From Candidatus Poribacteria bacterium (GTDB lineage: Bacteria; Poribacteria; WGA-4E; WGA-3G), in assembly GCA_963665235.2 (NCBI GenBank), contig CAXXLX010000001.1, forward strand, positions 2,112,001 to 2,176,000: 64,000 nucleotides of DNA, in the 5' to 3' direction. The first letter of the stretch is position 1; the number at the start of each line of letters is the position of its first letter. A model generated the notes under the pieces. The model worked only from the letters and a program-made list of their open reading frames with translations. It was not told the origin of the DNA and made no database searches. A program made the translations under genes and the position numbers. This document shows, one piece after another, positions 1 through 64,000 of this stretch.

Positions 1-1
1 C

Positions 2-964
2 ACACACACAGTGAATGTCATCTATTACTGTTATGGTTGTAAAGCGGAAGGCGATACACAAGAAGCCATTGGTGGCAAAGCAGCACATGCAGTTAAAACT
101 TGTTCTCGCGACGCGTGTGGCATATCATACCGCGAATGTGATACCACCGCCAAGGCGTTGCATTCAGAGTGTGAAGGGTGCAATACATACCGATGCGACA
201 CTAGCACCGGTAAAACCCATGAACAAAAAACTTGTACTTCCGCTTACATTGGATCGACAACGTTGAGATATGGTTGCGGACAATCCTATTGGCGCTGTGC
301 CAGCGACGCTTCAACACATACAGATTACAATCATTGTGCGGAAGGACATGAATATAAACTCTGCGTTGCAAGCAATCATACTCTTCAAGCTAGTTGTTCT
401 AGGACAAATGGAAGCGGGAATACTTGCACTGTTACAGGGTTTCGGGAGTGCACGCCGCATACTCATCAATTCGGTAGCGGGAGTGGTAGTGGCAGCAACA
501 CATGTACACTTTGTTCTGGCACAGGCTGTAGTACCTGCCAATCCGGTGGCCAAACCACCAACCCATCAGTTAATCCGAATGGAAACGGCACCCCTCTACC
601 CAACGGCGGGCAGAGCACAACTCCCCCCTCAAATGGCGGATGTACGACAACTTTAGTTTGGTGCAAAAAGTACTATAGCAGCTATCATACCCAAAAGTGT
701 CGGACCAAAGTGAGTAGCGAATATGAACATCGGACTACGTGTTCCGGCTGCTCTGTTCAATATTGGACATGCAATACTCCTAGTGCTAACGACGACAAAG
801 AAAAGCATAGGCTCCGCACCTGCAAACGTTCTGTGTGTCTGCAGCAGTGGCGGCGGTGTGCGTATCAGCCAGAACAGATAGGCCAGTCTCCTTATTATAC
901 GACATCTCCACGGTGTCAATGGATGAGAGATACGTCGCCTGCTCTGATTTACTGCTCAGAGTGA
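2..964 (+). CDS. Cys/His-rich repeat protein (tandem CCCH-type putative Zn-binding units), probably 5'-truncated by the window edge
   Basis: Frame is open from base 2. 31 Cys in the 317-aa track ORF. Recurrent C-x(2-13)-C-x(4-7)-C-x(2-11)-H units with an aromatic before the third Cys, plus a GS/NP-rich linker. Confidence 0.7.
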   Translation, partial: THTVNVIYYCYGCKAEGDTQEAIGGKAAHAVKTCSRDACGISYRECDTTAKALHSECEGCNTYRCDTSTGKTHEQKTCTSAYIGSTTLRYGCGQSYWRCASDASTHTDYNHCAEGHEYKLCVASNHTLQASCSRTNGSGNTCTVTGFRECTPHTHQFGSGSGSGSNTCTLCSGTGCSTCQSGGQTTNPSVNPNGNGTPLPNGGQSTTPPSNGGCTTTLVWCKKYYSSYHTQKCRTKVSSEYEHRTTCSGCSVQYWTCNTPSANDDKEKHRLRTCKRSVCLQQWRRCAYQPEQIGQSPYYTTSPRCQWMRDTSPALIYCSE

Positions 965-1033
965 TATCGTTAGCGTGTCCTTCCACTCCCAAAATAGGCA
1001 GGGACTTCGGTGCCTGCCTTTCTCACTATAGCC

Positions 1034-2083
1034 ATGAAAACACTACGTTTCAAACACCTATTTCCGCTTCTGCTGCTTATCGGCATTCTCTTCATAGCAT
1101 TTTGGATCCGTCTCAAAGGGGCAGACACGTTGCCGCCCGGTCAATTCCTTGAAAACGATGGGTACTTTTATTATTGGCAGGCACAAACTATCACGGAACA
1201 CGGCAAACTGCCACCCCGCGATATGCACCGATGGATGCCAATCGGCAGAGATAACAGCTTGCTGCTGTCGCTCTATCCTTATGTCGTGGCGTACACTTAT
1301 AAAGCGATAGCCCTCTTCTCCTCAAGCATCACGCTCTACCATGTCTGTCTCTACATGCCATCGGTCTGCTTTGTATTTGGTTTGGCTATTCTCTGTCTTT
1401 TCCTTTACAGCACTTTCGGTGCCTGGATTGCCAATACGACCGGTATCTTGCTTGCGACGCTGCCGAGTGCTATCGGACGCAGCACGGTGGGGTTCGGTGA
1501 TAGAGATATGTGGTGTCTGATGATTGCGCTCTGCGTTGTCATCCCCTACCTGATTGCGTTGCAAACAGACTCTCCCCGCAAACGCATCGGGTGGACACTT
1601 CTCAGCGGTGGATTTACTGTCATGGGTGGTCTCTCTTGGGAGGGGTTCGGTGCGTTCCTGCTGCTGATTTACATCTTGGAACTCTATCGATTTCTCACGT
1701 CTGAGCATGAAACCGGTCTGCTCTCTTACCTGCTGTGGGTGTGTTCATTCGTGCCTGTGCTGTATCTCCTCGCGCCTGCGTATCGGCGTGGCGATTTTTT
1801 CGCAACACATCTGTTTGCGTTTATGCTCATTCCGCCTGTAGCGATTTTGGTAAAACGAGAGGCACTTATTTTCCTAAAAACACACAAGGCAACACACCTA
1901 CTGCAAACCCCGCACGACCCGCAGGACTCTTTCCTGAACAGAAATCCGGATGGTATTCGATTCTTTAGACCGTTATATCCGGAGACGCGCTTTGCTGCTG
2001 CACCCATCAGACTCTATGAGATTCAGTATCCGCCGGACATCAAAGCGGATCTGAAGTATCTTGGTGTCGAGACGAAGGAATAA
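1034..2083 (+). CDS. STT3/AglB-like GT-C oligosaccharyltransferase, N-terminal membrane domain only (short, no WWDYG)
   Basis: Multi-TM protein with ENDGYFYY (DPYY-like loop) and RSTVGFGDRD (RS..G..DxD) motifs. ATG at 1034 preferred over GTG 1010. Confidence 0.7.
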   Translation: MKTLRFKHLFPLLLLIGILFIAFWIRLKGADTLPPGQFLENDGYFYYWQAQTITEHGKLPPRDMHRWMPIGRDNSLLLSLYPYVVAYTYKAIALFSSSITLYHVCLYMPSVCFVFGLAILCLFLYSTFGAWIANTTGILLATLPSAIGRSTVGFGDRDMWCLMIALCVVIPYLIALQTDSPRKRIGWTLLSGGFTVMGGLSWEGFGAFLLLIYILELYRFLTSEHETGLLSYLLWVCSFVPVLYLLAPAYRRGDFFATHLFAFMLIPPVAILVKREALIFLKTHKATHLLQTPHDPQDSFLNRNPDGIRFFRPLYPETRFAAAPIRLYEIQYPPDIKADLKYLGVETKE

Positions 2084-2115
2084 ATCTGACAATGAGCTCA
2101 TCCTTTCCAGCTCTC

Positions 2116-2140
2116 TTTTGACAAAATATTTACCCACCTC
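2116..2140. repeat. Dispersed end-like motif (GACAAAATATTTACCCACC), same family as 26477-26494 and 49917-49936
   Basis: Direct sequence match ttttgacaaaatatttac.cacc with 49913-49935. Confidence 0.65.
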
Positions 2141-2318
2141 TTGCAGAATCCTAACTCGATTTTTGAATGCACCTTGACATTTTTGTAACCGTTTTATTTA
2201 ATTCAGGACATGGTGTAGATTTTGAGGAGCGGGGAACCGTTTGCCCGTTTTTCGGGTTTTTACTCCCCTTTATCCTCCCAGTTAAATGACCCTGCCCCGG
2301 ACTCACTGTGAAATTCGC

Positions 2319-2347
2319 TTGACATCCCCCGCACAACATGCTATCAT
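2319..2347 (+). promoter_or_regulatory. sigma70-type promoter for TPR gene
   Basis: TTGACA-17bp-TATCAT with extended TG. Confidence 0.65.
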
Positions 2348-2382
2348 CCCCATAAAAAGGAACGTCACGAGAAATAAAAAAC

Positions 2383-3645
2383 ATGAACCAGCACACCGCT
2401 AACTACGACGAATTCATTAGAGTCGTCAACACACTCAAAGAGCTATCACAAACGATTAGCCGTGAACAACGCATCGGACTACTCCAGCAAGCCGTGCAGC
2501 AGTTTGGGCTCTCCGCAGCGGAAGCGGATGAGATTCTGAAAGACTCCGGACTAATTGTCGGTGAAAGTGTAAACTATTTTGAAGTGCTTGGGTTTTCCGT
2601 AGATGAATTTGAAAACCGAGATGAAACCTTCATTTTGACGCGTGTTGAGGCGGCACATAAAGAACATTACAGTGCCTCGTTACAAGCGGGTGGGCTTCCG
2701 CGTCCGGACGGTAGAACACAAGAACAGTGGCGAACCGTTCTAAATCAAGCACGGGATACGTTGAAAGACCCACAAAAACGGATGGAACATATTGCCATAC
2801 TTCAAACTGAAATAGCAGCGGAATTTCCTACACCTGTGCCTGAGGAATCTCCCACCGCCGAACAAACATCTTTAGATGATGCTGATGCGGTCAACAATAG
2901 GGGACTTGCGAAGCGTAACTTAGGACAACGCGTTGCGGCAATTGCGTATAACATCGCCATCCGGCTCAGACCTGATTTTGCCAATGCCTACTGCGGTCGG
3001 GGCCTTATGAAGGCGGAGTTGGGAGAACACATTGCTGCAATTTTGGATTATGACATCGCTATCGAACTCGAACCCGATTATGCCGATGCCTACTACAATC
3101 GTGGAAATGCAAAGGCGGAGTTAGGAGAACACGGTGCCGCGATTGCGGATTATGACATCGCCATCCGGCTCAGACCTGATAATTCCGATGCCTACTACAA
3201 TCGTGGAAATGCAAAGGCGGAGTTAGGAGAACACGGTGCCGCGATTGCGGATTATGACATCACTATTGAACTCGACCCTGATTATGCCAATGCATACTGC
3301 GCTAGAGGTGTTACGAAGGGGCAGTTGGGACAGTACTTTGCGGCAATTTCAGATTTTGACACCGCTATCCGACTCAAACGTGGTTTTGCCAATGCCTACT
3401 GCGGTCGGGGATTTGCGAAGGCGGAGTTAGGAGAACACATTGCTGCAATTTCGGATTATGACATCGCTATCCGACTCAGACCCGATTTTGCTGCTGCATA
3501 CTACAATCGTGGAAATGCAAAGGATAAGTTGGGACGTTCATCAGAAGCAAATCAGGATGTCCACACTGCCCTGAGACTCGCTAGGCAAGCAGGTGATATA
3601 ATGCTAACAGCTACAATTGAAGAGAGACTTCGTCCTCTCAATTAG
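2383..3645 (+). CDS. Tetratricopeptide repeat protein with degenerate J-domain-like N-terminal region
   Basis: About 7 34-aa TPRs (AYYNRGNAKAELGEH..AIADYDIAI.L.PD). N-terminus has NYFEVLG...LNQARDTLKDPQKR. Confidence 0.85.
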   Translation: MNQHTANYDEFIRVVNTLKELSQTISREQRIGLLQQAVQQFGLSAAEADEILKDSGLIVGESVNYFEVLGFSVDEFENRDETFILTRVEAAHKEHYSASLQAGGLPRPDGRTQEQWRTVLNQARDTLKDPQKRMEHIAILQTEIAAEFPTPVPEESPTAEQTSLDDADAVNNRGLAKRNLGQRVAAIAYNIAIRLRPDFANAYCGRGLMKAELGEHIAAILDYDIAIELEPDYADAYYNRGNAKAELGEHGAAIADYDIAIRLRPDNSDAYYNRGNAKAELGEHGAAIADYDITIELDPDYANAYCARGVTKGQLGQYFAAISDFDTAIRLKRGFANAYCGRGFAKAELGEHIAAISDYDIAIRLRPDFAAAYYNRGNAKDKLGRSSEANQDVHTALRLARQAGDIMLTATIEERLRPLN

Positions 3646-3684
3646 CTGTCCAAATATTTGCGCTTGTAGTCCTTTCAAAAATTC

Positions 3685-3713
3685 TTGACTTTTGTCCTTA
3701 AATGTGATAAAAT
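3685..3713 (+). promoter_or_regulatory. sigma70-type promoter for cimA
   Basis: TTGACT-17bp-TAAAAT with extended TG. Confidence 0.65.
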
Positions 3714-3798
3714 TCCATGAACGGACATAAAAATAAACATACAATCCAAAAGGAGATGCTGAATTTTGGCGTAAACAGAAGAAACGTCAAAACGTGCT

Positions 3799-5394
3799 AT
3801 GAGAAGCAACATGGTTGAGTTTTACGATACAACACTCCGAGATGGCAGCCAAGCTGAAGGTGTAGCGTTTTCTGTTGAAGACAAACTTATCATCATAGAA
3901 GCACTAGACACATTGGGTATCCACTATATTGAGGCGGGGTACCCCGGTTCCAATCCAAAAGATATAGAATTATTCAAACGGGCAAAAAGTCTGCCGCTGA
4001 AAACAGCGAAGGTTGTGCCGTTCGGTAGCACAAGACGGCACAACAACACACCGGATGCTGACCCGAACTTGGCCGCTTTACTCGATACGGGCGCGAGAAC
4101 AGTTACAATCTTCGGTAAAAGTTGGCAGCTCCACGCCACAGATGTACTGCGGGTCACTGCCGAACAGAACTTGGAATTAATTGAGAGTTCGGTGCAATAT
4201 CTAGCAGAAAATGGACGCGAAGTAATTTATGATGCAGAACACTTCTTCGATGGATATGCGGATGATTCAGCCTACGCGATTGAAACACTACACGCAGCTG
4301 CTGCGGGAGGGGCGACATGCATCGTTCTGTGTGATACGAACGGCGGGAGATTGCCGTTAGAAATTCAGGCAGGGGTCAGAGCAGCGATGTCCGCTATAGA
4401 TTTACCTATCGGTATTCATGCCCACAATGACGCAGGAATGGGGGCAGCGAACTCGGTCTTAGCTGTGCAAGCGGGGGCAAGTCATGTACAGGGCACCTTC
4501 AACGGTTATGGTGAACGGTGTGGAAATGCGAATCTCGCCGCCATCATCCCCACAATTCAACTCAAGCTGGGGATAAAATGTGTCAGCGACACACAGCTGC
4601 AAAGGTTGACGAGTGTCTCCCGGTTAATCAGCGAACTTGCAAATCTTCCACACGATGAGCGGCAACCTTATGTGGGACGTTCCGCATTCGCACACAAAGG
4701 CGGACTACACACCGATGCTATCCGAAAAAACCGCCTCACTTATGAACACATCGTCCCCGAAAAAGTGGGCAACACGCAGCGGATTCTCGTCTCCGAGCAA
4801 GCCGGACGCGGCACTATCATGAAAAAAATTGAGAAGGAGTATCCAGCTTACGACAAGAACTCACCCCAGGTGCTGGCACTCTTCGAACGTCTCAAAGCAG
4901 CTGAACATGAGGGGTATCAGTACGAAGCCGCAGAGGCATCATTTGAACTCCTGACACATAAGGTCTTTAACGCGTACGAATCCTTTTTTGAACACATCGG
5001 TTTTCGCGTGATTGTTGAAAAATTCACAGACCTGTCAATGCGTTCGGAGGCAACGATTAAGGTTACGACACCCGATGGCGTAACAGCACACACCGCATCC
5101 GATGGCGATGGACCCGTCAACGCACTAGACAATGCACTCCGAAAAGCACTTGAACAGTTCTATCCCGCCTTGCAAACAGTCCGATTGATAGATTACAAGG
5201 TCCGCGTGTTAGATACGAAAGCGGGCACCGGTGCGAAGGTACGTGTCCTCATCGAGGCGAGCGATGGACAAATGAGCTGGCGAACTGTCGGCGTTTCAGA
5301 GAACATCATCTCCGCAAGTTGTGAGGCACTCATAGACAGCTTCGAATATAAACTCTATAAAGACAAGATGGCAGCGGAGGCGGTTCAAGCTTAA
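3799..5394 (+). CDS. cimA: Citramalate synthase (LeuA/CimA family)
   Basis: DTTLRDGSQAEG, GYPGSNPKD, DAEHFFDG, HAHNDAG, GERCGNAN, AFAHKGG motifs and a C-terminal LeuA regulatory domain (GDGPVNALD, DYKVRVL). Confidence 0.9.
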   Translation: MRSNMVEFYDTTLRDGSQAEGVAFSVEDKLIIIEALDTLGIHYIEAGYPGSNPKDIELFKRAKSLPLKTAKVVPFGSTRRHNNTPDADPNLAALLDTGARTVTIFGKSWQLHATDVLRVTAEQNLELIESSVQYLAENGREVIYDAEHFFDGYADDSAYAIETLHAAAAGGATCIVLCDTNGGRLPLEIQAGVRAAMSAIDLPIGIHAHNDAGMGAANSVLAVQAGASHVQGTFNGYGERCGNANLAAIIPTIQLKLGIKCVSDTQLQRLTSVSRLISELANLPHDERQPYVGRSAFAHKGGLHTDAIRKNRLTYEHIVPEKVGNTQRILVSEQAGRGTIMKKIEKEYPAYDKNSPQVLALFERLKAAEHEGYQYEAAEASFELLTHKVFNAYESFFEHIGFRVIVEKFTDLSMRSEATIKVTTPDGVTAHTASDGDGPVNALDNALRKALEQFYPALQTVRLIDYKVRVLDTKAGTGAKVRVLIEASDGQMSWRTVGVSENIISASCEALIDSFEYKLYKDKMAAEAVQA

Positions 5395-5400
5395 TTTTCC

Positions 5401-5429
5401 TTGACATTAAGTTTCTTAAATGTTATAAT
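5401..5429 (+). promoter_or_regulatory. Consensus sigma70 promoter
   Basis: TTGACA-17bp-TATAAT with extended TG; GGAGG SD before ATG 5463. Confidence 0.8.
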
Positions 5430-5462
5430 ATATATAACTATAACATTTATTGGAGGTCTAAT

Positions 5463-6038
5463 ATGGGAAATTTAGAGAAAATTGAGAAATCAGCGCAAAA
5501 ACTTATTGCGCTCTGTCAGAAAGAGAAGCCGACGAAGACTGACAAGGCGAAGATGCTCGGTTTACACACCGAAATCCTTAACGGTATCGAAAACCTTGCT
5601 GAATGTGAAATCTGTGGTGCAATCACGGAAGTAATTGTAACCATGACGTTGGTTGAAGTTACGGCGAAGCTGTGCAAGGAGTGCGGTCTTAAAGCCCTAG
5701 AATCGGGAAAAATTCAGAAAACAACACCCCGAAAACGCACCCGCACGACGAAAACTAAACCGAAAACAGCGAAAACTGAACCGGAACCGAAAGTGCCTAC
5801 ACCTGAAGAGGCGGTTGTGGAACCGGAATCGCCAGCGGCGTTGCATACCCGTATCGAAGAGGAGACCGGGATTAAGAAAACCGATGCCAAACGTTTACAC
5901 AAAATTGTCCAAGAGATTGCTACACCTATGAACTTGGAAAATACGCTGACCTATGTGAAGCGCGAGGTAGAGAACGCTAAACTGAAGCTGGATGCAATCG
6001 CTCTACAAAAGGCTGTCGAGATTTTGATTGCCGCTTAA
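5463..6038 (+). CDS. Hypothetical protein with Zn-ribbon (CEICG...CKECG) and Lys/Thr-rich linker
   Basis: Strong promoter and SD; two CxxC pairs. Confidence 0.75.
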   Translation: MGNLEKIEKSAQKLIALCQKEKPTKTDKAKMLGLHTEILNGIENLAECEICGAITEVIVTMTLVEVTAKLCKECGLKALESGKIQKTTPRKRTRTTKTKPKTAKTEPEPKVPTPEEAVVEPESPAALHTRIEEETGIKKTDAKRLHKIVQEIATPMNLENTLTYVKREVENAKLKLDAIALQKAVEILIAA

Positions 6039-7006
6039 CCGGTGGGTACGTCTTTTGCCCAATCGCGATGTGTTTGATACCACTCCACAAGGGCAGTGAT
6101 TCCTTGACGAAACGCAACCTGCGGCCGCCATCCTATAAGCTGTTCCGCTTTGCGGATGTCTGCCCACGTTGCCTGAACATCAGCGCGGTGAAACGGTTGA
6201 TACGACAGTGTCGCCGTTTTACCCACTATCTCCTCTATCAACCGAATTGTATCGATAAGCACAATCGGGCTATCCGAGCCGAGATTGATGACCGAATACC
6301 CAAGCGGTTTCAATCCTGCAATCACCCCCCGCGCAATATCTTCAACATAAGTATAATCGCGTGAGGATTGTTTACCGTCGCCGTAGACGGTAACCGGCCT
6401 GCCTTCGCTAATCCACTGAACGAAGCGGAACGCGCTCATATCCGGACGGCCTGCCGGCCCATAAACGGTAAAAAAACGGAAAATGGTCATATCCATGTCG
6501 TAGAGATGGTGATAAGCGTGGCAAAGTGCTTCCGCCCCTTTTTTTGAAGCCGCATAAGGGGACAGCGGGCCATCTGTGTTCGCCTGTTCACTGAACGGAA
6601 GCGGATTGTTCGCACCGTATAAACTTGACGTAGAAGCCAAAACAAATTTCTGGACTTCTGTCCTACGGGCATGTTCTAGGAGGTTTAGTGTGCCTGTCAC
6701 GTTTGTATCGAGATAATCCCACGGATTTTCAACAGATTTCCGAACGCCAGCACGCGCGGCGAGATTGATGACACCGTCATAAGGTTCGTTAAATATAGAA
6801 TCCAGGAAAACAGAATCACAAATATCGCCGTAGCGGAAATGAAACTCGGGGAGCATCTGAAGTTGTTCAAGCCGCCATCTCTTCAGGGTCACATCGTACG
6901 CACTATTTAAATTATCCACACCGATTACGGTATGCCCATCCGCTAACAGAAATTCAGTGACCTTCCACCCGATAAATCCGGCGCATCCCGTGATAAGATA
7001 CTTCAT
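6035..7006 (-). CDS. NAD-dependent epimerase/dehydratase (UDP-glucuronate 4-epimerase-like)
   Basis: TGCAGFIG, LAARAGVR, YAASKK, FFTVYGPAGRPDM motifs. Confidence 0.9.
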   Translation of the reverse strand: MKYLITGCAGFIGWKVTEFLLADGHTVIGVDNLNSAYDVTLKRWRLEQLQMLPEFHFRYGDICDSVFLDSIFNEPYDGVINLAARAGVRKSVENPWDYLDTNVTGTLNLLEHARRTEVQKFVLASTSSLYGANNPLPFSEQANTDGPLSPYAASKKGAEALCHAYHHLYDMDMTIFRFFTVYGPAGRPDMSAFRFVQWISEGRPVTVYGDGKQSSRDYTYVEDIARGVIAGLKPLGYSVINLGSDSPIVLIDTIRLIEEIVGKTATLSYQPFHRADVQATWADIRKAEQLIGWRPQVAFRQGITALVEWYQTHRDWAKDVPTG

Positions 7007-7941
7007 GCCAACCCTTCAATTCTCTCTACCGCTCGAATTGCCATATCTGTCTCAATTTCATATCCGATAAAGGCTCTGCCTTCAAGCCTTGCAGCGACAC
7101 CTGTTGAACCGGTGCCAGCGAATGAATCCAGCACTGTTGCCCGGGGGGCGGAGAAGATACGGATGAGATGCCGAAGCAAATCGACAGGCTTCGGGGTCAT
7201 GTGACCGTATCGGTCTTTCGGTTTTTTCGCTGGAATGACGGTGCCTGGGAATTGCGTTGCATTAATCAGCGGATTTTTGACATCGATTAAGCCGGTTTCC
7301 CACTTATCCCAATTATCCACAAAGGTGCCCTCTCTAGGGGCTTGTGCAAGAATTATCATCTCGCCTTGGGGCTTCAATTGCGGCGTTTTCCGTCCATCTA
7401 ACTTACGGAGGAGTCTCTCTTTCTCTTCTACAGAAAGATTCCGTTTTCGGACAAAATGCGTTTGAGAGAATGCTTTCGCCTGCCCCTCATATCGCCATAG
7501 TAACACATCTCGTATTTCAAACCCTGCATCTTCAAGTGCGATAGCGGTTCTATGTGACAGGCGATTTTGGCTAAAAACGAGACAAAATCCGCCAGGGCGA
7601 ATGACGCGCATCCATTCTTCAGCAATAGGGGCAAGAAATTTCTGTAACTCCTGTCCCTGCTCGCTGGAAAACTTCATACCTGTTGGCAGCGACCCAACAA
7701 CGCCAGCTTTCACACGCGCCGCTAACTTTTTCGTGTTCCACTCCGAACCCATCCCATCAATGAAATAGGGGGGGTCTGTTAGCACAAGCGAGACGGTATT
7801 CTCACCTATCTGCTTCATCCCGAGCCGGCAATCCACATTTTCTATATTTACCGGTAAACGTTCAGTTTCCGATAGCACTTGTTGATGTTTGTCGAGCAGC
7901 CCCGCGTCGGTGTTGAGAGGTATAGCGTCCTTGCTGTCCAT
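7003..7941 (-). CDS. Site-specific DNA amino-methyltransferase (beta-class m6A/m4C), no adjacent REase
   Basis: TDPPY (motif IV) near the N-terminus; HMTPKP and DSFAGTGSTG (motif I) near the C-terminus. Confidence 0.88.
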   Translation of the reverse strand: MDSKDAIPLNTDAGLLDKHQQVLSETERLPVNIENVDCRLGMKQIGENTVSLVLTDPPYFIDGMGSEWNTKKLAARVKAGVVGSLPTGMKFSSEQGQELQKFLAPIAEEWMRVIRPGGFCLVFSQNRLSHRTAIALEDAGFEIRDVLLWRYEGQAKAFSQTHFVRKRNLSVEEKERLLRKLDGRKTPQLKPQGEMIILAQAPREGTFVDNWDKWETGLIDVKNPLINATQFPGTVIPAKKPKDRYGHMTPKPVDLLRHLIRIFSAPRATVLDSFAGTGSTGVAARLEGRAFIGYEIETDMAIRAVERIEGLA

Positions 7942-7946
7942 CTAAG

Positions 7947-8813
7947 CTACTCCTCGCTGCTATCTCTGAAATCATCGAGCTGCTGTTGAAAAAGCGAGAG
8001 TTCCACTTTCGCCTTCTCAGGCTTCGTATCTATCTCTTCGCCAAGTGCTTGCAATCTCGGTTCCTGTTGTGCTATCAGAGCGTTAGTTCTATCGACCTTC
8101 TCCTTAACGCGCATAATATCTTCGTAATGCGTCTCCGGCTTGTCGCAAAGTATCATGAGTTCGCGATACGCCTTGATTCCCCGGTCTAATTGGGTCAACC
8201 TGCCACTGATATGTGTGAGTCCGGCGCGATACCGCTCTATGTCAGCATTTGTAAAAAAACCGGTGAGTGTCTCTAAGGTTTCATTCAGTTGGTTAAGCTG
8301 AATCTGCTTTTCTGACCAGAGTATCTTTTTTGCGATGCCATCCGCACTATCTTCGTCTATGACAACGGCAGTGTCTCTCAGGTTTCGCTGGAGTTGTCCA
8401 TCCAAACTGCCTAAGGCCGCTTGTAAATTCCTGACATGCTTTCTAAATTCTTCGCAGTAATTCTGCAATTCAGGAAGTTTGTTATAGAGGCCTTGATATT
8501 TCTGCTGTAGTTCCTCAACTTTTAAGATATAAGAGGGGTACTGAATTTTAAGTTCTTTTGAAATATCAAATTTCAGTTTCCGTAATTTAGTCGGGCTCAC
8601 TGCTGGCCTTTCTATGATCATGAGCCCATATAATATCGCGAGGCTCCCCACTACTGAAACGGTAAGACCCCCTAACAGTAGGAGCGGCTCTGTCGTCTGA
8701 ATCACTGTCCAGAGTCCTATTATCTCGATGAAGAGCCCGCTGCCGATGAATATCGCGGGGTAGGACACATCTTTAGCACTTTCATCTTTGGAGCTCATAT
8801 TTTCCTCCTTCAC
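7947..8813 (-). CDS. Hypothetical membrane-anchored coiled-coil protein
   Basis: Two N-terminal hydrophobic helices followed by long heptad-rich helical region; AGGAGG SD before ATG 8798. Confidence 0.7.
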   Translation of the reverse strand: MKEENMSSKDESAKDVSYPAIFIGSGLFIEIIGLWTVIQTTEPLLLLGGLTVSVVGSLAILYGLMIIERPAVSPTKLRKLKFDISKELKIQYPSYILKVEELQQKYQGLYNKLPELQNYCEEFRKHVRNLQAALGSLDGQLQRNLRDTAVVIDEDSADGIAKKILWSEKQIQLNQLNETLETLTGFFTNADIERYRAGLTHISGRLTQLDRGIKAYRELMILCDKPETHYEDIMRVKEKVDRTNALIAQQEPRLQALGEEIDTKPEKAKVELSLFQQQLDDFRDSSEE

Positions 8814-8831
8814 CGGGTGTCGGTATGTAAG

Positions 8832-9362
8832 TTACGGAGCTTCAGCTAGAAGCGCGTCAATCTGCTTTTTAAGTTCGGCATACATTTCAGGTTTGAAATT
8901 CGCCTTACGGTGGAACACGATTATTCCCTTTGATGAAATAAGATAGAGGTTCGGTTTCTTCTTTTCTGTCTGATACTCTTGATGCACTTCACCTTTCCAA
9001 TCGAGCAGGAACGGGAGCGGTGGCGGTTTTTTCCGGAGTTGGTGTCGGATAAACCGTTTCGGTATGAAACCGGGTACACTGCGCAAATCGGCGATGATAT
9101 AAGCAGCGATGCGTTTATCTTTCTTATAGTCTTTCTGAAACGCCTCTGCCCATTTATCGTCCTCTTTCCGGATTTTCCGATTTCCCATAATCAGAAAAAC
9201 GGGTTTGCCGCGCATTTTCTTCAGGATGTGCGGTTTCTCTTCAACATCTTGGAGTGTAAAATCTGGTGCCGTGTCGCCTACTGTTGGCGGTTCATCCTTT
9301 GCGAAAATTGCTATACCCCCTAACAGCGCGAAAATTCCCAGATATGTTATTAGTTTCATCAT
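8832..9362 (-). CDS. Exported redoxin/thioredoxin-fold protein without CxxC
   Basis: Signal peptide; VGDTAPDFTLQD and PNLYLISSKGII motifs. Confidence 0.75.
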   Translation of the reverse strand: MMKLITYLGIFALLGGIAIFAKDEPPTVGDTAPDFTLQDVEEKPHILKKMRGKPVFLIMGNRKIRKEDDKWAEAFQKDYKKDKRIAAYIIADLRSVPGFIPKRFIRHQLRKKPPPLPFLLDWKGEVHQEYQTEKKKPNLYLISSKGIIVFHRKANFKPEMYAELKKQIDALLAEAP

Positions 9363-9394
9363 ACTTTTATTTTATCACAATTTTTAAATGGATG

Positions 9395-9601
9395 TCAAGC
9401 ATCGTAACCTGCGTCTTCTAAAAACGCCTTGAGCGTTCCGAGCTTCGTTGTTTCTTCTAATTGAATTTCAATGACTTCCAGAAGATTTTTTCGTGCTTCT
9501 TCAATGTCCCTGCCGCAACTCACGACATCCAACTCCGGGCAGTAGGCAGTATACATATTGCCTTCTTTCCAAATTTCCTCCGTTACCACTAAATTTTTCA
9601 T
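9395..9601 (-). CDS. HicB-like antitoxin family protein
   Basis: YTAYCPELDVVSCGRDIEEARKNLLEVI RNase H-like HicB motif; GGAGG SD before ATG 9601. Confidence 0.75.
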   Translation of the reverse strand: MKNLVVTEEIWKEGNMYTAYCPELDVVSCGRDIEEARKNLLEVIEIQLEETTKLGTLKAFLEDAGYDA

Positions 9602-9714
9602 CGCAGCCTCCATATTTGCAAGATTAGAATTGTTTATAGTATCCATCATCATAAAGTATACACGCAAAATTTAGAAAACGCAACCGATTTAAATTTCCGC
9701 CTCATACAATTGAT

Positions 9715-9743
9715 TTGACATCCGAGCTTTAACATGGTATCAT
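9715..9743 (+). promoter_or_regulatory. sigma70-type promoter for the 9813-15392 gene run
   Basis: TTGACA-17bp-TATCAT with extended TG. Confidence 0.65.
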
Positions 9744-9812
9744 TATCCTATAAGAACGTATTGACCAAAACCGACAGACAATTGAGAGAGAATTCTAGCA
9801 GATAAAAAAACA

Positions 9813-10271
9813 ATGCGAACGTTTGTAGAACTTTTCATCCGATGTATCCACCTCACCGTAGCCGTGGTCTGGGTCGGAGGAGTCATGTTTTCAGCCTTGA
9901 TTGCAATGCCGGTATTTCGGCAAAACCTACCGGCACAAGACCTGTTAGAAATTCACAATCGGTTTCGCCACTGGATTCGATTGATGATTCATGTGCTGCT
10001 AATTACAGGGGGAATGGTGATTTTTATCGTTGCATGGAATAACGACATGCAATTGAAGGCAACGTATATGGTATACGCCGTTGCAAAGCTCGCAGCATTC
10101 GGCTTCCTAGCACTGTTTTGGGGACTCTACAGTTCACTCTATCGGCGGCACCTTGAAAGCGCACCCCCTGACCATAAAATTACGGTGCCGCGTCATATCA
10201 ATATTTTCGGGTATTTGACACTTTTTTCAGGATTCATAGTATTTGCACTTGCATTGCAGTTGAAAAATTAA
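9813..10271 (+). CDS. CopD-like four-TM membrane protein
   Basis: IHLTVAVVWVGG motif, four hydrophobic helices. Confidence 0.65.
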   Translation: MRTFVELFIRCIHLTVAVVWVGGVMFSALIAMPVFRQNLPAQDLLEIHNRFRHWIRLMIHVLLITGGMVIFIVAWNNDMQLKATYMVYAVAKLAAFGFLALFWGLYSSLYRRHLESAPPDHKITVPRHINIFGYLTLFSGFIVFALALQLKN

Positions 10272-10298
10272 AGGACAACAAACATTCTGAACCAACGC

Positions 10299-11603
10299 AT
10301 GGAAAAAACAAAAGTTCAAGCAGTTTCATGGAATATAACGAGATTGTGCAATCTGAAATGTATGCACTGCTATCTCCCCGCCGGATTTGTGGACACTAAC
10401 GAGTTTCCGCAAGGGTATCATAGAGATACCGAGTTAAGTCAATCTGAGTGTTTTCGAATCATTGACGAGATAGCGGAGATTAATCCCCATATTCTTCTCA
10501 TCCTCACCGGAGGCGAACCTTTATTACGTCCGGATATCTTGGAGATTTCGCAGTACGCTTCGGATACCGGGTTTCTTGTCGTGATGGGCACAAACGGTGT
10601 TTTGCTAAACGATGCAGTGGTTGAGAAGATGCAAAAGCACGGGGTTACGGGTGCAGGTTTAAGCCTAGATTCTATCCAACCCGCAAATCACGACCGGTTT
10701 CGAGGGATGGAAGGCGCGTGGGAGGCAACGATGAACGGGGTTGAGGCACTCAAACGTGCCCAGCTCGATTTTCTCGTCCAAACCTCTGTGACGCAGTGGA
10801 ATTATGACGAAATCCCGCAGATTGTAGAATACGCGTATCAGTTAGGCGCGAAGGTGCTGAATCTCTATTTTCTCGTCCGAACCGGAAGGGGCAAAACCGT
10901 AATGGACATTACACCTGCCCAATATGAACAGATGCTTGAGACGATGTTCCAACTACAAGCTGAGTATAGCGGAAAGCTGCTCATCGCCGCAAAATGCGCG
11001 CCGCATTATAAACGCGTTATCTATGAACAGCAGTCCGATTCCGCATTCCTTCAGGGCTATCCGAGTGGCACGTGTCCGTGTGGCATCTATTATTGTCGCA
11101 TCAGTCCTGAAGGTGAACTGACCCCCTGCCCATATCTTCCCACAAGTGTTGGCAATCTCAAAGAGGAGAGTTTCGTTAAACTCTGGAATGAATCGGAAAC
11201 TTTTCAGGCGTTACGAAATCGGAATCTACTTGAAGGAAAATGTGGCTTGTGTGAATTCAGGGAGGTGTGTGGCGGTTGTAGAGCACGGGCTTATGCGACA
11301 ACCGGCAACTATCTCGCAGCGGATGAATCTTGTGAATATGAACCGGGGCAGACAGGCCAACAACCTGTTCAATTGCAGGAACGGACCGCCTTCGCTGCAG
11401 AACCCGATTACGACTTGAAATGGAACGATGCAGCGGAACAGCGGTTGAAACGTGTGCCCTCGTTTGCACGCGGCATGGTTATCAAAAGCGTTGAGAAATA
11501 CGCACGCGAACACGGGTATCGCGAAATAACCCCTGAGCTCATGAAGGCGGTCAAAAAGCGGTTCGATAAGACAGGCATACCCTCTTTCCGACCGCGCCGC
11601 TAA
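10299..11603 (+). CDS. Radical SAM/SPASM protein (AhbD/NirJ-like, heme biosynthesis) with C-terminal PCP_red domain
   Basis: WNITRLCNLKCMHCY, TGGEPLLR, CAPHY, SPASM cysteines (CGLCEFREVCGGCRARA); tail W..AEQRLKRVPSFARGMV..ITPELM. Confidence 0.85.
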   Translation: MEKTKVQAVSWNITRLCNLKCMHCYLPAGFVDTNEFPQGYHRDTELSQSECFRIIDEIAEINPHILLILTGGEPLLRPDILEISQYASDTGFLVVMGTNGVLLNDAVVEKMQKHGVTGAGLSLDSIQPANHDRFRGMEGAWEATMNGVEALKRAQLDFLVQTSVTQWNYDEIPQIVEYAYQLGAKVLNLYFLVRTGRGKTVMDITPAQYEQMLETMFQLQAEYSGKLLIAAKCAPHYKRVIYEQQSDSAFLQGYPSGTCPCGIYYCRISPEGELTPCPYLPTSVGNLKEESFVKLWNESETFQALRNRNLLEGKCGLCEFREVCGGCRARAYATTGNYLAADESCEYEPGQTGQQPVQLQERTAFAAEPDYDLKWNDAAEQRLKRVPSFARGMVIKSVEKYAREHGYREITPELMKAVKKRFDKTGIPSFRPRR

Positions 11604-11650
11604 AGCGTCGTTAAAGAGAAACCCGACAGCTACAAACAGAGGAAATTTGC

Positions 11651-12370
11651 ATGCTAACAGAAAAACAGGTAACATTTTTTCAGGAAAATGGATACCTTAT
11701 CCTTGAAAACGTCATTGATACAGAAGTAATTGAGGAGTGGCGAGAACAGATTTGGAAACATTTCAATTCCAGCTTGGAAACGCCAGAGACATGGCCCGAC
11801 GATTACGTGGTGCAAAACTTCGGTTTCTCGCCACAGTTCGGACAATTGCCGGTGATGCAAGAGGTTATCCAGCAATTCAGCGGGGGTGAATTTACAGGAG
11901 GCGGCGGCTCGCCGCTTGTAAAATGGCCCAAAGCGGACGAGGACTGGAAAATGCCCGGGAGCGGACATATTGATGCTTACGGGCCCGGCGGATGGAGCCC
12001 GTTTATGCTAGGCGCGACCACCTATCTATACGATGTTGAACCTGGCGGCGGGGCTTTCATCTATTGGCCGAAAAGCCATCACACGACGCACGAATACTTC
12101 CTCAAATATCCTGAGCAGGTTGATGGAAGCTTCAGGGATATCGAGGGGTGGGGATGGCATACATTTTCAGATTTATCCCCGGAGGGTCCGCGTGAATTTA
12201 TCGGCGCGGCGGGAGATATTGTGTTATGGCACGCTTATCTGTGTCATACAGGCTCCGCCAATGTGAGAGACGTTCCGCGCGTCGGCATATTTGCACGCTA
12301 CCACCATAAACGCCGTGAAGAAATTAGATATGAAATCCCAGACAATCTTTGGAAATATTGGACAGTTTAA
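11651..12370 (+). CDS. Phytanoyl-CoA dioxygenase (PhyH) family protein
   Basis: FFQENGYL, H-I-D, WPKSH, GDIVLWH..CHTGS motifs. Confidence 0.85.
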   Translation: MLTEKQVTFFQENGYLILENVIDTEVIEEWREQIWKHFNSSLETPETWPDDYVVQNFGFSPQFGQLPVMQEVIQQFSGGEFTGGGGSPLVKWPKADEDWKMPGSGHIDAYGPGGWSPFMLGATTYLYDVEPGGGAFIYWPKSHHTTHEYFLKYPEQVDGSFRDIEGWGWHTFSDLSPEGPREFIGAAGDIVLWHAYLCHTGSANVRDVPRVGIFARYHHKRREEIRYEIPDNLWKYWTV

Positions 12371-12379
12371 GGAGAATAT

Positions 12380-12796
12380 ATGAGCAACGAGCAAGTTAAC
12401 GTTCAAGAGCGTCTCACGAATGTTGAAGACCGTTTGGCACGTTTGGAAAGTCTGCTTACCAACATCAATGAAAAGTTAAAGCCGACATCGGAAGTGAGCA
12501 CTGCGGAATCTGAAGGCACCGAAAAATTCAGACAGTGGGTGACAGATTACGTCTCTATGCGATTACAGCAACTTGTCCCGGAGACCTGTGAGCATCCGGC
12601 TGAAACTGTCGTGCAAGACGGACCTTTTCTTGACAATACGAATGTCCCTTGTACGGAAGAGGTTGTGCATCGCGTCAAACGGATTCCGATACCTTTCGTA
12701 CGGGAGATGGTTGTGCAGCGGGTTGCTGAGAATGCCCGGTCCGCACAGATTGAACGCGTAGACATTACGTTTTTTGAAAAAGCGGCTACGTTCTGA
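12380..12796 (+). CDS. Small protein with N-terminal coiled coil and C-terminal PCP_red-like domain
   Basis: RVKRIPIPFVREMVVQRVAENAR resembles the PCP_red motif. Confidence 0.65.
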   Translation: MSNEQVNVQERLTNVEDRLARLESLLTNINEKLKPTSEVSTAESEGTEKFRQWVTDYVSMRLQQLVPETCEHPAETVVQDGPFLDNTNVPCTEEVVHRVKRIPIPFVREMVVQRVAENARSAQIERVDITFFEKAATF

Positions 12797-12898
12797 CAGT
12801 GTGAAGCCACGGAGGAGTTCCCTCTGCCTAATTTTGATTGGAAGGACTTCTTAAAGGCTCCTAATTTGTAACGTCTATATCACTCATGAGAGGCAAGT

Positions 12899-13486
12899 AT
12901 GTCATCCATTGGTGCACAAACCTATTTCACACCGGCGGAATATCTCGTCTGGGAACGGAAGGCAGCGGTCAAAAGCGAATATCTCAGCGGAGAGATACTC
13001 GCGATGTCCGGCGCGAGCCTTGCACATACGCGCATCACGTTGGATATAGCTACCGAATTAAATATTCAATTAAGAGGGCGCGAATGTGAAGTCGTCACCA
13101 ACGATATGCGTGTCAAAACTAGCCCGCAGGTCGCCTATTTCTATCCGGATGTCCTCGTCTTTTGCGGCGAACCTCAATTTGAAGACGATGCCTTTGACAC
13201 ACTTCTCAATCCTGTCACCATCATAGAGGTGCTTTCACCCTCAACCGAAACGTATGACCGGACAGAGAAATTTGAATATTACCAGCAATTGGTATCCCTG
13301 AAAGAATATGTCCTCGTTTCACAGGACAAGGTCCACGTTGAACACTATTGTCGTCAAAGCACGGAGTGGGTGCTGAAAGAATTCCGCAGACTTCAAGACG
13401 CACTGACGTTTTCCACAATCGGATGCGAGCTCTCTTTGCGCGACATTTACAGACGCATTTCGTTGGTGGACTCGCCTTCGGTGTAA
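12899..13486 (+). CDS. Uma2 family putative endonuclease
   Basis: EYLSGEILAMSG, YFYPDV, IIEVLSPSTETYDR, EYVLVSQD. Confidence 0.9.
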   Translation: MSSIGAQTYFTPAEYLVWERKAAVKSEYLSGEILAMSGASLAHTRITLDIATELNIQLRGRECEVVTNDMRVKTSPQVAYFYPDVLVFCGEPQFEDDAFDTLLNPVTIIEVLSPSTETYDRTEKFEYYQQLVSLKEYVLVSQDKVHVEHYCRQSTEWVLKEFRRLQDALTFSTIGCELSLRDIYRRISLVDSPSV

Positions 13487-13505
13487 CTTTAGGAGAACAC
13501 AGCGC

Positions 13506-13880
13506 ATGGAATGGGTTTTCAATACGTTCTCAGAATACCTTGAGAACGATTTCAAAAAACGGCTTGGAAAATCGGCACCTACCCCCGCTGACCTCTGGAA
13601 AGCGTTTCAGGTGCTTTTTCCAGCGACTTCCGCTCGACTTTTAGTCCAAGAGCCGGTCGGGAACACCGTCAGATTTAAGCCGCTCGCTTTCTACTACGCA
13701 GACGAAATGGGCCCTCTCATTGAATCACCTTTGGATTACCTGAAACAACATTTCGGCGGCGGTAAATTCAAAATCAATTTCTATCACGGCATGCAGTTCA
13801 TCGGAACTATTAATTTCAAGCCTGAGGGACCTGAAATATGGCGTGATTTACCAGAATTAGAAGGAGTCGACACCTTATGA
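13506..13880 (+). CDS. Hypothetical protein
   Basis: AGGAG SD; stop overlaps the next start (ATGA). Confidence 0.7.
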   Translation: MEWVFNTFSEYLENDFKKRLGKSAPTPADLWKAFQVLFPATSARLLVQEPVGNTVRFKPLAFYYADEMGPLIESPLDYLKQHFGGGKFKINFYHGMQFIGTINFKPEGPEIWRDLPELEGVDTL

Positions 13881-14314
13881 ATCAACAGGGGTTTGAAGAA
13901 TGTCCTGCCTGCGGCGATACGAGCGTCCAGCAGCTAGATGCGAATTCCTGGTTCTGCTTGGACTGTGACTGGGATAATTTGACCGCTATTGTCGCAGGCA
14001 ATGACGAACTACTCGCGTCCCTCCGTTATGGGGACATACATTCACGGCGGATTGCTGCACAAGCCTTGATTAATATCGGTGATACGGAGCGACATCTCGC
14101 CACAATTACGGATACAGAAGCACTGCTGGAAGCACTTGACGATGAAGATGCAGATGTGCGTTATTTTGTAGCGGTTGCCCTCGGCAAATTGGAGGCGAGC
14201 CCTAGCTTGAACAAACTAAAACATCTTGCACAAAACGATACCTCCGCGCTTGTGCGTGAAGGCGCGCAGACTGCTGTTGACCAGATAGAATCGCGCCACG
14301 CGTCAACCCCTTAA
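13877..14314 (+). CDS. Zn-ribbon plus HEAT repeat protein
   Basis: CPACG...CLDC, then LLEALDDEDADVRYFVAVALGKL HEAT repeats. Confidence 0.8.
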   Translation: MNQQGFEECPACGDTSVQQLDANSWFCLDCDWDNLTAIVAGNDELLASLRYGDIHSRRIAAQALINIGDTERHLATITDTEALLEALDDEDADVRYFVAVALGKLEASPSLNKLKHLAQNDTSALVREGAQTAVDQIESRHASTP

Positions 14315-14333
14315 ACGATAGGAGACATAAAAA

Positions 14334-15392
14334 ATGGAAAAAATTCAGCTCGGTTATATCGGATGCGGATTTATGGCACAAAAGGTCCACATTCCCAATT
14401 TCGCAAGCATCCCAACGTGTGAACTCGTCGCGCTCGCCGAAGTACGGACTGAACTCGGTAAAAAGGTCCAAAACCGATTTGGAATTCCACAGCTGTACCG
14501 TGACCATATTGAACTGGCACAAAATGCCGATATTGAAGCGGTAGCGGTGTCTGCCGATTTCGCTTTACAAGGGGAAATTGCCAAAGACCTCCTACTCGCC
14601 GGGAAGCACGTCTTTATGGAGAAACCGATGGCTGTCTCCATTGAACAGGCACAAACTATCGTCGATGCCTCACGACAGTCCGGTAAAAAACTGATGGTAG
14701 GTTACATGAAACGTTACGACGCTGGCAACGAGATTGTCAAAGAAAAGGTGGCACAATTTCGTGAAACAGGCGAACTCGGCCACTTGACGTACGCCCGTAA
14801 TCATGCATTCGGCGGCGATTGGGTCTGCAACCTGGATACACCTATGGACGGCACAGATGAACCGAAACCGAGCGCACCACAGAAATTCCCAGCATGGCTC
14901 CCTGAAAAATGGCGAGGCCCCTACATCGGATACCTGCAGCAGTATACACACAATATCAATCTTATGCGGTGGTTTCTCGATGCAGGAGACGACGTTACCG
15001 TTAAAGCTGTGGATTTAGATGAAAACGGGTATACAGGCGTTGTTATCTTCAATATGGCGGGGACTCGTGTCACATTGGAAACCGGGCATGTTTCGCACTA
15101 TCGCTGGGATGAGCATTCACAGCTCTATTTTCAAAACGGATGGATTCACACCTGGGCACCCCCGCTATTGTTGAAAAATACGCCCGCGGAGGTTGAAATT
15201 TACCGAGCAGGCGAAACACAGGAAATTTCACGACCCATCCCAAGACCTTCCTGGACCTGGGCATATTATAGAGAAGCGGAGCATTTTATCGCAAACCTCC
15301 GAAACCCTGAACCGTTCCGTTCCTCCGCTGAAGATACGCTAACGGATGTGAGGTTGTTTGAGGATATCTATCGCATCTTCATACAAGGGTAG
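14334..15392 (+). CDS. Gfo/Idh/MocA family oxidoreductase
   Basis: GYIGCGFMA, GKHVFMEKPMA, VGYMKRYD. Confidence 0.9.
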   Translation: MEKIQLGYIGCGFMAQKVHIPNFASIPTCELVALAEVRTELGKKVQNRFGIPQLYRDHIELAQNADIEAVAVSADFALQGEIAKDLLLAGKHVFMEKPMAVSIEQAQTIVDASRQSGKKLMVGYMKRYDAGNEIVKEKVAQFRETGELGHLTYARNHAFGGDWVCNLDTPMDGTDEPKPSAPQKFPAWLPEKWRGPYIGYLQQYTHNINLMRWFLDAGDDVTVKAVDLDENGYTGVVIFNMAGTRVTLETGHVSHYRWDEHSQLYFQNGWIHTWAPPLLLKNTPAEVEIYRAGETQEISRPIPRPSWTWAYYREAEHFIANLRNPEPFRSSAEDTLTDVRLFEDIYRIFIQG

Positions 15393-16266
15393 ACGAAGCT
15401 CGCACTTCAATATCAAATCCCTCTTTGCGAATACGCTGGTTCAAGTAAACAAGGGTGATACCGATAATCCAAACTGTAAATGAAAACGCGTAGACAATGA
15501 GGTGTATACCGGTCGAAATCGCGTAAAAAAGCGGGGTGTTGCTATCAAAAGCATCTCCGAATAGTCCCCATTCAATAATCTCGATAAAATCGATGTCACT
15601 CCAAAGATTTGCTAAAATAAGTATGAAACCGACTGAAATCTCAAATATTGCATGAACTAGCGTGGACAATAAAAGGAGCACAAGTAATGTGCCAAACAGC
15701 TGCCACCATGCCCCCCTAGCGAGTTCACTACTCCGTCTCAAGGCCTGTTTTACCGTAGACTCTTCAAACATGACGGTTCCAAGGAACAAGCCCCAACGCA
15801 CCGTAAAATAAATTGCAAACGGTATGCCGATAATCGTAAGTGCCAAGGCACCTATAACTAACGACCAAACGAAAAAACACCCCAGCAATTGCCAAAACTT
15901 ATCAGTTGCTCGCTGCAAAACCGAACGAATTGTAATGTCTTCACCTAGATAGGTTGCACCGCTAATGATAGCAATCCCACCGACCCCTATAATGTAAAAA
16001 GCAACTGCAATTACGGCTATCACTAATCCCAACGGAAAAGTAGTGTCAAAGAAAAACTCGGAACGATCAAGTAAAAGATGTAATGCCAGTTCTGCACAAA
16101 CAGAAAATATGACAAGTCCTAAAAATAGCCGAAAATGCTGCCTATAGAGACTAAAAATCGTATCCAGAATATCCCCTAATCCCATCGGTTTAAGCGACTG
16201 TATTCCTGAAGTAGGTTCACTGTTGCCGGCTTGCGGCGTGTTGTTCTGTTCTAGCATGTTTCTCAC
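15379..16266 (-). CDS. Integral membrane protein (GDPD membrane-domain-like)
   Basis: LKPMGLGDILD, ALRRSSELARGAWW and LVYLNQRIRKEGFDIE; multiple TM helices. Confidence 0.75.
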   Translation of the reverse strand: MRNMLEQNNTPQAGNSEPTSGIQSLKPMGLGDILDTIFSLYRQHFRLFLGLVIFSVCAELALHLLLDRSEFFFDTTFPLGLVIAVIAVAFYIIGVGGIAIISGATYLGEDITIRSVLQRATDKFWQLLGCFFVWSLVIGALALTIIGIPFAIYFTVRWGLFLGTVMFEESTVKQALRRSSELARGAWWQLFGTLLVLLLLSTLVHAIFEISVGFILILANLWSDIDFIEIIEWGLFGDAFDSNTPLFYAISTGIHLIVYAFSFTVWIIGITLVYLNQRIRKEGFDIEVRASSTLV

Positions 16267-16290
16267 CTACTGACTACCGGTTGTTGACAG

Positions 16291-17694
16291 CTATTGCTGA
16301 AAAGCGCGTTGCCGATAGAGATGCTCAAACAGATTACCCTCATGGGGACTATCCCAAGAAATCTGATTCGTCGGAATGGCTCCTAAATTCAACCTATCGA
16401 TAAGTGGCGTTGCCAGTAGGTCCTGAATGAGTTTCGCATCTTCGGTAATAACGGTAGCAACCAGTGTTCCCCCGATAGATTCAACGAGCTTCGCCGCTGG
16501 CACTTCAACGACACTCACAAATGGGAACGGGAATTCCGTATTTGCCAACGGATGCTCCGGTTCATCACACCAGATAACTGTGGGACGAAGGAAGGTGCAA
16601 CCGTCTAATTCAACGACCCGGTCACCTGTTGTTAATTCTGTTGCCCCAGCCTGTTTGAGGTGTCGGTCAATCAGGGATGAGATGCTATGAGCAGCCTTCG
16701 GATTTGCCCATGCCGCAATTCCTGCCTCCGGATGCTCAAGCGGTTTCGGTTGAATACGTGACAAGCGTTCCGCTAACGCCTCCGCCACCGCTTTCCCATG
16801 TGCTGTAACCCATACGCCGGAGGCATTAATGCATGACCTCCCGCCATTTTTGGCAACCGATTCAACGATAAGCTTAAGGTATTCCTCATAGTTTACCTGT
16901 TCCCCTTCATGGATGACGATTTTACTACGTCCTGGACCGTGAATTTCCACGCGCGGATCGTTTAGCCACGGCGCGACAGTTGAACCGCCGCCAAAGAGCA
17001 TTGAACGTCCACACCGGAATAGGATTTCGTTGGCACCGGGGTAATCGGTTGGGTAAAAGCTAAAGGCTTCGGGCGGAACCCCCGCTGCTATAAACGCTTG
17101 CACCATCCGATACGGAGTCCACGGCTCCTCTCGCCCGGGTTTTAGCACAAGGGGCACTTTTAAGGCAACAGCAGGAATCCACAGGGAATGGACACCCGGC
17201 GAATTGCTCGGCAAGATAGCACCCAGTGCATCTGTTTCACAAACGTAGCTTAACGTCCGGCCGTTTTGGATACCCCAACCGGTATCGAGAATACGCAGGT
17301 CAAGTCCGCGTGTTAAGCCGTCTAAAACTGTATCAATGTTTTCTAAAACCCCTCGAATCTTCCCCATGTTCTGTTCGCACAAGGTTTCAGGTAAGCCGGT
17401 TGTTCCAGAAACCTGTCGGAGATAGACTGTCGGAGATTGAGTGCTTCCATTAAGCGGTAGGTCAGCCGTTGTGAATAGCTGCGCAGCCGCCTTGCACATA
17501 GAAATCAACGCTTCAACGGAATGTTGTGAAAGGGTTTGCTTGTGTAGCGGCAGGTCCCGAAGGTCTTTCGCTATCAAACCCGTGTTGGCTTGACTGATTT
17601 CGACCAGCGGTTCACCTGTTTTGATGTGCGGGACGTGAACAGTTTTCAGACTTCTATAGGAACGTCCGGCGCGTAAGATTGGGATATGTAGCAT
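16291..17694 (-). CDS. Aldehyde dehydrogenase/acyl-reductase family protein (GriD/EhpG/LuxC-like)
   Basis: LPSNSPGVH, LKPGREEPWT, HGPGRSK, NGGRSCINAS (catalytic Cys), EFPFP. Confidence 0.8.
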   Translation of the reverse strand: MLHIPILRAGRSYRSLKTVHVPHIKTGEPLVEISQANTGLIAKDLRDLPLHKQTLSQHSVEALISMCKAAAQLFTTADLPLNGSTQSPTVYLRQVSGTTGLPETLCEQNMGKIRGVLENIDTVLDGLTRGLDLRILDTGWGIQNGRTLSYVCETDALGAILPSNSPGVHSLWIPAVALKVPLVLKPGREEPWTPYRMVQAFIAAGVPPEAFSFYPTDYPGANEILFRCGRSMLFGGGSTVAPWLNDPRVEIHGPGRSKIVIHEGEQVNYEEYLKLIVESVAKNGGRSCINASGVWVTAHGKAVAEALAERLSRIQPKPLEHPEAGIAAWANPKAAHSISSLIDRHLKQAGATELTTGDRVVELDGCTFLRPTVIWCDEPEHPLANTEFPFPFVSVVEVPAAKLVESIGGTLVATVITEDAKLIQDLLATPLIDRLNLGAIPTNQISWDSPHEGNLFEHLYRQRAFQQ

Positions 17695-17730
17695 TTTTTT
17701 CTCGTTAGGTTACGGCACATCGGCGCGTGC

Positions 17731-18435
17731 CTACTCCTTTGTGATTTTGGCAACCCAACCGGAGGCAGCATCACAGTAGAGAAAATCGTCTCCGTGGATG
17801 GATAAACCGTGCGGTTCAGGACAATCCTTTGGCACCTCAATTCGCTCGAGAATAGTGCCATCTTCAAGGTCAAGCTTGACGATAACTCTATCAGAGGTAT
17901 GCGTCACCCACAACCCATCCTCAACTCGGACGGTGCCGTGTGCTCTACCGTAAGGTAACGGTAAGGTGTGTTGGATTGACCAATCGGATATTTTAACCTT
18001 GTGTATCTCCTGGTTTTTTAACGTTTGAACCCAGAGATGGCCTTCATCGAAGTTGTCATATTCAACGCCGTGTGTACCGCCGCCCTCCGGGACAGGATAA
18101 CGTCCAAGGGTTTCACCGGTAGCAGGGTCGACCTTGAAAATTTCACCTGCCCCCGGTTTAGCGTCTGTCTCTCGGACAGCGCGCCACCGGTCGCCAGGGC
18201 CGTTCGCTGCTAACCAGAGCGCGCCGCCACCGAACGCCATACCGCTGGTGTTGGAGGATTCACTCGGAATATCATGGATATGTTTCGGCACCTGGTACTC
18301 CGGGTCGCATGTGATTTCGACCAAAGCGACTCTATCCGTAATCTGATCGACTATCCACAAGCCATCGGTTGTAACCTGCAATCCGTTCGGAACTGCATAA
18401 GGGGACCGGAAGACTTTCTCAATTTTTGTTGACAT
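17731..18435 (-). CDS. Beta-propeller protein (glutamine cyclotransferase/Vgb-like)
   Basis: Repeated P.G...DGLW blades; GGAG SD before ATG 18435. Confidence 0.65.
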   Translation of the reverse strand: MSTKIEKVFRSPYAVPNGLQVTTDGLWIVDQITDRVALVEITCDPEYQVPKHIHDIPSESSNTSGMAFGGGALWLAANGPGDRWRAVRETDAKPGAGEIFKVDPATGETLGRYPVPEGGGTHGVEYDNFDEGHLWVQTLKNQEIHKVKISDWSIQHTLPLPYGRAHGTVRVEDGLWVTHTSDRVIVKLDLEDGTILERIEVPKDCPEPHGLSIHGDDFLYCDAASGWVAKITKE

Positions 18436-18499
18436 GTTCAAACTCCTTTTTCGTGTTTATCTACCTATGCTAACTTCAAAATATGGTTCATGTAACAAC

Positions 18500-18829
18500 C
18501 TACTGCTCCAATAACTTTTGGAGTTCTTCTATCTTGTAATACCTGCCGGCTTTGAAATTCTCTTCCGCTTTTTCTAAGAGCGGATCAAGTCTACCCGCTT
18601 TTGCATCTTCCTCAATCTGCTTATCCCACGCCTCCTCTTCAGCGACTAAGGTTTCATGAAGGACTGTTGCAAGGGTTTTTAGCAATGCTTCCTGTGTGTT
18701 TTCCTCACAATTTACTTCAGGGACTTCCGGTATCCATCCCATCCACGCGGCACCATTCTTTTGTATATGGGCGATATAGGTTTCTTCGTATACCGTATCT
18801 TCTATCTCAACAATCAGCATCTCTTCCAT
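18500..18829 (-). CDS. HicB-like putative antitoxin, tandem copy B
   Basis: WMGWIPEVPEVNCEENTQEALL, then WDKQIEEDAKAGRLD; near-identical 5' part to 18861-19163. Confidence 0.65.
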   Translation of the reverse strand: MEEMLIVEIEDTVYEETYIAHIQKNGAAWMGWIPEVPEVNCEENTQEALLKTLATVLHETLVAEEEAWDKQIEEDAKAGRLDPLLEKAEENFKAGRYYKIEELQKLLEQ

Positions 18830-18860
18830 CTTCATCCCCTTATGATTACTACGGTTAGTC

Positions 18861-19163
18861 CTATAAATCAATACATTTTCCTTCCCGTAAATCTGCAAGA
18901 GCTTCTTTGCGAAGAGCGTCAAGGTGTCCTGCTTTTACATCTTTCTCAAACTGTTTTTCCCACGCCTCATCTATAGCGACTAAGGTTTGATGAAGGACTG
19001 TTGCAAGGGTTTTTAGCAATGCTTCCTGTGTGTTTTCTTCACATTTGACTTCGGGTACTTCCGGTATCCATCCTATCCACGCGGTCCCATTCTTTTGTAT
19101 ATGGGCGATATAGGTTTCTTCGTATACCGTATCTTCTATCTCAACAATCAGCATCTGTTCCAT
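18861..19163 (-). CDS. HicB-like putative antitoxin, tandem copy A
   Basis: Paralog of 18500-18829; AAGGA SD. Confidence 0.65.
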   Translation of the reverse strand: MEQMLIVEIEDTVYEETYIAHIQKNGTAWIGWIPEVPEVKCEENTQEALLKTLATVLHQTLVAIDEAWEKQFEKDVKAGHLDALRKEALADLREGKCIDL

Positions 19164-19188
19164 CTTTATTTCCTTATGATTGAAAACC

Positions 19189-20277
19189 CTAATAAACACC
19201 GACTACAACACTTTCTTGGAGTTCCGTGAGCAGCCGTAGGTTTTCAACGCCATCCCACGGATATTCCGGTATCGGTTCAGCGCGTTCTGCCTCGTCGCGC
19301 TCTAGAAAACGGGGAACGAAAAACTCTTTTGTTAGTGTCGTCAGCATGACGCGGCCGGTATCACCGTAATCGACAGGCTCCTCCGGGTTTTGCGGGTTAA
19401 CAAGTTCGATGACAGCACGCGGTTGCGGCGGATAATAGACAATCGTGTAGTTATCAGTGGGGTCGAAAGGTTTACATGTGGCTAATCCCATAAGTGTATT
19501 GCCATAAGTCGGCACAAAATCTATACCCGGCACCAGCTCTTCACGTGCAAAGCGGTGGAATTGTGCGTCCATCTCTGTACCGCCACAGAAGATGCCTTTG
19601 ACCCCAACCTTTTCCAATGAAATCTTTTCACACAATGCCTCAAGCAGTTTCGGAGTAGTGAAGAGACACCGAACGTTTTCATGTGCCTTCAGAACGTTTA
19701 GAGCTTGCGAAATGACGTGGCTCTTGTATGCGTCCAATTCCTGATGTTTGCCGTATCGCACAAGTTGGTTCACCCAGCGCGGGTCCAAATCGACGAGGAA
19801 ACAGATACCGCCGCGATGTTGGGCGAGATGCTCAACCGCAAGCCGTAAGCGACGTGGGCCGGTAGGACCTAGCATCAACCAATCACTACCGGGCGGAAAA
19901 CCTTCATCGGAAAGCGTGCTGCTGAATAACTCGTAATCAATTTGGAAGTCCTGGATGCTAATTCGTGATTTTGGAATGCCTGTTGAGCCGCCGGTTTCAA
20001 AGACATAAATCGGTTTGTCTGCATAAGCCTTTGGTACCCATCGGCGCACCGGCCCGCCACGGAGCCATTCGTCTTGGAAATGCCCGAGGCATTTGAGGTC
20101 GGCATACCCGCCAATCTCTTTACGCGGGTCAAAATCCAAGCTTTCTGCAAATTCCAGCCAGAAGGGACAGCCGGTCTCCGGGCTGAAATGCCAATTGACA
20201 ATGTCCCGTACGTGTGCATCGAGAGCAGTTCGAGCATCTGCGGTTTTTTGAGAGAGGTTTCGATTAGAGATATGCAT
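19189..20277 (-). CDS. AMP-binding adenylating protein (GriC/EhpF/EsmD-like, PaaK/LuxE superfamily)
   Basis: WHFSPETGCPFW, FETGGSTGIPKSR (ANL P-loop), DLDPRWV, YGNTLMG, ERDEA. Confidence 0.8.
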   Translation of the reverse strand: MHISNRNLSQKTADARTALDAHVRDIVNWHFSPETGCPFWLEFAESLDFDPRKEIGGYADLKCLGHFQDEWLRGGPVRRWVPKAYADKPIYVFETGGSTGIPKSRISIQDFQIDYELFSSTLSDEGFPPGSDWLMLGPTGPRRLRLAVEHLAQHRGGICFLVDLDPRWVNQLVRYGKHQELDAYKSHVISQALNVLKAHENVRCLFTTPKLLEALCEKISLEKVGVKGIFCGGTEMDAQFHRFAREELVPGIDFVPTYGNTLMGLATCKPFDPTDNYTIVYYPPQPRAVIELVNPQNPEEPVDYGDTGRVMLTTLTKEFFVPRFLERDEAERAEPIPEYPWDGVENLRLLTELQESVVVGVY

Positions 20278-20311
20278 TTTTATCCTAGTTCGTTGGTTTC
20301 TGAAGAATCGT

Positions 20312-20917
20312 TTACGCTTCCTGTTTTGCCATGCTTGTGAGGATGCCGAGGACTTTGTCACACCGTTCAATTTGGTAGACAGTCATATCAATGTGAAGTG
20401 TTTGTCCCTCCAACTTGAGAAAACGCCAAAGCACGCCGGTCGTAGTTGCGCCATAGACGATAGGGATGTCATTCCCCGCTTCAGCATTAAAACGTTGTGC
20501 AGCAACCATCTCGGCTACACACTGCCCGAGTCCGACTTCAAGATTATCGTTCTTTGCCTCAACGAGAATAATAATCGGTGCCTCCAAATAAAATTGTACG
20601 GGTGAAAGACTTATCACAAAATCACAAACCCCGGTCAGTCCACTCTCCTCATCGACGTTGAAATCGATTCCTGAAAAAAGGCTAATCCTATGGTCTAATT
20701 GTTCACGGAGTTCAATGAGCACATCTGCGACAATCATTTCAGATTTTGCTTTCTCTGTCCCAATAGCTGTAGCTAACGGTATATTTCGCTCCAAAATGGT
20801 AGTGAGCACATCACTTGGCACCATGGGTTCTATACCAGAAAAAAGTCCGGCAGTATCAACCTCTTGGAGTTGAAATGCTGCCCGTGCAGCTGGTAAAGTA
20901 AAGTTGCTATATGCCAT
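20312..20917 (-). CDS. Putative PD-(D/E)XK nuclease-fold protein, tandem copy 1
   Basis: MAYSNFTL...EKAKSE...GVCDF...VEAKNDN...GLGQC.AEM..AQ.FN...TTG..WRF; 201 aa. Confidence 0.75.
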   Translation of the reverse strand: MAYSNFTLPAARAAFQLQEVDTAGLFSGIEPMVPSDVLTTILERNIPLATAIGTEKAKSEMIVADVLIELREQLDHRISLFSGIDFNVDEESGLTGVCDFVISLSPVQFYLEAPIIILVEAKNDNLEVGLGQCVAEMVAAQRFNAEAGNDIPIVYGATTTGVLWRFLKLEGQTLHIDMTVYQIERCDKVLGILTSMAKQEA

Positions 20918-20954
20918 GTGAAATAATCTCCGCTGTGGTGAGTTTACTACTAAC

Positions 20955-21560
20955 CTATGCCTTCTGTTCCACCATGCTTGCGAGGACACCGAGGACTTTG
21001 TCACACCGTTCAATTTGGTAGACATCGATGTCAATGGAAAGTGTTTGCCCCTCCAATTTGAGGAAACGCCAAAGCACGCCGGTCGTAGTTGCGCCGTAGA
21101 CGATAGGGATGTTATTTCCCTTTTCAGCATTAAAACGTTGTGCGGCCACCATCTCGGCTGCACACTGCCCAAGTCCGACTTCAAGATTATCGTTCTTTGC
21201 TTCAACTAGCATGATAACAGGTGCCTTCAAATAAAATTGCCAAGGTGAGAGACTGATCAGGAAATCACATACGCCTGTCAGTTCAGCATCGGCATCAACG
21301 TTGAAATCGATTCCTGAAAAAAGACTAATCCTATGGTCTAATTGCTCGCGGAGTTCAACAAGCACATCTGCGACAATCATTTCAGACTTTGCTTTCTCCG
21401 TCCCGATAGCCGTAGCTAAAGATATGTTTCGCTCCAAAATGGTAGTGAGCACATCACTTGGCACCATGGGTTCACAACCAGCAAAAATACCCGTAGTACC
21501 AATCTCTTCCAGATTAAACGCTTCCCGGGCTGTGTCTAAAGTAAAGTTGCTATAAGCCAT
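20955..21560 (-). CDS. Putative PD-(D/E)XK nuclease-fold protein, tandem copy 2
   Basis: 606-nt paralog with its own GGAG SD. Confidence 0.75.
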   Translation of the reverse strand: MAYSNFTLDTAREAFNLEEIGTTGIFAGCEPMVPSDVLTTILERNISLATAIGTEKAKSEMIVADVLVELREQLDHRISLFSGIDFNVDADAELTGVCDFLISLSPWQFYLKAPVIMLVEAKNDNLEVGLGQCAAEMVAAQRFNAEKGNNIPIVYGATTTGVLWRFLKLEGQTLSIDIDVYQIERCDKVLGVLASMVEQKA

Positions 21561-21621
21561 GTGAAATAACCTCCGCTGTGGCAAGTTTACCTTCAACTTA
21601 AGAGCGGGCTGTTTGCCCGAA

Positions 21622-22228
21622 TTATGCCTTCTGTTCCACCATGCTTGCAAGGATGCCGAGGACCTTGTCACATTGTGCGATTTGGTAGACAGCGATGTCA
21701 ATGGAAAGTGTTTTCCCCTCCAACTTGAGAAAACGCCATTCTGTGCCTGAGGTAGTCGCGCCATAGACGATAGGGATGTCATTTCCCTTTTCGTCATTAA
21801 AACGTTGTGCGGCAACCATCTCTGCTGCACACTGTCCAAGTCCGACTTCAAGGTTGTCGTTCTTCGCTTCAACTAGCATGATAACAGGTGCCTTCAAATA
21901 AAATTGCCAAGGTGAGAGACTGATCAGGAAATCACATACGCCTGTCAGTTCAGCATCGGCATCGACGTTGAAATCGATACCTGAAAAAAGACTGATTTTA
22001 TGGTCTAATTGCTCGCGGAGTTCGACGAGCACATCTGCGACAATCATTTCTGATTTTGCTTTCTCTGTCCCGATAGCCGTAGCTAATGGTATTTTTCGCT
22101 CCAAAATGGCAGTGAAGCAGGTCACTTGGCACCAGGGGTTCACAGTCAGCAAAAATACCCGCAGTACCAATCTCTTCCAGATTAAACGCTTCCCGGGCTG
22201 TGTCTAAGGTAAAGTTGCTATAAGCCAT
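21622..22228 (-). pseudogene. Tandem copy 3 with +1 frameshift (or sequencing error)
   Basis: 607 nt versus 606 nt; extra T near 22115 (CTGCTTCACT versus GTGCTCACT in copies 1 and 2). Confidence 0.7.
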
Positions 22229-22243
22229 GTGAAATACCTCCGT

Positions 22244-22280
22244 TTACACCTTCTGTTCCACCTGCTTTTGAGGATGCCGA
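22244..22280 (-). repeat. 3'-end remnant of a fourth copy of the nuclease-like gene
   Basis: ttacaccttctgttccacctgcttttgaggatgccga resembles the copy 3 end ttatgccttctgttccaccatgcttgcaaggatgccga. Confidence 0.65.
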
Positions 22281-22298
22281 TAGGTGTTAAGCGGACCC

Positions 22299-23794
22299 CT
22301 ATTCTGAAATCGCAATTAAACTATTGCGTGTTACGATGTAAAGCACCCCATCTTTCGCTACAGGTGTCGTATAGACAGCGCTGCCCATGTTAGTTTCAAA
22401 CAGTACCTCTTTAGTCTTCCCAGTTTTTAAGATGACAACATCCCCATCTTCATCGCCGAGGTAAACCTTGCCATCTACGACGTAAGGCCCCAAATAGCAG
22501 CGAAGGTGTCATGCTTCCAATAAAGGTCTCCGGTGTTCACATCTAAGCAGTAGAGAAATCCGCTTAGGTCGGCAATATAGAGAAGTCCATCCGCAATAGC
22601 GGCAGTAGACATAGTGCGGTTAAACTGTTCATCGCCGAAGTGCCAGACTGCAGCGGTTTCAGTGACATCGCCTTTTTGGGACGCGTCAATGCACCAGAGA
22701 TGTCCAACTCCTTCACCGTGTTCCGGGTCTTGTCCGACAGCGAGATACACCCTATTTTCATAAACGACCGGGGTTGAGATGATATTATTTCGGGTGCCTC
22801 TACCCCCGAGTTCCCACACAGAATCTTTCGGGTTACAGTCAAACTTCCAGATAATCTCGCCTGTTTCAGGTTCAAAGGCGTAGACCCATCCATCCCCGCC
22901 GGGTATAATCACCTGCGGGACACCTTTGATAACCCCGTAAGCGGGATTTGACCACTGTCCGTGCAGTATATTTTCGCCAGGGGAAGCATCTTCCCAAACT
23001 AATTCTCCCGTGTGTTTATTTAGTGCGATAAAACTTGGAGCATCGGGGGAAGGAATATGGATATGTCCTTCATCAACACCGTTGCTTGTCTCCAGGAAGA
23101 GCAGGTCGCCAACAGCGAGCGGAGAACACGTGGCGAGGTTATGCGGAAAAACATCCAACTCGTCCATCATATCGTAAATCCAGATGATGTCCCCATCAAT
23201 CTGACTCGTTTCCGTTTCATCCTTAAAGGGACCATCGTTTTCGCCATCGAGGAAACCTTCGGTATCAATACAGACGACCTCACAGCGGTTGGAGATGTAG
23301 TAGAGCTTATCGCCTTCAATAAAGGGCGTTGAACAAATTCCTTGGAGGGGCCAATCGTTCACGCGGCCTGAGGTGAGTTTCGTGTGTGTGATTTGCCACA
23401 GAAATTCGCCATCGGATTCGCGAAATGCCATGAGATTTCCGCGGTCGCCTGTCAGTTTCGGATTGCGTAGTACTTCGTTGTTCGTTCCGACAAAAATTTT
23501 GCCGCCGCTGATGAGCGGTCCCGCGTAGCTTTGGGAACCGAGTTCTGCTATCCATTTGATATTTTTACCCGTTGCCAGAGCCCAATTTGCGGGAACATTT
23601 TTCTCATCGGAAACCATGTTACGGCCCAGCGACCCCCCCCATAGGGCAATCTCTGTTTCGGTCGCTGTCCCAGAAACAGCAAAACCGAGAAAAAAGCCGA
23701 GTGTCAAGACGAGGGCGATATATGAACGCCAACTGCCCCTGTCGTTTTCTGTCGAGGTGCCTCGGCACCATTTAGTGAAAGATTGAAAAAACAT
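22299..23794 (-). pseudogene. PQQ-like (BamB-type) beta-propeller protein, frameshifted near 22490
   Basis: Signal/TM region and repeated W-containing blades. AAIWG continues as PYVVDGKVYLGDEDG in another frame (expected WGSPY, about 4 nt missing). Confidence 0.75.
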
Positions 23795-23798
23795 AAAA

Positions 23799-24746
23799 TC
23801 ACCATACCTTTAGATTGTCGTAATAGATTTCAGTTGCAGAGTAGCCGTAGATGCCGGGGCTTCCTTCGCTATTCGGAAGCGGGTCTTCGGCTGTGATAGT
23901 CCATTCGTCCGGCTCAGTGTCACCGGCGCGCCACACCTTCCCTTTAATTATCGCTTTACCGTCAACGACATCCACCTTCATTTTCATGGTATACCAGACA
24001 TCGATTTCCCAAGGAAAATCAATCGTTTTTGCCATGCGTAAATCGGATGCCCACGACCGGATTTGCAAACGTTGGTGTCTGCCCTGCATATCCAGGGTGT
24101 AGCGATTTGCAATTAAGCCCATATCCGGCAGCCGGCGTTTGACTTTCGTCCCCATAAGGTCTATCTGGATCTGATAGTTTTTCATCGTCGGGGGGCCGAG
24201 ATAGACGTTAGAACGATTTAAACCGCGCTGCACAGGTGTTTTGACTAAAACCTTGTTGCCATCCTTTTCTCGGACAAAAAATTTGCCGGTTGCACTGAGC
24301 CAGTGTGTCGGAATTTTTTCAAGTTCAACGTTTTCAAAATCCTCTGTCCACGGGAGCGGTGGGATAACCCGTATCCGCGCAGTCGCCTTCATATCGCCCG
24401 ATTCTGCTGTAATAGTCCCCGCATGTGCCGGGGCACTTTTATCAGGGACGAATGTGTTGTCTTCAACCGCGCCCTTTAAACCGGTGACGTTCCATGCTAT
24501 CATTCCAATTGCATTTGTCTGTTTTCCCGCTGCATCAAACCCGACAACGTTCAATTCAACCGGTTCGCCAGATGTGACAGTTTCAGCAGGGGTGAGCAGA
24601 AGGGCAACAGCCGGCTCAGTACTCATCATAGGGGTTGCAATCTGTTTGCTGGCACACCCGATAGCGAAAAGACAGATTATCAAACCTGTATATAAATTTA
24701 TGAAAACAGAAGCTTTCTGTCCTGTTGCGAAACATATTTTCATCAC
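23799..24746 (-). CDS. Putative lipoprotein with Ig-like and LamG/ConA-like domains
   Basis: LFAIGC lipobox; PWTEDFE ... WYTMKMKV ... GKVW ... GSPGIYG ... IYYDNLKV. Confidence 0.7.
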   Translation of the reverse strand: MMKICFATGQKASVFINLYTGLIICLFAIGCASKQIATPMMSTEPAVALLLTPAETVTSGEPVELNVVGFDAAGKQTNAIGMIAWNVTGLKGAVEDNTFVPDKSAPAHAGTITAESGDMKATARIRVIPPLPWTEDFENVELEKIPTHWLSATGKFFVREKDGNKVLVKTPVQRGLNRSNVYLGPPTMKNYQIQIDLMGTKVKRRLPDMGLIANRYTLDMQGRHQRLQIRSWASDLRMAKTIDFPWEIDVWYTMKMKVDVVDGKAIIKGKVWRAGDTEPDEWTITAEDPLPNSEGSPGIYGYSATEIYYDNLKVW

Positions 24747-26077
24747 TGTTTCCTCCCAATACAGTAGAGACGTTCCTCCGTTGTGAAATAGATACGGCCG
24801 CCGGCAATTGCGGGTGAACCGTAGATTTCAACATAGTGCTCATCGTCTGCTCGAGTTATTTCTTGGACACTCAATGACTCACATGAGTCAGCACCCGGCT
24901 GAAGGATGTGGAATTTGCCGTTGACCTCAGGGACATACAATTTCCCATCAGCCCAGACAGGTGACCCTTTTCCGACGGTACCGATACTGTGTTCCCAAAA
25001 GGGTTCGCCGGTATCCGCATTCAGGCAGTGAATGTTCGCTGAGTTGTCAAGGACATAAAGCCGTCCAGCGTTGAGTGTGGGGGAAGCGTATCCAACGCCG
25101 ACAGCGTCATATCGCCACACTTCATGGGTTGCAGTGACATCGCCAGTGCCAGTCCCATCAATACAGACGACGCGGCCCATCTTCGTAGTATCTATATTCT
25201 CCTCGCTATGTGTAGCGTAGACCTTTGTCCCAGAAACAATGACAGAGGTATTTATACCGCGCTTACTCAGTTTAAACCCCCAAACCATCTCTCCGGTAGT
25301 CTGTTTCATTGCATATATTCCGCCATCAGCATTCCCACCGATAATGAGGGAGTGTCCATTAATTTCAGTGACAACCGGGGTAGAGTAGGTAGTGTCAAGC
25401 GGTCTACCGCCTGGGGTTGAGACCCAAATCAGGTCGCCATTGTGTTTATCAAAAGCGAAATAACGGTGCCGCGGGATAGATTGCGCGCCCCAACCTGAAT
25501 TCAGAAAACTCACAACGACAAGGTTACCCGCAATAATCGGGGTGTGAACGCGACCGCCGTATCCTGAAATACGTCCATATTCCTCTGTAAGTGAGCGTGA
25601 CCATACTATATCCCCGTCCTTATTGAAGCAGATGAAGAGCCCTTGAATCCCGTGTATGTAAATATTACCTGTCTCCGTATCCCCCACCGGGTTTGTCCAT
25701 CCCACTCGGTTGAAGGTGATTGTGGTGTGAAAAACGTTAATCTGATGGTTCCACAACAGGTCACCGGTTTTCGCATCAAAACAGGCGATACGTTCCTGTT
25801 CGGTAATATCCTTGCCGACCCGCCCGATGACATAGACCCTACCGTTCAGAACAATTGGTGTAGAACGTCCCATAAATTCTGCATCCCAGAGCAGGTTTTC
25901 GCCTTCAACAGACCAGCTAGAAAGAAGTCCTGTCTCTGCTGATGTGCCATCCTGATTAGGGCCTCGCCAACTCGGCCAATCGCTTGCAATGATGTCGCTT
26001 GCGCTGACGTACATCGACGTAGCACCTAAGAGTAAAAAAATGAAAAGCCGATAAAAAATCGGTTTAAGATAATACAA
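24743..26077 (-). CDS. PQQ-like (BamB-type) beta-propeller protein
   Basis: Signal peptide; DWPSWRGPNQDG; repeated TG..LW blades; GSPAIAGGRIYF. Confidence 0.85.
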   Translation of the reverse strand: MYYLKPIFYRLFIFLLLGATSMYVSASDIIASDWPSWRGPNQDGTSAETGLLSSWSVEGENLLWDAEFMGRSTPIVLNGRVYVIGRVGKDITEQERIACFDAKTGDLLWNHQINVFHTTITFNRVGWTNPVGDTETGNIYIHGIQGLFICFNKDGDIVWSRSLTEEYGRISGYGGRVHTPIIAGNLVVVSFLNSGWGAQSIPRHRYFAFDKHNGDLIWVSTPGGRPLDTTYSTPVVTEINGHSLIIGGNADGGIYAMKQTTGEMVWGFKLSKRGINTSVIVSGTKVYATHSEENIDTTKMGRVVCIDGTGTGDVTATHEVWRYDAVGVGYASPTLNAGRLYVLDNSANIHCLNADTGEPFWEHSIGTVGKGSPVWADGKLYVPEVNGKFHILQPGADSCESLSVQEITRADDEHYVEIYGSPAIAGGRIYFTTEERLYCIGRKQ

Positions 26078-26123
26078 ATTACTGCCTCCTATCCGTTTTT
26101 ATGTGTGTGTAGTTTTAAAACGT

Positions 26124-26152
26124 ATTTTAACATGTTTACCCAGAAATTGCAA
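26124..26152 (-). promoter_or_regulatory. sigma70 promoter for the propeller gene run
   Basis: TTGCAA-17bp-TAAAAT with extended TG on the minus strand. Confidence 0.65.
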
Positions 26153-26167
26153 ACTAAAAATCTTTAC

Positions 26168-26494
26168 GGGTGTGTAAAGTTTTTGGAGGTCCAAAGGATA
26201 GATAGAGGTTTGGAGGCGTGGAAATCCAGAATGACGTATCCGTTTTTCGGGGGTATGCCACCGTTATAGACCCCACCTAAGTTCTGACCCCAAATAGGAC
26301 TGTGTCCCCTAAAAACCAGTGATACCTAGGGGCCCGGAGGCGTGGAAATCCAGAATGATGCCCCTGTTTTTCGGGTGTCTGTCCCCATTATAGGTCCCGC
26401 CTAAGTTCTGCCCCCAAATAGCACTACGTCATTTTAGAAACGGCGGAGAACTACATGGTAAATTGCCCCATAAGTACAAAATATTTACACACCC
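26168..26494. mobile_element. Putative MITE with 18-bp imperfect inverted ends and internal 124-bp-period direct repeat
   Basis: GGGTGTGTAAAGTTTTTG ... CAAAATATTTACACACCC (16/18 inverted match). Internal repeats 26212-26306 and 26336-26430. No target-site duplication seen. Confidence 0.55.
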
Positions 26495-26512
26495 CCTCCT
26501 CAAAAATTGGGT

Positions 26513-26614
26513 TTGACGTAAAATACCCAAAATGATATAATAAAAGCTGTTACCAAAACTTTACACATTCTACCTCTAAAAACAGTTGACTTTTTAGAAA
26601 GATAAAGGTATACT
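26513..26614 (+). promoter_or_regulatory. Two tandem sigma70 promoters upstream of the rpn-like gene
   Basis: TTGACG-17-TATAAT (26513-26541) and TTGACT-17-TATACT (26586-26614), the latter ending 6 nt before ATG 26621. Confidence 0.7.
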
Positions 26615-26620
26615 ATTTAT

Positions 26621-27520
26621 ATGCGACAATTTGACCCTATTGTTACACACATTATGGGCCTCTTCTCTTCAGAGTTTGCGAACCTTGTTTTCAATGAACC
26701 TGACCTTGAAGTCCTTGAGCAATTGGATACGAAGCAAGCTACCATTAAGGCCCATCAAAACGATTTGACTTTCAAAGTTCGGCGTGCCAATGGCGAGATG
26801 GTGATTCTCCACATAGAGGTACAAACCCGCGATAGCACTGACAGACCTATGTCGTTGCGCGTTTTAAACTATGCAAGCGCGCTTATGCTTCACTATCAGT
26901 TGCCAGTATATTCTATGGTGATTTATCTGGATCCGGCCGCGGGCCGCGGAGATACCGGCACATATCACTATGGAGATGACACGATGGGTTTGCGTTTCAA
27001 CTATAAGGTCATCCGTCTATCTGATTTAGAAGGTGAAGCATTTTTAGAGTCCCCTGCGATAGGGTTGCTCCCGTTTACGCCTTTGATGAAACGGCCTGTC
27101 GATATGACAGCCGAGTCATGGGTTGAAGCATGTGTTGCGAAGACACAAGCGGCACCTGTTGACACACAGACGCGGGGAACACTTTTATTTGCGCTATCTC
27201 TTCTCGGAAGTTTAGCGCATGACCCGGAACTTTTTCGGCGGTTTATATTGGAGGAAATTATGCAAGAGTCTCCCTTTTACGATATAGTTCTACAGGACGG
27301 TATTGAACAAGGTATTGAACAAGGTATTGAACAAGGGGAGCGCGGGGCATCCCTTAGACATATTATCGCTGTGCTGGCGACGCGTTTCCCGAATGCCGAT
27401 ATACCTCGTACTACCTCTGCGCTTGAGGCGATTGACGATATTGAACGTCTCACCGAGCTGCATACGCTTGCGGTTTCAGTACCTAATTTCACCGCTTTCT
27501 TACAAGTGCTTGATAGATAG
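26621..27520 (+). CDS. Rpn/YhgA-like recombination-promoting nuclease (PD-(D/E)XK transposase-like)
   Basis: HQNDLTF..ILHIEVQT..MSLRVLNY..LPVYSMVIYL; GIEQ repeats and helical C-terminal tail. Confidence 0.85.
   Translation: MRQFDPIVTHIMGLFSSEFANLVFNEPDLEVLEQLDTKQATIKAHQNDLTFKVRRANGEMVILHIEVQTRDSTDRPMSLRVLNYASALMLHYQLPVYSMVIYLDPAAGRGDTGTYHYGDDTMGLRFNYKVIRLSDLEGEAFLESPAIGLLPFTPLMKRPVDMTAESWVEACVAKTQAAPVDTQTRGTLLFALSLLGSLAHDPELFRRFILEEIMQESPFYDIVLQDGIEQGIEQGIEQGERGASLRHIIAVLATRFPNADIPRTTSALEAIDDIERLTELHTLAVSVPNFTAFLQVLDR
27260..27520 (+). CDS. Putative intragenic small product (RpnS-like antitoxin), 86 aa
   Basis: In-frame GGAGG-aaatt-ATG inside the rpn-like gene (SD 27250-27254). Confidence 0.55.
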   Translation: MQESPFYDIVLQDGIEQGIEQGIEQGERGASLRHIIAVLATRFPNADIPRTTSALEAIDDIERLTELHTLAVSVPNFTAFLQVLDR

Positions 27521-27712
27521 GGCTTTTTCAACCGATTTGATGAACCGCCTGTCGATATGACAGCCGAGGCATGGGTTGAGGCGTGTGTTGCGAAGACACA
27601 AGCAGCTCCTGTTGACACACAGACGCGGGGAACACTTTTATTTGCGCTATCTCTTCTCGGAAGTTTAGCGCACGACCCGGAACTTTTTCGGCGGTTTATA
27701 TTGGAGGAAATT

Positions 27713-27961
27713 ATGCAAGAGTCTCCCTTTTACGATATAGTTCTACAGGACGGTATTAAACAAGGTATTGAACAAGGGGAGCGCGGGGCATCCCTTAGAC
27801 ATATTATCGCTGTGCTGGCGACGCGTTTCCCGAATGCCGATATACCTCATGCCACCTCTGCGCTTGAGTCTGTTGACGATATTGAACGTCTCACCGAACT
27901 GCTTACCGTTGCGGTTTCAGTGCCTAATTTCAACGCTTTCTTGCAAGTGCTTGATAGATAG
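27713..27961 (+). CDS. Stand-alone duplicated Rpn C-terminal module (second RpnS-like protein, 82 aa; alternative start 27557)
   Basis: 27536-27972 duplicates 27082-27531 and keeps GGAGG+ATG; one fewer GIEQ unit. Confidence 0.6.
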   Translation: MQESPFYDIVLQDGIKQGIEQGERGASLRHIIAVLATRFPNADIPHATSALESVDDIERLTELLTVAVSVPNFNAFLQVLDR

Positions 27962-28181
27962 GGCTTTTTCAATTTGCGGCTGTCGGGGCAGCCATGCTTC
28001 TCCTATAGATGCCTATCACGACGGGCTGACATGCTTTCGGAATTTACTAAACGATATTGAACGCAGGATGCCAGATGCGCGTTCTGCCTGATTTGGCCTA
28101 TCAGGGATAAAGGGGGTCTTAAAGTCAGTGTTTATTTATTTTTCAACTTTACCATAACATCAAAAATCAACTTTTTAGTAA

Positions 28182-30084
28182 GTGAGGGAGGAAATAGTGA
28201 AATCAAAAGCACAAATATTATCTTTTCTGATAGTTTTACTCCTGCTTAGTACCGCACCGCTATCGCTCGCGCAAAAAGCATGGGTTACTGTCAACGAATC
28301 CGAGTGGCAAGCCACCTTCTCCGATGTCTTTTTCGTAGACGCACAACACGGCTGGATTGTCGGCAGCGATTCAACAATTCTACATACCACCGATGGCGGC
28401 ATGTCGTGGGCTCTGCAACCGAATCAGCGGTTACCTTTTCAAATTGAGCTAAAGAAGGTCAGGTTTATCAACCCTCAAGTCGGTTGGGTAGCAGGCGATA
28501 ACGGCACGATACTGAAAAGTACCGATGGCGGACAAACGTGGATAAAGTTACAAACTGGAACACGTGCTGTCCTGTCCACAGTCTTTTTCATAGATGAACA
28601 GCACGGTTGGGCAGGCGGCGATGGCGGGGTTGTTATCAGCACCCAAGATGGCGGAATAAGCTGGGTAAAGCAATACACTGATACCAACAATACCATAGAA
28701 TGTGTCCATTTTGTCAGTCCTGAAATTGGATGGGCAGTTGGGGCAGCGGGTACCCTTCTCCATACAGTTGATGGCGGAATGACTTGGACATCTCAAAACA
28801 GTAATACCGCTAATACCCTGACTGCCGTTTTTATGCAAAGCGATACAATCGGTTGGGCAGTCGGCGCACTAGGTGCCGTAATAGCGACTACCGACAGTAG
28901 CAAATGGAAAGCACAAACCAGCAATGTGCCCAACTCCAACGGAATGCCGGAACCGATTTACGACGTTCACTTCGCTAATCAAAACGTAGGGGCTCGCCGC
29001 TGCAGAATTCGGAGTCGTTCTCAGCACAAAGGATGGCGGAACAACCTGGAAACCGATTGAACCGCGCCCCGCTGCTGCACGGCTCCAAGGCGTTCACATG
29101 CTGAGCCCCAGTGAAGCATGGGTTGTCGGAGATAAGGCAACTATCCTCCGCACAACAGATGGCGGTAGCACCTGGGATGTCGTTTCCAACTTGAGCCATT
29201 TACGGGCTGCACATTTTCATAACGATAACCTTGGATGGGCGGTCGGCTTAGCAGGGGCAGTTTTACACACAAAAGATGGCGGAAAAACATGGGCACCCCA
29301 AAACAGTGGAAACGTCTTTGAGTTGTTCGGAATCGGGTTTGTCGACGAAAAAAGAGGATATATTGTCGGGAGCAATGCAGCATTGGTTGAAACACTCGAT
29401 GGCGGACAAACATGGAAAAGTGTTAGTGACCCTGGCGATGAAGGTCGTGGCACAGCCAAACGTATTCAGTTTGGTGGAGCAATGAGCTGGCGAAGCGCGA
29501 TGGGCTCTTACGGACTCAGCTTCGGAACCCCCACCCATGCATGGGCAGTCGGCGAAACAGGCAGAATTATGCACACCAACGACGGCGGAAAACTATGGAT
29601 TGGACAGGATTGCGACCCCGCCATGTCAGGCGTAGGATTTAATAATTTCTACGGCGTTCATTTCGTAAACGATAAGATCGGATGGATTGTCGGTGCAGCA
29701 GGAACTATTGCAGGAACAGCTGATGCCGGGCAAACATGGAATATTACCCTGGGGTTCGCTGAATTGCAAGATGTCTATGCTGTTACCCCGAAAACCGCCT
29801 GGGCCGCTGGTAGTCAAGGCACAATTATGGTTACCACAGATGGCGGAAGTACCTGGGGTGAACAGACCGTGCCAACCCAAGAAGACCTCAACGCCATTCT
29901 CTTTACAACTGAAAAAGAGGGATGGGCAGTCGGAAATAACGGCACAATCCTACATACAACCGATGGAGGTGTTACCTGGTTGAATTATAATTCGCCAACT
30001 CAGAAACATCTTTGGGATATTGTGAAAATGCCGAACGGCACATTGTGGATTGTCGGAGATTCAACGACAATTCTTCGCTACTAG
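28182..30084 (+). pseudogene. Ycf48/BNR-repeat exported beta-propeller protein split by one frameshift
   Basis: Repeated F.D...GW.VG..GTIL.T.DGG.TW blades. Removing one G from GGGG at 28989-28992 joins NQNVG to LAAAEFGVVLSTKDGG. Confidence 0.8.
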
Positions 30085-30435
30085 CTGTTGGCGATTGGCG
30101 ATTGGCGATTAGCAAGAGGAAGAGGGATGTGACGCGCGTCAGACGCGGACTATAATTGCAAACTCTTGCCAACTGCTATGAGCCAAATTGCTAATCGCTC
30201 AGGACTTACGCAGTGGGTTGATAAAGTCCATAGATAATTGGATTTAAGAGGGAAACCTAGCGGGCGAGGTCACCTCGCCCTAGAGGAGCGGGCTGGTTGC
30301 CCGAATACTGGGGCTTAGTGCTAAATTTGCGTAAGTCCTGCAAGAAATATAAGACGCGCGTCAAAAACCTGCTTAAAATTAGAAAGTCTTGCCATTTGCT
30401 AATTGCCATTTGCTAATCGCTAAATTGCTAACGAC
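30085..30435. repeat. Heptamer (GCGATTG/GCGATTA) palindromic repeat region, related to 53881-54005
   Basis: Tandem ggcgatt/gcgatta units and their complements; caagaaatataagacgcgcgtca is an inverted match to tgacgagcgttttatatttcttg at 53941-53963. Confidence 0.6.
30200..30340. mobile_element. MITE with CAGGACTTACGCA terminal inverted repeats
   Basis: Perfect 13-bp TIR (30200-30212 / 30328-30340), internal hairpin GGGCGAGGT-C-ACCTCGCCC, homologous copy at 63202-63315. Confidence 0.8.
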
Positions 30436-30450
30436 TAAGGGATACGCCTA

Positions 30451-31881
30451 ATGCATTCATTACAGTGCCATTGCCCCGCCTGGATAGGAACATTTTCGCT
30501 ACTCTTGATAGCCTTCGCTGTCGGTTTTCTCTGCATGCATCCCGACCTACAATGGACACTGGCAGCTGCAGAAGAGCCGAAGGCGCTAACACTAGCGGAA
30601 AGTCTTGAGATTGCCAAACAGCACAATCTTTCTATTCAAACAGCTGAACAAGACCTTCGGGCTGCCGAAGCACAAGTTCGCGCAGCCCGCGCCAGTCTCT
30701 TACCAAAAATTGTAGGAAGCGGCAACTATACCTATTTTAAAGACGTTCAAAAATCGGTAATTCAGGCAGATGGCGGGTTCGGATTTCCGGTGCCGGACGA
30801 AAACATGAACGGGACATCGCAACCGAACGCGGATAACGAAGCGGAACTGATTGAATTGGAATTTGGCGCACATCACAACGCCCAAGGCACAATAAACTTA
30901 ACACAGCCCCTTTTTGCTTGGGGCCGCTACTATTACAGCTATCAAGCTGCAAAAATAGGCTATGAAGCAACAAAAAAATCGGTGGACATTGCACATGAGC
31001 AACTCCGCCTAGATGTATCCGAGGCCTTTTATCGGGTGTTGGTCGCTCAAGAATTTGTGAGAGTCGCGGAACAGAGTGTTGACCTCGTTAAAAATCATCT
31101 CGCTATCGCTCAAGCATCTTTCGACGCGGGGGCTGCTACCCACTTTGATGTGCTCCGAGCGAAGGTGCAACTATCAATCGCCGAATCCCAATTGATTCGC
31201 GCAAAAAACGGGGTGCAAACATCAACAAATGCCTATAAAACACTTCTGAACATGCCGCTTGCTACCGAAATCGCTGTCAACGGCACCTTTGAAACCCCGG
31301 ATATGGAGATGAAACTAGCTGGCTTAATAGCACGCGCGTTTGAAGCACGCCCAGAAATCAGCAGCGCGAAACTTAATGAACAGGTTGGACAGAAACAGCT
31401 CGCCGTTGCCAAGACACGCAACCGACCTGACCTCACCTTTTTTTCCAACTATCAAATTGCCGCAAATGAAAGACTCACAGAACCGAATCGAATCTGGAGC
31501 CTCGGTTTGCAAATTAATATCCCAATCTTCGATGGACTTGCGACCCGGGCGGCCGTACAACAAAGTGAATCCGCTCTAAAACAACGCCAGTTAGGCACAG
31601 AAAAAATCAAAGCTGCCGTTGAACTTGAAGTCCGGAATGCTTACCTAAACCTGCTTGAAGCAAAAACGTTGATTGCTGCTCAACGTGAGACAGTGGCACA
31701 GGCACGAGAAAGCGTTCGTATCGCCACACTTCAATTTGAAAACGGCATGATTACTACCGTCGCGCTTACCGATACACAACTTGCATTGACGCAAGCGGAA
31801 GTGAACCGGCTCCAAGCACAGCACGATTACGTTGTCGGGCTGGCACGGCTCGAAAAAGCCGTAGGTCAAAAATTACAATAG
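30451..31881 (+). CDS. TolC family outer membrane efflux protein
   Basis: LTLAESLEIAKQHN, LTQPLF, DVLRAKVQL, IPIFDG, LEKAVG. Confidence 0.9.
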   Translation: MHSLQCHCPAWIGTFSLLLIAFAVGFLCMHPDLQWTLAAAEEPKALTLAESLEIAKQHNLSIQTAEQDLRAAEAQVRAARASLLPKIVGSGNYTYFKDVQKSVIQADGGFGFPVPDENMNGTSQPNADNEAELIELEFGAHHNAQGTINLTQPLFAWGRYYYSYQAAKIGYEATKKSVDIAHEQLRLDVSEAFYRVLVAQEFVRVAEQSVDLVKNHLAIAQASFDAGAATHFDVLRAKVQLSIAESQLIRAKNGVQTSTNAYKTLLNMPLATEIAVNGTFETPDMEMKLAGLIARAFEARPEISSAKLNEQVGQKQLAVAKTRNRPDLTFFSNYQIAANERLTEPNRIWSLGLQINIPIFDGLATRAAVQQSESALKQRQLGTEKIKAAVELEVRNAYLNLLEAKTLIAAQRETVAQARESVRIATLQFENGMITTVALTDTQLALTQAEVNRLQAQHDYVVGLARLEKAVGQKLQ

Positions 31882-31952
31882 ACAATATCCTCTTTGTAGA
31901 AGCGAGCTCCCGAGCACAACCTTCCCTTGAGGCTAAAATAGGAGAAATATAA

Positions 31953-33587
31953 TTGCGAAAAACATGGATTGGCATTATCATAGTATTGGTGATAGGAGCA
32001 ATCGTCCTGTTCCGGCTTTCGAAACCCGAAAAAGCAGTAGTGGACGAAACCGATATTGAACCGCCTAAACCGGTGGAGGTTATCAAAGTGAGCCGGGGCG
32101 AAATCCGCTCTGAACTACAATTGTCCGGCACAATTGTAGCGGAGGCGCGTGTCAACGTATTTCCCAAAATTGCGGGCCACCTCATCAAATTAGCGGCGAA
32201 TGAGGGTGACCTTGTCAAACAGGACGAACCGCTCGCCACCGTCGAACATGAAGAACTACTGCTCTCAGTGGAACGAGCTGCAGCTGCGCTGGAAGCTGCC
32301 GAAACAGCCTATTCCCAAACAGAACAGCTCGCGAAGGTCCGGGTCCACTCACAAATTGCGCAAGCAGTAGCACAACTCCGGGGCGCGGAAACCTCCCTGC
32401 TACAAGTGAAGGAGTTGGCTGAAATCCGAACCGTCACACAAATTGAGCAAGCGGAAGCCGGCTTGAAATCTCTCACCGCAAATCTAGAGAAAATTAAAAA
32501 CGGAGCGCGCGCAGAAGACCGAAGTCAAGCATTAGCAGCACTGAACCAAGCGGAGGCGACTCTTGCAAACGCAAAAAACAACTATGCCCGTATAGCGAGA
32601 CTCTTCAAAAACGGCGCGGTGAGTCAACAGGGCCTGGAAAGCGCGCAGACCCAATTGGACGTTGCCACGGCTCAACACAAGATTGCAGATGAACAGCTGC
32701 AACTCATTGATAATGGCGCGCGACCAGAGGATATTCAGGCCATCGCAGCGCAAGTTGAACAAGCTGCTGCTGCCCTAAAATTAGCACAAGCGCAAGCCGC
32801 CACAAAAACATGGGAAAAAGACATTCAACTTGCCCAATCCCAGGTCGAAGCAGCACGCGCCGGACTTATAGCCGCGCAAGCTCTAGAGACCGCAAAAAGT
32901 TGGGAAGCAGAAATTATCGCAGCAAAAACAGCACGCACCCAAGCTGATATTGCACTGAAACTGGCACACAAACGACTCAAGGATGCCACAATTTACGCAC
33001 CGATTACAGGAATTATCTCACGACGCACACTAGACCTAGGCGGAATGGCTGTCCCGACAGCACCGTTATTTGAAATTGTCAATATTAAAACTGTTAAAGC
33101 TAAGGTTGATGTCATCGAGGCACAGTTAAGCCAGGTGGCACTGAGACAACAAGCATCAATAACGGTTGATGGTATAAAAACCCCGTTTCAGGGCACAATC
33201 ACGTTCATTAGTCCGACACTCCAAGCAATGCGTCGCACCGCAACCGCTGAAATTCTTATCGACAATCCGAACGGCATTCTTAAACCGGGCATGTTTGCTA
33301 AAGTCACCGTACCTGTTGAGGTCCGTCCAAACGCACTTTTGATTCCACGGAGAGCAATCATTGAAGACCGTACTCGGGAGCTCGCGTCTACAGAAGATGG
33401 GCAGACAAAAACGCAAACTGTTTTTGTGATTGAGGGGGGAGTCAGTCACCGGCGCCCCGTGCAGATTGGACTTTCACGAAACGGCGTAGTTGAAGTCCTA
33501 GATGGCCTTACAGCGGGAGAATCCGTTGTCATCGCCGGACAACATGCCCTCAAAGTTGACGAAAACGTCACCGTTGTCAATCCGTAA
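31953..33587 (+). CDS. Efflux RND/ABC periplasmic adaptor (MFP) with very long alpha-hairpin
   Basis: N-terminal TM; PKIAG..EGD.V; IYAPITG; LKPGMFAKV; GL..GESVV..GQ. Confidence 0.88.
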   Translation: MRKTWIGIIIVLVIGAIVLFRLSKPEKAVVDETDIEPPKPVEVIKVSRGEIRSELQLSGTIVAEARVNVFPKIAGHLIKLAANEGDLVKQDEPLATVEHEELLLSVERAAAALEAAETAYSQTEQLAKVRVHSQIAQAVAQLRGAETSLLQVKELAEIRTVTQIEQAEAGLKSLTANLEKIKNGARAEDRSQALAALNQAEATLANAKNNYARIARLFKNGAVSQQGLESAQTQLDVATAQHKIADEQLQLIDNGARPEDIQAIAAQVEQAAAALKLAQAQAATKTWEKDIQLAQSQVEAARAGLIAAQALETAKSWEAEIIAAKTARTQADIALKLAHKRLKDATIYAPITGIISRRTLDLGGMAVPTAPLFEIVNIKTVKAKVDVIEAQLSQVALRQQASITVDGIKTPFQGTITFISPTLQAMRRTATAEILIDNPNGILKPGMFAKVTVPVEVRPNALLIPRRAIIEDRTRELASTEDGQTKTQTVFVIEGGVSHRRPVQIGLSRNGVVEVLDGLTAGESVVIAGQHALKVDENVTVVNP

Positions 33588-33651
33588 CCAAAGTAGTGGA
33601 AAACCCGCTCTGATGTGCCGTAACTTAATTGGCTATCGGCTCTTAAAAAAA

Positions 33652-35118
33652 ATGAAAGTTGAACAACTTTATGGCCCCACAATCAAACCTTTGCAGGTTA
33701 TTGAATTGGAACAACTTATACAGACCGACTCCGCCGATATTTTCTGTCCTTACGGATTACAGAAGCAAGGTGTAGTCATAGTCACCTGTGCCCCCGCACG
33801 GCTTGATATTATGGGTGGCATAGCCGACTATTGTGGCGCGAACGTCCTCGAAATGACGCTCAACCGGACCGCCGTCGCAGCGTGTCAGGCAAGAAAAGAT
33901 AGAAAACTCTCCGCCTTAACGCTAAATGGATGGGGCAAATTGAAACGCAGCTTTCAGATATCGCTCGATGATTTCTATGCTGAGCGCACCCTCAAATGTT
34001 ATACAGAGATTCAAAAATTATTCGGGCAAAATTTAATGACAAGTTGGACAGGCTATGTACTCGGCGGTTTTTATACACTGCTAAAGGAAGGAAAGATCAA
34101 ACAGTTTCCACACGGAGCAAGCATCGTTCTCAAAAGTGATATTCCAATGGGAGCAGGGCTCGCCTCCTCCGCAGCCATTGAGATAGCAGCACTCATGGCA
34201 ATCAACCAGCTCTATAATTTGGACCTGGGCCCAATGGAAATCGCTCGCTTAGCACAAATCGTTGAAAATCGAATTGTTGGGGCCCCTTGTGGCATTATGG
34301 ACCAGATAACCTCCGTAGCAGGCACGGAGGCAGAGATGCTCTCTATTCTGTGTCAACCTGATAAAATCCTAGAAACCATCCCGTGTCCACCACATGTCAG
34401 TTTTGTTGGTATCAATACCAAAGCCCCACGAAGTACAGCAAGCACAGCCTACATTGACACCCGTACTGCTGCATTCATGGGGTTGACTATCCTACAGAAG
34501 GAGCTCGGATGGAAAAAGTTGAAGCAGAATTACCTCTGCAAGCTATCTGTACAAGAATTTCACGAACACTGTGAACCTTTACTCCCTGAACAGATACAGG
34601 GAGAAGAGTTTCTTAAAAAATATGGCGAGACTGTTGATACCGTTACACAGGTGGACCCACAGAAAGTTTATCCTATAAAGGAGCGTGTGACGCATCCGAT
34701 TTACGAAAATGCGCGAGTTACGCAATTTATTGCTGCTATGAAAAGTGCTACGCAAACCCCTGAACGCGTGATTGACTATATCAGGATAGCGGGTAAGCTT
34801 ATGTACGAATCCAACGATAGTTACAAAAATTTAGCAGGACTCGGTTCGCCTGAAGTGGATGGATTGATTAGCATTGCACAGAAAATCGGAGAACAGGGGG
34901 GCATCTACGGGGCAAAAATTACTGGCGGGGGCGAGGGCGGTACCGTCGCTATCCTCTGCTACGGAAATGTTTCCAACGCACTCATACAAATCCTCGCTGC
35001 ATACAAACTCTCTTGGGGACTTGATGCGGAAATCTTCAGAGATTCAGCCCCCGGGGCTTACGAATTTGGGCATCTCCAGTGGGAATTGAAAGATAGTGAA
35101 CCGCCTACACATTTCTGA
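33652..35118 (+). CDS. GHMP sugar kinase (galactokinase/L-arabinokinase-like)
   Basis: APARLDIMGGIADY, IPMGAGLASSAA, GAPCGIMDQ, GAKITGGGEGG. Confidence 0.88.
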   Translation: MKVEQLYGPTIKPLQVIELEQLIQTDSADIFCPYGLQKQGVVIVTCAPARLDIMGGIADYCGANVLEMTLNRTAVAACQARKDRKLSALTLNGWGKLKRSFQISLDDFYAERTLKCYTEIQKLFGQNLMTSWTGYVLGGFYTLLKEGKIKQFPHGASIVLKSDIPMGAGLASSAAIEIAALMAINQLYNLDLGPMEIARLAQIVENRIVGAPCGIMDQITSVAGTEAEMLSILCQPDKILETIPCPPHVSFVGINTKAPRSTASTAYIDTRTAAFMGLTILQKELGWKKLKQNYLCKLSVQEFHEHCEPLLPEQIQGEEFLKKYGETVDTVTQVDPQKVYPIKERVTHPIYENARVTQFIAAMKSATQTPERVIDYIRIAGKLMYESNDSYKNLAGLGSPEVDGLISIAQKIGEQGGIYGAKITGGGEGGTVAILCYGNVSNALIQILAAYKLSWGLDAEIFRDSAPGAYEFGHLQWELKDSEPPTHF

Positions 35119-35179
35119 ATGTTATGGCGGACAGCGTACGCCTACTACCGTGAGGTTTAGGAAATAGGTGAAATAAACC

Positions 35180-37141
35180 GTGCAAAGCTTAGACTCGCAA
35201 AATCAGCAACGGGCATCCGGGGTCACATGGCGTGCCATTCTCATCGCGCTTCTCCTAATTCCGCCCAACGTTTTTTGGGTGATTGAAGTTGAATGTGTCT
35301 GGCACTCCGGACATCCAACGACTATCTCCCTATTCTGGAACGTCGTCCTAAACCTGTTTTTTCTTATCCTGCTGAACTTTTTCATCAAGCGGTTTGCACC
35401 GAAAGCAGCACTGACGCAAGGAGAGATGATAACTATTTATGCGATGCTCTCTATCGCCTCTGGATTAGCAGGACATGATACGTTAGCACTCACGATTCCC
35501 GCACTGCCACACGCCTTCTGGTTCGCAACACCAGAGAACGATTGGGCGGACATGTTCCACACCTACATTCCGCAGCACCTTGTGGTCTCCGACAAAGACA
35601 TCATCCGCGGATTTTACGAAGGCAATACCCCGTTTTACAATGCCAAAATTGGCGGCGCGTGGATAATGCCCACTTTGTGGTGGACATCGTTTATCGTCGC
35701 CCTCGGCACAATTATGATTTGCCTCAACGTACTCATTCGTAAACAGTGGACAGAACACGAAAAACTAGCATATCCGATTATTCAACTGCCGATGGCAATT
35801 ACAGAAGGTGGTGGCGCTGCCAGTCTTTTCCGAAATCGTCTCCTGTGGTACGGTTTCATCATCGCTGCGCTCCTTAACGTCTGGCACGGCTTAGCCCACT
35901 TTTTCCCAATACTCCCAGATTTCAGCGTACGCCATAACGCCCGCAACTGGGGACGCTTCTTTACCGAAAAACCGTGGAACGCTGTTGGCAATATTCCGGT
36001 TCCGTTCTATCCGTTCGTAATCGGATTAGGATTTTTACTGCCACTTGACCTCTCTTTCTCACTCTGGTTCTTCTACCTATTCGAAAAAATTCAACGCGTT
36101 TTCGGAAGCGCGTTGGCAATTCCACCCCCTTTCCCGTATAACAGTGAACAATCTATCGGAGGGTGGATGGCTATCTTTGTCATTGCACTACTTGTAACAC
36201 GCAAACACATCGCCAAAGTCGCACGAACTATTTTCGGGATGTCCGGCGGTATTGACGACTCCCAAGAGCCGATTCGTTACCGCACAGCACTCCTCCTAAT
36301 TGCCCTAGCAAGCCTATTTATTATCTGGTTCTGCCTAAAGGCGGGCATGACACTCCCGATTATCCTGCCGTTCTTCGGATTCTTCTATGCCCTTTCTATA
36401 GGCATTACCCGCGTCCGTGCTGAACTCGGCCCCCCCGCACATGAAATGGCTGGCATGTGTAATGCACAACAATTCTTAATCAATATCCTGGGCACCCGAC
36501 GTATCGGTCCCAATAACTTAACTGTTTTTCCATACTTTTGGTTCTTTAGCGGTCGAGGCTATCGTGAACACATCATGCCGCATCAACTTGAAGCCTTCAA
36601 AATGGCAGAACGAGCTAGTATGAATACCAAACGACTTGTGTTTGCAATGATTCTTGCTGTTGTTGTAGGCTCGCTCGCCTCATTTTGGGCAACCCTCAGC
36701 GAATTGTATCGGTTGGGCGGCGCAATCACAGGAGCAGGCGGCGGTATCGGGCCATCGGTCGGACACATCGGTCAATTCGGATGGCTCGCCGGACTCTTTT
36801 CATTCCCACGCGACCCAAATATGTCTGCAATGGGATTCATGGCAGGCGGAATGGGATTCACCTTTTTACTCATGTTTATGCGAATGCGATTCATCTGGTG
36901 GCCCCTCCACCCCGCGGGCTACCCCATTTCCATGACGTTTGGCGTTGGATATTTTTGGAGCTGCCTCGTCATCAGCAGCTTCCTCAAGTGGATGGCACTC
37001 CGATTCGGCGGCTCCGCTACCTATAGAAAAATGGTTTTCTTCTTCTTTGGCGTTATCCTTGGTGAATACTGTGTCGGTGCGTTCTGGAGCGTTCTCAGCG
37101 TCATCATTCGGGAACCTATATACGACTTTGCACCAGGCTAA
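35180..37141 (+). CDS. Large polytopic membrane protein (DUF6785/DUF6784-like, putative transporter)
   Basis: Many TM helices; RKQW.EHEKL.YP..QLP, RVRAELG, WWPLHPAGY. Confidence 0.75.
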   Translation: MQSLDSQNQQRASGVTWRAILIALLLIPPNVFWVIEVECVWHSGHPTTISLFWNVVLNLFFLILLNFFIKRFAPKAALTQGEMITIYAMLSIASGLAGHDTLALTIPALPHAFWFATPENDWADMFHTYIPQHLVVSDKDIIRGFYEGNTPFYNAKIGGAWIMPTLWWTSFIVALGTIMICLNVLIRKQWTEHEKLAYPIIQLPMAITEGGGAASLFRNRLLWYGFIIAALLNVWHGLAHFFPILPDFSVRHNARNWGRFFTEKPWNAVGNIPVPFYPFVIGLGFLLPLDLSFSLWFFYLFEKIQRVFGSALAIPPPFPYNSEQSIGGWMAIFVIALLVTRKHIAKVARTIFGMSGGIDDSQEPIRYRTALLLIALASLFIIWFCLKAGMTLPIILPFFGFFYALSIGITRVRAELGPPAHEMAGMCNAQQFLINILGTRRIGPNNLTVFPYFWFFSGRGYREHIMPHQLEAFKMAERASMNTKRLVFAMILAVVVGSLASFWATLSELYRLGGAITGAGGGIGPSVGHIGQFGWLAGLFSFPRDPNMSAMGFMAGGMGFTFLLMFMRMRFIWWPLHPAGYPISMTFGVGYFWSCLVISSFLKWMALRFGGSATYRKMVFFFFGVILGEYCVGAFWSVLSVIIREPIYDFAPG

Positions 37142-37164
37142 AAAACGATTACAGCATTCGGAGA

Positions 37165-38238
37165 ATGCATACTACTATGAAAAATTTACGACTGTTTTAC
37201 TTTTATATATTCGCAGCAGGACTGATTTTATTGACAACCGGGGTTTCTGCTGATGAAGGTGCCCACGCAGCTGAATTTCTCAGCCACGGAGTGGGGGCCC
37301 GAGCCCTCGGCATGGGAAGCGCATTCGTCGCTGTCGCCGACGACGCAACCGCCACATATTGGAACCCCGCCGGACTTACTAAAGTTAAAAATCATAGCTT
37401 CGCAGCAATGTACTCTGACACATTCAGCACCGGCGATGGAAGCTGGATGGCCAGAGGACTTGTTAGCTACAACTTCGCAAACTATGTCTATCAAATTGAG
37501 GACATCGGAAGCCTTGGCGTAAGCTGGATACGACTCGGGGTTGACGATATACCCCGCACCACCTTTATTGATACCAACGGAAACGGTATCCTCGGCGACT
37601 TTCAGGATAGAAATGGAAACGGTATAAAAGAGGAGGGTGAACTTTATATCGATAAACCGGAAATCGCTGAATACTTCAGCAATACCGATAATGCTATACT
37701 CATCTCCTATGCACGGCAGGTTCACTCTATAGTCGCTGTCGGCGGCAACTTTAAACTCCTCAAACAATCCATCTTTCAGAACAGCGGAAGTGGATTCGGC
37801 ATTGATGTCGGACTCATTGTTGAACCTTACAAAGGACTACGCATAGGAACAATGCTATTGGATGTAACAGGTACACAGATTCGGTGGGATACTGCCGATA
37901 AACCGACGTTCACCCGCGGGCGGCGCGTACGACTCGGCACAGCATACCACTTTACCGTTCCGCGCATAGGAAAAGGAGCTATCGGTATAGACATGGAAAC
38001 TAATCAGGGGGATTTGGATGAGGGCACCGACTCCGGGAGCGGGCCTGTCGTCCGTGTTGGTGCTGAATACTGGCTCTTTAACACACTCGCCCTCCGCTGC
38101 GGATGGAACGGCCATGGGCTCTCTGTCGGCACCGGGCTCCGTTTACGCGTAAGCACCTTGTCGTTTTTTGTTGATTATGCTTTCAACACACACACCCTTG
38201 GCGGCTCGCAGCGGATTTCCATCTCAGGCGAATTTTAG
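37165..38238 (+). CDS. PorV/PorQ-like (UPF0164) outer-membrane beta-barrel
   Basis: FLSHGVGARALGMGSAFVAVADDATATYWNPAGL; C-terminal Phe. Confidence 0.82.
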   Translation: MHTTMKNLRLFYFYIFAAGLILLTTGVSADEGAHAAEFLSHGVGARALGMGSAFVAVADDATATYWNPAGLTKVKNHSFAAMYSDTFSTGDGSWMARGLVSYNFANYVYQIEDIGSLGVSWIRLGVDDIPRTTFIDTNGNGILGDFQDRNGNGIKEEGELYIDKPEIAEYFSNTDNAILISYARQVHSIVAVGGNFKLLKQSIFQNSGSGFGIDVGLIVEPYKGLRIGTMLLDVTGTQIRWDTADKPTFTRGRRVRLGTAYHFTVPRIGKGAIGIDMETNQGDLDEGTDSGSGPVVRVGAEYWLFNTLALRCGWNGHGLSVGTGLRLRVSTLSFFVDYAFNTHTLGGSQRISISGEF

Positions 38239-38285
38239 TACCGTGAAAGGCAGCGGACTCTGTCCCACTAAAGGAGGATTATCTT

Positions 38286-40865
38286 ATGAAACGAAACCTA
38301 CTTTTTATATTTTTGACGTTGTTTTTTGTTGCAACGTTCTATCAAACAAACATTTTTGCCCAAGATTCACCACAATGGCACCTGCCCGAAGGTGCCACGA
38401 AACGCCTTGGCAAAGGCTGGTTATATGAAATTCAATACTCACCAGATGGCACTCGACTTGCCGCTTCAGGTTCAATCGGGGTCTGGATTTATGATACAGC
38501 AACCGATGAAGAAATATCGTTATTTACCAGTTCCGGATATGGCGTTTCGGCACTTGCGTATTCCCCGGATGGAAGCATAATTGCTGGTGGAGGCGCGGAC
38601 GGGACTATCCGTTTGTGGCATCCTGAAACAGGTGACATTTTACATACCCTTGAGGAACATTGGCGGAGCGTACGGGGACTCGTTTTTACCGCTGATGGGT
38701 CGATACTTGCAAGTGGTAGCAGAGATGGGACCATTTGCCTATGGAATCCTGAAACAGGCGAACTCCTGAACAAACTTAGCGGGCATACGGAGGGTGTCAA
38801 CAGCGTGGCTTTCAGCCTTGATGGAAGCACACTCATCAGTGGAAGTCGAGACGATACCATCAGAATATGGGATGTTGCCACTGGAGAACTGTTGCAAACG
38901 CTTGAAGAACATCGAGATAATGTAGCAAGTGTTGTGGTCAGTCCTGATGGAAAAACGCTCGCCAGCGGCGATCTGAACGCTATTATCCATCTATGGGATA
39001 CCGCCACATGGACACGCAAGCAGACACTCGTTGGACATACCTCTGAAATTTATCACATGGTGTATAGTCCGGACGGTAGTATCCTGGCGAGTTCCGGTGA
39101 GGATGACACTGTCCGATTGTGGGACGCTGAAACCGGTGAACATTTACACACACTCGTTGGACATACTGCCGACGTTTATGGAATCGCTTTCACGCCGGAT
39201 GGCACCGTGCTCACAAGTGGGGCATGGGATGCATCAATCCGTTCCTGGGACCCTGTCACAGGTGAACATCTCGAAACCATCACTGGACATACTGACGTTG
39301 TTGTGAGTGTCACTTACAGTGCTGATGGCAGCATCCTTGCCACGCGAAGTTGGGACAAAACTATCCGGCTCTGGGATGCTGATACTGGAGAACTTCGACA
39401 TACACTCATCGGGCACCAAGACGACGTTGATATCGTTGTTTTCAGTCCGGATGGCAGGACACTCGCCAGCGGCAGTCAGGACAACACCGTCCGTTTATGG
39501 GATGCTATTACAGGTGAACACATAAAGACGCTCAGAGGACATTATTCCTATCTGATAAGTCTTGCGTTTAGTCCGGATGGCAGAACACTTGCCAGCGGGA
39601 GTGAAGATGACAGTATCCGTTTATGGAGTGTCACCACAGGCGAATACATCGGAGGATTGTGGGAACATGAGGCAGGTGTTGAAACGCTTGCATTCAGTCC
39701 GGATGGCACTATGCTCGCCAGTGGCAGCCGAGATGATAAAGTTATCTTGTGGGAGCTGGAAACAGGCGAAGCCATACACACTATCAGTGAACATGAAGAC
39801 GATGTTTGGACAGTAGCCTTCAGTCCTGACGGTAAAACACTGGCAAGTGGCGGCGGTGACACAGTCTCTCTGTGGGATGTTGCTACAGCAGAGCTTCTCC
39901 AAACATTCCGCAGACCTGTCGATGTTGAACCGCCAGTAGGTACACCAGAAGAATTAGGTGGGGATACCCCTACAGACCTGCCTGCAAATGCTACAAGTAT
40001 CGTGTTTAGTCCCGATGGAAAAGTGCTCGTCAGTGGAAGTTATGACGCAACGATTCGTTTATGGGACATTGCCACCGGAGCACAGCTCACAACACTTGAG
40101 GGGCATACCTATTCTATTACAAGTGTCGCAGTCAGCCCCGATGGCAGCATAATTGCAAGCGGCAGCTTCGATGGTACTGTACTCCTGTGGGCATTTCCAC
40201 TCCGATTGAGCACAACGCAAATTCTCACAGTACTTGCAGATGTAAACAACGATGGCGTTCTGAATATACTAGATATCGTCTTGGTTGCATCAAGTTTCGG
40301 AGAATCTGCTAACAGTCCCGCTGACCTCAACGATGATGGCACTGTCGATCTTTCGGACCTCTATTTGATTACGAACGCAGTACAGAATATTCAGGGTGCC
40401 CCTGCTCTACACTCACAGGCAAGCGAACAGCTCACCGCAGCGCAGATACAAGCACTATTGACGCTCGCTAAACGGGAGTTATCACAAATTGTCCACACAT
40501 CGGAAACGGATGGACTTTCATATCAACGCGGAATTCAGGTGCTGGAACAAATTTTGCGAACATTGGCACCGACAGAGACTGTGCTACTTGCCAACTACCC
40601 AAATCCGTTCAATCCTGAAACGTGGATACCGTATCGGTTAGCGGTCCCTGCTGAGGTTAGCATCTCTATCCACGCTGTAGATGGGAGGTTAGTGCGGACG
40701 CTTGACCTCGGACATCTACCCGCGGGGCTCTATCAAAGTCGAACCCGCGCTGCCTATTGGGATGGCAAAAACAACGTAGGTGAACCTGTGGCAAGCGGCA
40801 CCTATTTCTACACGTTCACAGCAGGCGAATACACAGCCACGCGTAAAATGTTAATTCTGAAGTGA
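38286..40865 (+). CDS. Secreted WD40-repeat protein with dockerin-like EF-hand and C-terminal sorting/FlgD-Ig domain
   Basis: Signal peptide; many GH...FSPDG..LASGS.D.T.RLWD repeats; DVNNDGVLNILDIVLV; NYPNPFNPETWIPY...RKMLILK. Confidence 0.9.
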   Translation: MKRNLLFIFLTLFFVATFYQTNIFAQDSPQWHLPEGATKRLGKGWLYEIQYSPDGTRLAASGSIGVWIYDTATDEEISLFTSSGYGVSALAYSPDGSIIAGGGADGTIRLWHPETGDILHTLEEHWRSVRGLVFTADGSILASGSRDGTICLWNPETGELLNKLSGHTEGVNSVAFSLDGSTLISGSRDDTIRIWDVATGELLQTLEEHRDNVASVVVSPDGKTLASGDLNAIIHLWDTATWTRKQTLVGHTSEIYHMVYSPDGSILASSGEDDTVRLWDAETGEHLHTLVGHTADVYGIAFTPDGTVLTSGAWDASIRSWDPVTGEHLETITGHTDVVVSVTYSADGSILATRSWDKTIRLWDADTGELRHTLIGHQDDVDIVVFSPDGRTLASGSQDNTVRLWDAITGEHIKTLRGHYSYLISLAFSPDGRTLASGSEDDSIRLWSVTTGEYIGGLWEHEAGVETLAFSPDGTMLASGSRDDKVILWELETGEAIHTISEHEDDVWTVAFSPDGKTLASGGGDTVSLWDVATAELLQTFRRPVDVEPPVGTPEELGGDTPTDLPANATSIVFSPDGKVLVSGSYDATIRLWDIATGAQLTTLEGHTYSITSVAVSPDGSIIASGSFDGTVLLWAFPLRLSTTQILTVLADVNNDGVLNILDIVLVASSFGESANSPADLNDDGTVDLSDLYLITNAVQNIQGAPALHSQASEQLTAAQIQALLTLAKRELSQIVHTSETDGLSYQRGIQVLEQILRTLAPTETVLLANYPNPFNPETWIPYRLAVPAEVSISIHAVDGRLVRTLDLGHLPAGLYQSRTRAAYWDGKNNVGEPVASGTYFYTFTAGEYTATRKMLILK

Positions 40866-40889
40866 GCATTTTCATAGCTAACTTAGGAT

Positions 40890-40938
40890 GGGGGCTCCAA
40901 GCTGCTTCTTTACACAAGCAGGGAGCCCCTCTCTTTTT
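40890..40938 (+). terminator. Putative intrinsic terminator
   Basis: GGGGCTCC..CTGCTT / AAGCAG GGAGCCCC stem followed by a T-rich tract. Confidence 0.6.
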
Positions 40939-41068
40939 AAAATAATGGTTATTGGTTTATGACTAATTACAACACAATCCCTCACACAACTCCGCTCAAA
41001 GTGCATCCATGAGTGTGTAATAACGAAGTTATTCACTTTTTTAAAACACTGAATAGGGGAGAAATTTA

Positions 41069-42361
41069 ATGACCGACAAAATTCGCGTAAACCTTACAGA
41101 TGAACCCGGTATCACCGGACAAGATGCCGAAAATCTGAAAACTTGCGCGCAAAACCTCACAGTAATTGGGACCGCACTCCATGCCTACGAAAGGGAACAT
41201 GGCAATTTTCCAGAATGGCTATCAGAACTTCATCCGGCACATTTGATAGACACAAACGCGCTTATCTGTCCCGCGGATGAAGATGCGGGCATACCCATTT
41301 TACCTTATGACACTGACCCGAATCTACCTGTGAGTTACAGCTACGATTGTACTCCAGAGTATTACGAGCAGTGGCTAAAAGAGGAACGCACTGTATACGG
41401 TGATGCAAACCCGTTTGTCCGATGTCCGCACCACACAAAGCCCGATAAGCCCGATGCAGCTGCTACCTTTCTATATTTAAACCTGAGTTTTTCCAATACT
41501 GTGTATATATCAGAAGGCGATTGGCGGAAGCAACCGATAAAAGTGTACGGCAGCCTTGAAGCAGCAATCGCCGGGTACGAAAAAGCACTTCAACTTGCAC
41601 CTGAAGAGCCAAATTTCTTCAATCTCTATCCTGAGCTTGTCCGTCTCTATGTAGAAGCGGAACGAGATAAGGAGGCTGAAAACCTAATTAAACGTTTCAA
41701 ATCTATCATGAAACCTGATGATGAAGATATTATGCGGTTTCGCGACTATTGGCCCTTTGTCGATATGCTTAAAGCGGTCGGAAGGCATGCGGACGCGCTT
41801 CATCTTTTACAAAACCTTGAAAAGACCGAGCAGGAGAACCCGTTTATACGCAGCATCTTCAGGGAAATCGCGATGATTCATGAGGAACAGGGCAACGCTG
41901 AACTGGCAGACGCGTATTATCTTAAAGCCGACCCGAAGTTAGCAATGATTGGAAAACCTGTCCCCGATTTCTCCACCGTTGACCTCGAGGACAATCCGAT
42001 TTCGATTCGGGACTACCGTGGTAAAGTCGTTTTGCTCGAATTTTGGGCAGTCTGGTGTGGCCCGTGCCTCGGACAAATGCCTAATGTGAAAAAGGTTTAC
42101 GATGCTTATAAGGATGATGGTTTCGATGTTATCGGAGTCAGTTTTGACAACGACGTAGCGGAACTCCGCGAATATCTCGAAATTTGCAACCTCCCGTGGC
42201 GACAAATTTTCGATGGTCCGAAAGGGACTCTTAAAAAGCTGTACAACATTCGTGGTATTCCATCTGCTTGGCTTATTGATAAGGATGGCACATTAATCTC
42301 ATATCAAGCTAGAGGGGCGGAGTTGAAAAAATTAGTAGCCGAAGCTGTGAAAAAGAAATGA
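41069..42361 (+). CDS. TlpA-type thiol-disulfide redoxin fused to TPR-like and pseudopilin-like N-terminal regions
   Basis: GKVVLLEFWAVWCGPC, GIPSAWLIDKDG; N-terminal CAQNL..IG.AL..Y...HG.FP..L...ICPAD. Confidence 0.8.
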   Translation: MTDKIRVNLTDEPGITGQDAENLKTCAQNLTVIGTALHAYEREHGNFPEWLSELHPAHLIDTNALICPADEDAGIPILPYDTDPNLPVSYSYDCTPEYYEQWLKEERTVYGDANPFVRCPHHTKPDKPDAAATFLYLNLSFSNTVYISEGDWRKQPIKVYGSLEAAIAGYEKALQLAPEEPNFFNLYPELVRLYVEAERDKEAENLIKRFKSIMKPDDEDIMRFRDYWPFVDMLKAVGRHADALHLLQNLEKTEQENPFIRSIFREIAMIHEEQGNAELADAYYLKADPKLAMIGKPVPDFSTVDLEDNPISIRDYRGKVVLLEFWAVWCGPCLGQMPNVKKVYDAYKDDGFDVIGVSFDNDVAELREYLEICNLPWRQIFDGPKGTLKKLYNIRGIPSAWLIDKDGTLISYQARGAELKKLVAEAVKKK

Positions 42362-42532
42362 TATGGAGATGCATTCACTTCAGAAAAAATGTGTTGATAC
42401 GGTTAGCACAAAACGGGTATAATTAAAAAACAGTGTGGAGATATGTTCCTAAACACTACAAGTTCCTGATTTTAGCATTAGTTGGATTAATCGGTGTTGT
42501 CATCGGCATTTTTTGGAAAAGGAATTAACACA

Positions 42533-44467
42533 ATGAAATTAACCGTAAGTCTAATTTCAACCGTTATTTTCGTGTTGATGATATGTCTACAAATTAGTTT
42601 CGCCCAATATGAGCCGTACACCCAACTTAGTTTACCCGAAGGTGCCAAAGCCCGGCTCGGCAAAGGGAGTATCTCTGAGGTACTATATTCTCCGGATGGA
42701 ACTCGGTTAGCAGTCGTGAGTGACGTTGGTGTTTGGCTTTATGATACCGTGGCCTATCAAGAGCTATCTCTGATTACGGGGCATACCCGTTCTTTCGTCT
42801 GTATGAGTTTCAGTTCGCATGGTCGCATCTTGGCAACAGGCAGTTTTGACAAAACAGTGCGGCTGTGGGACACTGACACGGGTGAAAATCTTAAAGTAAT
42901 AGCGGCACATCCGAGTACTGTTATAGAGGTGTGTCTGAGTCCAGAGGGCAGCACAAGCGCAAGTCTCAGTATTGCTAACGGCAGTACGATACGATTGTGG
43001 GACATTCCTACCGGTGCTCATTTAAAAACACTCACTGGACACACCCGCGATGTCAATAGTGTGAGTTTTAGTCCGGATGGTCAAACAATCGCAAGTGGCA
43101 GCGAAGACAAAACGGTGCGACTGTGGGATGTTGCCACGGGCGCGCCCTTAAAAGTACTCACTGGACATACTGACAGTATTTACACCGTCCGTTTTAGTCC
43201 GGATGGCCGCATAATCGCAAGTGGTAGCGGAAACGAGCTGGATCCAAATCGTAGTGATAACGAAGTACGGTTGTGGGATGCCGCTACAGGAGCACTTCTG
43301 AAAACGCTTGAAGGACATGAGCTATTGGTTACCGATGTCAGTTTTAGTCCGGATGGTCGAACAATCGCAAGTGCTAGTGTAGATAAAACGGTGCGGTTAT
43401 GGGATGTCGCCACGGGTGAACAGATAAAAACGCTTACTGGACATACCGCTTATTATGCTTACAGCGTAAGTTTTAGCCCGGATGGTGAACGAATCGCTAC
43501 CGGCAGTACAGACGAGGTGTGGGTGTGGGATGTTGCTACAGGGGAACGCATAAAAACACTTACTGGATATACTGCCGGTGGTTACGGTAACAGTGTCCGT
43601 TTTAGTCCAGATGGTCGAACAATCGCTGACGGCGGCTGGGGTAAGGTGTATTTTTGGGATGCCACCGCGGGGGCACTCCTCAAAGTGCTGGATGGGCATC
43701 ACATTGATGTTTTGTGTGTGCGTTTTTCTCCGGATGGACACACGCTCTTCAGCGGTAATAGGCTTGGGTGGACAACTGGAACAAACGCTCAGTTTCCGAA
43801 CGACGAACGATTGGGGAATTCAGTCACAGGAATAAACCTGGAAACACTCATTCGTGCGGGGCACGTAAACCGGGTTCGGAGTATGGATTTCAGTCCAGAT
43901 GGACGCACAGTCGCAACCGGAGGTAACGACAAAACGATAGGATTGTGGGATGCTACCACGGGCGCACTTCTAAAAACGCTCACAGGACATACCGGTGATG
44001 TCAGCAGTGTCTGTTTTGGCCCGAACGGCCGCATCCTGGCAAGCAGCAGTAGCGACAATACTGTGCGGCTGTGGGATGCCACCACGGGGGCACCTCTGAA
44101 TACACTCACAGGACACACCCGCGCCGTTTTCAGCATCAATTTCAGTCCAGACAGTCAACTTCTTGCAAGTGGGGGCGCGGATGATATATTGATATGGAAT
44201 GTTACCACGGGTGAACTCTTAAAAACGTTTACTGAGACAGGATCAGTTTACAGTGTGAGTTTCAATCCGGATAGTAAGATTCTCGCGAGTGGGAGTGCTG
44301 ATGGTAAAGTGCGTCTTTGGAATGTTGCCACGGGGACTCTCCTAAAAACATTCACAGGGCATATTGGGAATATCAATAGTGTAAGTTTTAGTCCTGATGG
44401 TCGTACCCTCGCGAGCAGGAGTGAGGACGAAACGATACTCCTATGGAAAATACTTGAATATAAGTAA
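42533..44467 (+). CDS. Secreted WD40-repeat protein
   Basis: Signal peptide after AAAGGA SD; LPEGAKARLGKG; many WD40 repeats. Confidence 0.9.
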   Translation: MKLTVSLISTVIFVLMICLQISFAQYEPYTQLSLPEGAKARLGKGSISEVLYSPDGTRLAVVSDVGVWLYDTVAYQELSLITGHTRSFVCMSFSSHGRILATGSFDKTVRLWDTDTGENLKVIAAHPSTVIEVCLSPEGSTSASLSIANGSTIRLWDIPTGAHLKTLTGHTRDVNSVSFSPDGQTIASGSEDKTVRLWDVATGAPLKVLTGHTDSIYTVRFSPDGRIIASGSGNELDPNRSDNEVRLWDAATGALLKTLEGHELLVTDVSFSPDGRTIASASVDKTVRLWDVATGEQIKTLTGHTAYYAYSVSFSPDGERIATGSTDEVWVWDVATGERIKTLTGYTAGGYGNSVRFSPDGRTIADGGWGKVYFWDATAGALLKVLDGHHIDVLCVRFSPDGHTLFSGNRLGWTTGTNAQFPNDERLGNSVTGINLETLIRAGHVNRVRSMDFSPDGRTVATGGNDKTIGLWDATTGALLKTLTGHTGDVSSVCFGPNGRILASSSSDNTVRLWDATTGAPLNTLTGHTRAVFSINFSPDSQLLASGGADDILIWNVTTGELLKTFTETGSVYSVSFNPDSKILASGSADGKVRLWNVATGTLLKTFTGHIGNINSVSFSPDGRTLASRSEDETILLWKILEYK

Positions 44468-44472
44468 GGCTG

Positions 44473-45669
44473 CTATAAAAGAGATGCCTGCTTAAAAACT
44501 GTCTCTCCACCCACCTCAATCTGGACCGGTGCCAAATACGGATAGATAGCTTTCGTATCCACATCCACACCGAGACCGGGCAGCTCTTTCACCCGAACCA
44601 TGCCATCGGGCTCAACCGCAAACGGTTGCTTTATTAGTCGTTGCGACAGTTCTGAACCTGCAGCAGGATATTCCAATAGTGTAAAATCTGGGTTTGTCGC
44701 AAAGACATGAAGGGCGGCGGCAAGACTTAGATGACTTTTAAAGGTGTGATTGACATACTGTATCCCGTGCTGTTCAGCAAGTTGTCGTACCTGAAAAGAG
44801 GGCATAATCCCGCCGATACGTCCCGTGTCAATCTGCACAAACTGGATACCGCCGTGCAAAATCAGCTCTTCTGCCATGTGGTAGGTGTTTGACCCCTCCC
44901 CCGCTGCGATAGGCACGCGTGGATTCTTCGCGGTGAGCGAACCGTACGCAGCAATTGCATCGGGAGCGAGCGGTTCTTCCAACCATGTAGGAGAGAATTC
45001 GGCAAACGCTTCTGCACGTTTGTAAGCAGTTTCGTAATCTGTGCCCCAGACGACACCTGCATCAATCATAACTTGTGCATCTGTTCCCATACCTTCACGC
45101 GCAGCACGGACAAGGGCAATATCGTTTTCCTCACCGAATTTGCCCATCGGGCCCCAACCGAACTTCGCCGCGCTATATCCCTGTTCACACAACTGCATCG
45201 CAATATGATAGGTGGCATCCGGTGTATCCCCAAAGAGAACGGACGCATACGGCAGTTTCGGATGTGCTATATCAGACGTGCCGGTCATCTCTGCAAGAAG
45301 GGAGTAAACAGGTTTATCTAAATGCTTACCAATTATATCCCACAACGCCACTTCTGCCCCGCTATAGGCATGCTGTATCTGTTGAATGTCCAAACCGTTC
45401 CGCAGCACCTTTTCACTGAGGCGTAGCACATCTTCAGGACCATCAAGCATTTCACCAATTAATGAGGTGCGGATGTTAATGATATTCCCGTGCGATATTG
45501 GGCAGCAATAAGCAGCTAAGCTTACCAACGGCGAGGCATCACATTCCCCCCATCCCTCAAGTCCCGCATCCATGCGAATTCGGACTAGAAGCGTATCTTG
45601 CGTGCCATCCGCTGCAGTCGTGATTATAGGCATCCGCAAATAGAAGGGGTCAACTGCGATAATTTTCAT
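44473..45669 (-). CDS. Mandelate racemase/muconate lactonizing enzyme family (enolase superfamily)
   Basis: GWGEC, ALWDIIGK, AKFGW, MIDAG, WLEEP, PIAAGE, QIDTGRIGG, PGLGV. Confidence 0.88.
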   Translation of the reverse strand: MKIIAVDPFYLRMPIITTAADGTQDTLLVRIRMDAGLEGWGECDASPLVSLAAYCCPISHGNIINIRTSLIGEMLDGPEDVLRLSEKVLRNGLDIQQIQHAYSGAEVALWDIIGKHLDKPVYSLLAEMTGTSDIAHPKLPYASVLFGDTPDATYHIAMQLCEQGYSAAKFGWGPMGKFGEENDIALVRAAREGMGTDAQVMIDAGVVWGTDYETAYKRAEAFAEFSPTWLEEPLAPDAIAAYGSLTAKNPRVPIAAGEGSNTYHMAEELILHGGIQFVQIDTGRIGGIMPSFQVRQLAEQHGIQYVNHTFKSHLSLAAALHVFATNPDFTLLEYPAAGSELSQRLIKQPFAVEPDGMVRVKELPGLGVDVDTKAIYPYLAPVQIEVGGETVFKQASLL

Positions 45670-46175
45670 GGTTCGGTGGCAGACGTTTCTGTTTCGGCAC
45701 CAACGTCCGCTGGGGCAATTGGCGGTGTTTGTACTTCTTTCTGTTCTTTGCTTGGAACTGATAGGGAACGCATAACGGAAATGACGAACCACCCTAGCAA
45801 ACCCGCCGCGGCCCCGGCACACATCGCAATTCCTGCACCTTTCGGTGTCGCTAATCGGTCTAACGTTTGCCGGTCCACTTCACATGAAAGGTTTTTGATA
45901 TTTTTTACCGCAACGTTGCGGGTGTCCCCGTGCTGGACGTACTCCACGGTTGGTGCGGTAGTGCCATCTATTTCAATATCGGCGTTCCATGTAGGCGCGT
46001 TCATATTGAGCCTACTTGTTCCTTCTTCGCCCACCCAGCTGGCTTTTATACCTTTTAGGTCCCCCTCGGCATCACGAATCGGTTCCACGCGTGTACTTGA
46101 AAGGACACGTCCAAGAAAACCGAGGGCTATATCTTTGGATTTTAACAGCGCGACACGCAAATTTTCTGAATTCAT
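45666..46175 (-). CDS. Hypothetical protein with C-terminal TM helix
   Basis: GAGG SD; stop overlaps next start. Confidence 0.65.
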   Translation of the reverse strand: MNSENLRVALLKSKDIALGFLGRVLSSTRVEPIRDAEGDLKGIKASWVGEEGTSRLNMNAPTWNADIEIDGTTAPTVEYVQHGDTRNVAVKNIKNLSCEVDRQTLDRLATPKGAGIAMCAGAAAGLLGWFVISVMRSLSVPSKEQKEVQTPPIAPADVGAETETSATEP

Positions 46176-46258
46176 ACCTCTTCTCCAAATTTGATATAAT
46201 TCTCACCCTCTATTTTGCCATATTTTTACAAAAAAAGCAACCTTATTTTTCGTTTTTT

Positions 46259-46328
46259 GGGTGTAAAGTTTTTGTCGTATGATAGATGGAAGGATGGAAG
46301 AGTGGATTTCGCGTGTGTATTGTCTGAA
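46259..46328. repeat. End-like motif GGGTGTAAAGTTTTTGTC plus GATGGAAG repeats (shared with about 62955-63040)
   Basis: Matches the 26168 left end; gatggaaggatggaaga.t.gatttcgcgtgtgt recurs at 63000-63033. Confidence 0.6.
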
Positions 46329-46371
46329 CAATTACTTTATGCATATATCCCCCAGAATGATGTTATCCAGT

Positions 46372-47115
46372 CTAATCGTTATATTTTATTATCGTAATAG
46401 GGGTTAACATCTCAGACAATGCTTGACACTTCATTTTTACTTGGATGTTGTTACCGCCATGATCCAAATCATCTTTGGAACGTTTTTCATGTTTCCCATT
46501 ACCGCCTTTCCTTTGAATCGTAAAACATGAATGTAAAGAAATGACCCCTCTGGACGTGATTTTGACATCAATTGATTCTCTTAATAATTCCAGTAGTTCC
46601 TCCATTTTATAAACCGAAATAATCTGAGCGTCCGATTTAATTAGTACAAAAAGTTTGGGAGAATTCTCACCCTGTAAACTGTATTTTAGAATATCAAAAG
46701 CTTTGTTATAGTTTAGTTCGCGAAGAATAAAATCAGTGTCCTCACTACTAATCCAGTTTGTTTTTGAGTTTTTTGCTTTCCTTACCGTTGACCTTTCTAG
46801 AACTTGTTTAAAGTTATCCGAAAAACCGAAGCGGGCTACAAAGACTTCAATTTTCATGCGCGTAACTTGATTAAACCCAGTCCCTTTAAAGGACTTAATA
46901 CTTGCTTTAAAAGTGTGCCCTCCTATTGTGCGAATAAACACATCAGATTTCTTTCCATACTGCCCTTCCCGTATCATGAACTCTATTTCTTGGTTTTCCG
47001 GAGCAAATTCTGAAAACGCCTCAGCAATTTTTTTCATATTTTGTGGGTTTTTGGCTATCTCGCGACAAAATAGGTCTTCAAAATATGTCCCTTTATGCGC
47101 ATTTCGATTTGTCAT
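46372..47115 (-). CDS. Type II restriction endonuclease, HinP1I/MspI-like
   Basis: KSDV...SIKS...GFNQV.R and TIQRKGG..G...NIQVK; AT-rich; adjacent to an MTase. Confidence 0.72.
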   Translation of the reverse strand: MTNRNAHKGTYFEDLFCREIAKNPQNMKKIAEAFSEFAPENQEIEFMIREGQYGKKSDVFIRTIGGHTFKASIKSFKGTGFNQVTRMKIEVFVARFGFSDNFKQVLERSTVRKAKNSKTNWISSEDTDFILRELNYNKAFDILKYSLQGENSPKLFVLIKSDAQIISVYKMEELLELLRESIDVKITSRGVISLHSCFTIQRKGGNGKHEKRSKDDLDHGGNNIQVKMKCQALSEMLTPITIIKYND

Positions 47116-47127
47116 TCACTTGCCCTC

Positions 47128-47970
47128 TTAATAATTAAAAGCGATCATTTCCTGACTTTTATTTTGTGTAAAATACTGCAATGACCTCATCAAAGTAATA
47201 GCTCTAACTGTGTAGGATTCAGGAAGGTCAAATATTTCGGGGTGATTTTGTTCGGATAAAACGACTTTATTTTTTAATTCAATGGTTCTTAAAAACTGAT
47301 TGAACTCACCTAAATCAAGAACGCCATTATAATGCCCATTGGTATTATTGAAATAGGGTGGGTCAAGATACAAAAAAGAGTTCTCGAGACAAGCAAAGTC
47401 TTTGTAATCCTTGTTCATTATGGTTAAGTCTGCAATGATTTTACTTAAATTCAACAATGAATCAAGATGGACTTTAGGACATGTGCTCCCTTTTCTGATA
47501 GGCGAATTGAATTTATTGCTTGAATTGAATCTGATTTTTCCTGAAAACGCGTTCTTTGCAAGGTAAAGGAAGTTCGCCGCCCCCTGAACCCCGTTTTCTA
47601 AACAGAGCTCCCGGACGTGGTAATAATATTCGGAGGAAGAATTATGGTAATGTTCGTTATACAGTTCCCATAACCGAGATGGAGATGTTTGAACGTGCCG
47701 TATTAGGTTTACAATGACAGGGTTATTGTCGTTATAGGTAACGCGGTGTGAGCCGAACCTATCACAGGCATAAAAAGAGAATCCCCCACCGCCTCCAAAT
47801 ATATCATAAATATGACATTCAAGGTTATCAGGTATTATTTTATCAAAAATATCTTTGAAACCTGCTTTACAACCAATGTAAGGAATTATCTTTAGAGCAG
47901 CACGTTTGTTTGTTACAACAAACTCGGATTGCTGTCCATTGGCAAAGTCTTTATTCATTTTTGACTCCAT
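47128..47970 (-). CDS. Dam/D12-class (alpha) N6-adenine DNA methyltransferase
   Basis: PYIGCK, DIFGGGG (motif I), FSGKIRFNSSNKFNSP, FLYLDPPY (motif IV). Confidence 0.88.
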   Translation of the reverse strand: MESKMNKDFANGQQSEFVVTNKRAALKIIPYIGCKAGFKDIFDKIIPDNLECHIYDIFGGGGGFSFYACDRFGSHRVTYNDNNPVIVNLIRHVQTSPSRLWELYNEHYHNSSSEYYYHVRELCLENGVQGAANFLYLAKNAFSGKIRFNSSNKFNSPIRKGSTCPKVHLDSLLNLSKIIADLTIMNKDYKDFACLENSFLYLDPPYFNNTNGHYNGVLDLGEFNQFLRTIELKNKVVLSEQNHPEIFDLPESYTVRAITLMRSLQYFTQNKSQEMIAFNY

Positions 47971-48521
47971 CTGCTAAAGCATGAGGATTCTTAGGGACCT
48001 TGTATTGCTCCATATCGTATAGCTACTAAAATTTGGACAATGTGTCTGCGTTTGCTGAGAAGGACGGAGGTTTAGCCATCTATTTACCGCGTCCGGGCGG
48101 CGCATCGTCCCTCTCCCGATTTAACAAGTGCCCGTGTTTGAAAGCAATAGCATCAGCTCGAAGTGGGCAAAGTTTCCTACCTTTGATGCACCCGTGTGCC
48201 AGAAAACGAACAGAATCTATCAGACATTTTCCAAACTTTCACTTTATCACTTCAATTGTACACACAATTGCCTTTTTTGTCAAATTTTTTCCGCGGTTTT
48301 TTTCATTACACACACCCAAGTTGCCACATAGTAGCATAATCTTCCAGATTGTGCATATTTGTGGGCAAATTGGAAGTGAACGGGACAAATATTAGCTAAT
48401 TATCAGCATATTTTCAGTAAAGACGGTGTTTCCAGGTCTAAAAACTTATAAGTAGCAACTTGGGTTACACACTTAGATTGATGTGTGGTTTGTTTCGGTT
48501 TCGGGAAGTTGTTTGCAATCT

Positions 48522-49697
48522 CTACGAATGAATTGATTTCGCTCGCTCGGTCATTATTACGTTGAGGATTTCATCCGCAACAAATAGACGGTTGCGCTGT
48601 TGCCCTGTCATTTCCCTGAGTTTACCCTTTTCGATGAGGTAATTTATTCCACGCTGGACAGTAGGAAACGGCAATTTCGTGATTTTCACCAAATCTGAAA
48701 TTGAAATAATAGGTGTTCCGAATAGATACTCAATCAATGCGTTTACAGCCTTTGGCACCTTCGGTTCTCTTGCAATCTTTCCATATTCTTCTTTCAATGC
48801 AAGGAGTTTTTGAATCGTTGAAAGAGCATCTTCAGATTGTTCACAAATCCCTTTTAAGAAAAACGTGAGCCACGCGTTCCATTCGCCTTTTTGGCTTATG
48901 TTCAACAACAATTCGTAATAGCGAGCTCTATGCCGCTCAAAAAAATCGGAGAGATATAGCAGAGGTTGTGATAATAAACCTCTTTCTATTAACATAAAAG
49001 TTATCAGAAGTCTACCGATTCTTCCATTTCCATCAACGAATGGGTGAATTGCCTCAAATTGATAGTGGATTAGTGCACATTGAATCAAGGTTGGTTCTTT
49101 CGCTTTGGAATGGATATACTTCTCCAATTCTGAAAAACACTCCTTCATTTCTGGCACCGGCGGGGGTACATAGGTCGCGTCCATCAAAGTGCACCCGGGT
49201 TTCCCAATCCAATTTTGACTTGTGCGCATTAATCCCGGGAAGGCGTGTTCACCACGTACCCCGCTCATTAAAATTTTGTGAATTTCGCAGAGTAGTCTGA
49301 GACTTATCGGCAAGTCTGGCAACCTGCTGATTCCGTACTCTAGAGCATTAACGTAGTTGACGAGTTCCTGTACATCAGGTATACGTGGGGATGCGGTTTT
49401 ATCCGCTTCAAACAAAAAGAGTTCGTCCAAACCAGATTGTGTATTTTCGATTCTGGAACTCATCACTGCTTCTCGTCGAATAAACGGACCTATTAATAAG
49501 TGTGGATTTGGAAGTAATTGACCAGCTCCGGATAATTTCCCAAGCTTAATATTTGCTTCTGAAAGAAGACTCGCCAACTCCCAATTCAATTCAATTTTCG
49601 GCGGAAGCGGATTTGGTACATAAGCCCAATATGGATGATACCCTACGCTACGGATACATCTGCCTGCACTTGAATTTGCGAAGTTTTCTGGATTCAT
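48522..49697 (-). CDS. Fic family protein (class II-like, C-terminal HTH)
   Basis: HPFVDGNGRIGR catalytic motif, SSRIEN inhibitory motif, TGQQRNRLF tail. Confidence 0.9.
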   Translation of the reverse strand: MNPENFANSSAGRCIRSVGYHPYWAYVPNPLPPKIELNWELASLLSEANIKLGKLSGAGQLLPNPHLLIGPFIRREAVMSSRIENTQSGLDELFLFEADKTASPRIPDVQELVNYVNALEYGISRLPDLPISLRLLCEIHKILMSGVRGEHAFPGLMRTSQNWIGKPGCTLMDATYVPPPVPEMKECFSELEKYIHSKAKEPTLIQCALIHYQFEAIHPFVDGNGRIGRLLITFMLIERGLLSQPLLYLSDFFERHRARYYELLLNISQKGEWNAWLTFFLKGICEQSEDALSTIQKLLALKEEYGKIAREPKVPKAVNALIEYLFGTPIISISDLVKITKLPFPTVQRGINYLIEKGKLREMTGQQRNRLFVADEILNVIMTERAKSIHS

Positions 49698-49712
49698 CTT
49701 TAAAGGACTTTC

Positions 49713-49808
49713 CGTTAATAAGAAATGGTGTTATTAACGTTTACACTACGAAACGTTAATAAGAAAAGATGTTATTAACGTTTACACTACGAAACGTTAA
49801 TAAGAAAA
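49713..49808. repeat. About 2.4 copies of a 41-bp unit containing the palindrome CGTTAATAA-N9-TTATTAACG
   Basis: Units start at 49713, 49754 and 49795. Confidence 0.85.
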
Positions 49809-49916
49809 GGATAAATTTTGGGGTTGCCACCATTAAGCATTTAAAGAGTATACCATGGATTTCGACAGAGGTCAAATCTTTTTTGCGAATCTCCCTCTCC
49901 CCTCCCCCAACTTTTT

Positions 49917-49936
49917 GACAAAATATTTACGCACCC
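49917..49936. repeat. End-like motif GACAAAATATTTACGCACCC (inverted relative to 46259)
   Basis: Nearly identical to 26477-26494 and 2120-2138. Confidence 0.65.
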
Positions 49937-49990
49937 TCCATTTTTGCTTGCATAAAGACACAAAATATGAGAAAATAGGTTAAGAATAGA

Positions 49991-50308
49991 ATGTTGACAC
50001 ACAGGAGAAACATAGTGGAAAAGATACGGGAATTAGTCACACTGCTGGAAACCGGAATAGAGGACTATGACAAACAACTAAAGGTACTACAGGCGGAACG
50101 ACTGAAATATATTCGGCTCTCAATAACCGAAGGATTCGGCACTGGCGAAGACCAATCTAAAGAATCATGGCTCCTTCACCTCAAACAGTTAGAGGACTCG
50201 TTGGAACTCCGGATAAGGTCGCTCAAGCAGGCGGTTCAAGAGGCTGCCGAGTCCTTTCAAAAAGCGGTTCAGGAATCTGCCGAGGCCGCTCAAGAGATGG
50301 AGACGTAA
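49991..50308 (+). CDS. Hypothetical coiled-coil protein
   Basis: Promoter TTGCAT-17-GAAAAT upstream; AGGAG SD suggests a GTG start near 50015. Confidence 0.65.
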   Translation: MLTHRRNIVEKIRELVTLLETGIEDYDKQLKVLQAERLKYIRLSITEGFGTGEDQSKESWLLHLKQLEDSLELRIRSLKQAVQEAAESFQKAVQESAEAAQEMET

Positions 50309-50314
50309 TTTAAA

Positions 50315-53300
50315 GTGCTAGCTCGTTTAACCCGCGCAAATACATTGTTAAGCTGGGGCATAGTGGCGATTTTGAGTGCTATCACGGTAGTAGGCATGCA
50401 CCGAGTGCCGTTATATGCACAGGAAGCAGACAGCAACCGAACCCTTGCAAACGCAATTCAACACCAGAATTTAGGGTTGGCATATCTTGAGGAATCTCAA
50501 CCGATGAAGGCAGTGCAGGAGTTTACCGCCCTCATTGAACTGCTCCCTCACGAGGCAATCGGCTACGGAAACCTCGCTGTGGCGCACCTGCGGTTACAGC
50601 AGGCAGACGTTGCTGAAAAATGGGTGAAGCGCGGCATTGACACCGCACCGATGGAGAGTCAACTCCACTTCATCCTGTCCGAAGTCTATCAGCTAAAAGG
50701 GGAAAGCGCGTCGGCAGTGGAAGCCATGAAAGAAGCGGTGCGGTTGGCACCGGACGAATTGGAATTTCGTTACAAACTCGTTCGGCATTACCTTGGACAG
50801 CGAAACAACCCAGACGCACAGCAGGAAGCAGTTCGCCACCTACAAGAACTGCACACCCGCTCCCCCGTGAATGTTGTTGTACTGCTGAAGTTGACACAGG
50901 GATTGATAGCACAATCGCAATTTGAAGAAGCCGAAAAGCTGTGTCAACAGTTGATGCTCCTTCTAGGCGATACCGATGCTGAAAAGTTGGCATATTTAAC
51001 ACAAGGCATAAACGCAATAAAACGGAGCGACCTAAAGGCTGCCTCACGAAATATCCGTATTTTTGAGAACTTGCATCGGGCAAGCCCGCGCTATCAGCAG
51101 GGTATAGGTGAATTGGTGACCGATATCCTTGGGCACCCAATAGAGACGTTTCGTCCAGGATTTAAGGCACGCATCGCCGCGAAAAAGCAGCCACCGATTG
51201 TAGTAGAATTTGTGGATGTCACCGAATCCCTCGGACTTGCCAATCTGCAAAATGTGCAAAATGTGCAAAGCGAACCGGCACAGCACATAACCTTGTCGTT
51301 AATCGACTACGACAACGATGGACATCTAGATATCTATGTAACCCCGACAGGAACACTCCTTAAAAATGTAGGTGGCACGTTTGTGCAGGAGAACGGAGCA
51401 CGCGACGCTCCAAAACCACACACTGTTGCACACATCGATTTGGATAAGGACGGTACACAAGAATTCCTATTGCAAACGCAAGCGGGGATAACGCACCTCC
51501 GAAAAGATGCGGAGGGGAATTGGGTAGCCGCTCCGTTAATCCAATATCAGGAGGCAGCAGATGACACAGGCGTACTACTCCCCGTCGACTTTGACCACGA
51601 TGGCGACCTTGACCTGTTTTCCGGACGCGCCGGTATCACAATGTATCAGAACAACGGAAACGGGACGTTCACAGATATTGGGGCGCAAACCTTTACTGGC
51701 GACCAGCAAACGCCGACAGATGCCTTCGCTGCAGATTTCGATGACGATGGCGATATCGATATATTTGCTGTCCATCGCGAAACGGGCTGCACACTTTTCG
51801 ACAACCTGCGCCAAGGAAAGCTTCGGACGCTCAATAGCGAAACCGGTATTCCGCAAGATGTCCATTATACCGCGGTTGCCCCCGGAGATTACGATAACGA
51901 TGGGGATATAGACCTGTTTTTAGCCACTACAACCGGCATAAACCTATACCGCAATAGAGGCGATGCAACTTTTGTTAATGACACGCGGTCAAAACAGATT
52001 TTAGAAAAAGAGCGTGACGCACCGACAGCCACACTAAAAAGTCTCGATTACGATAATGATGGGTTTCTGGACCTATTGCTTAGCAGTAAACAGGGATTAT
52101 CCCTATTTCGGAACGATGGCACCGGTCGTTTCACTGACACCAGCACTATTCTAAAAACCGCCGCACCGTTGGAAAAGGGTATCGTTGACGCAGCAGTGGG
52201 CGATTACGATAACGATGGCGATTTAGACCTGTTTTTGCTTAACGACAAAGGACAACTGTCTGCTCTCCAAAACAGCGGCGGAAATCGGAACAATTGGATA
52301 CAGGTTCGATTGGAGGGTATTACGACAGGCAATAACAAAGTGAATCGGAGCGGCATCGGTTCCAAATTAGAGGTGAAAGTGAGTGACCTCTATCAATTAC
52401 AATATGTATCACACCCGGTGTCACATTTCGGGTTAGGTACGTTTGAGGCGGCGGATGTCGTTCGGGTTGTGTGGACGAACGGTGTCCCACAGAACGTTAT
52501 CACACCGAAAGCAAAACAGCGCATCATAGAGAAACAGATATTGAAGGGCTCCTGTCCGTTTCTGTACGTCTACGATGGAGAGAAATACCGGTTCGTCACC
52601 GATTTGCTTTGGCGTGCCCCGCTTGGACTTATCACGGCTATGGGGTTTGTTGCACCGGATGAGACGAAGGATTTCGTAAAAATCTCGGCATCTCAGATGC
52701 GTCCTAAATCCGGCAAATATTCCATTCAGATTACAGAGGAATTGTGGGAAACCGCCTATTTCGATAGGGTCAAACTTATAGTTGTTGACCATCCGGCAGG
52801 GATGGAAATCTTCGTAAACGAACAGTACACCCCACCCCCCTTTGCAGAATTCAAGATATACGGTGTCGCAAGGAAAAACCATCCGAAATCGGTTGTAAAT
52901 CATAAAGGTGAAGATGTATCCGATGCCTTAAAAACGCCCGATTACCGCTACGCCGTTGAACACGCCCCTGGTCCCTACCAAGGCGTTGTGGAACCGCATG
53001 CAATTGTGCTTGATCTTGGCGATATTCCCGATAATGAACCGGTGATGCTGTATCTGAACGGTTGGATTTTTCCTACGGATACGAGTATCAATGTCGCCTT
53101 GTCCCAAAACCCAGCGATTCAGCCGCGTTTTCCTTCGGTGGCCGTGAAGGACAAAACGGGTGAGTGGAAAACCGTTATGGATATGATTGGCATACCTGCC
53201 GGTAAAAATAAAACGATTACCGTCGAGCTGACAGGCAAATTTTTGTCCGATGACCGACACGTTCGTATTGAAACCAACATGCAAATTTACTGGGATGCCG

Positions 53301-53827
53301 CTTTTTTCACAGTGGGCACGCAGCAGGTCCCGCTCGAAACCACAGAATTAAACCCCGAAACTGCCCATCTGCACTACCGGGGTTTTTCAGAGATGTACCG
53401 GCCAAATCCGCAGGCACCGCACCTATTCAATTACCAAAACGTGACAACAGCGGCGCAATGGCGAGACCTAGCAGGATATTATACCCGTTATGGCGATGTC
53501 AACCCCTTATTGCAAGCAGTTGACGACATGTACGTTATCCTCAATGCGGGGGATGAAATCACGGTTGAATTTGATGCATCGCGTTTGCCTCCACTCAAAG
53601 CGGGTTGGGTGCGCGACTTCATTCTCTACAGTGATGGATGGGATAAAGATGGGGATATCAACACACTCACATCGCAGACGGTTGAACCGCTACCGTTTCA
53701 CGGCATGTCTGCCTATCCATATCCGGATACGGAACATTATCCTGATGATGAAGCACATCAGCGGTATCGGCTGAAGTACAACACGCGGCGCGTCCTGCAC
53801 CGATTGCCGCTGTTGCCTGAAAAATAA
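50315..53827 (+). CDS. TPR + FG-GAP repeat + ASPIC/UnbV (CRTAC1-like) exported protein
   Basis: N-terminal TPRs, repeated DYDNDGDLD Ca-binding loops, HFGLG..VRVVWTNG, GSCPFLY. Confidence 0.88.
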   Translation: MLARLTRANTLLSWGIVAILSAITVVGMHRVPLYAQEADSNRTLANAIQHQNLGLAYLEESQPMKAVQEFTALIELLPHEAIGYGNLAVAHLRLQQADVAEKWVKRGIDTAPMESQLHFILSEVYQLKGESASAVEAMKEAVRLAPDELEFRYKLVRHYLGQRNNPDAQQEAVRHLQELHTRSPVNVVVLLKLTQGLIAQSQFEEAEKLCQQLMLLLGDTDAEKLAYLTQGINAIKRSDLKAASRNIRIFENLHRASPRYQQGIGELVTDILGHPIETFRPGFKARIAAKKQPPIVVEFVDVTESLGLANLQNVQNVQSEPAQHITLSLIDYDNDGHLDIYVTPTGTLLKNVGGTFVQENGARDAPKPHTVAHIDLDKDGTQEFLLQTQAGITHLRKDAEGNWVAAPLIQYQEAADDTGVLLPVDFDHDGDLDLFSGRAGITMYQNNGNGTFTDIGAQTFTGDQQTPTDAFAADFDDDGDIDIFAVHRETGCTLFDNLRQGKLRTLNSETGIPQDVHYTAVAPGDYDNDGDIDLFLATTTGINLYRNRGDATFVNDTRSKQILEKERDAPTATLKSLDYDNDGFLDLLLSSKQGLSLFRNDGTGRFTDTSTILKTAAPLEKGIVDAAVGDYDNDGDLDLFLLNDKGQLSALQNSGGNRNNWIQVRLEGITTGNNKVNRSGIGSKLEVKVSDLYQLQYVSHPVSHFGLGTFEAADVVRVVWTNGVPQNVITPKAKQRIIEKQILKGSCPFLYVYDGEKYRFVTDLLWRAPLGLITAMGFVAPDETKDFVKISASQMRPKSGKYSIQITEELWETAYFDRVKLIVVDHPAGMEIFVNEQYTPPPFAEFKIYGVARKNHPKSVVNHKGEDVSDALKTPDYRYAVEHAPGPYQGVVEPHAIVLDLGDIPDNEPVMLYLNGWIFPTDTSINVALSQNPAIQPRFPSVAVKDKTGEWKTVMDMIGIPAGKNKTITVELTGKFLSDDRHVRIETNMQIYWDAAFFTVGTQQVPLETTELNPETAHLHYRGFSEMYRPNPQAPHLFNYQNVTTAAQWRDLAGYYTRYGDVNPLLQAVDDMYVILNAGDEITVEFDASRLPPLKAGWVRDFILYSDGWDKDGDINTLTSQTVEPLPFHGMSAYPYPDTEHYPDDEAHQRYRLKYNTRRVLHRLPLLPEK

Positions 53828-53834
53828 GAGGATT

Positions 53835-54051
53835 GCTGACTACACCTCGCGTTCAACCCGGCGCAACGGGAGATATAAAATTAGCGATTAGCGATTAGCG
53901 ATTAGCAATTGGCAAGAGTTTGTGATTATAATCATATTTCTGACGAGCGTTTTATATTTCTTGCCATAAACCAACATCTATAAGCCAATAGTCAAATAGC
54001 AGCAGGCTGACTACACGTCGCTTTCAACCCGGCGCAACGGGAGATATAAAA
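53835..54051. repeat. 46-bp direct repeat of the MFS gene 3' end flanking a heptamer element
   Basis: 53835-53880 matches 54006-54051 with few mismatches; 53881-54005 starts with tandem TTAGCGA units. Confidence 0.75.
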
Positions 54052-55237
54052 AAGCGGTCGCGATTATCAAGATGCCTGCCAAGACAACGTAAGAATAGGC
54101 ATTGTTTCCGTAGAGCCAACTGCCGAGTACTTTGCTAAAAACTGTTTTAATAAATTCAGGGTGTGCCGATGTCTCATAGAGCCAACCGCCGAGAATCGGT
54201 CCTAAGATACGTCCTAAACTTAAAAACGCGTCCATAATTCCGATAGCCGTGCCTTGTCCAATTTGGGTTTGCTTAGAAATCCATGACGTATTCGTCGGCC
54301 TGATGAGTTGATTCCCGATGCCCGTAATAGTGAGATAGAGGGTTAGCGTTACGAAGGAAAAAGCGTTGAGCAGCAGTGCCATACCGAGGACGTTTAGCAG
54401 TAAACCGCCTATAATTATCCGACGCTCTCCCAGGATGTTAATTAATCGACCGAGCAATCCACCCTGTATCGGCACGACAATCACGCCCATGACCATGAAC
54501 ATCCATCCCATCTCTCGCTCACCAAAACCCCAACCTGCTTCAATGAAATACGGAAACGTGATTTCTAGTCCGGCAAAACTGAAGGTGGAGAAAAACGCTA
54601 CCAAGAAAAGGGGTGTCAGCGGTGATTTCAACGTTGTTCTGCGGAATACCTCGCGGGGTGATATCCATTCGTGGCGCTCTTCAATTGCATCTTTCTGAAG
54701 CGATTCCGGTAACAGCACAAGCGAAAAAAGAAAGGTTAACAAGGACAACCCTCCCGCGACAAAGAAGGGAAGGTCGTGCCGGCCCATCACACCGCCAATC
54801 GCCGGGCCGAGAATGAAACCGAGTCCCATGGCTGCCCCCATAAAACCCATGCCTTTTCCGCGTTCTTCTGATGTAGTGACATCAGCGACGTAAGCCATCA
54901 CACTCGGCAAGACCGCCGCTGAGGCGATACCCGCCGCACTCCGTGCAATGAAGAGCGATATGTACTGCTTCGCCATTCCGAAGGCTACTAAGGCGATGGC
55001 ATTTCCGAGCAATCCGAACAGAATCGCCGGTTTTCTGCCGTGCTTGTCTGATAACCTACCCCAGATGGGTGCAAACAGTAGTTGCATCCCGGAATAGATA
55101 GACATTAATATTGCAGTTTCGGTGGGAGTTGCCCCGATATCTTCTGCGTAATAAGCGAGGTTCGGAATGATGATGCCGAACCCAAGCATCACGAAAAATA
55201 GGGTGAAAAATAGGATAAGCAGTCTTGATTTTTTCAT
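54011..55237 (-). CDS. MFS transporter (DHA1/TetA-like)
   Basis: GRLSDKHGRKP motif A and GFILGPAIGG motif C. Confidence 0.9.
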   Translation of the reverse strand: MKKSRLLILFFTLFFVMLGFGIIIPNLAYYAEDIGATPTETAILMSIYSGMQLLFAPIWGRLSDKHGRKPAILFGLLGNAIALVAFGMAKQYISLFIARSAAGIASAAVLPSVMAYVADVTTSEERGKGMGFMGAAMGLGFILGPAIGGVMGRHDLPFFVAGGLSLLTFLFSLVLLPESLQKDAIEERHEWISPREVFRRTTLKSPLTPLFLVAFFSTFSFAGLEITFPYFIEAGWGFGEREMGWMFMVMGVIVVPIQGGLLGRLINILGERRIIIGGLLLNVLGMALLLNAFSFVTLTLYLTITGIGNQLIRPTNTSWISKQTQIGQGTAIGIMDAFLSLGRILGPILGGWLYETSAHPEFIKTVFSKVLGSWLYGNNAYSYVVLAGILIIATAFLYLPLRRVESDV

Positions 55238-55481
55238 CTAATTAAACGCGAAAACTCCCAATGAAGAAGCCATGCCTTTTCTGTGCCAATCGGTGTGTTC
55301 TAGGGGTGCAAATGCTATGAATATAATAACATTCATTATAGCAGATTTGCACAGCATGTGTCAAATTAAAAATAGGAAATCGGGAATTTTGTTGTGGTAA
55401 TTTTAACGAATTTCTGTTATAATAAATGCAGGTTTCATAATTCATAATTCGTTCATAAAAAGCCAAAAAATAGGAGGATTC

Positions 55482-58400
55482 ATGTCTTCGGAATTCGTTC
55501 ATCTACATAACCATAGCGAGTATAGCATGCTTGATGGCGCGTGTCGCATTGCGGACATGGTGGAGTGGGCAGTTGAAAACAGTGCCCCCGCTGTTGCCCT
55601 CACGGACCACGGTAATATGTTCGGCGCATGGGAATTTTACACAGCCGCCCAAAAGGCAGGGGTGAACCCAATTGTCGGGTGTGAGGTCTACGTAGCTCCC
55701 GGAAGCCGTAAAACACGCGGGAAAGAGCAGGGCGGTCCCTACCATCTCACGCTGCTCGTAGAGGATGCAACCGGCTACCGTAACCTCATAGAATTAGTAT
55801 CGCGCGCTTACACAGAAGGTTTCTATAGCAAACCCCGCATCGACATGGAAATTTTGCGCGAATACCGAGACGGAATTATCGCACTGACAGGGTGTATACA
55901 GGGACAGGTACCACAACTCGTCTGTTCAAATAAAAAAGAGGAGGGGGTACAAAACTTTAAAACACTTATGGAGATAATGGGTGAACGGAATCTCTACGTT
56001 GAGGTGCAAAATCACTACATCGACAAAGAACTGGAGGCTTACCCGGTGATGGTTCAGTTGGCGCAAGAATTTAATCTTCCGCTCGTTGGCACAAACGATT
56101 GTCACTACCTCCGCAAATCCGATCACCGGATGCACGATGTTCTTCTCTGTATCCAAACGAAGAAAACTGTGAATGACCAGCAACGGCTGCAATTTGACAA
56201 CCATTTCTATTTTAAAAGTGTTGACGAAATGCGTGAAGTTCTGAAAAATTACCCGCCTGAAGCGATTAGCAATACGCTTGAAATTGCCAAACGGTGTGGC
56301 AACCTTAAACTCGACTACGGCGAAAGTCTCATGCCGAAATATGAGGTCCCCGATGGACACACAAACGACAGTTATCTCAAGGAGTTATGCTATCAAGGTT
56401 TACGCGAAAAGTACGGTGAACTTTCCGAAGAAATTCAACAGCGGCTCGATTATGAACTAGATATTATCAGTCAAACCGGCTACTCCGGCTATTTTCTCAT
56501 CGTGTGGGATTACGTTAAATATGCCCATAAACAGGGGTACCCGCTGACTGCCCGCGGCTCCGCTGCTAGCAGCCTTGTGCTGTACGCCCTCGACGTGATT
56601 ACCTTCAATCCGATGGATTACGACTGCCTCTTTGAAAGATTCTTGAACCTTGAACGTGTCAGTCCACCCGATATCGATATAGACTTCGCCGATCAGGCAC
56701 GTGCCCATGTTGTTGAATACCTTGTGAAAAAGTACGGTGAAGCTTCTGTCGGCAAAGTCGTTACCTTTGCAACGTTGGGGGCAAAATCGGCTATCAAAGA
56801 TGTCGGACGTGCCCTTGAAAAACCGCTCGAAAATGTAGAGAAATTGACAGAACTTATTCCAACTATCCCCGGTATAACCATCGAACGTGTCTTGGAAGAG
56901 GTGCCCGAATTTCAGACACTCGCGGAACTCCCTGAAAATCAGGAATTAATGGAACTCAGTAAAGCGGTTGAAGGCATGAAACGGCACGTCTCTTGTCATG
57001 CATCCGCGTACGTCGTTTCAAACGGTCCCCTGACGGATATCGCTCCCCTATTTAAGGATAAACATGACCAGGTGGCGACGCAATTTGAGGGCAAAACCGT
57101 TGAGGCTGTGGGCATCGTCAAATTAGACCTGCTCGGTTTGCGGAGCCTTACAGAAATTTATGACTGCCTTCAGATGATTAAGACGAACCACGGTGAGGAT
57201 ATCAAACTGGACCAGATTCCGTTTGATGATAAACAGACCTATTCGCTGATTAGCAAAGGGTTAATCGCAGGTTTATTTCAGTTGGAAACCTCCCCCGGTA
57301 TGTATCGGGTTGTTACCCAGCTCAAACCGGACAATTTCGAGGAATTCTCTGCCATTCCTGCTCTCTATCGTCCAGGGCCGCTGGAAAGTGGTACGATGCA
57401 ACAGTTCATAAATCGCAAGAATGGCTTGGAACCAGCGAAGGCTGTGCATCCGTTGCTTGAGGATGCGCTCAAAAATACCTACGGCGTGTGTGTCTATCAA
57501 GAACAGGTGATGCAAATTGCACGTGACATGGCGGGTTTTACGCTTGGTGAAGCGGATATACTCCGCTCCGCGATGGGGAAGAAAAACGAAGCGCTGCTTG
57601 CCGCACAACGTGAAAAATTTGTCGAAGGTGCAATCAAAAACGGGGTTGCAAAGGCGGAAGCTGAGAGCGTGTATAACCTGCTTGAACCTTTTGGCGGTTA
57701 TGCTTTCAATAAGTCGCATACTGTCACGTACTCCATGTTATCCTACCGCATGGCATACCTGAAAACCCATTATCCGCGTGAGTTCATGGCAGCGATGATG
57801 ACCGGAGAAGCAGCCTACTCCGAGAAAATTACACGTTACCGCGCAGAATGTAAAAAACTCGCTGAGTTCTTGGAAGTAGAAATCAACCTTTTACCCCCTG
57901 ATGTTAATAGCAGCTATAAGGATTTCACCGTGGATGGCAACGATATCTGCTTCGGACTTGTCGCTGTCAAAAGTGTCGGGGATAACGCAATAGACGCAAT
58001 TGTGGAGGCACGCGAACAGGGCGGGTCGTTCACCTCTCTACAGGATTTCTGCGAACGCATCGATACCAAATTGGTCAGTAAACGCGCAATTGAAAGTCTA
58101 ATTATGAGCGGGGCATTCGATTCCTTCGAGGGACACCGAGCGCAACACCTCGCCAATCTAGAAAATATCCTGAAAGCCTCACAGAGCGCACAAGCCGAAC
58201 GGGACCGGGGACAGATGAACCTCTTCCTAGATGCCGAAGAGACACCAACGCTTACCGTAACGCTCACCGAAACAGAGGAGTATGCCGCATTAGAACGGCT
58301 CAAACTCGAAAAGGAGCAGCTCGGATTCTACATCTCCGGACACCCCCTTGAGGAATACCGTGATATTATTGAATACTACACAAACACCAGCACCCAAACC

Positions 58401-59003
58401 CTTGCTACACATTCCATCAACGCCGAGGTTGACATCGCGGGAATGATTACGGAGGTGAGAAATCACACCACAAAGAAAAAGGAAGCCATGGCGGTGTTTG
58501 AACTAGAGGACTTAGAAGGCACAGTAAAAATTGTCGTTTTCCCGAAAGCCTACAAAGCATCGGTTGAACTGAAAGAGGAAAAGGTGGTCTGGCTCCGCGG
58601 AACAGTCAATCAGGACAATAGAAACCGGAAGTCTGAGGATGGGACAGAAAGGGAGGAACGTCAAATCCTTGCTGACAAAATTTTGAACATTGAATCTGTC
58701 GCCGAGCAACAGACATCCGCACTTGAGGTGACGATTCCGGAGGCTGATATTGGCGACATGGCGAAATTCGAAACACTTCAGAAAATCGCACTTGCCAACA
58801 AAGGTGACCTGGACCTGATTCTACGTCTCACGAGCTCCCGCTTCGGTGAAGTCATCGCACAATGTGGTGGGAAGTACACTGTGGCAAATAAACCCCAAGT
58901 TATTGAAGAGGTGGAGGGGTTGTTCGGAGCAAATTGCATCAAGCCGAGCAACCGCACGATACGCGGAAATAAGAGCCGCTCCTCGCGGATAGATTATGTC
59001 TAA
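55482..59003 (+). CDS. dnaE: DNA polymerase III alpha subunit
   Basis: PHP HLHNHSEYSMLDG, RGSAASS, PPDIDIDF, LYRPGPL, YAFNKSH, OB fold; no intein. Confidence 0.97.
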   Translation: MSSEFVHLHNHSEYSMLDGACRIADMVEWAVENSAPAVALTDHGNMFGAWEFYTAAQKAGVNPIVGCEVYVAPGSRKTRGKEQGGPYHLTLLVEDATGYRNLIELVSRAYTEGFYSKPRIDMEILREYRDGIIALTGCIQGQVPQLVCSNKKEEGVQNFKTLMEIMGERNLYVEVQNHYIDKELEAYPVMVQLAQEFNLPLVGTNDCHYLRKSDHRMHDVLLCIQTKKTVNDQQRLQFDNHFYFKSVDEMREVLKNYPPEAISNTLEIAKRCGNLKLDYGESLMPKYEVPDGHTNDSYLKELCYQGLREKYGELSEEIQQRLDYELDIISQTGYSGYFLIVWDYVKYAHKQGYPLTARGSAASSLVLYALDVITFNPMDYDCLFERFLNLERVSPPDIDIDFADQARAHVVEYLVKKYGEASVGKVVTFATLGAKSAIKDVGRALEKPLENVEKLTELIPTIPGITIERVLEEVPEFQTLAELPENQELMELSKAVEGMKRHVSCHASAYVVSNGPLTDIAPLFKDKHDQVATQFEGKTVEAVGIVKLDLLGLRSLTEIYDCLQMIKTNHGEDIKLDQIPFDDKQTYSLISKGLIAGLFQLETSPGMYRVVTQLKPDNFEEFSAIPALYRPGPLESGTMQQFINRKNGLEPAKAVHPLLEDALKNTYGVCVYQEQVMQIARDMAGFTLGEADILRSAMGKKNEALLAAQREKFVEGAIKNGVAKAEAESVYNLLEPFGGYAFNKSHTVTYSMLSYRMAYLKTHYPREFMAAMMTGEAAYSEKITRYRAECKKLAEFLEVEINLLPPDVNSSYKDFTVDGNDICFGLVAVKSVGDNAIDAIVEAREQGGSFTSLQDFCERIDTKLVSKRAIESLIMSGAFDSFEGHRAQHLANLENILKASQSAQAERDRGQMNLFLDAEETPTLTVTLTETEEYAALERLKLEKEQLGFYISGHPLEEYRDIIEYYTNTSTQTLATHSINAEVDIAGMITEVRNHTTKKKEAMAVFELEDLEGTVKIVVFPKAYKASVELKEEKVVWLRGTVNQDNRNRKSEDGTEREERQILADKILNIESVAEQQTSALEVTIPEADIGDMAKFETLQKIALANKGDLDLILRLTSSRFGEVIAQCGGKYTVANKPQVIEEVEGLFGANCIKPSNRTIRGNKSRSSRIDYV

Positions 59004-59042
59004 CCCGCATGCAAAGGACTGACCCCAGGAGGTAATCAACTT

Positions 59043-59867
59043 ATGCAATACCGCACACTCGGTAAAAAAACAGGACTCAACGTTTCTGAAATCGGTTACG
59101 GTGGTGGTAGGGTGCGCCCAACGCACGATGAAGCAGCATTGGTCAATATGCTTCATTACGCCATAGACCACGGCATCAATTACATAGACACCGCTCCTAC
59201 CTACGGGGGCGGTTATAGCGAAACCGTTATCGGTAAGGCAATTGCGGACCGCCGAGACGCATGCATCGTCGCAACGAAAACCGAAGCGTTTACGCCAGAT
59301 GGAATCGTCGCCGATGTGGAAGGCAGCTTACAACGGCTCAATACCGACTATATCGATGTGCTTCAATTTCACGGCGGCTGGTTTTATGCTGAACAGACAG
59401 AGCAGATTCTGAACGGCGGCGGCTTGGAAAAATATCTGAAACTCAGGGAGGAGGGGACAGTCCGATTTATCGGATTTTCCGCAGACGGTCCCTCTAGTGG
59501 CACAGAACAGCTGATTGCCACCGGCGAGTTCGATATGATGCAAATCCATTACAACCTGATGTATCAGAGCACTTGCGATACCTTCGGCAGACGCGGAGTT
59601 ATCCCGGATGCTGTTGAGCAAGAGATGGGAATTGTGTTGATGCGTTCTACCACCAGCAACGCCTTCCAAAATCTGATGAAGCACTGCTTCCCTAACGAAA
59701 TGGCGGACGTTGATGTAGATAGCTTTTTACTCAACTATTCCCTCTCCAACCCGATGGTGGATGTCGCGCTGATGAGCCTGCAAAGTACTAACGATGTGGA
59801 CTGGACAAACGCAGTGTCGGAGGACGTAGCGGCACGTCTGGATTTGCGAGCAATTCATGGAAGGTAG
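59043..59867 (+). CDS. Aldo/keto reductase
   Basis: GLNVSEIGYG, IDTAPTYG, IVATK, SLQRLNTDYIDVLQFH. Confidence 0.9.
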   Translation: MQYRTLGKKTGLNVSEIGYGGGRVRPTHDEAALVNMLHYAIDHGINYIDTAPTYGGGYSETVIGKAIADRRDACIVATKTEAFTPDGIVADVEGSLQRLNTDYIDVLQFHGGWFYAEQTEQILNGGGLEKYLKLREEGTVRFIGFSADGPSSGTEQLIATGEFDMMQIHYNLMYQSTCDTFGRRGVIPDAVEQEMGIVLMRSTTSNAFQNLMKHCFPNEMADVDVDSFLLNYSLSNPMVDVALMSLQSTNDVDWTNAVSEDVAARLDLRAIHGR

Positions 59868-59871
59868 GCAT

Positions 59872-60273
59872 TTAAGGGATTCGTGGAGGCCTCTCGTCTA
59901 CTGATGCCTCCTCCTTGCTCAGCACTTCCACGAGGTGATAGGCGTAACGCCCAACATCTTGAATCTCTGTCCCTCGGTCCTCAAGCCTGACTTTGAGCGT
60001 ATAGATATACCCTGGCACAAAGTCGAACCCCTGTATGCTTTCATAGAAATACTCCCACTGCTGGGTTTCCTCGTTGAATTCCAGAAAGCAATCCTGTTCA
60101 ATGAAACCTTGACATCTTACGGTGTAGGGGCCGATAATGATGGTTTCTATGTGCTCGCCATCGGGGGTGATGGGAAGACGGGTACCGTTGGTTGACGAAT
60201 CTCTATCACAGCCGATGGAGAACAGGAGTAAGAGTAAGGCAATTGAGGTTAAGTATTTTTGAAACAGTGGCAT
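59872..60273 (-). CDS. DUF4377-like lipoprotein
   Basis: Lipobox FSIGC; C.G....CF...W.YFY.SI.GF.F.PGY.Y.L.V. Confidence 0.75.
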   Translation of the reverse strand: MPLFQKYLTSIALLLLLFSIGCDRDSSTNGTRLPITPDGEHIETIIIGPYTVRCQGFIEQDCFLEFNEETQQWEYFYESIQGFDFVPGYIYTLKVRLEDRGTEIQDVGRYAYHLVEVLSKEEASVDERPPRIP

Positions 60274-60327
60274 GTTTTTCCTCCATGTTGGTAGTAGGAT
60301 GATTTATCACCCGTTCCGACTTGGTGC

Positions 60328-61263
60328 CTAAGCGTCTGGGGGTTCCCCGGGTTTTGCTAACCGAGCGATATAAGCTTCCTGATAGGTTTCCCAGTCCTCC
60401 GTGGGGGGAATCTCAAAAAGCCCGGAGGTCCAGACACGCGGTTTCTTTTCAATCCGCATCAACATATCCCGCGCACTCAGATATTGCCAGTACTCGTTGA
60501 AATTTCGGATTGTGACGTTTCTATCGAGAAGGTTTTGGAGCCATTCCTTGCGCGGGTATTTCTCATCTATTTCAGCAAGCGGCAGCAATTTCCCACTGTA
60601 TGCCAAAATCTCAACCCCGTTTATTACATGAGACTGGGCGACCGTGGAGCCCGCGTGCCGTTCGTTGTACCGGGTATCGAACCTCGCCATCAATGCTTCT
60701 GGGGTGTTCTGTTCCGTGCGTTCTTCCGAACCTCTGTGTTCTTCGAGCTGGGCTCGGATTCTTTCGGCATGTTCTTCCGCTGTTTCACGGTATCTTCGGA
60801 CCTGCTCACGAATTCTTTCAACCTGGTTCGCGGCAGCATCGTGCTGCTCTTCTATTTGGTTGTGAATGTTTTTAATTTGTTCTTCGGCGTTTCTACTGTT
60901 TTCTTCGATGTCGCTGTGAATTCTTTCAATCTGCTCCGAGACGGTTTCCTGATGTTGTGCTAACTCATTCTGAAGTCGCTGAATCTGTTCTTCTAATTCG
61001 TTCTGAAGCCGCTGAATCTGTTCCTTCACAGCCTCCCGATGTTCCGCTAACCCGTGGTGGAGCAGCTGAATCCGTTCTTCAGCAGTCTGTCTCTCTTTGT
61101 GCTGCTGCTCGTGAATTTTTGTAATCTGTTCTTCAGCAGTGCGTCTATGCTGTTCTACCTGATTCTCGATTCGCTGAATCCACGCTTCTGCAGCACTTTC
61201 ATGTTCTGCTATCTGGACCTCTGTTTCTGCGATAAATTTTTCAGCATGTTCCAGAGTGTTCAT
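60328..61263 (-). CDS. Coiled-coil protein with 18-residue repeats and a globular C-terminal domain
   Basis: Units such as TAEEQITKIHEQQHKERQ / TAEERIQLLHHGLAEHRE / TVSEQIERIHSDIEENSR; AAGGAG SD. Confidence 0.75.
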   Translation of the reverse strand: MNTLEHAEKFIAETEVQIAEHESAAEAWIQRIENQVEQHRRTAEEQITKIHEQQHKERQTAEERIQLLHHGLAEHREAVKEQIQRLQNELEEQIQRLQNELAQHQETVSEQIERIHSDIEENSRNAEEQIKNIHNQIEEQHDAAANQVERIREQVRRYRETAEEHAERIRAQLEEHRGSEERTEQNTPEALMARFDTRYNERHAGSTVAQSHVINGVEILAYSGKLLPLAEIDEKYPRKEWLQNLLDRNVTIRNFNEYWQYLSARDMLMRIEKKPRVWTSGLFEIPPTEDWETYQEAYIARLAKPGEPPDA

Positions 61264-61280
61264 CGATTTTTCTCCTTTGT

Positions 61281-61308
61281 GTATGCGGCAGCTTCCGCTA
61301 CCGCATAC
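61281..61308. other. Intergenic hairpin (REP-like or mRNA stability element)
   Basis: GTATGCGGCAGC-TTCC-GCTACCGCATAC, 11/12 stem. Confidence 0.55.
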
Positions 61309-61328
61309 CTAAATCCCGTGGTATATGC

Positions 61329-62843
61329 CTAAAACGTGCTTTCGCTGTTTGTAATTGCACACCACCGCGCTGTAAGCAGATAATCGAAAAGAGCAGATTC
61401 GGCTTCCGGGGTGCCAATTCGTTTCAGCGCGTGGATAGCGTTGTCCCGCACGTATCGATTCCTATCGGTGAGTGCAGTCTGCAAAACCGGAATAGCATCG
61501 CTTGAAGCTGGACCAATCTGTGCTAATGCCAACGCTGCTTCAAAACGGACCTGTACATCCTCATCGTTAGCTAGCATATCGATTAAGACAGGGACAGCAG
61601 GTGCTGCAGGCGCGCCGATACCGCCGAGGGCTTCGGGAATATAGCGGCGGACTTCAACTTTGCTGTCTTTCGCGCGTGCTATTAGTGCTGGGACTGCCGG
61701 TTCCGCTGCTCTACCTATCTGTGCAAGTGCGTAAGTTGCCTCCACCCGTGTTTGGTCATTTTCCTGTTCCAAAGCTTCGGAAAGTGCTGGCACTGCTGGC
61801 GCGCCAACTGCTGCTAAGGCATAAGCGACTGTCCGTCGCTTCGGCCCATTTTCATCGACAAGCAACTCTATCAGCTTCGGCACAGCAGGTGCGCCGATGG
61901 CTCCTAAGGCATAAGCAGCGCTTAGACGCACCGGTTCATAATTGTCGGGCAAAACCTGAATTAGCATTGGCACCGCTTCCGTTGCAGCTTCACCTGACAG
62001 GCCCAATTTGTCCGCTGCACGCGACCGCAAAGCTGGGTCAGCACCTCCTAACGCCTCAATGTAACTTGCAATATCTCCATTTGCCGGCTGAACAGTGTGC
62101 CCGTTGGATTTGTTTCCTGTCATCCACTGCCAGACATGCCGCCATGTTCCTTCGTGCCGTAGGGCGACCGGATTGCCATTTTCAGGGATGCCATCCGCTT
62201 TCCAACTTGCATCGGATACGTTCCATTCGGGGGTTTGCGGTTCGTCCATCCGAATAAACTGAAATTTCATCATGTAACGGGTTTTATCGGTCTGATTTGC
62301 CATTGCGCGGTGCCACAAATCGAAGTGGATAAGCGTTACGGTGCCTGCCTCCCCGCTGAGAGCCAATTCACCGTCGTTGTTTTCGGTAATTCGTGTGCTG
62401 TAATACTGCGTTCCTGGCAAAACAGACGAGGGCCCAATTTCCACCGGTGCATCCTGTGGATAGTAGAACGCCATCGCCCATCTTGGACAGTGGTGGCGTA
62501 CCTTTTGATGTCCCCAATAGCTATCCTTGTGAAACCCCTGCCCACCGCTGTGTGGCTGGTTCCGATGCGGATGCCGATGGGAATGCATCACATAATTCTG
62601 TCCCAAAATACTCGTCAATGCCCCGCGAACCGTGGACTCCTCAAAAACGGCTTGCAATTCCGGAACTCGCGGTAAAATGTTATTTCCCAAATTTCCCTCT
62701 TTCTCCGTGAATTCCTGCGTTTTACGATAGATTGTCTCATGAACACTTCGCGGCAGGTCGGCCTTCACTGTGACATAACCGTTCACAATGAAATCCCGCA
62801 TCTGTTCATCGCTAAAAAGGTTTGAATGCCCTTGCATTGTCAA
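61329..62843 (-). CDS. PhyH-like dioxygenase fused to HEAT repeats
   Basis: FIVNGY, FHKDSY, HFDLWHR; C-terminal VR..AA.ALG.IG..AVP.L repeats. Confidence 0.85.
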   Translation of the reverse strand: MTMQGHSNLFSDEQMRDFIVNGYVTVKADLPRSVHETIYRKTQEFTEKEGNLGNNILPRVPELQAVFEESTVRGALTSILGQNYVMHSHRHPHRNQPHSGGQGFHKDSYWGHQKVRHHCPRWAMAFYYPQDAPVEIGPSSVLPGTQYYSTRITENNDGELALSGEAGTVTLIHFDLWHRAMANQTDKTRYMMKFQFIRMDEPQTPEWNVSDASWKADGIPENGNPVALRHEGTWRHVWQWMTGNKSNGHTVQPANGDIASYIEALGGADPALRSRAADKLGLSGEAATEAVPMLIQVLPDNYEPVRLSAAYALGAIGAPAVPKLIELLVDENGPKRRTVAYALAAVGAPAVPALSEALEQENDQTRVEATYALAQIGRAAEPAVPALIARAKDSKVEVRRYIPEALGGIGAPAAPAVPVLIDMLANDEDVQVRFEAALALAQIGPASSDAIPVLQTALTDRNRYVRDNAIHALKRIGTPEAESALFDYLLTARWCAITNSESTF

Positions 62844-63120
62844 CTCTCCATTTTTGTATGAAAATTAATAGACTCAGTCACTAGTGTCGCAATCTTCCGA
62901 TTGGGTACCTATAATTTTACCATAGTTTGAAGTATTTGTCACATATTTTTTAGGGGAGGTGCCCATATTTTGGCGAAAAGGGGGATGGAAGATTGGAAGG
63001 ATGGAAGGATGGAAGATTAGATTTCGCGTGTGTTGTCAGAATCGCGGATTACACAGAGGACACAGAGAACGCGGAAAAAGAGGATTGTTGCTAATACCAT
63101 TTCTAATTGAAAATGTCTCT

Positions 63121-63518
63121 TTATTGTCCCATAAACTTCCAGTTTGTGCTGTGCGTTATTGTAGCATAAACTTCCAGTTTGTGCCGTGCGTTATTGTAGC
63201 ACAGGACTTACGCAAATTTAGCAGGATGCTCGTAGGGGCGGGGTCCCCCCGCCCGCTAGGGCTCCCTCTAAATCCCATTAGCATAAGGATTTATCAACGC
63301 GCTGCGTAAGTCCTAGTAGCATAAACTTCCAGTTTTGCTGTGCGTTCTTGTGCGCTTCTTGTAGCATAAACTTCCAGTTTGTGCTGTGCGTTCTTGTAGC
63401 ATAAACTTCCAGTTTGTGCTGTGCGTTCTTGTAGCATAAACTTCCAGTTTGTGCTGTCGTTCTTGTAGCATAAACTTCCAGTTTGTGCTGTCTTGTAGCA
63501 TAAACTTCCAGTTTGTGT
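63121..63518 (+). repeat. Tandem array of eight GTAG-type REP-like hairpins (unit about 35 bp)
   Basis: GTAGCATAAACTTCCAGTTTGTGCT at about 63126 (degenerate), 63161, 63196/63316 (split), 63361, 63396, 63431, 63465, 63495. Confidence 0.9.
63202..63315. mobile_element. Second CAGGACTTACGCA MITE, inverted, with GTAGCA target duplication
   Basis: AGGACTTACGCA/TGCGTAAGTCCT ends; GTAGCA at 63196-63201 and 63316-63321. Confidence 0.8.
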
Positions 63519-63618
63519 CCTCCGTTCTCCGTTTCATTTCTAACAACCGGTAATGATAGAATAATTAATAAAAATGGTATAACATCAAATTGCCCTTATA
63601 GAATATCATAAAAATATC

Positions 63619-63647
63619 TTGATTTTTTTCAAACGCGCGTCTATAAT
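63619..63647 (+). promoter_or_regulatory. sigma70 promoter
   Basis: TTGATT-17bp-TATAAT; AAGGAGG SD before ATG 63674. Confidence 0.65.
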
Positions 63648-63673
63648 GATAGTAGTCAAAAAGGAGGAAACAC

Positions 63674-64000
63674 ATGAGCTGGGGATTAACAACAACTGTA
63701 TCCGATGAACAGGTCAAATTTTACAGAGAAAATGGATATCTCAGCTATGGCCGCATCTTTACGGAACCCGAGCTGGATACACTTCGAGACTACGTGGACG
63801 CAATGATTGAAAATTTGCCGGAGGGCAAACGTCCAGAACAGATGGACGTACCGCATTTTGAGCATCCGTTCCTATTCAAATATCTCACACATCCACGCGT
63901 GTTGAAAGTGATTGAGCGGTTTATCGGGCCGGATATCGTCCTGTGGTCAAGCCATTTCATTAGCAAACGCGAGAACGACGGTATGGCGGTCCCGTGGCAT
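63674..64000 (+). CDS. PhyH family dioxygenase, 3'-truncated by the window edge
   Basis: MSWGLTTTVSDEQVKFYRENGYL...IGPDIVLWSSHFISK..VPWH. Confidence 0.85.
   Translation, partial: MSWGLTTTVSDEQVKFYRENGYLSYGRIFTEPELDTLRDYVDAMIENLPEGKRPEQMDVPHFEHPFLFKYLTHPRVLKVIERFIGPDIVLWSSHFISKRENDGMAVPWH

Follow-up and report, generated by a model that had tools for sequence, protein, structure and literature searches.

The closest described counterparts of the locus analyzed here are the rpn genes of Escherichia coli, where separate small genes lie downstream of rpnC, rpnE, rpnF, and rpnP1 (Zhong et al. 2023 PNAS, PMC10400941; bioRxiv 10.1101/2023.05.02.539157). One of them, YpaA, is made as a protein; these second copies originated from the long gene of the same locus, upstream of them, and are lost either by deletion or by fusion with the N-terminal domain, and the small RpnS proteins are cognate-specific (Zhong et al. 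2023, PMC10400941). The second copies are noted also in a commentary by Koonin (PMC10400984). According to the legend of SI Fig. S1 in Zhong et al., the E. coli long forms are led by Shine–Dalgarno (SD) sequences. In our comparison SD-like leaders were seen at rpnA, rpnB, rpnC, and rpnE, and ypaA begins at its SD and carries one extra tetrad.

A related arrangement lies on the forward strand of the window, by which we mean the whole 64,000-nucleotide stretch of Poribacteria DNA that was analyzed. Like RpnE–YpaA (rpnE with rpnE_S'), it is a gene within a gene with an internal SD and start and a tract of 4-residue repeats, and its second small gene is a local duplicate that keeps the SD, is off by one repeat, and has diverged at its 3' end; the second copies of RpnC, RpnF, and RpnP1 show the same kind of layout. 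The second RpnS copy proposed in an earlier note on this DNA is thus supported, and being of the same kind as ypaA it is not new. The differences are several. Profile identity to the E. coli Rpn proteins is about 19%, the long form is SD-led in E. coli but predicted to be leaderless here, and the small form has ∼50–60 residues in E. coli versus 82–86 here. Unlike RpnE–YpaA, moreover, the focal copy carries ∼170 nt of upstream coding sequence, and the arrays of relatives hold up to three copies. Judged from its sequence, then, the locus is a divergent Rpn-like variant of a published second-copy layout.

The long form (RpnL-like; 26621–27520, + strand) encodes 299 residues, of which ∼1–136 make up a PD-(D/E)XK domain, followed by a helical middle and a C-terminal repeat helix and bundle. 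Its scores fall below the curated cut-offs, at 24.5 bits against 52.1 for TIGR01784 (E 2e-5) and 14.9 bits against 21 for PF04754. It shares the D...D...ExQ...R pattern and the fold class of the Rpn/YhgA family (PF04754 Transposase_31, TIGR01784, COG5464; small domain DUF4351 PF14261) and differs from it in these sub-cut-off scores. The protein is Rpn-like and divergent, and it is not a member of the curated PF04754 and TIGR01784 families; the earlier call of an Rpn nuclease holds for pattern and fold and fails at the curated models. Five of 68 homologs match DUF4351 (best E 6.6e-7), and 40 of 68 match TIGR01784 only weakly (best E 8.4e-7).

Three lines of evidence, alignment, conservation, and fold, point to an equivalent of the RpnA D11/D63/E82/Q84/R94 PD-(D/E)XK core. 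A 68-sequence profile aligned to E. coli RpnA, RpnB, RpnC, and RpnE over 231 columns (E 6.5e-5, with an hhalign probability of just 64%) places D48, E66, Q68, and R80 on RpnA D63, E82, Q84, and R94, which are needed for activity according to Kingston et al. (2017, PMC5350276). D5 lies outside this alignment and is paired with RpnA D11 by position only. We gauged conservation in 138 family genes, 123 intact genes from relatives and 15 from the source genome (G000). The relatives' genes come from 115 regions around the best 150 of 421 matches, with frameshifted genes excluded, such that the paralog sets of relatives are sampled in part only. Among the matches listed, D48, E66, and Q68 are invariant in 138 of 138 genes and D5 is present in 135. 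The AlphaFold model (mean pLDDT 88) has a restriction-endonuclease-like N-domain, with NucS as its best match (Z 8.5, rmsd 2.9, 101 aligned), followed by McrC, Can2, restriction enzymes, and others at Z 5–7. A Foldseek search with the model returned the same families, none at E ≤ 0.001, and a PDB sequence search gave nothing below E 0.06; RpnA_S (7TH0) was absent among the matches listed in that search and in both fold searches. A PADLOC scan of the 299-residue protein (P0001) and of P0002 gave nothing meaningful. Taken at the level of motif and fold, the long protein is likely a toxic nuclease. Its family is large, with 57 matches in the source genome and up to 96 in one relative, and it is present in 17 of 18 same-family genomes. 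Where close homologs have a named taxon it is always Candidatus Poribacteria, which makes this lineage likely for the source. The source genome also encodes a canonical PF04754 Rpn (L148:166–1582, − strand; 371 residues, 99.8 bits), which shares the focal C-domain type (49% over 75 residues) and has a downstream cassette that begins exactly at the SD, with three repeats fewer.

The internal start is the clearest feature of the gene. As the earlier note had described, an in-frame GGAGG (27250–27254) stands 5 nt before an ATG at 27260 (M214; the element spans 27250–27262, + strand) and opens an 86-residue frame, the predicted RpnS-like small form (27260–27520, + strand). Among the matches listed, 128 of the 138 sampled genes have GGAGG, 5 nt, and ATG or GTG at the identical column. 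The Glu codon within the SD is GAG in 132 of 138 genes, against 41% elsewhere in the same genes; the residue before it is any of nine amino acids, yet 134 of 138 genes have G as the last base of its codon. The internal Met is replaced by GTG-encoded Val in 23 genes, other replacements being almost absent, and the codon pair of the internal start ranks first and third in codon bias among the 308 columns of the profile. Because the SD pattern survives amino acid changes across related genes, the internal start is, on this comparative evidence, kept by selection on the DNA itself. The earlier claim of an internal RpnS start is borne out to this extent, and we predict that a small C-terminal protein is made from this conserved internal ribosome-binding site. 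No consensus promoter for the small form was found on the + strand inside the gene, and codon bias shows no distinct peak ahead of the SD.

The layout also agrees with RpnL/RpnS in having an in-frame ribosome-binding site and start before the C-terminal domain and variable 4-residue repeats that begin 13 residues after M214 (8–20 being the range expected). At the focal gene the repeats are three 12-nt GIEQ units (residues 227–238; 27299–27334, + strand). Close paralog pairs differ in repeat length in 27 of 28 cases, always by multiples of 4. The 86-residue protein, whose start is conserved, is predicted to form a homodimer, with a score of 0.68 against 0.00 for the best control, 96% contact agreement, and pLDDT of at least 88; in the prediction the chains pair in register via residues 223–240, with the repeats at the center of the interface. 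In a benchmark this mark was reached by 20 of 30 pairs of known structure and by 1 of 23 single chains. Resemblance to coiled coils of known structure may account for the score, which is silent on binding to the long form.

The long form appears to start differently. Its promoter-like site, reported earlier and reproduced here at the same coordinates (26586–26614, + strand), consists of a −35 TTGACT (26586–26591), a 17-nt spacer, and a −10 TATACT (26609–26614) that ends 6 nt before the ATG at 26621. The only SD-like run before this ATG is AAAGG, 12 nt upstream and touching the −10. A spacing of 6 nt places +1 on the ATG. A single such promoter match is not above chance on its own (4 found versus 4.4 in shuffles), but the family-wide position of the promoter does exceed chance: among the matches listed, 67 of 138 sampled genes have a promoter of at least 10/12 located 5–7 nt before an in-frame ATG, versus 15 of 2811 long ORFs in the source genome with the rpn genes counted in. 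These figures back the leaderless layout claimed for the long form. Seven of the 15 family genes of the source genome have this arrangement, and the spacing is constant across subfamilies whose N-terminal extensions run from 4 to 22 codons. Elsewhere in the source genome, leaderless-looking genes peak at 16 for a spacing of 6 nt, versus 1–4 at most adjacent spacings; thus a leaderless mode exists in this host. Its leaderless set is dominated by mobile genes together with rpn, and includes six near-identical genes beginning MxYVSAKKAS, presumably an IS607-like resolvase, that also have a promoter 5–7 nt before the ATG. We predict that the 299-residue form is made from a leaderless mRNA. Folding z-scores around the starts, from −0.7 to +1.3, gave no sign of regulatory RNA structure, and terminator-like matches were no commoner than chance.

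A second sigma70-type promoter-like site, missed by the earlier note, lies farther upstream (TTGACG-17-TG-TATAAT; 26513–26541, + strand). It scores 11/12 with an extended −10 and is stronger than the site at 26586–26614. The relative G003 has a counterpart, 87% identical, ∼110 nt upstream of the SD of a BNR gene and without rpn between them, and the site probably served originally as promoter of the BNR/YCF48-like gene that lies downstream. In the window the rpn unit sits between the two, whereas 10 of 11 BNR loci of relatives (1.5 kb flanks) are without an adjacent rpn; in G008, a different paralog lies beside the same BNR gene in the opposite orientation. From the promoter next to BNR in G003 and the rpn-free relatives, it follows that the rpn unit likely inserted ahead of a host gene, carrying a promoter of its own. 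The BNR/YCF48-like gene itself (28182–30084, + strand) is split into 292 and 328 residues, and matches in relatives have 622–682 residues in one frame (23 of 24); the split is probably an assembly indel. Upstream, a noncoding element at 26168–26494 consists of two 110-nt direct copies with 18-nt inverted ends and has ∼20 related places in the source genome, being MITE- or REP-like. No defense gene directly adjoins the rpn locus. Some 4.5 kb away, at 20312–22228 (− strand), three small PD-(D/E)XK genes that are almost identical stand in tandem, the third of them frameshifted; both of the genes scanned match PADLOC PDLC01472 (CRISPR-associated PD_DExK) at E ∼1e-48.

The downstream copy (27536–27972, + strand) comprises ∼170 nt of upstream coding remnant, the SD, a small ORF, and 3' flank. 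As had been reported, it duplicates 27082–27531 and keeps the SD and start without the nuclease domain; the two align over 450 columns at 92.4% identity, and copy 2 lacks one 12-nt GIEQ unit. The second cassette proper (RpnS'; 27703–27961, + strand) has GGAGG at 27703–27707 and an ATG at 27713 opening 82 codons, with one GIEQ unit fewer and eight amino acid changes (E>K, R>H, T>A, A>S, I>V, H>L, L>V, T>N), all correctly given before. A 134-residue ORF from ATG 27557 has no SD and is a less likely product than the 82-residue form. Readthrough of the stop codon into copy 2 is likewise not favored: the frames are continuous only via a one-base difference in an A-run (27543–27545), which is absent from the junction of a paralog, and the assembly has indel breaks. 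The shared upstream part, said to hold a single change, holds two, S165A and R157P, the latter just before the start of the 134-residue ORF.

From a clustering of changes in the small product, the earlier note had drawn the picture of a diversified cassette. The clustering is not above chance (Fisher p 0.16 to 0.36), and diversifying selection was rejected as unsupported, given the focal omega (dN/dS) of 0.43, a pooled omega of 0.29, and the nonsignificant Fisher test. Rather, the differences fall in recombination-like tracts: seven of the eight amino acid changes and all six synonymous changes lie within one 95-bp tract, 27408–27502, and in the tract 27155–27407 (+ strand), which includes the SD, start, and repeats, only 2 of 229 columns differ, against 19 of the remaining 187 (permutation p 0.003–0.007) and against 32–36 differences among paralogs. 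This pattern fits conversion, not diversifying selection, and the near-identical tract likely reflects gene conversion. Such tracts are not special to cassettes, as divergence is patchy in 14 of 28 cassette pairs and, at a similar rate, in 10 of 24 pairs of nontandem paralogs. The two copies are sisters (support 100/99) and share 21 alleles that none of three paralogs has, which argues for a local origin of copy 2. For the 21 substitutions between them, the copy-2 allele is found in a paralog in 16 cases and in all three in 7, and many of the changes thus occurred on the side of the full gene. The junction between the gene's 3' flank and the start of copy 2 (27532–27546, + strand) recurs in diverged form after the paralog G000:C1:3197393–3198268, which ends with it and a 20–35-nt cassette remnant; cassettes, therefore, get lost.

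Similar copies are widespread in the family. The survey of rpn loci that had been suggested found at least one cassette in 46 of the 138 sampled genes, among the matches listed; 30 of the 46 come from G003, and none was detected in 9 of 18 genomes. Detection relied on the start region, such that start-less copies would escape it, and one row lying inside a full gene was dropped. Of 62 cassettes, 60 keep the SD, 53 are open for 70 residues or more, and 9 are truncated. Among first cassettes, 27 of 46 begin at most 29 nt from the ATG; the longest begins 275 nt from it, and none reaches the catalytic residues. The pooled omega of 0.29 covers 34 close cassette–gene pairs, is a simple count without transition correction over nonindependent pairs, and could have accumulated while each cassette belonged to a full gene. 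Self-comparison of the source genome showed copies at 10 of 28 loci examined, and relatives have arrays of up to three. The G003 loci L045, L049, L043, and L048 are large arrays of full rpn genes with up to three cassettes, their repeat numbers all different; in one, a 121-residue form is accompanied by cassettes of 93, 105, and 113 residues. Selection for repeat mismatch as such was rejected, since the mismatch in cassette pairs (30 of 34) is equaled by that of ordinary close paralogs (27 of 28).

We consider it probable that the locus is a divergent Rpn-like gene within a gene, with a leaderless long nuclease, an internal small inhibitor, and a local second small gene serving as a spare C-terminus, but the downstream copy and the protein itself can be read in other ways. 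The copy could be a neutral relic of recombination near a nuclease gene, perhaps translated, without function, and due for deletion. The junction decayed to 20–35 nt at the other paralog, the 9 of 62 truncated cassettes, the unexceptional repeat mismatch, and a mini-rpn in the source genome (L150, G000:C1:3098253–3098101), in which the promoter and first 30 nt are joined to the last 80 nt, all agree with such a fate; the last is an internal deletion product and speaks to frequent rearrangement at these loci. A relic does not, however, account for breakpoints that crowd at the SD and never include the catalytic residues, for an SD kept in nearly every cassette with an omega well below one, or for the production of E. 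coli YpaA as a protein, and we think it unlikely. The earlier note had proposed, as one reading, immunity to paralogous Rpn toxins, which would be encoded at other loci of the genome, and the sharing of 16 of 21 copy-2 alleles with a paralog, the 15 of 52 cassettes that are nearer another paralog than their own gene, and the 4 that match a close paralog in length could be taken this way. But the focal cassette is nearest its own gene (90% amino acid identity), and all further small forms among the 16 source-genome genes compared stay below 80%. It has three glycine-tetrad units versus 5, 2, and 7 in the three close paralogs, length matches number only 4 of 52 family-wide, every paralog has its own internal SD, and RpnS proteins in E. 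coli are cognate-specific, all of which make the immunity reading distinctly improbable.

The protein might instead be mainly a recombination-promoting nuclease that aids the spread of its own gene, with the small form damping self-damage. The 57 matches in the source genome and up to 96 in a relative, the occurrence of lone insertions flanked by host genes, with another paralog next to the BNR gene in G008, and the rise in RecA-independent recombination caused by RpnA (Kingston 2017, PMC5350276) are in its favor, whereas no transposition features were found for these genes and RpnP2 protects against phage (Zhong et al. 2023, PMC10400941), and repeat hypervariability, with 27 of 28 close pairs differing, fits conflict-driven change. 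As the leading explanation it seems very improbable to us, and anti-phage and self-spread roles can coexist. Finally, the tandem copy might join two strain alleles in a metagenome assembly that is rated 5.65% contaminated and has indel-type breaks such as the split BNR gene, and the copies do differ at allele-like levels. Yet a paralog 1 Mb away keeps the same junction in diverged form, which makes an artifact unlikely; the 3' flanks of the two copies differ, and such copies occur at 10 of 28 loci of this genome, in 8 other genomes including fragmented assemblies, and in E. coli K-12. We give an artifact hardly any weight.

The gene-within-gene reading would work as follows; layout, conservation, fold class, and family-wide recurrence are observed, and translation, toxicity, inhibition, an anti-phage role, and exchange are what we infer from them. 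A leaderless mRNA would give the long PD-(D/E)XK protein, and the small protein, translated from the internal SD, would inhibit it by pairing via the GIEQ-repeat helix. A weak leaderless start set against a perfect GGAGG would keep the small form above the long form. The downstream copy would be a locally duplicated second small gene, likely still exchanging sequence with the first. If the repeat-matching rule of RpnC applies here, the missing repeat would make the second copy inhibit the present long form only poorly. Most likely this copy is retained as a spare C-terminus that is expressed, fits an allele of its own gene with one repeat fewer, and could replace the gene's C-terminus by recombination. 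The suggestion of a swappable C-terminal donor is in this sense plausible, and fusion-type loss of second copies is already in Zhong et al. 2023.

The donor idea had been likened to polymorphic toxins. Systems such as CdiA-CT/CdiI and Rhs have orphan C-terminal modules, and the likeness lies in a partial 3' copy with upstream homology able to recombine onto a conserved N-terminus. In contrast, the focal module is an inhibitor and dimerization domain, not a toxic one, with neither secretion nor a separate immunity gene. Orphan modules pair a toxic domain with its own immunity gene; the focal module has no nuclease domain.

A bolder extension is that, in this lineage, the mode of translation sets the toxin–antitoxin switch. 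Initiation on leaderless messages is weaker and is regulated differently, and with the nuclease leaderless and the antitoxin on a perfect SD, a shift away from SD-led initiation under stress or phage attack could free the nuclease. The RpnS' arrays might then be a selected archive of repeat-number variants that shields against slipped or incoming alleles and re-arms the gene by recombination. We offer this proposal as a speculation with little chance of being right; were it true, it would give a testable answer to how RpnL is activated.

The openly accessible literature searched, Dataset S1 of Zhong et al. excepted, yielded nothing on leaderless rpn genes or on an Rpn from Poribacteria, and the words "leaderless" and "Poribacteria" have 0 matches in the Zhong et al. 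SI appendix. The feature that thus appears unreported is the predicted leaderless message for the long toxin form. The scale of the arrays and the asymmetry between leaderless and SD-led starts would be the new points, and the evidence for the internal start in this subfamily is unusually clean. The focal pair, one repeat apart, lends itself to testing whether second copies act as inhibitors, de-repressors, or donors. More broadly, the locus adds to the Rpn proteins a large Rpn-like subfamily, for the most part unannotated, in what are likely Poribacteria.
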